A stretch of DNA of 32,000 bases from Crocosphaera subtropica ATCC 51142 (GTDB lineage: Bacteria; Cyanobacteriota; Cyanobacteriia; Cyanobacteriales; Microcystaceae), in NCBI RefSeq assembly GCF_000017845.1, contig NC_010546.1:60001-92000 (forward strand). The letters are read 5' to 3'. Made by a program: the position numbers and the translations under genes. The notes under the pieces are model-generated. The model worked only from the letters and a program-made list of their open reading frames with translations, did no database searches and had not been told where the DNA came from. Shown one piece after another: positions 1-32,000 of the stretch; position 1 is the stretch's first letter, and each line of letters opens with the position of its first letter.

Positions 1-1582
1 TTCTCTGGTCATCACTGAGAGGAACGACGTGATTACCCTGATAAACCGCCGTACATCTCTCTAAAACAATCTCTGGAGAACCCTTAGTCAACATGAGATA
101 GGAACTCGAAACCAGAGAAGAAAATTCTGCTTCTAACGTCTCTTCCGTTGTCTTGTTGTTGGAAAAGACTCTGACAATCACAGACATCCGTTTTCGTGCC
201 GAAGAAAAGGGAATTTCGGCAACACGGGGCATTTCTAGCCATAAATCTTCCCGATACAGTCCCCCTTTCCCTGCCAGGGTTAATAAAGCCCCTTCGGTGG
301 GATCGCCTAAAATTTCCCAATGTTGGCCTCGTTTCTGTAATAAAGCATCATTACAAAGCACACAAGCCGTTAACAGTTGTTTAACTTCTTCGTTAATCTC
401 GTATTCATCACTATCCTGGGCGATAATCTCCCCATCAGGGGCGTATCCTTCCCCCGTTACCTGATAAGCATAGGTTCCCGTTTGTATCTGCTGGACAACC
501 ATCTTATTTTGGGTCAAAGTTCCTGTTTTATCGGAACAAATAGTGGTGACTGACCCCAAGGTTTCTACGGCCGGTAATTTACGAATTAAAGCATGACGGC
601 GTACCATGCGCTGGGTTCCAATGGCTAAGGTGACGGTGACAACAGCCGGCAACCCTTCGGGAACCACAGCAACCGCCATACTCAAGGAAACTTCCAGAAG
701 TTCCTCAAAATTTTGCCATCCTGACCGTAAAACTCCGACAAAGACCACTAAAACCACTAAAACCAAAGAACTACTCACCAAAACATTCCCTAATTGGGAC
801 ATCCGTTGTTGTAAGGGGGTGTCTTCTGTTTCCACTCCTTGGATGAGGCTGGCAATACGGCCGATCTCTGTATCCATGCCAATATGGGTGATCAAGACTT
901 TAGCCCGGCCTTGAACCACTTCTGTTCCTTGAAAGACTAAATTTAAGCGATCGCCTAAAGGGGCATCTTCTGGCAGAATAATCTCAGCTTGTTTATTGAC
1001 GGTTTCCGCTTCTCCAGTTAAAGCCGACTCTCGAATTTGTAGGTTTTGGGCTTCTATTAAACGACCATCGGCCGCAATATGGACTCCGGCCTCTAGTAAC
1101 ATGATGTCTCCGGGGACTAATTCTTTCGCTGAGATTTCTTGGACGTTACCGTGACGAATCACCCTGACTTTGGGAGAAGATAGACGTTTCAGGGCGGCCA
1201 GAGCTTTTTCTGCCCGACTTTCTTGTAAATAGCCCAATAATCCATTTAAAACGACAATAGAAAAAATGGCCACGGCATCTTTAGGAAAGGTTCCTTTTCG
1301 CATATCTAAAACCGCAGAAATGACAGCAACCGCCATCAGCATCACCAGCATAATATTGGTAAACTGTTCCCATAAAATAGTCAGGGGAGAACGGCCACCC
1401 GTGTCCTTGAGTTCATTGGGGCCAAAATATTTCTGCCGTTGGTGGACTTGGTCTAAGGTTAATCCTTGATCTTGATCGCTGTGAAATTTGTTTAAGGAGT
1501 CTTCCGCCGATAGGGTATGCCAAGGAAAGCCAATTTCAGGGAAAACAGGAGAAACTTGATTAGAAGTGGTAGGAAAGGTCAT
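1..1582 (-). CDS. P-type cation-transporting ATPase (type IIA, Ca2+-ATPase/PacL-like), N-terminal ~527 aa; the 3' part lies beyond the left edge
   Basis: Absent from the supplied ORF track because it has no in-window stop. My reverse translation from the ATG (reverse complement of 1580-1582) reads [10 protein letters not shown]...[14 protein letters not shown]...LTGEAETV...[18 protein letters not shown]...[14 protein letters not shown]...[13 protein letters not shown], open down to position 2. The DKTGT phosphorylation motif is encoded at about 513-539, and the TGE actuator motif is present. Confidence 0.9.
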
Positions 1583-1603
1583 AGTAGTAGTGTTTTAAGG
1601 GAA

Positions 1604-2221
1604 TTATTGAAAAATTTGGGGTAAAAGTTGCGGGGTAGACCAGGCTAAATAGCCAAGGAAACCAAAAAATAGAGTGTTCATGGCAGTGAGGACATAACCG
1701 ACGCAGATCAACAGCCCATCGGTTTCTAAGGTAGCCACCGCCAAAACTAAAATACCGATGGTGGGAATAGGGTTAGTAAAGGGGATCGGTAGCATGAGTA
1801 AAATGGCTAACCAAGCCATGCACAGTCCATTACCTCGCCAAACAAAGGGATGGTTAGCTACCTGAAAAAAGCGAGGACGGCAGAATTTTTCGAGCCATTT
1901 TGTCACTTTTTTCAGATTTTTGAGTAAATGTTTCGTCAAACTTTTAGGAAATTGAAAAGTTGCTACCTGTTTCGGTAACCAAGGCGATCGCCGTCCCAAG
2001 GCCATTTGTAGGGATAATAGGAGACAGCCTCCCCCCAAAATACTCGAAAATCCTGGTGGCATAGGAAAGAGAAAGGGTAATACTAATAAACTAATAGTCA
2101 GACAAAATCCCCGTTCGGAGGTTTGGCACAGAATTTCCCTTAATGTTAGGGGATGAAGTATCAAATGATGGAGTAAGGTTTCAATATCTTGTGAAAATTT
2201 TAAATTCATCGAGTAAAGCAA
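1604..2221 (-). CDS. ExoD-like (exopolysaccharide synthesis ExoD family) membrane protein
   Basis: 205-aa ORF. The pattern ERGFCLTISLLVLPFLFPMPPGFSSILG...LGRRSPWLP...LPIPFTNPIPTIGILVLAVATLETDGLL matches the ExoD family layout as I remember it. It sits 21 bp upstream of the ATPase start on the same strand. Confidence 0.7.
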   Translation of the reverse strand: MLYSMNLKFSQDIETLLHHLILHPLTLREILCQTSERGFCLTISLLVLPFLFPMPPGFSSILGGGCLLLSLQMALGRRSPWLPKQVATFQFPKSLTKHLLKNLKKVTKWLEKFCRPRFFQVANHPFVWRGNGLCMAWLAILLMLPIPFTNPIPTIGILVLAVATLETDGLLICVGYVLTAMNTLFFGFLGYLAWSTPQLLPQIFQ

Positions 2222-2290
2222 TCCATATCAATCATATTTAGTCATTAATTCTTTTAAATTCGCAAAAGAATTCAATCTACCCTTATTCTT

Positions 2291-2316
2291 TAGGGGCGAA
2301 CTTTTGTTCACCCCTA
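2291..2316. repeat. Palindromic hairpin element TAGGGGCGAAC-TTTT-GTTCACCCCTA (11-bp stem, one mismatch)
   Basis: Read directly from the sequence. It lies in the long 2222-2923 intergenic region and has no flanking U-tract on either strand. Confidence 0.6.
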
Positions 2317-2923
2317 GAAAATAGATATAAAAAGAAATTTAGCTATTTTCATCAAAAAAATGCTAAAAGGTCTTTTATTTGGAATTTATGGAAGTCTTTT
2401 TATGTTTTTATTGATATATCATCGGTTTTACCTCAATTTTCAAACAACAATCTAAGTTAAAGTAGCGTCAAACTCAGAGTCACTGAATGAAATCAAGGCA
2501 CTTGGTCAAAATGCCGATTTTTCAGTCTCCTCTCATTGCCGACGAGGTTAGCTGACGGGCTAGGATTGAGAGTTATCCCTTTCTAGTTGGCGTTTCCCTA
2601 GAAATGCGCCCCACTGTTGGTTCCCCCGCTTTCTCCTTTTCCCTTTGTAGGGTCTGGAGAAACTAGGCTGACTTTCCTTTACTCTATTTATTACCTAACT
2701 GAGATAAATTTGTCAAGGGGTTTAGCCTATTTTTTAATTTTTTTTCACTTTTCCATCAAAAGTTAATGATTTGAGTCAATTACTTGATTTTCAACCCATA
2801 CAATCTATTCTATTTAATCCTTGTTATATAATAAAAAAGAATGATAAATCAGAGAATACTAATAGTTTACTTACCTTTGCCATTAACTCTTTTAATTAAT
2901 TCAAAATCAATCAATTTTAGTCT

Positions 2924-4537
2924 ATGCCTCTTCCTCGTTTAATTATTTTAATTCTTGGCTTAAGTGTAATTCTCGGATTAATTATTTGGTTAATTAACTC
3001 TATTTACCGACTTTATATATCCATTTCTTTTACGGCTCCCCTATTAGCTAATTTTCTTATTTTTCTCATTATGGGATTATTAGGATTATTAATCTATGCT
3101 TTTATTTATTATTTTAATATTTTTTCTTCTCGTCGCTCTAAACGTCGTCGTGATCAGCGTTATCGTCACCTAAAATTACCCGAACAAAAAACCGAAGCTG
3201 CTCAAGAAAACTTAAACGCTATTCGCAGACAACTAGAAACCATTCAAGATAAAGTAGCACAAAAAGCATTATTAAATCGCTCCCAAGAAATTGCTGAAAA
3301 TTTAAACAGAGGAGAGTTTAAAGTCGTTATTTTTGGCACAGGATCAGCCGGAAAAACATCTTTAGTCAACGCCTTACTAGGAGAAATTATCGGTCAAGTT
3401 CAAGCAACAATGGGAACGACAAAAATAGGAGAAACCTATGCTCTAAAATTAAAAGGGTTATCCAGAGAAATACTAATTACTGATACCCCTGGCATCCTAG
3501 AAGCAGGAATAGAAGGAACAGAACGAGAAAAATTAGCGAGACAGTTAGCAACTGAAGCTGATTTACTATTATTTGTAGTAGACAATGATTTAAGACAATC
3601 GGAATATAAACCCTTACAAATTTTAGTTGATATTGGTAAGCGATCGCTTTTGGTTTTTAATAAAGTGGATCTTTATACCGAAGAAGAAGAAACACAAATC
3701 CTGCAACAACTCAGAGAAAGGGTTAAATCATTTATACCCGAACAAGATGTTATTTCTGTTGCAGCTAATCCCCAAACCTTTCCATCCCAAACCGGTCAAA
3801 CTATACAACCGTCCCCTGATATTCTTCCCCTAATTAAACGACTGGCAACTATTTTAAGAGCAGAAGGAGAGGACTTAATTGCTGATAATATTTTACTGCA
3901 ATCTCAACGATTGGGAGAAGAAGCTAGACAACTTATTGATCGTCAAAGAAAACGACAAAGTGATCAGATTATTGATCGTTATCAATGGATTAGTGCCGGG
4001 GTAATTGCTGTTACGCCTTTACCCGTGGTTGATATGTTAGCAACGGCTGCGGTTAATGCCCAAATGGTAATCGAAATCGGCAAAGTTTATGGGTGCGAAA
4101 TTAATAGCGATCGGGGTAAAGAATTAGCCCTATCCTTGGGTAAAACCTTAGTCAGTTTAGGGGTGGTTAAAGGGGCGGTGGATCTCCTAGGCAAAGCCTT
4201 ACAATTGCATATAGCCACCTATTTAGTCGGTAAAGCTATTCAAGGGGTAACCGCAGCTTATTTAACCCGTATTGCTGGTAAGAGTTTTGTTGAATATTTC
4301 CGTCAAGATCAAGACTGGGGTGATGGAGGTATAACAGAAGTAGTACAAAGACAGTTTCAATTGAGTCGAAAAGATGAATTTCTCAAAGCTTTTGTAAAAG
4401 ATGCCATTACCAAAGTCGTGAAACCTTTATCAGACAGTTGGGAAGAAGAGACAGAAGAGATAGAAGATAGCACACTCCTCAAACAACCTCCTCTGCAACA
4501 ACAAGCCGTCTTAGAAGAAGAGGAGGATGATTGGTAA
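2924..4537 (+). CDS. Membrane-anchored GTP-binding protein (Era/EngA-like G domain plus C-terminal DUF697-like region)
   Basis: 537-aa ORF with N-terminal hydrophobic segments. It carries a P-loop (GTGSAGKTSLVNALLG), a DTPG motif and an NKVD motif. A C-terminal hydrophobic/glycine-rich region and an acidic tail are typical of cyanobacterial GTPase-DUF697 proteins. Confidence 0.8.
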   Translation: MPLPRLIILILGLSVILGLIIWLINSIYRLYISISFTAPLLANFLIFLIMGLLGLLIYAFIYYFNIFSSRRSKRRRDQRYRHLKLPEQKTEAAQENLNAIRRQLETIQDKVAQKALLNRSQEIAENLNRGEFKVVIFGTGSAGKTSLVNALLGEIIGQVQATMGTTKIGETYALKLKGLSREILITDTPGILEAGIEGTEREKLARQLATEADLLLFVVDNDLRQSEYKPLQILVDIGKRSLLVFNKVDLYTEEEETQILQQLRERVKSFIPEQDVISVAANPQTFPSQTGQTIQPSPDILPLIKRLATILRAEGEDLIADNILLQSQRLGEEARQLIDRQRKRQSDQIIDRYQWISAGVIAVTPLPVVDMLATAAVNAQMVIEIGKVYGCEINSDRGKELALSLGKTLVSLGVVKGAVDLLGKALQLHIATYLVGKAIQGVTAAYLTRIAGKSFVEYFRQDQDWGDGGITEVVQRQFQLSRKDEFLKAFVKDAITKVVKPLSDSWEEETEEIEDSTLLKQPPLQQQAVLEEEEDDW

Positions 4538-4591
4538 ACTCCAATCTTGCATCTTGTTTTAAGTTAGCTAGTTTTTACATGGAAAAAATCT

Positions 4592-4626
4592 CAACGCTGA
4601 ACCCCGAACTCTGAACTCCGAACGCT
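4592..4626. repeat. Tandem heptamer repeat (CAACGCT GAACCCC GAACTCT GAACTCC GAACGCT), STRR-like
   Basis: Five consecutive 7-nt units with a GAACNCN core, read directly. The repeat is intergenic, downstream of the GTPase gene. Confidence 0.75.
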
Positions 4627-4701
4627 AGTCAGTTACATTTCATCGAAATTTGATATAAGATCACTTAGTAGACCTATTATTTATCAGGAAAATAACTCAT
4701 T

Positions 4702-4992
4702 ATGGATAGTTCCATTACCCAATTAATTTTTCAAACCCTCAGCGCATTTCTTAACATCTATTTAGTATTACTCTTTGTTCGCATTCTCTTATCGTGGTTT
4801 CAAAGCGCAGAATGGGCGATGAATGCCATGTCTTTTTTAAGTCCCATTACTGACCCTTATCTTAACATTTTCCGTTCTATTATTCCCCCATTAGGTGGTA
4901 TCGATTTTTCTGCCATTTTAGCGATTTTGGCTTTACAATTTCTTTCGAGTGCCATCGATAGCTTATATGTTTCTAGCATGACAGGATTTTAA
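4702..4992 (+). CDS. YggT family membrane protein (Ycf19-like)
   Basis: 96-aa ORF. LLSWF...PITDPYLNIFRSIIPPLGGIDFSAILAILALQF is the characteristic YGGT repeat pattern. Confidence 0.85.
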   Translation: MDSSITQLIFQTLSAFLNIYLVLLFVRILLSWFQSAEWAMNAMSFLSPITDPYLNIFRSIIPPLGGIDFSAILAILALQFLSSAIDSLYVSSMTGF

Positions 4993-5000
4993 ATGAGTAG

Positions 5001-5165
5001 AAAAATACCCCATCCCGATTAAGCTGTTGTCTATTTAAACAGGATATTTAAAGCTTTAGTACAAAGGCTTAAACTCTTTCTCCTGCGATCCCTTTGCTCC
5101 CTGCTCTCATGCAGTCTAAACTAGCAACTTAAATGATTAACAGCTTATGATGGGGCATTTTTTTT
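5001..5165. terminator. Long imperfect inverted repeat between convergent genes, a candidate bidirectional intrinsic terminator or MITE-like insert
   Basis: CCCCATC (5008-5014) pairs with GATGGGG (5148-5154), and AAGCTGTT (5021-5028) pairs with AACAGCTT (5139-5146). The element is flanked by an A-run (5001-5005) and a 9-T run (5157-5165). It fills the gap between the YggT stop (4992) and the stop of the minus-strand gene (5167). Confidence 0.5.
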
Positions 5166-5166
5166 G

Positions 5167-5616
5167 TTAAAAAATAGGACTTACTTTTGTGGTAAACCCA
5201 GACGCTTTAAATTTCTTCAATTTTAATGGAGTTGGTTGATTCGCTGGAACCGTAATTCTGACTTCAAAATCGCTCACTCCTGGGGGAACTTCTGCAATGG
5301 AACCTACACGACTTCTGTTTTGTAAAGCAGGTTCATTATTAGCATCTAAAATCCGTCCGAAAACATCAGCATCATAAACGGTTTTACCCGATGTATTTTT
5401 AGCTTTTCCTGTGATAATGTAACAGTCGGCAGGAAGACTGGAACCCCCACTGGTAACATTGCCTTCTGCTAGTTCTGGCGGACAATCTTTATAAGAAATA
5501 TCGAATAAATCAATATTAGTTAAAGCCAAAGCTGGTTGACTCCAGAAGCTGGTGAGTAAAGAGAAGACACACCCTATTATTATTGCGATCGCATAGGTTC
5601 TAATAGACTGTAACAT
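5167..5616 (-). CDS. Hypothetical exported protein (N-terminal signal-like segment ending ALALT)
   Basis: 149-aa ORF with a hydrophobic N-terminus followed by a soluble Gly/Ser/Asn-rich domain. I recognised no family motif. Confidence 0.6.
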   Translation of the reverse strand: MLQSIRTYAIAIIIGCVFSLLTSFWSQPALALTNIDLFDISYKDCPPELAEGNVTSGGSSLPADCYIITGKAKNTSGKTVYDADVFGRILDANNEPALQNRSRVGSIAEVPPGVSDFEVRITVPANQPTPLKLKKFKASGFTTKVSPIF

Positions 5617-5710
5617 TAATTATTTCCTCAACTTGTGGTCTTATAGGTAATATAGGCTTCTTGATTATTATAATAACAAGATAACTCATCTCAATTTACA
5701 AAATTATCTC

Positions 5711-6640
5711 ATGGTTCGGCGTTTTATCCAATGTTTACCCATCCTGTTAGCTGTCTCTTTATTAACTCTTTCTATTGTCACCATTACCCATGAGTTTAAA
5801 GCCCATAATCCCACTGAAATTTTACACTATTTAAGTAACCTTCCTACAACTCGCAAAATAGGTGTCATTGCCTTGACAAGTTTAGGCTATTTCATTATGA
5901 CAGGTTACGATTTTTTGGGATTTCATTATATTGATAAGTTCTTAAAACCCTCTAAAATTATTATTACCGCTTTCATTAGTTATGCCGTGGGTAATACTAT
6001 TGGTTTTACCGCTTTTTCTGGAACAGCAATTCGTTACCGTTTTTATGGGAGTTGGGGCATTTCTAAGCTAAAAATTGCTCAATTGATTATCTTTACTCAT
6101 TTGACTTTTTGGGTTGGTTTATTAGGAGTTAGTGGTGTTGTTTTTTTGATTGATCCTTTAAGTTTACCCAATATTTTAAATCTACCTTTTCAATCTGCTC
6201 ATCCCATTGGTTTTATCTTTTTAATTTTAGTTTCTGTTTATTTTTTAATTAGCTTTTTTAGAAAACGACCTTTAAAAATTGGCTCAGAATTCATTAATTT
6301 TCCTTCGCCTAAAATCTCTTTAGCTTCTATTGGCATTGCTGCTATGGACTGGGGAGTAGCTTCAGGGGTATTATATTTATTACTTCCCTTATCAAAAATT
6401 GTTTCATTTCCTGGCTTTTTTGGAATTTATATTTTAGGATTAACGGCTGGTTTAATTAGTAATGTTCCTGGAGGATTAGGGGTTTTTGAAACCGTGATTT
6501 TATTATCCCTTCCTAATACTATTTCTCAAGCCGATATCTTAGGAGGATTAATTGCTTATCGAGCTATTTATTACTTTTTACCCTTGATAGTTGCCATTAT
6601 TTTGTTGATCATTAAAGAAATACAACAACAAAGAGTTTAA
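5711..6640 (+). CDS. UPF0104 / lysylphosphatidylglycerol-synthase-TM-region-like (flippase-like) integral membrane protein
   Basis: 309-aa polytopic ORF. The PGGLGVFE motif near the C-terminus is typical of this family. Confidence 0.7.
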   Translation: MVRRFIQCLPILLAVSLLTLSIVTITHEFKAHNPTEILHYLSNLPTTRKIGVIALTSLGYFIMTGYDFLGFHYIDKFLKPSKIIITAFISYAVGNTIGFTAFSGTAIRYRFYGSWGISKLKIAQLIIFTHLTFWVGLLGVSGVVFLIDPLSLPNILNLPFQSAHPIGFIFLILVSVYFLISFFRKRPLKIGSEFINFPSPKISLASIGIAAMDWGVASGVLYLLLPLSKIVSFPGFFGIYILGLTAGLISNVPGGLGVFETVILLSLPNTISQADILGGLIAYRAIYYFLPLIVAIILLIIKEIQQQRV

Positions 6641-6939
6641 GGAGTTAAGATATAATAAAAATAATTATTAATAACAATGAAATAAAATGATGAAAATGTG
6701 GTTACGGACTAACTATTAACTATATAGAGCTATTTTGTCAAGTTAATTCTTTATTAAGACGATTTTAAGTTGTTTTTTAAGTTTTTAGAGGATTTATAAG
6801 TATCACTATTTTGAAACCATAATCCTAGTGCTAGGGTTTTGAGGTGGTTACTGTAGCGCAATAGTTAATAAGACAGGAATTTCGATTAAACTTATTTATA
6901 GTTAACTTTATTAACCATTGATTCAGAAAAATAACAGCC

Positions 6940-7189
6940 ATGCTTAAGAGTTATGACGTTACCATAGAAGGCGTTGCCGTAGGCACTTGCAAAGCAAGAC
7001 CGCATTAAGTGGTTAAGGGAAAAGCCCAAAGGAAAGACAAACCGCGCCATTATTGTCATTGAAGAAGAAACCCCAGTTTCCTCAACTTCCCAAAAAACAA
7101 CCCCTGCTCATTTAATTGGTAAAGGGAAAACAGTAGGAGATATTGTTAGTCCAATAGTCGATCAAGAAGATTGGGAATGTCTTAAATGA
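6940..7189 (+). pseudogene. Disrupted antitoxin gene upstream of vapC (N-terminal and C-terminal parts lie in different frames)
   Basis: The frame from ATG 6940 gives MLKSYDVTIEGVAVGTCKARPH and stops at 7006-7008. A second frame is open from 6983 to TGA 7187-7189 and gives ...DRIKWLREKPKGKTNRAIIVIEEETPV...[23 protein letters not shown]. That frame has no ATG/GTG/TTG start and overlaps the PIN ATG as ATGA. Joined, the two pieces look like a small cyanobacterial antitoxin. Confidence 0.55.
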
Positions 7190-7575
7190 TTGTTCTTGAT
7201 ACTCATATTTGGTTTTGGTATATCAATGAAAGTTTTGAGCAGTTTCCTTTAGAATGGGTAGAAAAAATTCGACAAGCCGAGGGAGTCGGAGTGTCATCAA
7301 TTTCTTGTTATAAAATTGTTTTGGCTCATAGCAAAGGTCGTTTAGAAATCAATATGGATATTCAACAATGGCTGATAGATGCTTTAGAGCCTTCAGGTCG
7401 TGAATTATTACCTTTGACAGCAGAAATTGCAGTTAGAGCCGTTAATTTGTCTCCTATTCACAAAGACCCATTCGACCGTATCATCATCACTACATCCCTA
7501 AAATATCAAGCAAAGTTAGCTAGTATTGATGGTTTATTGAGACAATATCCAGAACTTAAGAATTATTTGATGTAA
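7186..7575 (+). CDS. vapC: PIN-domain ribonuclease toxin (VapC family)
   Basis: 129-aa ORF. It starts [12 protein letters not shown] and carries [13 protein letters not shown] near the C-terminus, which is the usual PIN acidic-residue layout. It has an ATGA overlap with the upstream antitoxin-like frame. Confidence 0.8.
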
Positions 7576-7675
7576 TTTTAAAAAAGGGTTTAGTCAAGTT
7601 GGTAAAGACTTCCCCTCAGCTAAGATAAATTTTATAATAAATCTTAATCCTTTAATCTGCCACTCTATCACATCC

Positions 7676-10600
7676 ATGAATAGTACCTTCCTCAATCATC
7701 TCAACAGTCCTAAACGTCCTGTCCTCGTCTTTGACGGTGCAACCGGAACCTCCTTACAAAGCCAAAATTTGACCGCAGATGACTTCGGAGGACCCGAATA
7801 CGAAGGGTGCAATGAATATTTAGTGCATACCAAACCCGAAGCAGTGGAAAAGGTGCATCGAGGGTTTTTAGAGGTAGGTGCAGATGTGATTGAAACGGAC
7901 ACTTTTGGGGGGACTTCTATTGTCCTTGCAGAGTATGATTTAGCAGATAAAGCTTACTATTTGAATAAAAAAGCAGCAGAAATCGCTAAAAAAATGGCTG
8001 CTGAATATTCTACTCCAGAAAAGCCCCGTTTTGTGGCAGGTTCTATGGGTCCTGGAACGAAGTTACCGACTTTGGGACATATTGATTTTGATACTCTGAG
8101 AGACGCATACATCGAACAAGCAGAGGGATTATACGATGGGGGTGCAGATTTATTAATTATTGAAACTTGTCAGGATGTATTGCAAATAAAAGCAGCTTTA
8201 AACGCAGTTGAAGCGGTTTTTGAGAAGAAGAGAAACCGCTTACCAATTATGGTTTCGATTACGATGGAAACCATGGGGACGATGTTAGTGGGAACGGAAA
8301 TAAGTGCAGCCTTAGCCATTTTAGAACCCTATAAAATTGACATTTTAGGACTCAATTGTGCTACAGGTCCTGAACAGATGAAAGAACATATAAAATATCT
8401 ATCAGAACATTCACCTTTTATTGTTTCATGTATTCCTAATGCGGGTTTACCTGAGAATGTTGGGGGACAAGCTCATTATCGTTTGACTCCTATAGAATTA
8501 AAAATGGCATTAATGCACTTTATTGAAGATTTAGGGGTACAAATTATTGGGGGATGTTGTGGCACTCGTCCCGATCATATTAAAGCATTATCAGAACTTT
8601 CGCAAGATTTAACCCCCAAAGAACGGCATCCAGACTATGAACCTTCGGCAGCTTCAATTTATAGCACACAGCCCTATATCCAAGATAATTCATTCCTAAT
8701 TGTTGGGGAACGATTAAACGCCAGTGGATCTAAGAAATGTCGTCAGTTATTAGATGCTGAAGACTGGGATAGTTTAGTGTCTTTAGCAAAATCTCAGGTC
8801 AAAGAAGGGGCCCACGTTTTAGATGTAAACGTGGATTATGTGGGACGAGATGGGGTGCGAGATATGCACGAATTAGCCTCTCGTTTAGTTAATAATATCA
8901 CCCTTCCTTTGATGCTTGATTCTACAGAATGGCAAAAAATGGAATCAGGTTTAAAGGTTGCTGGTGGTAAATGTATTCTTAATTCCACTAACTATGAAGA
9001 CGGAGAAGAACGGTTTTTAAAAGTATTAGAATTAGCTAAAAAATACGGTGCTGGTGTGGTAGTTGGAACCATTGATGAAGAAGGAATGGGACGCACCGCA
9101 GATAAAAAATTTGAGATAGCAAAACGAGCTTACAATGCAGCCATAGATTATGGAATTCCTGCTCATGAAATCTTCTTTGATCCCTTAGCATTACCTATTT
9201 CTACAGGAATAGAAGAGGACAGAGAAAACGGAAAAGCTACTGTTGAAGCCATAAAACGTATTCGAGAAGAATTACCAGGATGTCATATAATATTAGGTAT
9301 TTCTAATATTTCTTTTGGCTTAAATCCTGCGGCCAGACAAGTATTAAACTCCGTATTTTTATATGAGTCAATGCAAGTCGGTTTAGATGGGGCTATTGTT
9401 AGTGCCAGTAAAATTTTACCTTTAGTAAAAATTGAAGAAGACCATCAAAAAGTCTGTCGTGATTTAATTTATGATCGACGAGAATTTGATGGTGATATTT
9501 GTACCTATGATCCGTTGACCAAGTTAACCGAATTATTTGCAGGAAAAACAACCAAAAAAGATCCCTCGAAAACGGCTAGTTTACCCATAGAAGAAAGACT
9601 CAAACAACATATCATAGATGGGGAACGGTTGGGGTTAGAAGATGCACTATCAGAAGCATTAAAACAATATCCTCCTCTCGATATCATCAACGTCTTTTTA
9701 TTAGATGGAATGAAGACAGTAGGGGAGTTATTTGGTTCGGGACAAATGCAGTTACCTTTTGTCCTACAATCTGCACAAACCATGAAAGCGGCTGTTGCTT
9801 ACTTAGAACCTTTTATGGATAAAGAAGAAGGAGAAGAAAATGATAGTGGAAAAGGTAAGTTTCTCATTGCAACGGTTAAAGGAGATGTCCATGATATCGG
9901 TAAAAATTTAGTGGATATTATCCTCTCTAATAACGGTTATAAAGTGATTAATTTAGGAATTAAACAACCCGTCGAAAACATTATCCAAGCGTATGAAGAA
10001 CATCAACCAGACTGCATTGCCATGAGTGGTTTATTGGTGAAATCAACCGCATTTATGAAGGATAATTTAGAGGTATTTAATGAGCGTGGTATAGATGTTC
10101 CTGTTATCCTAGGAGGCGCAGCCTTAACCCCGAAATTTGTCTATGAAGACTGTCAAAACACCTATAAAGGTAAAGTCGTTTATGGAAAAGATGCTTTTTC
10201 TGATTTGCATTTCATGGATAAATTGATGCCAGCAAAATCAGCAGAAAACTGGGATAATTTACAAGGATTTTTAGGAGAATTTACCGATAATAATAGTCTC
10301 TTTCAAGAAGAAAGAGGAGAAAAAGCAGCCGAAAAAGCTACTGAGAAAAATGGTAAGTCTTCAACACAAGAAACCCCGACAGTTATCGATACAAAACGAT
10401 CAGAAGCCGTTGAAATCTTGGAACCTGCTACCCCTCCATTCTGGGGGACAAAAATTCTAAAATCCAATGAATTCGACTTAAATGAAATTTTCTGGTACTT
10501 AGATTTACAAGCATTAATCGCAGGTCAATGGCAATTTCGTAAGCCTAAAGACCAGTCACGGGAAGAATATGAAGCATTTTTAGCTGAAAAAGTTTATCCT

Positions 10601-11257
10601 ATTTTAGAAGAGTGGAAACAAAAAGTAGTCACAGAAAACTTATTGCATCCTACGGTTATTTACGGTTACTTTCCTTGTCAATCTCAAGATAATAGTTTAC
10701 TCGTTTATGATCCAGAAACTATTAGAAATGCTAACAATAAGATCCCAGAAGATTTAGACCCCATCTGGAAAATTGACTTTCCCCGTCAAAAATCTGGCCG
10801 TCGTCTCTGTATTGCAGACTTCTTTTCCCCGAAAGAATCAGGAAAAATAGATGTCTTCCCGATGCAAGCCGTAACAGTAGGGGATATTGCTACAGAATAC
10901 GCTCAAAAACTTTTTGCTGCTAACGATTACACCAACTATCTCTATTATCATGGGATGGCCGTTCAAACCGCCGAAGCATTAGCGGAATGGACACACGCTA
11001 AAATTCGCCGAGAATTAGGATTTGCAGACAAAGAACCCGATAATATTCGAGAAATGCTACAACAACACTATCAAGGTTCCCGTTATAGCTTCGGATATCC
11101 AGCCTGTCCCAATATTCAAGATCAATATAAACAATTGGAAGTGATGGGATGCGATCGCATTAATATGTATATGGATGAAAGTGAGCAAATTTACCCTGAA
11201 CAGTCTACCACTGCGATTATTGCTTATCATCCTGTCGCTAAGTATTTTAGTGCGTAG
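7676..11257 (+). CDS. metH: Cobalamin-dependent methionine synthase
   Basis: 1193-aa ORF with the full domain order. The parts are a homocysteine S-methyltransferase domain (GGCCGT), a pterin-binding domain, a B12-binding domain ([11 protein letters not shown]), and the AdoMet activation domain ([10 protein letters not shown]). Confidence 0.97.
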
Positions 11258-11382
11258 TATCTCAATAAAATTTTAGTATTGCTTACTTATTAGTTGATTA
11301 AGATTGATAAGTAAGTCATGCTAACTCTAATTCAATCGTGTACATTATATAGCGTCTAGAAATGAGATGTGAAAATTATCTC

Positions 11383-11403
11383 CTGCCTTCTGTCTTCTGC
11401 CTT
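11383..11403. repeat. Tandem heptamer repeat CTGCCTT CTGTCTT CTGCCTT
   Basis: Read directly. It is intergenic, between metH and the ClC channel gene. Confidence 0.65.
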
Positions 11404-11618
11404 TCTCAGTTAGCCAGTTGACACTTAAATAGAAATCCCATAGGGATACAAGTGAGCCAAAGAGGTAATTAATTATTGAATCAAATCTATAATTAATTTT
11501 TAATAAAACCACGTTGTTCCAAACAAATCGAATGTCGTAAAAAAATATAGAAGATTTTGCCTTCAACCCCTAAAATATCTTCTATGATCAAAACACATTG
11601 GCGCAATCTGGGTAATCC

Positions 11619-14267
11619 ATGCAGCCTCATTTAATGCCTCAACGTCTTTATCAATGGTTCAAATCAAGAAACTTTGCTCTTAATGCCACGGACACCCGTT
11701 ATGCCTTAGTAGAAGCAAGTTTAATTGGAGTGCTTTCAGCGATCGCAGCCTTGATCCTCAAACAAGGGGTCGGTTGGTTAGGAGGTTGGCGTGTTGCCTT
11801 AGCCAATGAATTCGGCGGAATAGTCGTGCTTCCCTTGGGAGGACTTATTTTAGGCTATTTAGCCGGTTGGATCATCGAAACCCTGTCCCCCACAGCGACA
11901 GGAGGCGGGATCACTCAAGTTAAAGCAGCCTTAGCCCGATATCCGGTGCCTTTATCTTTACGGGTCGCCATCGTTAAATTGATTGGAACCATTTTAGTCT
12001 TAGGAGGAGGGTTAACCCTCGGCCGTCGTGCGCCAACTGTTCATATTGGGGCCGCTTTAGCAGCGCAACTAAGTAGCTGGGTTCCTACCTCCCCAGAACA
12101 TCGACGACAAATGATCGCAGCCGGGGCAGCAGCAGGACTCGCAGCCGGTTTTACCACCCCCATTGCCGGGGTTTTATTTGTCATTGAAGAGTTGATGCGG
12201 GATGTGTCGGGGTTAACCCTAGAAACGGCTATTGTCGCCTCTTTTACTGGGGCAGTGGTGTCTTTAATTTTGCAATCGTCTACCCTCAATTTGCCCTCCT
12301 CATTATTAGAACTGCCCGATATTACCTTTTCTGCCTTAGATATTCCCTTTTATCTGCTTCTAGGCATCTTAGCCGGGGTCTTAGGGGCTTTATTTAATCG
12401 AGGACTCCTGCTAAGTGTCAAAATACAACATCAGTTCAATTTACCCTTATCCTGGCGCATTGGTTTAATGGGAATGGTTTCAGGTATCATCATCGCAGTC
12501 CTGCCTCCCTTCTTTCGCGATAATGCAGGACTGCGGATTATTTTGGTCACGGGGGAATTAGATTGGAGTCGCATTTTATTGGCTTTCGTCGCTCATTTTT
12601 TCCTCACCATTTTGGCCTATAGTGCTAACACCCCTGGAGGGTTATTCGGTCCAGCACTGGTATTGGGATCGGCCTTAGGGTATTTAGTGGGAGATTTTGA
12701 GCAATTTTTGACAGGAACGGGTACTCAATCGAGTTATGCCTTAGCCGGAATGGGGGCGTTTTTCACCGCAGTCGTCAGGGTTCCGGTAACAGCGATCGTC
12801 TTTGTCTTTGAACTCAATACGGATTTCAATATTGTTTTACCCTTGATGGTGACTTGTGCTGTTTCTTATATCGTGGCTGAGAGTGTCTCGCGGGGATCTC
12901 TCTACGAACATATGTTACACGCTCGTGGGATCTATATTAATGAAGCGGCCACAGGACAGGATTTTCTCTCCAAACTCACTGCGTCTCAGGTCATGGAGTC
13001 TCACGTTGAAACTCTATCCAGTGATTTGTCCTTAGATGAAGTCCTGCAAGCCATGTCTAACTCTACTCATCGGGGGTTTCCTGTGGTTGAGCAAGGTCAA
13101 TTAGTCGGCATTGTTACCCAGACGGATCTAGCTAAATTGAAGAAAGTGCCAGGATATACTCCCTTATCAGAATTTATGACCCGACGACCCATTACGGTAC
13201 AAGCAGAGTCCTCTTTAAGTGATGTGTTATACCTTCTCAACCGTTATCAATTGTCCCGTCTTCCCGTAACAGAAGGCCATAAATTAGTCGGAATTATTAC
13301 CCGAACAGATATTATTCGCATTGAAGCTAATCAGTTACAAGGGGATGATACCACCATCAATGAGGTGGTTCCTGATCCATCCTATATTGCCTATCAAACA
13401 CGGGCCCCCTTAGCTGGTGAGGGTCGCATTTTATTGCCGTTGGTTAACCCCGATACGGCAACCTCTCTGTTTAAAATTAGTGCAGCGATCGCTCAAAAAC
13501 AAAACCAGGAAATCGAATGTTTACAGGTGATTACCGTTCCTAAACACAGTGACCCTGCCCAAACCCCGGTTATTACCCAACATAGTCGTCAATTATTACA
13601 AAGAACCGAACGATTAGGCCGTCAATATCATCTTCCTGTTCATACTCAAATTCGTATTGCCCACGATCGCGCCCAAGCCATTTTAGATACCATTCGAGAA
13701 CGACACATCGATCTCATGGTTTTACAATGGACCGATGACAATCACAGTCCAGGGACGATTTTTGACCCAGTGATTGATGTTTTAATTCGTAAAGCTACTT
13801 GCGAATTAGTTCTAGTTAAACTAGGTCAAGAAAAAGAAGCGTATCCCCAAACCTTAGATAAAGATGCCACTTGGTTACTTCCCATTGCTGGTGGTCCCAA
13901 TGCCAAACGAGCCATGGAATTGTTACCCGGATTAATCAAATTATATACTCGTCCTCGTTCCCCTATTATTTGGTTATGTCAGGTATTTTCTCCCCATAAA
14001 GCTACCCCTAATTATCAATCCTTAGAAGTTGCAGCTAAACGTTTAAAAGAAGAACTTGAACGTCCTGTGATTCCCCTTCCTGTTCGTTCTCAGTCTGTGG
14101 CCGATGCCATCATTCATTTAGCCGAAGCAGAAACCTGTGATGTGGTCATGTTGGGGGTGAGTCGAGAAGGTTTATTAGTGCAAGTAATGCAAGGTAATCT
14201 GCCTAAAATGATCGCTCAACAGGTGAAAAGTACGGTGATTTTAGTGCGAGGAAAGTTAGATAATTAG
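11619..14267 (+). CDS. ClC-type voltage-gated chloride channel fused to a CBS pair and tandem universal-stress-protein (USP) domains
   Basis: 882-aa ORF. ClC selectivity motifs are present (GGGITQVK-like GxGIP region, GRRAPTVHIG = GREGP-like, PGGLFGPAL = GxFxP). Two CBS-like segments follow (GFPVVEQGQLVGIVTQTDL; RLPVTEGHKLVGIITRTDI). The C-terminal region of about 280 aa has a USP-like pattern (DLMVLQW..., CDVVMLGVSREG). Confidence 0.85.
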   Translation: MQPHLMPQRLYQWFKSRNFALNATDTRYALVEASLIGVLSAIAALILKQGVGWLGGWRVALANEFGGIVVLPLGGLILGYLAGWIIETLSPTATGGGITQVKAALARYPVPLSLRVAIVKLIGTILVLGGGLTLGRRAPTVHIGAALAAQLSSWVPTSPEHRRQMIAAGAAAGLAAGFTTPIAGVLFVIEELMRDVSGLTLETAIVASFTGAVVSLILQSSTLNLPSSLLELPDITFSALDIPFYLLLGILAGVLGALFNRGLLLSVKIQHQFNLPLSWRIGLMGMVSGIIIAVLPPFFRDNAGLRIILVTGELDWSRILLAFVAHFFLTILAYSANTPGGLFGPALVLGSALGYLVGDFEQFLTGTGTQSSYALAGMGAFFTAVVRVPVTAIVFVFELNTDFNIVLPLMVTCAVSYIVAESVSRGSLYEHMLHARGIYINEAATGQDFLSKLTASQVMESHVETLSSDLSLDEVLQAMSNSTHRGFPVVEQGQLVGIVTQTDLAKLKKVPGYTPLSEFMTRRPITVQAESSLSDVLYLLNRYQLSRLPVTEGHKLVGIITRTDIIRIEANQLQGDDTTINEVVPDPSYIAYQTRAPLAGEGRILLPLVNPDTATSLFKISAAIAQKQNQEIECLQVITVPKHSDPAQTPVITQHSRQLLQRTERLGRQYHLPVHTQIRIAHDRAQAILDTIRERHIDLMVLQWTDDNHSPGTIFDPVIDVLIRKATCELVLVKLGQEKEAYPQTLDKDATWLLPIAGGPNAKRAMELLPGLIKLYTRPRSPIIWLCQVFSPHKATPNYQSLEVAAKRLKEELERPVIPLPVRSQSVADAIIHLAEAETCDVVMLGVSREGLLVQVMQGNLPKMIAQQVKSTVILVRGKLDN

Positions 14268-14360
14268 TCATTATTTTATGATAATTTCTAGCTGAGAAAT
14301 ATTGACTTAAATACCATTTTGCGGTAATAAAATTATAGAAAAGCAATCGAGTAATAAGTA

Positions 14361-14723
14361 TTGACTTTAATGAATTATTTTTATCTTCGTCCCGAAGACT
14401 TACCCCCTCGCACCCCCATTGATGATTCTCTGCAACGCAAACTAGATCAAGCAGTCACTCATTATTTTTATGAAAGTTGCGATCGCCTGACGCAAAGGGT
14501 GTTATCTCAAGGTGGATGGTATGTAACGACCTGTGGCACTGCCCTAACGTTAATCATTATTTGTGTTGATAGAACACACAACTGGAACATCTTAAAATTT
14601 TTGCCTTCCCTGGCTAAATATTTAAAAGAATTTGCCCCCGCAACGAATGTTCGTATTTATCCCCCACCAGGAGACGGAACCTCATTAGAAATGACCTTCA
14701 AACTTCCAGTGATGTCTCGGTAA
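14361..14723 (+). CDS. Hypothetical protein
   Basis: 120-aa ORF that begins at TTG in the track; ATG at 14370 is an alternative start. I recognised no motif. Confidence 0.5.
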   Translation: MTLMNYFYLRPEDLPPRTPIDDSLQRKLDQAVTHYFYESCDRLTQRVLSQGGWYVTTCGTALTLIIICVDRTHNWNILKFLPSLAKYLKEFAPATNVRIYPPPGDGTSLEMTFKLPVMSR

Positions 14724-14727
14724 TAAT

Positions 14728-14748
14728 CAGTGAACAGTGAGCAGTTAT
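14728..14748. repeat. Tandem heptamer repeat CAGTGAA CAGTGAG CAGTTAT, overlapping a small hairpin AGCAGTTA/TAACTGCT
   Basis: Read directly, immediately after the stop at 14723. Confidence 0.6.
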
Positions 14749-15031
14749 GAGGATTAACTGCTTACTGTATCTAATTTAACAAAAAAAGTCTTATTATTTT
14801 TTATAATCCTTTTGTGCAACAAGAACGTCTGATTTGTGAGTGACAACCCCTGACTAAAATCTTCAGGATTTTAAGAACTCTTAATGGAAATAAACGTCAT
14901 AATTTTTTAAGAGCGTGTACCATAGAATGAAACTAGATGAATAGCTCGCTAATGGTTCACAAGCTTTTCATCTGTCATGGTTGGCTAACATAAACTGCTT
15001 TTTAATTCCCGTTCGACATCGAAAAAAACCT

Positions 15032-16417
15032 ATGAATAACATCATAAAATACTTGTGCCGTCATCAATCACTCTTATTAGGCGGAACCCTAGCAGCAATT
15101 TTTTTCCATAGCTTAGCCCTTCCCGTTAATAGTGCGCCCCAACCAGAAGTCTTAGAAGATAATCCCAAAGCCATTGTGGACGAGATGTGGCAAATTGTAA
15201 ATAATGAATTTGTGAATCGAGATTTTAATCGGGTTGATTGGCAAGCAAAACGTCGGGAATTGTTATCTCAGGACTATGAGAGTCCAAAACAAGCTTATAA
15301 AGCCATTCGTGAAGCCTTAGAAGATTTAGGTGACCCTTATACTCGCTTTTTGCCCCCTAATGAATTTTCTGTCTTGACCAGTCAAACCACAGGAGAATTA
15401 TCGGGAATTGGCGTAAGATTAGCCATCGATAAGCGAACCAGTGAAATTTATGTAATAGAAGCGGTGAAAAACTCCCCTGCCATGAAAGCAGGGTTAAAAC
15501 GGGGCGATCGCTTAATTCGTATTAACGGCAAACCCACAGCTTTAATGAGCCTAGAACAAGCACAAGAAGCAATTACTGGGGATCTGGGAACAGAAGTCAG
15601 TTTACAACTCTCACGACGGGAGAAAGGGGTTTTTCAAGTGACCCTAGAACGAGAACAAATTGAGATCCCAGCAGTCACCTATCATCTCGAAGAAAAAGAA
15701 GGCCATCGCATCGGCTATATCAAACTCGATGAGTTTAGTTCCCACGCCACCGAACAAATGAAACTGGCCATCGAAGACTTAGGAAAACAGCAAGTCTCGG
15801 GCTATGTTCTTGACTTGCGAGGAAACCCAGGGGGGTTACTGTTTGCCAGTGTAGATATTGCCCGTCTCTGGATGAAAAAAGGAGAAATTGTCAGCACCAT
15901 TGACCGCAAAGGAGGCGATCGCCATTTTTCCGCTAACGGCACTTCTTTAACCGACTTACCTCTAGTGGTTTTAGTCAACGAATGGTCAGCGAGTGCCAGC
16001 GAAATTTTAGCAGGGGCCCTCAAAGAAAATGGACGGGCAACGGTGGTGGGAACCACTACCTATGGTAAAGGGACGGTACAATCGGTTCATAATCTCTCCG
16101 ATGGTTCAGGGTTAGCGGTAACGATCGCCCGTTATTATCCCCCCAGTGGTACCGATATCAATCATAAAGGGATTAGCCCTAATGTTTATTTAGAATTGAC
16201 CATGGAGCAGCAAGCTCGCCTCAAAAACGATCCGGCTCTAATGGGAACCGATGCTGATCCCCAATACAATCGTGCCATTTCCATTTTAAAGGGTCGTAGT
16301 CAGCCGATTTCTAGCCCTTCTACTCCTAAACCTGTCGGCCTCCGATGGGAAGAGTTACAACAAACTGTCAAAGATCCCGATCCTCGTTGGCAAAGAATGC
16401 AGGAAACGGTTAATTAG
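15032..16417 (+). CDS. Carboxyl-terminal processing protease (peptidase S41, Ctp family) with PDZ domain
   Basis: The ORF 14981-16417 begins at TTG, and ATG 15032 (MNNIIKYL..., signal-like) is the more likely start. It has a PDZ-like segment (GIGVRL...VIEAVKNSPAMKAGLKRGDRLIRING) and S41 motifs (LDLRGNPGG, SASASEILAGAL, YGKGTVQ). Confidence 0.9.
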   Translation: MNNIIKYLCRHQSLLLGGTLAAIFFHSLALPVNSAPQPEVLEDNPKAIVDEMWQIVNNEFVNRDFNRVDWQAKRRELLSQDYESPKQAYKAIREALEDLGDPYTRFLPPNEFSVLTSQTTGELSGIGVRLAIDKRTSEIYVIEAVKNSPAMKAGLKRGDRLIRINGKPTALMSLEQAQEAITGDLGTEVSLQLSRREKGVFQVTLEREQIEIPAVTYHLEEKEGHRIGYIKLDEFSSHATEQMKLAIEDLGKQQVSGYVLDLRGNPGGLLFASVDIARLWMKKGEIVSTIDRKGGDRHFSANGTSLTDLPLVVLVNEWSASASEILAGALKENGRATVVGTTTYGKGTVQSVHNLSDGSGLAVTIARYYPPSGTDINHKGISPNVYLELTMEQQARLKNDPALMGTDADPQYNRAISILKGRSQPISSPSTPKPVGLRWEELQQTVKDPDPRWQRMQETVN

Positions 16418-16631
16418 TCATGAGCATCAGGGAACAAGGGGATAGTTAATCTCCTTGTTCTCAAAATACTGTTTTCTGATTAATTTTCCTTAGTTAATCG
16501 ATTCAATAATTGCCGTTAAAATTTGCCTCAGGCTAGTAGAAATTTGCTCAACTAAAATATTGGTCAAAATTTAATAATGCGATATGATGGAGAATGGAGT
16601 ATTTAAACAGAAAATCTTAAATTGAAGTGCT

Positions 16632-16934
16632 ATGGCTAAAAAAAGCATGATCGAGCGTGAAAAAAAGCGCGAACGTTTAATTGCAAAATATGCTGAAAAA
16701 CGGGCAGCCCTCAAAGAAGCCTTTGAAAACGCCGAAGATTTTGAAGAAAAAATCGAAATTCATCGTCAAATCCAACGTTTACCCCGTAATAGTGCGCCCA
16801 GTCGTCACCGTAATCGTTGCTGGTTAACAGGTCGTCCTAGAGGCTACTATCGTGATTTTGGCCTATCCCGCAACGTCCTCAGAGAATGGGCCCACGAAGG
16901 GTTATTACCTGGGGTCGTTAAATCCAGTTGGTAG
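16632..16934 (+). CDS. rpsN: 30S ribosomal protein S14 (long, zinc-independent form)
   Basis: 100-aa [16 protein letters not shown]...[26 protein letters not shown]...VKSSW is canonical S14. Confidence 0.95.
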
Positions 16935-16975
16935 TTATTGAATCTGATAGGGGCATAGCGTCAATTATGCCCTAC

Positions 16976-17311
16976 CTAACCTTGTCCGCAACAGTGATCA
17001 AACCCTAAACTATCAAGAATTAACTCACTGACAGCATTCGCTACAGCAAACTCACTGAAAAAGCTTTCTGTAAAATCAAAGGCTTGCATTTCTGTGACAA
17101 TGGCAATCACTAAGCTACCTAAGTCATTTTCTCCTTCGAGTCTTTGGCGTACAAAAATTTGAGCAGCCCGTTGGGCGATGGTTTCATTCACCTGTTCAGG
17201 GATAAACTCTTGATTGAGCCACTTTTGCAAGGCAACTTGTAACCATTCCTTTTCTTGTTGGGGATTGCGGATTGGAGGTAAAGTAATAGGAGGAATCGGT
17301 TGAGCCGTCAT
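16976..17311 (-). CDS. Hypothetical protein (acidic, ends CCGQG)
   Basis: 111-aa ORF, convergent with rpsN. I recognised no family motif. Confidence 0.55.
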   Translation of the reverse strand: MTAQPIPPITLPPIRNPQQEKEWLQVALQKWLNQEFIPEQVNETIAQRAAQIFVRQRLEGENDLGSLVIAIVTEMQAFDFTESFFSEFAVANAVSELILDSLGFDHCCGQG

Positions 17312-17337
17312 AATAATGGATTTACTGCGGAAAATCG

Positions 17338-17922
17338 ATGATGGAATTTAGCGAAAATGTAGACCCCATTATACAGGGATATGCCCAAGGTTATTTTTTG
17401 ATGGCAGATGAAAACGATGTACTGGGCTGGTATTCTAGTCGTCAACGGGCCCTAATTCCCCTCGATGAACGTTTTCACTATCCAAAATCCTTAAAACGAG
17501 TTTTGAATCAAAATATTTTTTCTGTGGCTATTAACCGTAATTTTCTGGGGGTATGCTACGGTTGTGCTGATCGCAAAACAACTTGGATCGCACCAGAATT
17601 AATTGATATATATTATCAACTACATTTAGCCGGTTATGCCCATAGCTTTGAAACTTGGCAAGGGAATGAGTTAGCCGGAGGGATTTTAGGCATTACCCTA
17701 GGAGGTGCATTTATTGGGGAATCGATGTTTTTTCGGATTCCTAATGGTTCAAAAGTAGCAATGGTTAAATTAGTAGAACATCTCAGACAACGTGGGTTTA
17801 CCCTATTTGATGCTCAACTGCAAAACGACCATTTAGCTAGATTTGGGTCTTATTTAGTTAGTGAGATCGAATACCAAAAATTTTTACAAGACGCTTTAAA
17901 GAATCCCTGTGTTTTTGTTTAA
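17338..17922 (+). CDS. aat: Leucyl/phenylalanyl-tRNA--protein transferase
   Basis: 194-aa ORF. The patterns GYFLMAD...W..P..RA..PL and [18 protein letters not shown] plus [16 protein letters not shown] match the L/F-transferase family. Confidence 0.85.
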
Positions 17923-17946
17923 GTTTATCTGTACTAACCTCGAAAA

Positions 17947-18843
17947 TTATAGCGGTTTACGTTGTGCAAACCGTAATTTTGCCGAACGAGATCGGGGGTT
18001 TTTTTCTTCTTCTTCAGGTTGAGGAATAATCGGTTTTTTAGTAATAACATCCAATAATAAAGAGTCTCGAAAACTATATTTTACCCTACGATCTTCAAGA
18101 CTATGAAAACTAATAATTCCTATGCGTCCCCCAGGTTTTAACCAATGGGGGGCTTTTTCTAAGAACCTTTCCAACGATCCTAATTCGTCATTAACCGCAA
18201 TGCGTAACGCTTGAAAAACACGGGTAGCCGGGTGTATGCGTCCATAACGTTGTTTTGGGGGAAAACATTTAGCAATGGCCTCTGCTAACTCTGTTGTCGT
18301 CTCAAAAGGACGTTGCTGTACCAAACGACGTGCAATTGCTCGCGATCGCCTTTCTTCTCCGTATTGATAAAATAGATCAGCCAAACTCGTTTGATCCCAA
18401 TGATTAATAATTTCACCTGCGGTCAGAGACTGTTCACGGTTCATCCGCATATCTAAAGGAGCCTGATGACGAAAACTAAAACCTCTCTCTGGCACATCGA
18501 ACTGAGGAGAGCTAACCCCTAAATCTGCAATGATGCCATTAAATTCCCCTATTTCACCTGGATAATCAGCAAAATTCCCCTGCCATACTTGCAAGCGTTT
18601 ATCTCCCATAAGAGAGAAATTTTCTTGAGTTATGGCGATCGCTTCCTCATCGAGATCAATTCCTGTTACTCTAACATCAGGAAAAGCCTCTAAAATCAGA
18701 CGACTATGGCCACCTCGCCCCAAAGTCGCATCTAGGTAATGGCCATTGGGTTCAATGGCTAAACCGTCTATCACCTCTTGGCATAATACTGGAGTGTGAA
18801 GATGAGGAGGATTAGGTTGATTAGGGTGATCTGTGTTAGTCAT
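17947..18843 (-). CDS. rsmH: 16S rRNA (cytosine1402-N4)-methyltransferase
   Basis: The ORF is 17947-18894, and internal ATG 18843 (MTNTDHP...) is the likely start. Motifs [25 protein letters not shown] and [12 protein letters not shown] are the canonical MraW/RsmH signature. Confidence 0.92.
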
Positions 18844-19153
18844 AACAATTAGGGTAACAGAAGAAAGGGAGGCAGTAGAGAAAATAAAGTACAAACAGAT
18901 ACTTATTTTTTCGTTTCACTCTTCCGCCCCATATCACACTCAAACTCAGTCTAAGCCTGAATTTTATTGTTATTGTGCTAACCCATACGATCACTTATGT
19001 GGGAATGTTCAGGAACTTATAATGCTTAAAATAATTCAAAAAAAAAGAAACCCAGGCGGGGATTCAGTTATTATTATGGATTTGGCGGCTCAACGCATGG
19101 TGTTTATTCACTGTTCCCTTTTGAATTTGAACAGAATCTTCACTCGTTCTATT

Positions 19154-19561
19154 ATGTCTAGTTTAGTAGTATTTTTTGGTATTCTTCATGGGTGTAGTTG
19201 GCTTCCAAATGTTTCCCCTACCCCATCGCCGCCACCCTCTAATTTTAGTGATGAAGAGGTCACGAATTATGCTCGGACGGTGTTAAAAATTGAAGATCAA
19301 CGTCAGATTGCTTACGAAGAAATCGAAACAATTATAGACAATAGACCCCCAGAAATTGCTTGCGATCAACCAGAAACCATTAAACAATTACCAGATAATG
19401 CCCAAAAGATTGCCGTTGAATTTTGTAATCAATCGAAAAAAATAGCCCAAGATAGTGGTTTATCTTCTAATCAGTTTAATGCTATAACTGAAAACGCTCA
19501 AAAAGATGCCACCCTAAAAAAAAGAATACAAAATGCTATGATTCGTATTAGAAAGCCTTAA
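19154..19561 (+). CDS. DUF4168-like small secreted or lipo-protein
   Basis: The track ORF 18833-19561 overlaps the rsmH start antisense, so a later start is more plausible (ATG 19154, or 19076/19097). It has a hydrophobic N-terminus ending LHGC (non-canonical lipobox). A helical region follows (EEVTNYARTVLKIEDQRQIAYEEIE...FNAITENAQKDATLKKRIQ) that resembles DUF4168. Confidence 0.55.
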   Translation: MSSLVVFFGILHGCSWLPNVSPTPSPPPSNFSDEEVTNYARTVLKIEDQRQIAYEEIETIIDNRPPEIACDQPETIKQLPDNAQKIAVEFCNQSKKIAQDSGLSSNQFNAITENAQKDATLKKRIQNAMIRIRKP

Positions 19562-19703
19562 ATTGTATTTATAAGTAACCATCATTGTTAGTTTAGATTT
19601 AGATGGCAACAGTCTTGAAAAAATTAGAAATAATCTATTAAAGCTGTCATTATTAAATCATAATTGCTCTCATCTTTGATCACTGATGGCAGGAAAAAGA
19701 ATA

Positions 19704-19832
19704 TTCATATGAAATCCGCCTAATCACTAAAGGTTAAAACTGCTATGGTAAATCCATCTTTCTCTGCCTCCTCTGCTTCCCTTATTCACCCTATTTTAAC
19801 GTATGGTATTCAACAGGATTTCATATCATGAA
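19704..19832. repeat. Short element of ~129 bp bounded by inverted repeats (TTCATATGAAATCC ... GGATTTCATATCATGAA)
   Basis: There is an 11-bp perfect core, ATATGAAATCC / GGATTTCATAT, read directly. The interior contains TCTGCCTCC TCTGCTTCC. It could be a MITE or a structured RNA, or it could be chance. Confidence 0.3.
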
Positions 19833-19928
19833 GTCTCTAATAACTTTTTATAATTGGTATGAAGCTGTTTTCATCGTCACCCTAAGCTAGTGACTATGGG
19901 GTGAGTTTCTTGGCAAGAAAGCTCAAAT

Positions 19929-20726
19929 TTATTTGACATACAGATTATTCTTAACGTGATTTTCTTCTGAAAGAAAATTATTTTGTTGTAGAATCTTTAA
20001 TAAATTAACATCGGTTTCTAATAAACAAGCATGACCACTTTCAGGTAAAATAGTTAAGCTACTATTGGGAAAATAATTAACTAATTCTTTGCCTTCATCA
20101 ACAGAAGGTAATAGTTTATCTTCTTGACTTGCTAATAATAATATGGGTTTTTCAAACAGTGCTAGGTTTTTTTTGTTAATTTCAAAATCTCGCAACAAAG
20201 AAAGTCGCCAACTAACTACCTCTTGAGGAAGGGATTGCATGGCATTAAATAAAGCTTTACTATCCCTATTGTTCATACGATTTAAGGCCCCCAAAAATGA
20301 TAAAAGAAGCAAGGCAGATCCTTTATAGACAAAGTTAGGAATCCATTGATTTAACTCGATTCCCAACTTTAAAAAAGATCGTTTATTGAAAGAGGATGCC
20401 GGGTTGACTAAAATCACTTTTTCAATCAACTCTGGTGCAGCTAACACTACTTTAATAGCTAAACACGCTCCGAAGGATTCTCCGCATAAATAAACGGACG
20501 AATGAGGATGGGACTCTAATTCTTTTCTCATCAATGTTACTGTATTCGTAACCAACGTTGACCAATCACTTTGGTCGTTTGATGGAATCGATAAACAGCG
20601 AATAGAAAAAAAATCCTTTAATCTTTCTCCTTGTCGATGAAATAATTTTCCTGTCCCATCCATACCAGGAAAATAAATCAATAAAGGAGCAATCACTTGA
20701 GAAGAAAAGGGAGACAGTAACCTCAT
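19929..20726 (-). CDS. Alpha/beta-fold hydrolase
   Basis: 265-aa ORF with the nucleophile elbow GESFG, a late GHACLLE histidine motif, and typical length. Confidence 0.8.
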   Translation of the reverse strand: MRLLSPFSSQVIAPLLIYFPGMDGTGKLFHRQGERLKDFFSIRCLSIPSNDQSDWSTLVTNTVTLMRKELESHPHSSVYLCGESFGACLAIKVVLAAPELIEKVILVNPASSFNKRSFLKLGIELNQWIPNFVYKGSALLLLSFLGALNRMNNRDSKALFNAMQSLPQEVVSWRLSLLRDFEINKKNLALFEKPILLLASQEDKLLPSVDEGKELVNYFPNSSLTILPESGHACLLETDVNLLKILQQNNFLSEENHVKNNLYVK

Positions 20727-20731
20727 ATGGT

Positions 20732-21652
20732 TTAATTAATCGGAGAAAGAATGGGTTGTTCATAAAGACGATCTTCGGTGGTGATCGCCCCTTCATTATC
20801 TACCCATACTAAAGAAATATGACTCACTTTACCATTATCTAAAGAAACTAAGGAAAAGTTACGCAATTTTTGACCATTTTCTTCAATAATCCGAGGCACA
20901 CAAGCTGCATTTAAGTAAACGGTTCCCTGTTCATTGGTTACTAGTCTTGTGCGTAGTTGGGAACGGGTGTGACGCAGACGATGGTGCATATGGCCAAAAG
21001 TGACTAAAGGTATCTTTTTCCCTAAATCATAGGTTTGTGCAATGGCTTGGGCAAAATCAGGATCACCGTGATCCCCTCCTAACGGTTGCCAATCTTTTCC
21101 GCAGATGGCTTCAGGATGTTGTCCTAAACCCGTCGGACCGTTATGCCCTAGGAAAATAATATTAGTTTCACTGGTTTCTTGGACGGCGGCCATGATTTTG
21201 GCAGTGGATTCTGCAAAATTAGAAACTTGATAGCGATCGCGTAAAAAGCTTTTATTTTTCCATTCTGGACCGCCCCAACTATAGGGACGACTCCCTACAA
21301 CGGAGAGATTAAATTGAGGAAAATCTAACTTACTATAACCGATATGAATCTCCCCCAATAACTCTAATTGTTTTTCTAACCAATCTTCTTGCTGGCGATT
21401 ATAAGGACATTGTTTTCGTCCCCAAGCAGAAGCAGTATACCAAGCATCATGATTGCCCATAATCACCGCTTTTGGGATAGATACCTCACTAATTTTGCGA
21501 ACCACAGGAACGGATTCGTTACCAAAATCTCCTACAAATAAAATTAAATCAATATTTAACTGTTCTAACGCATCATTATCAGCCTGTTCCCATTGATCGT
21601 GAACATCTCCCACTACAGCAATGGTGATGGCTTGTTTTTGATGAATAGTCAT
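20732..21652 (-). CDS. Metallophosphoesterase (calcineurin-like)
   Basis: 306-aa ORF with motifs GDVHD, GDFGNE, GNHD, GHNGP and GHMH in canonical order. It is separated by 5 bp from the downstream hydrolase gene, so the two are probably one operon. Confidence 0.85.
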   Translation of the reverse strand: MTIHQKQAITIAVVGDVHDQWEQADNDALEQLNIDLILFVGDFGNESVPVVRKISEVSIPKAVIMGNHDAWYTASAWGRKQCPYNRQQEDWLEKQLELLGEIHIGYSKLDFPQFNLSVVGSRPYSWGGPEWKNKSFLRDRYQVSNFAESTAKIMAAVQETSETNIIFLGHNGPTGLGQHPEAICGKDWQPLGGDHGDPDFAQAIAQTYDLGKKIPLVTFGHMHHRLRHTRSQLRTRLVTNEQGTVYLNAACVPRIIEENGQKLRNFSLVSLDNGKVSHISLVWVDNEGAITTEDRLYEQPILSPIN

Positions 21653-21710
21653 ACTACATTTATTAAATTATTTTTGTCTCATTTTATAGGATAAACGGAT
21701 TTTAACAGGG

Positions 21711-22256
21711 TTAAAAATTCTCTCCTTCGGAACGGGGGTTGACTGAACCAGGAGGATTAAGGAATAAGTTTCCGGCTGCATCGTTAGGATAGATACAATC
21801 AATGGTGGGTTTATTGTCTAAAGAACCCACAAAACCAAAGGTATTCATTCGATTTCGGCAATCTCTCGCTTGTTCTGAGGTGATCAGTCGTTTTTGTTCG
21901 AGTAAATTCATATTAGAACGACGCAGAACACATCCAGGCTGCATTTGCGGTTGAGTAACAAAGACACTAAAAGGGTTTAAGGTTAGAAAAATCCGCATAT
22001 CCGCAACGATAGCACTGGCCCCGTATTGAACGCAAAGTTCTGCATTGGGCGCACTTTTATCAATGACTTCCCGTGAAGCGACATTTTTGGGGTCGAAACT
22101 GGCGTTAGAACTCACGCCGATGCCAACTCCAATCCCTAAGACAAAAATGCCTCCAAATAGGGCAATGGTTCCATAGTTAATGTTCGATTTGGGAGAAGGA
22201 GGAGGAGAAGGGTTAGAACGGCGATCGGAATAACGAGGGGGTGGTCTACGGGCCAT
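21711..22256 (-). CDS. Conserved cyanobacterial membrane-anchored protein (possibly DUF3172-type)
   Basis: 181-aa ORF with a Pro/Arg-rich N-terminus, one TM segment (IALFGGIFVLGIGVGIGV), and a Cys-containing soluble domain. The family name is from memory only. Confidence 0.55.
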   Translation of the reverse strand: MARRPPPRYSDRRSNPSPPPSPKSNINYGTIALFGGIFVLGIGVGIGVSSNASFDPKNVASREVIDKSAPNAELCVQYGASAIVADMRIFLTLNPFSVFVTQPQMQPGCVLRRSNMNLLEQKRLITSEQARDCRNRMNTFGFVGSLDNKPTIDCIYPNDAAGNLFLNPPGSVNPRSEGENF

Positions 22257-22372
22257 AAAATCTTATCGAGTTCACTATTTTTCTAGTTTACTTTTTTTTG
22301 CAAGATTAAGGGGGACAGAATTGATAATCTCTATTGTCAGTATTTGTAGGTAGGTAGCTATAAAATAAAATA

Positions 22373-23197
22373 ATGAAAACAGATACTATTTTTTATCGTC
22401 TCTTTCAATCTTTTCCTAGCATTTTCTTTGAATTAATTCAAGTTCCCGTTACCCAAGCAGATAACTATCGCTTTGATTCCGTAGAAGTTAAACAATTAGC
22501 TTTTCGTATTGATGGGGTATTTCTTCCGAAAAATAATAACCTTGACAGTCCCATTTATTTCTGTGAGTTACAATTTCAAAAGGATGATCAATTTTATGAA
22601 CGTTTCTTTGCTGAAATCTTCTTATATCTCAGTAAAACCGAATTAAATAATGATTGGCAAGGAGTGATTATTTATCCTAATCGTCAAATAGAAACGCAAC
22701 AAACACAACGTTATCAAGAAGTGTTAAATTCCCCAAGAATTACTCGTATTTATTTAGATGAGTTAGCCAATCTTAATCAAACCTCAATTGGGTTAGCAAC
22801 GATAAAATTAATTACCTTACCTTCAGCAGAAACCATTGAAAATACCCGTCAACTCATACAAAGAGTAAAAGGAGAATTCAACCCTGACCAAAAACCCCAA
22901 GAACTCTTACAATTAATAGAGACTATCCTTGTGTATAAATTACCCCGTTTAAGTCGTCAGAAGGTAGAAGCGATGTTTAGTTTAGATGAATTAAAGCAAA
23001 CTCAATATTTTCAAGATGTCCGTGAAGAAGCAAAACTTGAGGGTATCCAAGAAGGAGAGTTAAGGGCAAAAATTACTTCTGTACCCAGTCTTTTAGCCTT
23101 AGGTTTAACTGTTGAACAAGTCGCAGAAGCGTTAAAGTTAGATATTGAACAAGTTAGACTCATACAAAATAATAACGAACAAGGGGCGGATCAGTAG
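22373..23197 (+). CDS. Rpn-family / DUF2887-type PD-(D/E)XK recombination-promoting nuclease (putative transposase-like)
   Basis: 274-aa ORF. The N-terminus MKTDTIFYRLFQSFPSIFFELI and the FRIDGVFLP...IYFCELQFQKD (D...ExQ) nuclease core are typical of this multi-copy cyanobacterial family. Confidence 0.75.
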   Translation: MKTDTIFYRLFQSFPSIFFELIQVPVTQADNYRFDSVEVKQLAFRIDGVFLPKNNNLDSPIYFCELQFQKDDQFYERFFAEIFLYLSKTELNNDWQGVIIYPNRQIETQQTQRYQEVLNSPRITRIYLDELANLNQTSIGLATIKLITLPSAETIENTRQLIQRVKGEFNPDQKPQELLQLIETILVYKLPRLSRQKVEAMFSLDELKQTQYFQDVREEAKLEGIQEGELRAKITSVPSLLALGLTVEQVAEALKLDIEQVRLIQNNNEQGADQ

Positions 23198-23261
23198 GAG
23201 AGGATACGGTGTCCTACTGTCGCCCCAACTTTTATTAATTTCATAACACTATTTCATTCAA

Positions 23262-23699
23262 CTATGGTGTTTCGCCACCGACACCGATGCCTGTGTTAAA
23301 GATTTGTGCGTTGGTAATGTCTAGGTTTTCCATAGATGCGCCGGTTACGTCTGCATCATAAATTTTGGCGTTGGCTAGGTTAACATTATCTAAATTCGAG
23401 TTATTTAAGGTAGCATTGGTTAACATAGCTCCTTCTAGGTTAGCTCCTTCTAGGTTAGCCCCGGTGAGATCAGCCCCTTCTAGGTTGGCTTCAATAAGAA
23501 TTGCCCCTTCTAGGTTAGCCTCTCTGAGATCAGACCCAATTAAATGAGCATATCTTAAGTCTTCGTTACTGAGATCGCACCCCTGACACATTCTGGTTTC
23601 TAATAATTGTTGAACGTGGGCCGGGTTTCCTGCCATGACAGGACTAGCTAATAAAATAGGGGTAGCTAATAAGATGGCGTTTAATATATTCCTTTTCAT
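23262..23699 (-). CDS. Secreted pentapeptide-repeat protein
   Basis: The likely start is ATG 23699 (MKRNILNAILLATPILLASPVMA signal), preceded by GAGGAG. The body is A(N/D)LxG-type repeats (ANLEGAILIEANLEGADLTGANLEGANLEGAML...). Confidence 0.85.
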   Translation of the reverse strand: MKRNILNAILLATPILLASPVMAGNPAHVQQLLETRMCQGCDLSNEDLRYAHLIGSDLREANLEGAILIEANLEGADLTGANLEGANLEGAMLTNATLNNSNLDNVNLANAKIYDADVTGASMENLDITNAQIFNTGIGVGGETP

Positions 23700-23847
23700 A
23701 TTTGATACTCCTCGCATTTCTTTTATACTTCTAATGTAATAAATCTTCATGACAATCTCATCCCCCAATCGGGTTATTTTTTTGTTCCCGTTTTCTTACA
23801 ATTTAATTCTACAATTGGATTCAAAAGGGGTATCAAAAGAAATTATT

Positions 23848-25494
23848 ATGTTTAGTTTTAGTAGTGTTTTTGCAGAAATCGCCTGTATTATGGCGATCGC
23901 AACGGCTGTGGGAGGATTAGCTTTGTGGTTGCGTCAACCTTTAATTATGGCGTTTATTATTGTCGGTATTCTCATTGGTCCGGCGGGATTACAGATAGTT
24001 TCGGCCAATGAAGAAGTGGAATTATTGGCTGAATTGGGCATTGCTTTATTGTTGTTTGTGGTGGGATTAAAACTCGATCCCCATGAAATTCAATCCGTTG
24101 GTCCTGTGGCTATTATTGCCGGCATGGGTCAAATTATAATAACGGGAATTTTAGGGGATGTGATTGCTAGTTTTTTAGGTTTTGATCTTATTTCTGCTTT
24201 TTATATTGGTTTATCTTTAACCTTTTCTAGTACCATTATTGTTGTTAAATTATTATCAGATCGACAAGAAATTGATGCGTTACATGGCCGCATTGCTTTA
24301 GGGGTTCTCATTGTTCAAGATTTAGTGGTTGTTGTCGCTATGATTTTGTTAACGGCGTTTAGTGAGGATTCACAACAGTCTTTAGGACAAGAGATTATTT
24401 CAGTGATCTTAAAAGGAGGAATCTTTTTATTATTCATTGCTTTTTTAACCCGTTATGTTTTACCTAAATTGCTCCATGTTTTAGCTAATTCGACGGAATT
24501 GTTATTAATTTTTGCTATTTCTTGGGCGATCGCTTTAGCAGCTGTGGGAGACGGTTTAGGCTTTAGTAAAGAAGTGGGGGCATTTGTGGCAGGAGTGTCT
24601 TTAGCATCCACCACTTATCGAGCAACCATTGGAGCTAGATTAGTCAGTTTACGAGATTTTTTATTACTGTTTTTCTTCATTAATTTAGGGATTCATGTTA
24701 ATGTTAGTTATTTAGGCTCAGAAATCATGTCGGCTGTTATTTTATCGGCCTTTGTTTTGTTGGGTAAGCCTTTAATGATCATGGTGTTAATGAGTATTAT
24801 AGGTTATCAAAAATATACTAGCACCATTACCAGTTTATCTTTGAGTCAAATTAGCGAATTTTCTTTAATTATTGCCACTTTGGGACTGGATTTAGGTCAT
24901 ATTAATGAGAATGTTTTAGGGTTAATTACGTTAGTGGGACTCATTACTATGGGGGTGTCTACTTATATGATTATTGACTCTCATACTATTTATGAAAAAT
25001 TATTACCTGTTGTTTCCCATTTTAATAAATTAATCCCCCATTCTCACCAAAAATTAGGGGATTTAGATGCAGAAAAGGTTGATCGTGTTGATATTATTTT
25101 ATTTGGTTTAGGACGGTATGGCGGTAGTTTGATTAAAGCGTTACAAGGTTCGGGTTTACAGGTTTTAGGGGTAGATTTTAACCCAGAATTAGTGAGAGCA
25201 TGGCGTAATCAAGGGGTATTAGCTTTTTATGGCGATGCAGAAGATCCTGAATTTGCAGCAACCCTTCCTTTAAATAAGGCAAAATGGGTCATTAGTACCT
25301 TACCGGGACAACGTATCGGATTAACTTTATTACACACATTAGAATATCAAAAATTTCAGGGTAAAATTGCTGTTACCAGTCACACCGAACGAGAAATGAA
25401 AATTCTCAAAAGTGCAGGTTCGGATCTGGTTTTATTGCCTTTTAGAGATGCAGCCCACGAAGCTGCTAGACTATTAGTTTCTGACCTTAATTAA
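23848..25494 (+). CDS. Cation:proton antiporter (CPA2/Kef-type) with C-terminal RCK/TrkA-N domain
   Basis: The likely start is ATG 23848 (MFSFSSVFAEI...). It has about 12 hydrophobic segments with LGPAGL and QDLVVV motifs, then the Rossmann-like segment ILFGLGRYGGSL. Confidence 0.85.
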   Translation: MFSFSSVFAEIACIMAIATAVGGLALWLRQPLIMAFIIVGILIGPAGLQIVSANEEVELLAELGIALLLFVVGLKLDPHEIQSVGPVAIIAGMGQIIITGILGDVIASFLGFDLISAFYIGLSLTFSSTIIVVKLLSDRQEIDALHGRIALGVLIVQDLVVVVAMILLTAFSEDSQQSLGQEIISVILKGGIFLLFIAFLTRYVLPKLLHVLANSTELLLIFAISWAIALAAVGDGLGFSKEVGAFVAGVSLASTTYRATIGARLVSLRDFLLLFFFINLGIHVNVSYLGSEIMSAVILSAFVLLGKPLMIMVLMSIIGYQKYTSTITSLSLSQISEFSLIIATLGLDLGHINENVLGLITLVGLITMGVSTYMIIDSHTIYEKLLPVVSHFNKLIPHSHQKLGDLDAEKVDRVDIILFGLGRYGGSLIKALQGSGLQVLGVDFNPELVRAWRNQGVLAFYGDAEDPEFAATLPLNKAKWVISTLPGQRIGLTLLHTLEYQKFQGKIAVTSHTEREMKILKSAGSDLVLLPFRDAAHEAARLLVSDLN

Positions 25495-25620
25495 GCTTTT
25501 CTTTTGACTTGTGCATGAGTGCCTTTAGCTTACTGGTGAAGTTGACACTTAATGCAAATCTCGATATTACTTTCTGCTGTGCCTTTAGTAATATAAGGAA
25601 TACCAGCTTCTCCCCTTAAT

Positions 25621-25836
25621 TTAATACCAAATTTTATCAACTTTAGCAGCAACAAAATTCTTGCAAGAATTAAGGGGATATTCTGCAGATTCTCGGATCA
25701 TTTGTTGTGCTTGATCGAGTTGTTGAGTTACATTAAGTTGAGCTACATTAATGGGTAACTCTCCTATTTCATCAATTCCATCATCTTCTTCAGGAGAAAT
25801 CATAAAATTTTTAATTATTGCCATTCCTGAATACAA
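25621..25836 (-). CDS. Hypothetical small acidic protein, divergent from the TIR operon
   Basis: 71-aa ORF (TTG start in the track, ATG at 25824). It has no recognisable motif and no convincing SD, so it may not be real. Confidence 0.3.
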   Translation of the reverse strand: MYSGMAIIKNFMISPEEDDGIDEIGELPINVAQLNVTQQLDQAQQMIRESAEYPLNSCKNFVAAKVDKIWY

Positions 25837-26099
25837 TCAGTTTAAACCTCTGGAGAAAAGCCCTCAAAACCTAGTCAAGCTTTAACTTTTTTTAATACTC
25901 TAGATGAGTATTATAACCCAAGAAACGGATTATAATAAGAGTAAGAAGTTAAGATTTCATTGGCTAGGCTCTTTACTGAGGCAAAGGGGGGAGTTTTTTA
26001 GCAGAAATCTTAAAGGAAACTTAACAAAAATCACAGGAATGTACTGTGTGAAAAAGGGATCGTTACAGACCCTTTAGTATCCTGCGATTTTGAAAAAAT

Positions 26100-26124
26100 T
26101 ATCTCCGTAGAGAGGGAGGAGATA
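26100..26124 (+). promoter_or_regulatory. Hairpin able to sequester the Shine-Dalgarno site and start codon of the TIR-fusion gene
   Basis: TATCTCC (26100-26106) is the exact reverse complement of GGAGATA (26118-26124). The 3' arm contains part of the GGGAGGAG ribosome-binding site and the A of the ATG at 26124. Confidence 0.4.
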
Positions 26125-27719
26125 TGTATAATCAACCTGACGCTAATAAATTTGAATTTGATGTTTTTCTAGCTCACAATCACGACGATAAGCGACAGAT
26201 AAGAAGTATTGCCCACGAACTCAAATTACGTTTTATAAAACCTTGGTTCGATGAAGAGCAAGTTCCTCCAGGCACTCCATTTGGACGGATAATTGAAGAG
26301 GCAATTCCCAAAGTTAAATCGGCTGCAATCTTTATAGGTAAAAATGGTCTAGGAAATTGGCAAAAAGCAGAACAGCAAGCATTGAACCAAAGATGCGTTG
26401 ACGAAGGAATTGCTATGATTCCTGTCTTACTACCAGAGGTTGATCAGGTTCCTGAAGATATAAAGACTTTGTTTTTGATTCAACTACATAGCTGCGTGAA
26501 GTTTGATAAAGGAATTTATGACGTTAAGGCACTAGACAATCTAGAGTGGGGCATTACTGGACGTAGACCTCGAAGGGAACATTATGGAATACTAGTTAAT
26601 ATTCCCAACTACCAAACAAGCTGTTTTTTAGCAATGCCGAAACGGGGATTAGATAGTATTTACGAGTCACTCAAAGATGTAGCTAAGGAGGTATCAGTCA
26701 AACAATTAGTCAATAACACAGGCATCGAACTAATTCAAACCAAAAATAAGAGTGATCAAGGCTTTGTAGGTGATATAAATGAGATAATTCACAAAATTCG
26801 TTCATCTGAGGTGGTTGTGGGGGTGTGCGTTTCAGAAGAGAAATCTTCTCAGCTAGATCCAGATGTGGCATACGAATTAGGACTAGCTCATGCTCTGGGT
26901 AAACCGCTTTGCATCATTACTGATAAGACTACTCACCAATCTCTTTCTGACTATATTCTTAAAGACATACCAGAGGATGAATTTATTGACTACGAGTTGT
27001 CGAAAAGTAAAGGAACTTTGAGTGACGAACTCAAAAACAAGTTAGAAGAGATTCTTAAGTCTCTAAAGTTCCCTTATTTAGTTGAGCCGAGAAATCGAGA
27101 TATTAGTGCTATAAATTGGGAGAAAACACAATGTTTTCTTCCGAATTTTCAAAATAATTTCTGTAATATTCTTCGTTTTGGACTAGAGATTCATACGGAA
27201 TTTCCCTCTCTCCAAACTCTTCTTACAAGTCTTTATAAAGAGATCGAAGAAGTTGCGGAAACTCTGCAAGATCCAAGCACAACTAGAAATCTAGAAAAGG
27301 AGATTAATGATGTTATCAAGGCTTGGAAAGACTATAAACAGAAATATGAAGGATTATACCCACTCAATTCAAATAACGCTCAATTGAGGGAATTTAAAGA
27401 TACCAAAGACTTCAACAGTCTTAAAGATTCTTTCCAGAGTTTGCAATCGGATATGAGTACCAGAAACCAATTTGGAAAACAATCCTATCAAGCGTATAAA
27501 ATAGTTATCCAAATAATTGAAGCTTATCCTAATCTTCATCAACGCTTATCCGATATTTTAGATAATGAGGAGGTTTTCAATATGTTACAGAAATTTGTGA
27601 ATGTTGATTCCTTGGGTAAAGATGTTAAAAGATTAATCGGAGACATTGACCAATTAGTATATATGCGTGCAGGTACTATGATGAGAAATCTGGCAGAAAT
27701 GATTTGCTGTAATCAATAA
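26124..27719 (+). CDS. TIR domain / nucleoside 2-deoxyribosyltransferase (DNPH1/Rcl)-like domain fusion protein with ~200-aa helical C-terminal region
   Basis: 531-aa ORF with a strong SD. Residues ~11-140 (FDVFLAHNHDDKRQIRSIAHEL...PWFDEEQVPPG...IEEAIPKVKSAAIFIGKNGLGNWQKAEQQAL...IPVLLPE) follow the bacterial TIR_2 pattern, with candidate catalytic Glu83 (GAA 26370-26372). Residues ~165-270 have a flavodoxin-like alternation and LDPDVAYELGLAHALGKPLCIIT. That resembles the NDT/DNPH1 hallmark (D/S-x-G-x-x-[FY]-E-x-G-x-A-x-A-x-x-K-P), with Glu251 at 26874-26876. Confidence 0.75.
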   Translation: MYNQPDANKFEFDVFLAHNHDDKRQIRSIAHELKLRFIKPWFDEEQVPPGTPFGRIIEEAIPKVKSAAIFIGKNGLGNWQKAEQQALNQRCVDEGIAMIPVLLPEVDQVPEDIKTLFLIQLHSCVKFDKGIYDVKALDNLEWGITGRRPRREHYGILVNIPNYQTSCFLAMPKRGLDSIYESLKDVAKEVSVKQLVNNTGIELIQTKNKSDQGFVGDINEIIHKIRSSEVVVGVCVSEEKSSQLDPDVAYELGLAHALGKPLCIITDKTTHQSLSDYILKDIPEDEFIDYELSKSKGTLSDELKNKLEEILKSLKFPYLVEPRNRDISAINWEKTQCFLPNFQNNFCNILRFGLEIHTEFPSLQTLLTSLYKEIEEVAETLQDPSTTRNLEKEINDVIKAWKDYKQKYEGLYPLNSNNAQLREFKDTKDFNSLKDSFQSLQSDMSTRNQFGKQSYQAYKIVIQIIEAYPNLHQRLSDILDNEEVFNMLQKFVNVDSLGKDVKRLIGDIDQLVYMRAGTMMRNLAEMICCNQ

Positions 27720-27741
27720 TTAATTAGTTAGGAGACTTGAA

Positions 27742-28899
27742 ATGAGTACACTAGAATGTGAAGTCAACCAAAGCTTGGATTTTTCGTCACTTAAGAATTG
27801 TCATGAAGAACTTTACCAAAAAGTTAGTGATATCATCATTAAGCAAGAAATATCAGAAACACAAAAAGAAAAAAATGACTGTTCTAAGGAAATGCAGGAG
27901 GTTAGTGATAGTGTAAAAAACCTTCTCAAAAATCTTGCAGAATTTGCTCCACAAGTTACTTCAATTGATGAATCCAATTGGGTGAGAGAAGCTTCTTATG
28001 AATGGGGTGCTGTGGGAGATTGTCTTGACCTAAACTTGTCCTTGTTGGACACAACAGAGAAACATACAAAGGTGGGAAATATTGGACAAAAAATTCTGTC
28101 TTTATTGCCTAATGAAATTCCAGAATTTTCTTTAACGCCAAAAATCTCTAAGAAATATCTAGAAAAAGAGGCTTACTGCTTAGGTCAGGCTCGAAAAGAA
28201 AGATTGCTAAAAAAATTACTCGGCGAATATCGGCATCTTATTCATAACCTAATTCCAAGCGATTTAGAGAATATGAAAATGGACTGGTGTAGTGCTTGCA
28301 CCTATTTTTCTTCTAAAATTCTCGAAGGTAAGCTAGATTTTTCTTCTCAAATCGAATCTGACTTATATCATTACTTAGAAGAAGTCTGGTTAGAAGATGT
28401 TAAGCACCTGAGAGCTTACGAAATTTGGTGGAAGAAGGGACATAATCGGATTTACGAAGAATCTACCACAGTTAATTATTATTTCCAAGCTTGTCAACAA
28501 ATAATGGCTAGTCTTGTTGATCCTTATATCAAAGCTCCCTTCAGTCGGTTTGAAGAACTAAAAAATTACTTAAAAAATTGCTATTTGACTGAGGAGGGAA
28601 AACTTGATAAAGACAAGTCGAATACCTTGATAGAGATCAAAGCTCATCGAATTTGGGAAACAACAAATAACTCCAATAGTTCAGAAAACTGGTCATCTGC
28701 TCAACAGTATGTTGAAGATTTCTATGAAAATATTATTCCTGCTGTGGTAGATGGTGATCTCGAAAGCATTACTAAGGTTAAAAATGCCATTCAAGCTATC
28801 AACGATCCTACTCATTACCACATTATTAACTGTTTTGAAGTGGCACTCGTTATCTACTTTCTTCCTTCAGACGTACTGGAAGATGTTGAGAAACTTTAG
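27742..28899 (+). CDS. Hypothetical helical protein with DUF2934-like repeated motifs
   Basis: 385-aa ORF, 22 bp after gene 1, with AGGAG 7 nt upstream of the ATG. The motifs VKHLRAYEIWWKKGH...NYYFQAC and IKAHRIWETTNN...NWSSAQQYV resemble the DUF2934 RAYxxW...W..A pattern. I saw no enzymatic motif. Confidence 0.6.
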   Translation: MSTLECEVNQSLDFSSLKNCHEELYQKVSDIIIKQEISETQKEKNDCSKEMQEVSDSVKNLLKNLAEFAPQVTSIDESNWVREASYEWGAVGDCLDLNLSLLDTTEKHTKVGNIGQKILSLLPNEIPEFSLTPKISKKYLEKEAYCLGQARKERLLKKLLGEYRHLIHNLIPSDLENMKMDWCSACTYFSSKILEGKLDFSSQIESDLYHYLEEVWLEDVKHLRAYEIWWKKGHNRIYEESTTVNYYFQACQQIMASLVDPYIKAPFSRFEELKNYLKNCYLTEEGKLDKDKSNTLIEIKAHRIWETTNNSNSSENWSSAQQYVEDFYENIIPAVVDGDLESITKVKNAIQAINDPTHYHIINCFEVALVIYFLPSDVLEDVEKL

Positions 28900-28916
28900 A
28901 ATAGGTTAGACAACTG

Positions 28917-29768
28917 ATGAAGAAACATCTCCTTGTTTCACTAGCTCTAATACTGTCAGTGGTTTTAGTGTCAAAAGTTCCACCATTGGTCAACGTTTCA
29001 GCATCTAACGCTCCTCAAATAAACCTTGAAGCAGAAATACAAGGGTTAGCTCATAGTGATGTCAAGGACAACATTCCCAGACGCACTGATTTTGTTATTG
29101 AACTTTATCACGATAACTCTCAACATCTAACCCCTCCAGAGATTAGGAAAATTTACGATGAAGCTTACAGTCAACAAGTACGAAAAAAACGCATTGTCAG
29201 GAAATTTGTTGGGTCAGCAATTGCTATTTTGATCATTGTTCTGTCTATTTTAGCGATCGCTATATGGTTATCGGATAAGACAGGAGTCCCTACCTTAAAG
29301 CGAGTGTCTGTTAATCTTCCTTTCGGTATTGGTTGTATTGAATTAGAAATCAACAGGGTAGAACAAATAGTAGCATGGTCACTGTATGTGGAACTGGTTA
29401 CACGCATTGCTATTCAGCCTCTTAAATCAGATGAAGGACTCTTAAAGGAAGCACTAACCTCACTACATAGCTTGTTTGACACAACCCGTCAGATTCTTAA
29501 AGAAGCTGGGCCAGTTGTGGGTGTCTCTCCTCAGTCAGTTGGTGGTATAGCGATTGCTGTACTCAATCAAGGTATTCGTCCTTTCCTTGCTAAATGGCAT
29601 CCTGCTTTAGAAGATTGGGAATCAAAATGTCTCAGTACCACCAGTAATAAACAACACGAGAAAAACTGGGATCAAGAACCACAGTTACGCCATGAACTGG
29701 AATTACTCAGACACCATCTAAAGCAATATGCAGACGCATTGGCTAAAATTGCTGATGTAACCTTTTGA
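28917..29768 (+). CDS. Membrane protein with two hydrophobic segments and a ~160-aa helical C-terminal domain
   Basis: 283-aa ORF, 17 bp after gene 2. The hydrophobic segments are aa 5-19 (signal-like, ...VSA/SN) and aa 97-118 (FVGSAIAILIIVLSILAIAIWL), the latter preceded by RKKRIVRK. The C-terminal domain is AWSLYVELVTRIAIQPL...LFDTTRQILKEAGP...LNQGIRPFLAKWHPALEDWE. Confidence 0.65.
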   Translation: MKKHLLVSLALILSVVLVSKVPPLVNVSASNAPQINLEAEIQGLAHSDVKDNIPRRTDFVIELYHDNSQHLTPPEIRKIYDEAYSQQVRKKRIVRKFVGSAIAILIIVLSILAIAIWLSDKTGVPTLKRVSVNLPFGIGCIELEINRVEQIVAWSLYVELVTRIAIQPLKSDEGLLKEALTSLHSLFDTTRQILKEAGPVVGVSPQSVGGIAIAVLNQGIRPFLAKWHPALEDWESKCLSTTSNKQHEKNWDQEPQLRHELELLRHHLKQYADALAKIADVTF

Positions 29769-29797
29769 CTCCGACCAATTAGGTTTCAACATTTCCA

Positions 29798-30340
29798 ATG
29801 TTTATTATGAATCAAGAAAGAATTATTTTTGGCAGTGACTGGGTTACTGTTAAAGAAACAGCGAGAGGCTTTCAGTATTTGGAGAGGAAAGGAAAAGATT
29901 CAGTCGCAGTATTTCTTTTGAGAAGAAAAAAGCTAAATTCACAAGCTTATGAAGTAATGATTCGGCAACAGCCCCTTTGTATTGATAATCACGAACTTCA
30001 TGGGAAACTCAAACTCTATCCTTGTCCCATCACTGGGGGGATTGATCAAGGAGAAACCCCAGAACAAGCAGCTATTAGGGAAGTTGAGGAAGAATCGGGT
30101 TTTTCAGTGCAGGTTTTGCCTCTCGGTCGATATATTGTCGGGACACAAACTAATGAAATCTGCTATTTATATTATGCTGATGTCACTAAACTAGAGCCAG
30201 AAGAAGCGAAACAAGATGGCACTTACTTCGAGTTGATCAGTAAAAATGAATGGCATGATTTTGAGTATTTGAGTCAGTGTGATTATTCAGCTTGTCAGAT
30301 AGGGTATTTTCGGTTGAAAAATGTGTTGGATCTTGACTGA
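29798..30340 (+). CDS. Nudix hydrolase
   Basis: 180-aa ORF (alternative ATG at 29807). GGIDQGETPEQAAIREVEEESGF, aa 80-102, nt ~30035-30103, matches the Nudix box Gx5Ex7REUxEExGU exactly. Confidence 0.85.
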   Translation: MFIMNQERIIFGSDWVTVKETARGFQYLERKGKDSVAVFLLRRKKLNSQAYEVMIRQQPLCIDNHELHGKLKLYPCPITGGIDQGETPEQAAIREVEEESGFSVQVLPLGRYIVGTQTNEICYLYYADVTKLEPEEAKQDGTYFELISKNEWHDFEYLSQCDYSACQIGYFRLKNVLDLD

Positions 30341-30380
30341 GATGATGTGGTAATTGTAATCATCGACTTTTTTCGATGAT
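30341..30380. terminator. Overlapping hairpins at the convergent Nudix/mobA junction
   Basis: GATGAT (30341-30346) pairs with ATCATC (30359-30364), followed by a T6 run at 30368-30373. There is also a perfect 8-bp stem ATCATCGA (30359-30366) / TCGATGAT (30373-30380). Only 19 bp separate the two stop codons, so the structure overlaps the last mobA codons. Confidence 0.4.
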
Positions 30381-30971
30381 TCCCTTGAGATCCATCTGGG
30401 TATTACAATTAAAAAGAACAGAGCGATCGCTGACAAATAGTTCTTGGACATATTCGCATTGTAACCATTGCTGAAAGGATCGCCCTCCTGCTTGGATAAA
30501 GCTCTCTAGGGACGTTAAACAAGAAGAACGATAAAACCCACACAACGGGTCCCACCCTTTTTCATGAAGGGGTAAACAAGCAGTGACTTGATCAGAAACT
30601 TGATGTAACTGTTGTAACCATTCCTCGATGGCTTGAGTTGTTAAGTTAGGTAAATCACAGGCTAACAATAACACCCATTCTGTCTTAACATGGGATAAAG
30701 CTTGAGCGAATCCCACTAGCGGACCTTGACTATCTCCCGATGGACATACTTCTTGCAATAGATAACAGCTTGAAGGAACGATCCTTTGATAACGCTCTAT
30801 CCAAGGGGTAATAATATAAATAGGGTTAGCATATGCTTGGATTAAGGTAGCACTCCGTTGTAACAAGGGAACGCCTTTAATCTCAATCAGTGCTTTATCT
30901 TTGCCCATACGGGAGCTTTTACCCCCTGCAAGGATAATGGCACTAAGAGCGGATTGGAAAGGTTTTTCCAT
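30360..30971 (-). CDS. mobA: Molybdenum cofactor guanylyltransferase
   Basis: 203-aa ORF. AIILAGGKSSRMGKDKALIEIKGVPLL and LLACDLP are canonical MobA motifs. Confidence 0.88.
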   Translation of the reverse strand: MEKPFQSALSAIILAGGKSSRMGKDKALIEIKGVPLLQRSATLIQAYANPIYIITPWIERYQRIVPSSCYLLQEVCPSGDSQGPLVGFAQALSHVKTEWVLLLACDLPNLTTQAIEEWLQQLHQVSDQVTACLPLHEKGWDPLCGFYRSSCLTSLESFIQAGGRSFQQWLQCEYVQELFVSDRSVLFNCNTQMDLKGIIEKSR

Positions 30972-30992
30972 TTTAAACTATGGGCTAAAGCA

Positions 30993-31319
30993 ATGAATGA
31001 TCGCCATCATGATCCGTTTCAAGAACAAAAACTAGAAAAGTTACAGCAAATAACTCGTCTAATCCCTGTTGTTGGCTGGATTCCTGCGCTTTGGACAGTG
31101 TATCATCATCAGGGGACTCGTCAAGTCTTATCGGTCAGTCGTTTTTCCCTGCGACTAACGGTTATTTGGGCAATTGCTTATAGCTTACTCTGGTTAAGCT
31201 CATTACAAACATCTGAAACGCTTACGTTACGGTTATTGTATCTCAACGGCTTGCTCACATCGGGTTACATTTTAGTTTGTTTAGGATTAATGTTTCGGGT
31301 TTGGCAGAGAAAAAACTAA
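30993..31319 (+). CDS. Small hypothetical membrane protein
   Basis: The track ORF starts at TTG 30954, overlapping the mobA start, so ATG 30993 (MNDRHHDP...) is more plausible. It has three hydrophobic segments. Confidence 0.5.
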   Translation: MNDRHHDPFQEQKLEKLQQITRLIPVVGWIPALWTVYHHQGTRQVLSVSRFSLRLTVIWAIAYSLLWLSSLQTSETLTLRLLYLNGLLTSGYILVCLGLMFRVWQRKN

Positions 31320-31528
31320 AGTCGTCTTAGTCACACATAACGCCTGATTGCCTATGGGCGTGGTAATATTGGTTAGGGTAGTCTCAAAAGCTAATGATGT
31401 TTGAGTTCTGAATTCCCTTTTGTCTTCTACAATCAATTGACCTCCCGACACCCCTTGTCCCTCTTCGTCGTTTGCCTAGGATAATAGAGAAGCTTGACAC
31501 GAGATGGAGAGCGTCTAATTTTAAGACA

Positions 31529-31705
31529 CTAGAATAGGTCGTTTTTCATCAAATCTCTGATTAGATTGTCTCTAGCCATGATTTGCTGCATGGTGTCGAT
31601 CAAGTAATCAATGACTTGTTCCCGTTCTAAGTCTTGGAACTCCTGCTGTAAGCATTGCAGTTGAAACTGCTGTTCCATCGATAGTTCAAAGGTTTTTGCG
31701 TCCAT
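31529..31705 (-). CDS. nblA: Phycobilisome degradation protein NblA (copy 1)
   Basis: The ORF extends to 31717 (MEFIM...). ATG 31705 has GGAG 6 nt upstream. FELSMEQQFQLQCLQQEFQDLEREQVIDYLIDTMQQIMARDNLIRDLMKN fits the NblA pattern (LSxEQxFxL...EQ...L...Q.M...N) and its size. Confidence 0.8.
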   Translation of the reverse strand: MDAKTFELSMEQQFQLQCLQQEFQDLEREQVIDYLIDTMQQIMARDNLIRDLMKNDLF

Positions 31706-31761
31706 GATAAACTCCATTAGTAAATTGATAGTTAGTGAAATTGTTATGGGTCAATAGAGAA

Positions 31762-31926
31762 CTATTTGCCCAAGTTGCGAACCACATTTGTTTTAATCAT
31801 TAATAGTCGTGATGCTTGAATCAACAAATCTAATGCTTGTTCCCGACTCATTTGAGTGGCCGCATCACGAATCCGTTTCATCTCAAATTGTTGTTCTAAG
31901 GTTAGATTGCAAGAGGTGTTTTCCAT
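31762..31926 (-). CDS. nblA: Phycobilisome degradation protein NblA (copy 2), below the ORF-track size cutoff
   Basis: My reverse translation gives MENTSCNLTLEQQFEMKRIRDAATQMSREQALDLLIQASRLLMIKTNVVRNLGK (54 aa), with AAGGAG 5 nt upstream of the ATG (reverse complement of 31924-31926) and stop TAG (reverse complement of 31762-31764). It has the same LTLEQQF...REQA...L...LM pattern as copy 1. Confidence 0.75.
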   Translation of the reverse strand: MENTSCNLTLEQQFEMKRIRDAATQMSREQALDLLIQASRLLMIKTNVVRNLGK

Positions 31927-32000
31927 AATGACTCCTTGATTGATGACAAACAGGGTATTGAGATATATAGGTGGACAGTTAGCTTTGTAACTTGTCTTTT

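Follow-up and report, generated by a model that had tools for sequence, protein, structure and literature searches.

The window analysed here is a 32,000 nt stretch of the Crocosphaera subtropica ATCC 51142 chromosome, and all positions refer to it. Four open reading frames on the + strand, g1 to g4, are separated by gaps of 22, 17 and 29 bp, and the ORF coordinates agree in this with an earlier, sequence-only reading of the window. The features below all lie on this strand. The first gene, g1 (26124–27719), encodes 531 aa with a TIR domain, an NDT-like domain and a helical C-terminal domain. It is followed by g2 (27742–28899), encoding a helical accessory protein of 385 aa, by g3 (cce_0095; 28917–29768), encoding a membrane-anchored protein of 283 aa that carries a domain we call g3C and is a probable ThsG-like effector, and by g4 (29798–30340), encoding a Nudix hydrolase of 180 aa. 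A search for + strand terminator-like sites found none in the three gaps; this fits a single predicted operon without proving it. Upstream, a Kef-type antiporter gene ends at 25494, and downstream a MobA-like gene (30360–30971) is convergent with g4; together with MetH and ClC these make up a housekeeping neighbourhood. The four genes had been taken for an inserted accessory cassette, a claim for which we obtained no independent marks. Neither repeats, tRNA genes nor an integrase were found in a search around the locus, and the G+C content shows a mild dip only (0.33–0.36 vs. about 0.36–0.41 in the flanks). The housekeeping neighbours and the lack of a mobile-element mark at this locus are observations that count against a role in defence.

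The TIR domain of g1 (26157–26567, about residues 12–148) matches Pfam TIR_2 over residues 14–122 (E = 1.5e-13), and Foldseek aligned its model with the TIR domains of SARM1 and AbTir (TM 0.73–0.78); the mean pLDDT of the g1 AF2 model was 68.5. The candidate catalytic residue E83 is a glutamate in 8/8 TIR-bearing rows of the family alignment, and a TIR domain with a catalytic glutamate is a trait of Thoeris. The middle domain (26601–27023) resembles nucleoside 2-deoxyribosyltransferases, or “CMP hydrolases,” with E251 as the candidate nucleophile. Residues 220–271 scored 26.0 bits against PF05014, which is under the cut-off of 28.8 and covers profile positions 55–102 only, and the region also matches CAP12-PCTIR_TIR. 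Six full-length homologs of g1 were found (33–56% identity); PF05014 is a precomputed match for two of them (P0002 and P0004) and for a TIR-less relative (P0067). The nucleophile motif reads YELG..HALGKP, and F168, M171, P172, Y180, V248, Y250, E251, G253, H256, A257 and K260 are invariant in the family alignment. The C-terminal domain, g1C (27054–27716), is all-helical with long helices in the AF2 model; a profile search gave no significant family match and found no TPR. Other cyanobacterial multidomain TIR proteins are 50–60% identical to the g1 TIR domain and carry variable C-terminal domains.

Homologs of g2 are scarce, with only eight among 5.8 billion proteins. In every context read (C. 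subtropica, L001, L002, L025 and L123–L125) a g1-type gene immediately precedes g2, and g1C and g2 always occur together. We regard g2 as a rare accessory gene restricted to the g1-type sub-clade. It had been called DUF2934-like, which we find weakly supported: g2 of C. subtropica does not match PF11154 at E ≤ 1, and two of the eight homologs match it with a best E of 0.0037. Nor did we detect any profile similarity between g2 and g3C. The co-occurrence of the four genes could be confirmed outside C. subtropica, as the order g1-g2-g3-Nudix recurs in three Xenococcaceae MAG contigs (L025, L123 and L124), and L001 and L002 contain g1-g2-g3 without the Nudix gene. That g1-g2-g3 can lack a Nudix gene, and that the Nudix gene stands alone in Pleurocapsa, L018 and Scytonema, counts against the four genes being one module.

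The third gene had been described simply as a membrane protein. Hydrophobic segments are indeed present, but the notion of a generic membrane protein is not supported; its C-terminal domain belongs to a TIR-linked family. A transmembrane segment lies at 29205–29270 (residues 97–118), with Kyte-Doolittle 19-mer values of up to 2.97. A first hydrophobic segment at 28929–28991 (about residues 5–25) depends on the choice of start codon and is lost with the later RefSeq start, which gives 260 aa. The g3C domain itself (29289–29765) comprises ~155 aa, predicted to form a β-hairpin and four helices; its single-sequence AF2 model was poor (pLDDT 48.6). The family has no annotation. We found at least 529 metagenomic relatives and 1188 cluster representatives at E ≤ 1e-3, and an alignment of 78 sequences had a mean column identity of 72%. 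Among representatives with an N-terminal extension, 36 of 54 contain a TM-like segment.

Genes encoding g3C occur next to TIR genes across phyla, and a conserved effector gene beside the TIR gene is a further Thoeris trait. Directly downstream of g3C, 34 of 46 distinct neighbors are same-strand TIR_2 genes at a gap of 10–50 bp; three others are Nuc_deoxyri_tr2 and two ThsB_TIR genes, and upstream neighbors add five TIR_2 and three ThsB_TIR genes. The TIR partners include nine GUN4 fusions and seven FGE-sulfatase fusions. We regard g3C as the family-defining partner of TIR genes. In C. subtropica and Microcoleus the TIR gene precedes g3C, the reverse of the usual order, a single g3C can share an operon with up to three TIR genes, and in Lyngbya g3C is paired with a STAND NTPase without a TIR domain. 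In Bacillota-like, Pseudomonadota and Actinomycetota sequences, family members are also found on plasmids and (pro)phage contigs, an integrase and ParA adjoin the L002 locus, and on a Calothrix plasmid two g3C genes lie in an island rich in TIR genes. As to the location in defence islands or mobile elements that is typical of Thoeris, relatives lie on plasmids, on phage-like contigs and beside an integrase, and the C. subtropica locus is without mobile-element marks. On rhizobial plasmids, amid TIR genes, g3C is fused to patatin-like phospholipases. Fusion to either TM or patatin modules fits a signal-sensing domain with interchangeable killing modules. Across cyanobacterial orders, g3C, TIR and Nudix sequences are 55–79% identical, which is atypical for fast-evolving defence genes and counts against defence.

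The nearest known relative of this pair is type VI Thoeris, which consists of a ThsB TIR protein and a ThsG/DUF6650 effector and uses 2′cADPR as signal (Yirmiya et al., bioRxiv 10.64898/2025.12.03.692087). At three non-cyanobacterial loci (L105–L107) the g3C-like proteins match C. subtropica g3 with E-values of 1e-22 to 1e-26, and their partner TIRs are 43–53% identical to tested type VI Thoeris TIRs (E 1e-38 to 1e-47). In hhalign, a g3C profile of 178 sequences aligned with the TM-type effector beside an E. coli ACN001-like ThsB with a probability of 54.8% (P = 1.2e-4), and the register was identical in two shallower runs. With HMMER alone, TM-type effectors could not be separated from background for g3C. 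Pfam DUF6650 (PF20355) did not match g3C, and the same library is blind to the validated E. coli effector too. A P2-like prophage hotspot harbors the validated E. coli pair. The occurrence of g3C beside type VI-like TIRs and the hhalign result together suggest that the core is a Thoeris-like TIR-effector pair. We also considered placing the g1 TIR itself within the validated type VI ThsB clusters and rejected this, as it showed no significant similarity to six type VI TIR domains (their Table S1; best E 0.037). The signal of the C. subtropica system may therefore differ.

The fourth gene matches PF00293 with E = 1.3e-11 (45 bits, cut-off 21.1). Its Nudix box (30035–30103, residues 80–102) reads GGIDQGETPEQAAIREVEEESGF in translation and has the pattern GX5EX7REVXEEXGF intact, so that both the superfamily box (GX5EX7REUXEEXGU) and the fold profile are present. 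With this, the TIR and Nudix assignments of the sequence-only reading are borne out, and the NDT-like one holds as a likeness, with an invariant E251 motif and a 26.0-bit match just under the cut-off. The g4 family is widespread in cyanobacteria, with 63–79% identity and more than 326 homolog clusters. ADP-ribose pyrophosphatases reportedly carry a marker proline some 15 residues beyond the Nudix box, a rule that goes back to Dunn et al. in 1999. We considered this subfamily for g4 and did not retain it: g4 and its family profile resemble ADPRases of the PDB in the box region only (E about 1e-4), and reading the sequence directly we found no proline at +15/+16 after the box.

In cyanobacteria, at least six arrangements place the Nudix gene beside g3C. 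Among 80 metagenome loci selected for g3C, of which only 22 extend for 1.2 kb or more to each side, a Nudix gene is present in six, always 17–138 bp from g3C (binomial P about 1e-10), and among six Nudix orthologs sampled without g3C selection three adjoin g3C. It abuts g3C and not the TIR gene, on the same strand on either side or convergently, with varying gene order; the far-side genes also vary (mobA, gltB, IS200/605, a sigma factor). The linkage extends to two Streptomyces plasmids with the orders Nudix-g3C-TIR and TIR-IS5-g3C-Nudix. The Streptomyces enzyme is of the ADPR-pyrophosphatase type, with full-length similarity (PDB 1mk1, E = 2.8e-14) and the proline, and shows no BLAST similarity to g4, which points to independent recruitment. 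That the Nudix hydrolase is a functional part of a TIR module, as had been suggested, therefore gains comparative support from varied arrangements in two phyla; a restriction of the Nudix gene to the cassette is not supported, as neither TIR nor g3C adjoins it in Pleurocapsa, L018 and Scytonema.

Taken together, we think that g1–g4 probably form a Thoeris-like, TIR-based signalling defence module in a cyanobacterial variant, which would presumably act against phages in C. subtropica. Upon a putative trigger, g1 would serve as signal generator, its TIR domain being predicted to convert NAD+ to an ADPR-derived second messenger; if type VI Thoeris is a guide, the messenger would be 2′cADPR or another cyclic ADPR isomer. 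The NDT-like domain, with its intact nucleophile motif, may cleave N-glycosidic bonds of nucleotides and so be a second, built-in effector. The main effector would be g3, whose cytoplasmic, ThsG-like g3C domain would bind the signal and oligomerise, upon which the N-terminal membrane segment or segments would damage the membrane and growth would stop. Acting on the signal or on ADPR, g4 would hydrolyse the pyrophosphate bond; this would set a threshold for the system or reset it, and would shield the cell against leaky TIR activity. For g2 we envisage a clade-specific accessory role, perhaps as sensor or adaptor.

The same genes could instead serve cyanobacteria in a physiological role unconnected with defence, as a module for NAD+/ADPR signalling or programmed cell death in which the variable C-terminal domains of the TIR proteins (GUN4, FGE-sulfatase, TPR, WD40, NDT plus helical) read internal states and g3C and Nudix act downstream as conserved components of a housekeeping circuit. 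The chromosomal housekeeping context in C. subtropica would suit such a role, as would the identities across cyanobacterial orders (g3C 55–77%, Nudix 63–79%) and the frequent GUN4 (9) and FGE-sulfatase (7) fusions, GUN4 being read as a tetrapyrrole sensor in the GUN4 passages of Kaur et al. (PMC7159879). We nevertheless consider it unlikely, because plasmids, a P2-like prophage hotspot and phage-like contigs of unrelated phyla all carry the gene pair, beside ThsB-type TIRs of validated defence systems, and because of the integrase and ParA at L002 and the Calothrix plasmid island. A different possibility is that only g1–g3 constitute the system and that the Nudix gene is an unrelated core cyanobacterial gene whose neighborhood TIR cassettes simply favor as a landing site. 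The wide distribution of the Nudix family, also without TIR or g3C neighbors, and the existence of g1-g2-g3 without Nudix agree with this. A landing site predicts conserved flanks, however, and far-side genes (mobA, gltB, IS elements, a sigma factor), orientation and order all differ. The Nudix gene moreover keeps its 17–138 bp distance specifically from g3C instead of abutting the TIR gene, and a non-orthologous Nudix gene abuts g3C on the Streptomyces plasmids, so we hold this account to be quite improbable.

We give slightly less credence still to a toxin-immunity pair that dispenses with a second messenger, with the TIR as an NAD+-depleting toxin, g3C neutralizing it and the Nudix enzyme mopping up ADPR. 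The small g3C gene usually lies directly upstream of the TIR gene at 10–50 bp, which is the classical antitoxin-toxin order, and Yirmiya et al. (bioRxiv 10.64898/2025.12.03.692087) caution that in some of the unverified TIR operons the TIR itself may act as NADase effector. Against this, fusions of g3C to TM segments and patatin phospholipases are features of effector modules and not of antitoxins, the TIR gene comes first in C. subtropica and Microcoleus, up to three TIR genes accompany one g3C, and the Lyngbya partner is a STAND NTPase without TIR. Returning to the defence module, we tentatively raise a further idea, which we ourselves regard as rather doubtful. The Nudix enzyme may be a host-encoded, dedicated off-switch for TIR-made ADPR-type signals, recruited independently in cyanobacteria (the g4 family) and actinomycetes (the ADPRase type), and the cyanobacterial TIR-g3C-Nudix trio, instead of a mobile cassette, may be an ancient circuit for immunity or cell death that was retained vertically. 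If this is true, the g3C-linked Nudix would be the first regulator built into a Thoeris-type system to clear its signal, and would correspond in bacteria to plant NUDT7 and to CRISPR ring nucleases.

CRISPR type III ring nucleases are host regulators that degrade an immune second messenger. In Arabidopsis, NUDT7 cleaves TIR-linked 2′,3′-cNMPs and restrains EDS1-dependent cell death (PMC9153377). The logic proposed for g4 is by analogy the same: an enzyme that is encoded with a TIR or cyclase pathway, or acts on one, would remove its nucleotide signal. In cyanobacteria, TIR-GUN4 and TIR-FGS proteins have been described, and the GUN4 fusions interpreted as sensors of tetrapyrrole status, in the GUN4, Nudix, TIR and FGS passages of Kaur, Burroughs, Iyer and Aravind 2020 (PMC7159879). 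The g1 TIR belongs to the same clade, with variable, sensor-like C-terminal domains, whereas the small g3C partner and the Nudix neighbor are unmentioned in those passages. The middle domain of g1, with its YELG..HALGKP motif, is probably of the same NDT/CMP-hydrolase superfamily as the type VIII Thoeris effector ThsI, a “CMP hydrolase and TPR” protein (Yirmiya et al.). Plasmids of Acinetobacter and Latilactobacillus encode, next to TIR genes, NDT+TPR proteins whose NDT-like domain our g1 NDT-like profile matched with about 29 bits; from their architecture we take these proteins to be ThsI. In contrast to ThsI, the NDT-like domain of g1 is fused to the TIR domain and is not a separate effector, and no TPR was detected in g1C.

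A check against PADLOC gave domain-level matches for the TIR (PDC-S66, ThsB) and weakly for the Nudix domain (PDC-S07) and no single system with all components; g2, g3 and the g3C relatives had no match in PADLOC-DB v2.0.0. The claim that the locus matches no named system is nevertheless not supported for its core, as TIR plus g3C is a widespread Thoeris-like module closest to type VI. Both have a two-gene core of a TIR protein and a helical protein of ~160 aa and no known fold, and both occur in Pseudomonadota, Bacillota, Actinomycetota and Cyanobacteriota. N-terminal TM helices are found on some effectors of each, as reported for ThsG (Yirmiya et al.) and as seen in g3 (residues about 5–25 and 97–118). 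Unlike in type VI Thoeris, the g1 TIR carries fused NDT-like and helical domains and shows no detectable closeness to the validated ThsBs, and the C. subtropica locus adds g2 and a Nudix gene; the preprint mentions no Nudix link. We conclude that the TIR-plus-effector core, as judged from its kinship, is not unmatched but of a kind that this preprint of December 2025 describes. Specific to this locus are the fusion of the TIR to NDT-like and helical domains, the g2 gene and the Nudix gene adjoining g3C.

The four ORFs lie on the + strand of the window at 26124-27719 (g1, a 531-aa protein with TIR, NDT-like and helical parts), 27742-28899 (g2, a 385-aa helical accessory protein), 28917-29768 (g3, cce_0095, a 283-aa membrane protein) and 29798-30340 (g4, a 180-aa Nudix hydrolase). 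The window comes from Crocosphaera subtropica ATCC 51142, in which g2 and g4 find 100% matches. The gaps of 22, 17 and 29 bp are exactly those claimed in the sequence-only reading, and no terminator-like sites were found on the + strand between the genes. The flanks are also as described there, with a Na+/H+-exchanger/TrkA-N (Kef-type) gene on one side and a convergent MobA-like gene on the other. This layout had been taken for that of an inserted cassette. We searched the surroundings for direct and inverted repeats, tRNA genes and an integrase and found nothing convincing, the G+C content shows only a slight dip over g1-g2, and the other genes nearby have housekeeping roles (cobalamin-dependent methionine synthase, ClC channel). 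The cassette interpretation is therefore without independent support. Just upstream of the Kef-type gene (22373-23768), a DUF2887 gene (E=4.8e-85) adjoins an opposite-strand ORF, the translation of which, read by eye, has pentapeptide-type repeats with the motif ANLEGA. Two adjacent small ORFs on the - strand (31529-31717 and 31762-31926; 62 and 54 aa) have similar 'LEQQF' helical sequences and presumably resemble tandem NblA-type phycobilisome-degradation proteins.

The TIR domain of g1 was confirmed by a match to TIR_2 (E=1.5e-13). An alignment-based AF2 model (pLDDT 68.5) gave TM values of 0.73-0.78 on the TIR domains of SARM1 and AbTir, and every TIR-bearing g1 homologue in the alignment has a Glu at the position of E83, the candidate catalytic residue. 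Residues about 160-300 are NDT-like. They score 26 bits with PF05014 against a cut-off of 28.8, and precomputed PF05014 assignments exist for two of the six full-length homologues and for the TIR-less relative P0067. The family alignment contains an invariant block (V248, Y250, E251, G253, H256, A257, K260) that includes the candidate nucleophile, E251. The last ~220 residues are long helices without a family assignment. With about 29 bits, the family profile also finds the NDT-like domain in 'NDT + TPR' proteins that are encoded beside TIR genes on Acinetobacter and Latilactobacillus plasmids; these proteins appear similar in architecture to the type VIII Thoeris effector ThsI, a 'CMP hydrolase and TPR' protein (Yirmiya et al., bioRxiv 10.64898/2025.12.03.692087). 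With its TIR-NDT fusion, g1 suggests that one polypeptide can unite signal generation with an effector that cleaves nucleotides.

The only other complete four-gene locus is from a Xenococcaceae MAG (L123:3512-4867 and L124:397-1752). There the gene calls split the g1 homologue into a TIR fragment of 88 aa and an ORF of 265 aa; it is either a pseudogene or the product of an assembly error. In L003:2877-6198, and likewise in contigs L004 and L005, a separate 232-aa TIR gene precedes an 879-aa g1 homologue with an extra N-terminal ParA/AAA_31-like region, and g2 and g3 are absent.

The last ~155 residues of g3 (g3C) correspond to a strongly conserved ~165-aa protein encoded next to TIR genes in many cyanobacteria. 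We recognised it by two routes, from the contexts of g1 homologues and from a scan of genome contigs with the Nudix protein. A metagenome scan with the g3C alignment yielded at least 529 relatives, and exhaustive phmmer searching yielded 1188 cluster representatives at E<=1e-3 and 580 at E<=1e-10. In the loci retrieved, 34 of the 46 distinct genes that follow g3C on its strand after 10-50 bp match TIR_2; three others match Nuc_deoxyri_tr2 and two ThsB_TIR. The C-terminal fusions of the partner TIR proteins vary (GUN4, FGE-sulfatase, TPR, AAA_16), and the upstream neighbours include additional TIRs and two WD40 proteins. As a TIR lies beside g3C in most loci and the TIR fusions vary, we conclude that the conserved unit is g3C + TIR-X, the g1 of the window being one X variant. 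The g3C family thus regularly accompanies the multidomain TIR proteins that abound in cyanobacteria, a group whose phage defences have, to our knowledge, been little studied.

The g2 protein is a rare add-on to this unit. It has eight homologues and, in every context read, lies directly after a g1-type gene. It had been called DUF2934-like, which we could not substantiate, as weak matches were seen in just two of the eight homologues and no family emerged. Profile comparison of g2 with g3C found no relationship, and scans of g2, g3 and the g3C relatives with Pfam, NCBIfam, PADLOC and PHROGs gave no meaningful family. DUF6594, matched by 10 of 78 g3C members with a best E of 0.033, was dismissed as noise. 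The g3C profile had no hit under E=0.36 among PDB sequences, a single-sequence AlphaFold model reached a pLDDT of 48.6, and a phage-type g3C protein had no tblastn match in 50,697 GenBank phages.

Many g3C proteins carry TM-like N-terminal extensions, as ThsG, the DUF6650 protein of type VI Thoeris, sometimes does. For g3 itself the number of TM segments depends on the start chosen, since the RefSeq protein (260 aa, WP_243397363.1) starts 23 codons (28917-28985) after GenBank cce_0095 and lacks the first hydrophobic segment. Rhizobia have g3C joined to patatin-like phospholipases in the midst of TIR genes. TM-like extensions and phospholipase fusions are together what one would expect if the domain senses a signal and is linked to exchangeable killing modules. 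On Mesorhizobium and Sinorhizobium plasmids (L117:2869-5445 and L118:3983-6607), proteins of 858-875 aa have g3C as their N-terminal part and are encoded amid several TIR genes. One of these proteins is annotated as a patatin-like phospholipase, and they would be fusions of a g3C sensor to a phospholipase effector. Two or four g3C domains occur in tandem in P0275, P0284 and P0291 (619-664 aa) and in about 15 proteins of ~400 aa, and may mimic the oligomer proposed for ThsG. On the mobilizable plasmid4 of Calothrix sp. NIES-4101 (L115:1-10453), a TIR-rich island beside ParB and transposase genes holds two g3C genes, a TIR-GUN4 gene and, on the opposite strand, TPR and WD-repeat genes with TIR matches. 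In Lyngbya aestuarii (L128:6520-10788), a g3C 66% identical to that of the window follows a 1191-aa STAND-type NTPase (SMEK_N / AAA_16 / NPHP3_N) without a TIR. Therefore, g3C can pair with non-TIR partners.

The Nudix box of g4 is intact, in agreement with the original call. Matches to solved Nudix enzymes are confined to the region around the box, on which grounds we dismissed an ordinary ADPR pyrophosphatase. The family comprises more than 326 clusters across cyanobacteria at 63-79% identity, and members without a nearby TIR or g3C occur in Pleurocapsa PCC 7327, L018 and Scytonema HK-05. A main rival explanation is accordingly that the Nudix gene is a mere neighbour, and at first it did look like a housekeeping gene. 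However, it adjoins g3C far too often for a plain housekeeping neighbour. The Nudix gene was present in 6 of 80 loci chosen by g3C alone (flanks of at least 1.2 kb on both sides in only 22), always 17-138 bp from g3C, which corresponds to a binomial P of about 1e-10 against an expectation of 1 in 4000. Three of six Nudix orthologues sampled without g3C selection adjoin g3C, and the genome-contig scan with a single Nudix protein returned two cyanobacterial loci, both informative.

The window and the Xenococcaceae contigs L024, L025, L123 and L124 have g3 and Nudix on one strand. Two Calothrix MAGs have the order Nudix-g3C-TIR-GUN4, and L094 has Nudix-g3C before the contig ends. Microcoleus-type contigs have TIR, TIR, TIR-GUN4 and g3C convergent with Nudix, with gltB as the far-side gene; in one of them (L020:4271-8173) the proteins of the three consecutive TIR genes have 283, 282 and 358 aa, GUN4 being part of the third, a single g3C follows, and the opposite strand has a Macro-domain gene 2.3 kb upstream. 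Nudix is also convergent with the g3C of the STAND NTPase locus in Lyngbya and, in L003-L005, with the gene for the 879-aa g1-like protein; the Nudix orthologue there is 73% identical to that of the window. The most telling case is that of two Streptomyces plasmids with the orders Nudix-g3C-TIR and TIR-IS5-g3C-Nudix. The Nudix on these plasmids belongs to the ADPR-pyrophosphatase type (PDB 1mk1, E=2.8e-14) and has no BLAST similarity to g4. Because order and orientation vary, the far-side genes differ and the second Nudix is non-orthologous, we argue for a functional link between Nudix and g3C and against an integration hotspot.

In the mechanism that we favour, the TIR of triggered g1 would convert NAD+ to an ADPR-derived signal, which g3C of the membrane-anchored g3 would bind, oligomerising and compromising the membrane. 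The NDT-like domain may add cleavage of nucleotide N-glycosidic bonds. The Nudix enzyme would act by hydrolysis on the signal or on ADPR and in this way impose a threshold or reset the system, much as the plant analogue NUDT7 restrains TIR/EDS1 signalling (PMC9153377). Two further main rivals concern the system as a whole. The genes could form a non-defence NAD+/ADPR circuit of cyanobacteria, in favour of which are the high conservation and the housekeeping context, or the TIR could be a toxin and g3C its immunity protein.

Thoeris-type TIR signalling is common to bacterial, plant and animal immunity. Type VI Thoeris consists of a TIR protein and ThsG, uses 2'cADPR as signal and occurs in Pseudomonadota, Bacillota, Actinomycetota and Cyanobacteriota; the DUF6650 protein ThsG has no known fold, its model is a hexameric tube, and some versions bear N-terminal TM helices (Yirmiya et al., bioRxiv 10.64898/2025.12.03.692087). 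Beyond cyanobacteria, plasmids of Photobacterium, Vibrio, Ruegeria, rhizobia and Streptomyces carry g3C relatives, as do the phage-like IMG/VR contigs L105-L107. In these contigs the gene before g3C encodes a ThsB-type TIR, recognised by PADLOC ThsB models with E down to 4e-16. Its TIR domain shares 43-53% identity (E 1e-38 to 1e-47) with TIRs of type VI systems that were tested in that preprint (Tables S1 and S2). The validated E. coli type VI pair (L130:2164-3512), a 243-aa TM effector and a TIR, is present in 42 of 5426 complete genomes of this species and occupies a P2-like prophage hotspot with DinI/replication genes on one side and the portal gene on the other.

Pfam DUF6650 matched neither this effector, which is encoded next to an ACN001-like ThsB, nor its relatives, so the model is uninformative for g3C. 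Protein names in the databases gave no lead either, as all of them read 'hypothetical'. Profile-profile comparison of g3C with the effectors of E. coli, Priestia, Listeria and Lactiplantibacillus gave P=0.04 and then 0.016 in constant register, and a 178-sequence g3C profile (Neff 5) reached Prob 54.8% and P=1.2e-4 against the E. coli effector family. The signal rises with profile depth and came only from deep comparisons of this kind; HMMER g3C profiles did not separate the TM-type effectors from a background of 848 ORFs. We consider it quite probable that g3C is ThsG-like, which suggests a probable function for a family of about 1200 clusters named only 'hypothetical protein' in all sources examined. 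If so, the locus is Thoeris-like, and type VI is its nearest counterpart. Since the TIR of the window itself shows no close relation to the validated type VI ThsBs, the identity of the signal cannot safely be carried over from them. The accessible part of the preprint tables showed no cyanobacterial TIRs or Crocosphaera type VI entries.

Taken together, the observations of the sequence-only reading held, and its interpretation was borne out in part only: rather than a categorically new system, the locus appears to be a variant of the Thoeris kind. The word 'Nudix' is absent from the preprint text (bioRxiv 10.64898/2025.12.03.692087), and neither there nor in the accessible literature naming both Nudix and Thoeris did we find a host enzyme that switches off a bacterial Thoeris signal. 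Of the new features of the locus, the most interesting is the linkage of Nudix and g3C that recurs across phyla, which makes the effector-side Nudix, seen in two phyla and two Nudix lineages, a testable candidate for an off-switch regulator.

Follow-up and report, generated by a model that had tools for sequence, protein, structure and literature searches.

A window of 32,000 nucleotides from the genome of Crocosphaera subtropica ATCC 51142 was analysed, in which four genes lie on the forward strand in the order A–B–C–NUDIX (positions are those of the window). Gene A, the first of them (26124..27719, + strand), was called as an open reading frame with an ATG start and a product of 531 amino acids, exactly where an earlier note, made from the letters of the sequence, had placed a single polypeptide; the protein carries a TIR domain, an NDT/DNPH1-like domain and a helical C-terminal region (HEL), and an identical copy of it is recorded in assemblies sharing the four-gene layout.

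The cassette and its surroundings

Gene B (27742..28899, + strand; 385 amino acids, with an N-terminal part, B-N, at residues ~1–130 and a C-terminal part, B-C, at residues ~155–378) follows gene A after a gap of 22 nucleotides and is its conserved partner. The gene B product is 100% identical to a Crocosphaera subtropica ATCC 51142 protein recorded as ‘unknown’, and a word-index search with it returned only eight homologues, all without names. No Pfam family was matched over threshold, a weak DUF2934 match (best 0.0018) being present in two of six members, and no relative was found in the PDB; homology between the products of genes B and A was rejected (hhalign probability 0.3%). Members of the gene B family are soluble proteins of 385–450 amino acids, in which one marginal hydrophobic stretch is the sole transmembrane candidate. 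Gene C (28917..29768, + strand; 283 amino acids) encodes a membrane-anchored protein by hydropathy, with a hydrophobic segment at residues 1–29, a transmembrane stretch at ~97–119 and a conserved C-terminal domain at 129–283, while the fourth gene (29798..30340, + strand) encodes a NUDIX hydrolase (Pfam NUDIX, E=1.3e-11) with an intact Nudix box, GGIDQGETPEQAAIREVEEESGF, at residues 80–102 (nt 30035–30103).

Both downstream genes are missing from most loci of the family. Homologues of gene C follow gene B only in cyanobacterial loci (L001, L002/L010 and L012); in L012 gene C is likewise followed by a NUDIX gene, with 69% identity, and there is none after C in L001 or L002. The NUDIX gene, kept only in the window and L012, was rejected as a core component, and gene C and the NUDIX gene are proposed to be cyanobacterial add-ons to an A–B core.

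A defence-island setting was likewise rejected for the window, the flanking genes being of housekeeping type (MetH, ClC, CtpA, RsmH, MobA-like). Neither tRNAs, mobility genes nor flanking repeats were found in the window, in which repeats are short and at chance level, and a promoter and terminator scan gave no excess over shuffled expectation. Toxin–antitoxin genes or an integrase lie close to the loci of several relatives. Neither B nor C is represented by a model in PADLOC, which assigns only generic TIR matches to A. As a unicellular organism, the host differs from the majority of those that carry the comparable Aravind-type systems.

Domain architecture of the gene A protein

The three parts of the gene A protein, TIR, NDT-like and helical, are real and far beyond chance, and the AlphaFold2 (AF2) model of the whole has a pLDDT of 87.7. 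The TIR domain (residues ~11–146; 26154..26561, + strand) is delimited by Pfam, AF2, Foldseek and profile matches. Where the earlier note had seen a TIR_2 pattern at residues ~11–140, Pfam TIR_2 is matched at residues 14–122 (E=1.5e-13; the score of 51.7 bits exceeds the cutoff of 28), and the model folds as a TIR at residues 12–145, with pLDDT >90 across most of 11–145, into a flavodoxin-like five-stranded alpha/beta domain superposable on solved TIRs. Comparison with SARM1-type TIR structures, as the note had suggested, returned AbTir (7uxu) and the SARM1 TIR at TMt 0.72–0.75, and a TIR-domain profile matched Cat1 (1e-11), AbTir (1.4e-9) and BtTir (2e-8). The candidate catalytic glutamate, Glu83 (codon 26370..26372, + strand), lies on alpha-C in the motif W79-x-x-x-E83 and lines up in the profile alignment with the Glu of AbTir ‘DWTNYELD’, as expected of the conserved position that the note had assigned to it; it is present in 96 of 104 TIR rows and is presumably the equivalent of E208, in our own numbering of the 7uwg construct.

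Between the TIR and the middle domain lies an extra beta-strand, YGILV (residues 154–158; 26583..26597, + strand), which is modelled by AF2, is shared with TIR-less relatives and has Y154, I156 and L157 invariant in alignment A1. The middle domain itself, of NDT/DNPH1-like (DrHyd-superfamily) type, spans residues ~160–315 (26601..27068, + strand) on the evidence of a family profile, a domain-only model and a sub-threshold match to PF05014; it had been correctly recognised in the note, at ~165–270, a somewhat narrower extent. With the single sequence, Pfam Nuc_deoxyrib_tr (PF05014) gives a borderline score below threshold (E=1.1e-5, 26.0 bits vs a cutoff of 28.8), for which reason the domain is filed at superfamily level, without PF05014 membership, and 24 of 30 three-domain relatives match the same family at E<1e-3 (best 1.4e-7). 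Against solved structures, a family profile of 26 sequences (A7) matched Rcl/DNPH1 at 5.8e-10, trypanosomatid NDTs at 2–7e-6 (2.3e-6, 6.7e-6) and CMP N-glycosidase at 1.7e-3, entries of TIR type being far weaker (Cap12 4.9e-3, TIR 0.69). Residues 150–325 modelled alone (pLDDT 81) retrieved NDT, MilB and DNPH1 as nearly all of the top 16 Foldseek matches, at E ~2e-4 and with TMt values reaching 0.76; TIRs were absent from the top 50. A second TIR, or a TIR of the CAP12/Pycsar/ThsB type, was rejected for the middle domain as weaker than NDT/DNPH1 by both profile and fold, the CAP12/Pycsar effector TIR family (PF10137) missing its threshold (16.6 bits vs 24.7, E=0.0084). As to a viral origin, just five weak NDT-domain matches were found in IMG/VR, and Foldseek against BFVD was uninformative.

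The putative active-site segment of the domain is the motif LDPDVAYELGLAHALGKPLCIIT at residues 244–266, within which the signature LDPDVAYELGLAHALGKP (residues 244–261; 26853..26906, + strand) contains Glu251 (codon 26874–26876). Its YELG pairs with the catalytic Glu of Rcl/DNPH1, NDT and CMP N-glycosidase (YELG/FELG), in agreement with the earlier assignment of Glu251 to a catalytic segment. The active sites of these enzymes also include a beta-1 Tyr in NDT and Rcl, a phosphate-binding Ser in DNPH1 and a 3'-OH-binding Asp in NDT. D245 stands six residues before E251, where most family members have Asn, at a position which, by our own reading of the sequences, we take to be comparable to D92 of LlNDT and S87 of Rcl; the HMM alignments stop short of beta-1. 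Both Asn of the family's NPNVMYE are altered in the TIR-fused clade (DPD in the gene A protein), so that the pocket of its NDT-like domain is unlike that of the TIR-less majority. Among the nearest solved relatives the substrates are dNMPs or nucleosides and not NAD+.

Profile and model comparisons confirm that gene A fuses a TIR domain to an NDT/DNPH1-like domain, and that E83 in the first and E251 in the second stand at the predicted catalytic position of the respective family. The note had held its reading to a profile match, a structural match and the position of the glutamates, and the protein withstood all three. The two domains, whose folds the note had put in one assemblage, give a weak hhalign alignment with each other (E=0.011, probability 3.7%), in which E83 stands opposite E251; this pairing is consistent with the published unification of TIR, DrHyd and SLOG (PMC9503650).

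The C-terminal region, HEL (residues ~326–528; 27099..27707, + strand), consists of long helices modelled with high pLDDT, and nothing informative was returned for it from Pfam, PDB sequence or Foldseek comparisons, much as the note had described its residues ~330–531, helical and without a known relative. A MazG-type reading of residues 359–398 was rejected: the match is weak (Pfam E=0.03; 2yxh 0.035), the acidic positions of the metal-binding MazG motif E-x-x-E...E-x-x-D are not conserved over 133 family rows (E373 in 28, E375 in 47, E379 in 17), and MazG is absent from the Foldseek top 50 for the gene A model.

A conserved pair, exchangeable heads and the loss of a glutamate

The operon, the large TIR-less family and the swappable heads were all absent from the earlier note. 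Adjacency of A and B is conserved across phyla, in cyanobacteria, Acidobacteriota, Alphaproteobacteria and metagenomes, with the two genes overlapping or nearly adjacent as a tight two-gene operon; the distribution of the family is patchy, with few reference genomes, and NCBIfam holds no equivalog for the gene A protein. Most relatives of gene A lack the TIR, the NDT+HEL form alone comprising at least ~120 clusters at 50% identity. Seen from gene B, HEL is invariably the C-terminus of the proteins encoded immediately upstream, on which the heads differ: by Pfam, a caspase-like CHAT domain (L075, L078), a TIR (L076), a cyclase (Guanylate_cyc, L081) or EAD7 (L067), with an NDT-like head in L089 and many others, and with TIR and NDT-like heads together as a further form. 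HEL co-occurs with B-N (21/25 vs 0/8 after de-duplication, Fisher p=3.6e-5), and from this co-occurrence a contact between HEL and B-N is inferred. HEL would thus more aptly be seen as an unvarying dock for the gene B product than as a free-standing sensor, a refinement of the ‘candidate sensor or oligomerisation region’ of the earlier note, in which the region was real and the sensor role now fits less well. In one locus (L082) an nSTAND1 NTPase carries the conserved B-C domain as a C-terminal fusion, with an adjoining SIR2_2 gene; from this fusion and from gene position, B is likely to be a sensor or regulator. Beyond HEL, the ‘NPNVMYELGLAHALGKP’ NDT-like family, of which 5688 representatives were counted at E<=1e-3, is fused elsewhere to AbiJ-NTD5, SLOG (LDcluster4), kinase, TPR and pentapeptide domains, and such fusions have been described for Abi-type toxins (PMC3710099).

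The TIR-fused proteins, a set of ~33 representatives (50%-identity clusters), form one clade in a crude neighbour-joining tree. The Glu at the E251 position is almost universal outside them, being found in 89 of 90 TIR-less NDT+HEL proteins (99%) and in all 98 NDT-domain-only proteins (100%), and over the family as a whole in 220 of 235 rows, with the losses placed in the TIR-fused clade. Within that clade it is kept in 19/33 and lost in 14/33, by ~7 independent replacements (E-to-Q in seven of the 33), N245 is lost in 33/33 and further pocket residues decay (D281 2/26, H256), while E83 is kept in 32/33; B still adjoins an E251L protein. These patterns show what appears to have been a single ancestral TIR fusion, followed by repeated loss of the NDT-like Glu with the TIR Glu kept, and the contrast between the two glutamates suggests that the jobs of the two domains overlap. 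Attack on two substrate pools (NAD+ and dNMP/NMP), as envisaged in the earlier note, is not favoured, because the NDT-like Glu is so often lost while that of the TIR persists. In the subclade of gene A itself (seven sequences at 32–58% identity), F168, P172, Y250, E251, G253, K260, D281 and Y290 are intact, and their retention at such identities implies continued selection on the pocket.

Proposed function and relation to known systems

On balance, and with moderate confidence, gene A is taken to supply the effector subunit to a conflict system of modular build, most likely of the anti-phage abortive-infection type, in which HEL and B form the constant core. HEL would dock onto B-N, and B, through B-C, would sense or gate an infection-related cue and control the assembly or activation of the heads, which, once activated, would cut N-glycosidic bonds, NAD(P)+ being the likeliest substrate for both TIR and NDT-like domains. 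Depletion of NAD+ and/or ADP-ribose-derived products would then lead to growth arrest, and the NUDIX enzyme could plausibly handle an ADP-ribose-type product or guard against leaky activity. The gene A protein, in which both active sites look intact by sequence, would represent a two-headed version, the TIR having apparently taken over in many relatives. An NDT-fold defence effector hydrolysing NAD(P)+ is already known in Retron-Eco1 (PMC12673091), as is a TIR-like one with proven NAD(P)+ hydrolase activity in DUF4062/Swarozyc (bioRxiv 10.64898/2026.05.01.722283), and bacterial conflict systems draw on a common pool of effectors to which TIR, DrHyd (NDT), caspase, cyclase, SIR2 and EADs belong (PMC7159879, PMC8195603). 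More tentatively, HEL and B may be the constant core of an unrecognised and widespread immune system in which one sensor, B, drives any of the swappable heads.

The decay of the NDT-like pocket also bears on two other accounts of the tandem, each of which gives the domain a different task. The NDT-like domain of gene A might be a non-catalytic dimerisation device or scaffold for the TIRs, leaving the TIR as the only enzyme, given that 14/33 TIR-fused relatives do without its Glu and all 33 without N245, that NDTs occur obligately as dimers or hexamers and that TIR NADases require oligomerisation (bioRxiv 10.1101/2023.08.16.553469; bioRxiv 10.64898/2026.05.01.722283); this is judged unlikely, with the seven sequences of its own subclade retaining the pocket. 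A signalling relay is rather improbable. The TIR would make an ADP-ribose-derived messenger, to be sensed by the NDT-like domain, B or C, with the effector elsewhere, for example in C, and the NUDIX enzyme turning the signal off, as might be suspected from an operon that includes a membrane protein and a NUDIX gene, from AbTir, a producer of a cADPR isomer, being the best Foldseek TIR match, and from E-to-Q changes of a type able to bind without catalysis; TIR, DrHyd and SLOG domains can indeed be signal generators or non-catalytic sensors (PMC9503650). However, the Glu is retained in ~90 NDT+HEL proteins that are paired with B and have no TIR, and sensing of a cis-TIR product cannot therefore be the ancestral NDT-like job; the decay of D281 and H256 argues against a conserved ligand pocket, most loci do without C and NUDIX, and CHAT or cyclase heads in the same position point to interchangeable heads rather than a fixed TIR-to-NDT relay.

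The compact operon, together with toxin–antitoxin genes near several loci and the precedent of Retron-Eco1 as a tripartite toxin–antitoxin system with an NDT-like toxin (PMC12673091), could instead indicate a plain addiction pair, with A as an NAD+/nucleotide-degrading toxin and B as its antitoxin, and with no dedicated phage sensing. Such a pair is judged improbable, as B is large, its conserved C-terminal domain can stand where a STAND NTPase has its sensor (L082), and heads so varied, EAD7 and CHAT among them, typify regulated immune systems and not simple toxin–antitoxin pairs (PMC7159879), although toxin–antitoxin and abortive-infection roles are not mutually exclusive. A housekeeping function, as a DNPH1/NDT-type nucleotide salvage or sanitising enzyme acting with the NUDIX hydrolase, the TIR being merely a protein-interaction module, would suit the nearest solved relatives (DNPH1, an hmdUMP hydrolase, NDT and MilB), the housekeeping flanks and the downstream NUDIX gene; it is very hard to reconcile, and hence most improbable, with a patchy distribution in few reference genomes, heads that are exchanged for caspase-like, cyclase, SIR2 and EAD domains, fusion of the NDT-like family to AbiJ-NTD5, strict retention of the TIR catalytic Glu and an NCBIfam search without an equivalog.

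That TIR and NDT-fold N-glycosidases serve as immune effectors is established, whereas the A–B two-gene module with interchangeable heads is apparently both widespread and undescribed: neither the TIR+NDT-like tandem nor the HEL–B chassis is described in the literature searched, outside which Burroughs et al. 2015 (NAR) may mention a TIR–DrHyd fusion. Should the effector-subunit reading be true, the two-gene defence families would gain a new member, and two domains would be newly defined, an adaptor (HEL) and a module (B-C) that takes the sensor position and is shared with a STAND NTPase; evolution itself would then testify to the equivalence of NDT-like and TIR heads in function, and substrate assignment could be guided across the whole ‘NPNVMYELGLAHALGKP’ family. 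On the more tentative view of HEL and B as the core of a widespread immune system, the TIR-fused clade would amount to an experiment of nature, running from double-active proteins, such as that of gene A in Crocosphaera, to TIR-only ones, in the interchangeability of TIR and NDT-like domains as NAD+-directed effectors.

Among known TIR systems (AbTir, BtTir, Thoeris ThsB, Cat1 and TIR-STING/Cap12), gene A shares the TIR fold, a TIR_2 match over threshold and the W-x-x-x-E motif, but its locus has no ThsA, SAVED, STING or CARF partner, and its TIR is fused ahead of an NDT-like and a novel helical domain and paired with the uncharacterised B. Thoeris was rejected, with weak PADLOC ThsB matches only (5.8e-5, 3.3e-3) and no ThsA-like (SIR2/Macro-SLOG) neighbour. 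With the NDT/DNPH1(Rcl)/MilB superfamily (Pfam clan Nribosyltransf; ‘DrHyd’ of Burroughs et al.) it shares the fold and the [YF]-E-x-G segment, and differs from its classic members as a distinct subfamily with extra domains and the signature CFVAMPF...NPNVMYELGLAHALGKP...PFD...Y (DPDVAYE in the TIR-fused clade). Retron-Eco1 (Ec86) likewise bears an NDT-fold head, an anti-phage effector restrained by its partners (PMC12673091; bioRxiv 10.1101/2023.08.16.553469), but the C-terminal domain and the partner of gene A are different; a type II-A retron was rejected, the window having no reverse transcriptase domain among its ORFs and no msDNA, and the retron effector was not matched by the NDT-like family profile at E<=1, while the NCBIfam retron-TIR model covers the TIR region only (26.6 bits vs a cutoff of 600).

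Similar in organisation is Swarozyc, in which a TIR/NDT-related enzymatic head sits on a helical region coupling to a sensing module and the output is NAD+ depletion (bioRxiv 10.64898/2026.05.01.722283); Swarozyc is, however, a single protein with a DUF4062 head and its own AUX domain, whereas gene A has two tandem heads and its presumed sensor, B, is separate. In the systems of Kaur, Burroughs, Iyer and Aravind (VMAP, iSTAND, EACC1-caspase, nSTAND1) the HEL+B core has no counterpart, and the gene A locus is without a vWA-MoxR or GTPase switch; the EACC1-caspase arrangement, a 5' single-transmembrane EACC1 gene followed by a caspase gene, was rejected, B being a 3' soluble protein of 385–450 amino acids. 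The same head repertoire is nevertheless borne on a constant core in those effector-swapping systems (PMC7159879, PMC8195603), with which the B-C fused to nSTAND1 and the HEL protein with an EAD7 head are also features in common.

Domain architecture of the A protein

Gene A occupies 26124..27719 on the + strand and encodes a 531-aa protein, precisely as the earlier note had placed it. Logan assemblies contain the identical protein, within the same four-gene layout; a word-indexed protein search, which is candidate-limited and can miss identical entries, missed A's own sequence and gave a best match of 56% identity. The full-length AlphaFold2 model (pLDDT 87.7, pTM 0.65; input a mixed alignment of 56 sequences) comprises three units, with the TIR fold at residues 12-145, another alpha/beta domain at 164-312 and a set of long helices at 327-528.

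The TIR assignment is carried by Pfam TIR_2 (residues 14-122, E=1.5e-13, well over threshold), by Foldseek matches of the model to AbTir, SARM1 and TLR TIRs in the PDB (TMt about 0.72), and by TIR-only profile matches to Cat1 (1e-11), TIR-STING (9e-10), AbTir (1.4e-9) and BtTir (2e-8). Within these profile alignments W79-x-x-x-E83 falls against AbTir DWTNYELD, E83 lying opposite a Glu that, as we number the AbTir construct, is the catalytic E208; E83 is kept in 96/104 related TIRs. The TIR module itself (26154-26561) is 50-60% identical to multidomain TIRs of filamentous cyanobacteria (P0007-P0066), fused there to GUN4, WD40, NACHT/AAA, helicase, GGDEF, Ras-like GTPase and other domains, while its identity to the TIRs of three-domain relatives outside cyanobacteria is only about 35%, a difference that hints at lineage-specific shuffling or homogenisation of TIR cassettes.

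As a single sequence, the middle domain is borderline for Pfam Nuc_deoxyrib_tr (26.0 bits, cutoff 28.8), with weaker matches to the CAP12/Pycsar-TIR and ThsB models. Homolog collection places it in a very large NDT-like family with the signature CFVAMPF ... R.D ... NPNVMYELGLAHALGKP ... PFD ... Y, and a 26-sequence family profile reaches significance against solved structures, with Rcl/DNPH1 at E=5.8e-10, the Leishmania and T. brucei NDTs at 2.3e-6 and 6.7e-6, CMP N-glycosidase at 1.7e-3, Cap12 at 4.9e-3 and a TIR entry at 0.69, the catalytic glutamate of the solved structures falling opposite the YELG that holds E251. A domain-only model of residues 150-325 (pLDDT 81.4) has Chroococcidiopsis NDT, Leishmania NDT, MilB and DNPH1 as top Foldseek matches, with no TIR among the top 50. 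The earlier note had staked its NDT/DNPH1-like assignment in advance on such matches, and these two lines of evidence uphold it at the level of profile and fold; its domain call for A as a whole was correct. Aligned to one another, A's TIR and NDT-like domains match weakly (hhalign, E=0.011) and pair E83 with E251, as expected from the published clade uniting TIR, DrHyd and SLOG (PMC9503650). Members of the NDT-like family are also fused to SLOG (LDcluster4), AbiJ-NTD5, pentapeptide repeats, TPR and protein kinase domains (P0087, P0088, P0093, P0096, P0097, P0109, P0112, P0116, P0120, P0154-P0166), which are further uncharacterised conflict-type architectures.

The C-terminal region, HEL (residues 326-528), is confidently helical and matched only de novo helical bundles, in keeping with the earlier reading of a helical region lacking a known relative. 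A faint MazG-like motif here was rejected for want of conservation in the family.

A conserved A-B pair with exchangeable heads

Four consecutive + strand genes form the cassette, separated by gaps of 22, 17 and 29 nt: A, B (27742-28899; 385 aa), C (28917-29768; 283 aa, two hydrophobic segments) and a NUDIX hydrolase gene with an intact Nudix box (29798-30340). Housekeeping genes flank it in the window, and neither tRNAs nor meaningful flanking repeats were found around it; the sole upstream gene of other appearance is a 274-aa ORF (22373-23197) with a strong DUF2887 match (E=4.8e-85). B is 100% identical to an unnamed protein from Crocosphaera subtropica ATCC 51142, which identifies the source organism. 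Its residues about 220-330 carry two copies of a motif resembling DUF2934 (hlkAYxiW...; KAYRLWE..G....NW..AE.YV), a Pfam family matched in 2/6 B homologs (E=0.0018).

Cyanobacterial loci L001, L002/L010 and L012 have homologs of B and C after A, and a NUDIX gene comes after C only in L012. A profile of A minus its TIR, searched exhaustively, retrieved 356 representatives at E<=1e-10, most of which are TIR-less NDT-like+HEL proteins 350-370 aa long; about 30 span 500-570 aa, and TIR_2 is present in 28/30. Since a B homolog lies directly 3' of TIR-less members in Acidobacteriota (L005, L006), Alphaproteobacteria (L019, L020) and a metagenome contig (L008), A and B are the conserved pair, with the TIR, C and NUDIX as later additions.

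Individual loci depart from this layout. A Xenococcaceae MAG has an apparently degraded A homolog (L012:3566-4855, L063:140-1513), its TIR part split across separate ORFs and its 265-aa protein P0068 devoid of NDT-like beta-1 and about 100 HEL residues; the B, C and NUDIX genes 3' of it are intact and 60-69% identical to those of the window. In a Calothrix MAG a stop codon breaks the C homolog (L002:5585-6430) into two ORFs of one frame (5585-5818 and 5870-6430), although the tblastn alignment runs through it; the stop reflects a nonsense mutation or else an error of sequencing. The NUDIX position is held there by an unannotated 517-aa protein (L002:6592-8145) with Cys-rich, zinc-ribbon-like C-terminal motifs. 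P0002 (879 aa; one full-length relative) bears an about 350-aa ParA/AAA_31-like ATPase domain N-terminal of TIR-NDT-HEL, and L001 has a separate ParA/CbiA-like gene about 3.5 kb downstream.

Comparison of upstream genes across 41 metagenome loci with B relatives revealed that the gene immediately 5' of B ends in HEL, while its N-terminal head is swapped between loci: most commonly NDT-like, elsewhere TIR+NDT-like, TIR alone (L076), a CHAT caspase-like peptidase (L075, L078), an adenylate/guanylate cyclase (L081) or EAD7 (L067). B itself is bipartite, its B-C part (about residues 155-378) being better conserved than B-N (about 1-130), and HEL co-occurs with B-N, being upstream in 21/25 de-duplicated loci with B-N vs 0/8 with B-C only (Fisher p=3.6e-5). 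B-C alone adjoins short NDT-like+TIR proteins without HEL in L095-L097 and a convergent TIR gene in L098. At L082:1921-4795 it forms the last 255 aa (E=3e-74) of a 660-aa nSTAND1 NTPase whose start is overlapped by a SIR2_2 gene, which looks like a STAND-type system with B-C in the sensor position.

Hand-over of the catalytic-position glutamate in TIR-fused proteins

Alignment of every fetched protein to the family HMM shows E251 kept in 220 of 235 proteins with an NDT-like domain, including 99% of TIR-less NDT+HEL proteins (n=90) and 100% of NDT-domain-only proteins (n=98). Among the 33 three-domain (TIR-fused) proteins it is kept in 19, replaced otherwise by Q (7), A (3), L (2) or D (2) in unambiguous local alignments (e.g. 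VAYQLGMAHALGKP, CMFLLGYATSLGKP); D281 and H256 are likewise decayed, and TIR E83 is retained in 32/33. In a crude NJ tree built on the NDT+HEL region, the TIR-fused proteins group as a single clade, within which E251 was replaced about seven separate times; B still lies 3' of an E251L protein (E=1.6e-75). The window protein's subclade keeps the whole NDT-like pocket save N245D and N247D. The simplest reading of these sequences would be that the two heads have overlapping effector functions, that NDT-like catalysis became dispensable after TIR gain, and that Crocosphaera A is a version in which both candidate catalytic sites are still maintained.

Proposed mechanism and relation to known systems

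HEL would dock to B-N, B-C would sense or gate a cue, and the heads would be activated, probably through assembly, to cleave N-glycosidic bonds of NAD(P)+ or nucleotides, resulting in growth arrest. NAD+ is favoured as the likely substrate because TIRs are NAD+ specialists (PMC9503650), NAD(P)+ hydrolase activity is known in NDT-fold and TIR-like defence effectors (PMC12673091; bioRxiv 10.64898/2026.05.01.722283), and an ADP-ribose-type product would account for the linked NUDIX gene. The NDT-like domain's nearest solved relatives, however, have dNMPs or nucleosides as substrates, so a nucleotide may be cleaved instead.

A is more interesting in its genomic context than in isolation. TIR and NDT-fold immune effectors and modular conflict systems are already known kinds; the literature searched, outside which Burroughs et al. 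2015 falls, appears to hold no description of the tandem head, the HEL adaptor or the B partner. The HEL/B architecture follows the logic of bacterial conflict systems, in which effector or signalling heads are exchanged on a constant core, and the head repertoire is the one that Kaur et al. set out (PMC7159879, PMC8195603). That repertoire is common to both, whereas the HEL-B core is not among theirs; nearest to it in concept is EACC1, itself a single-TM 5' component.
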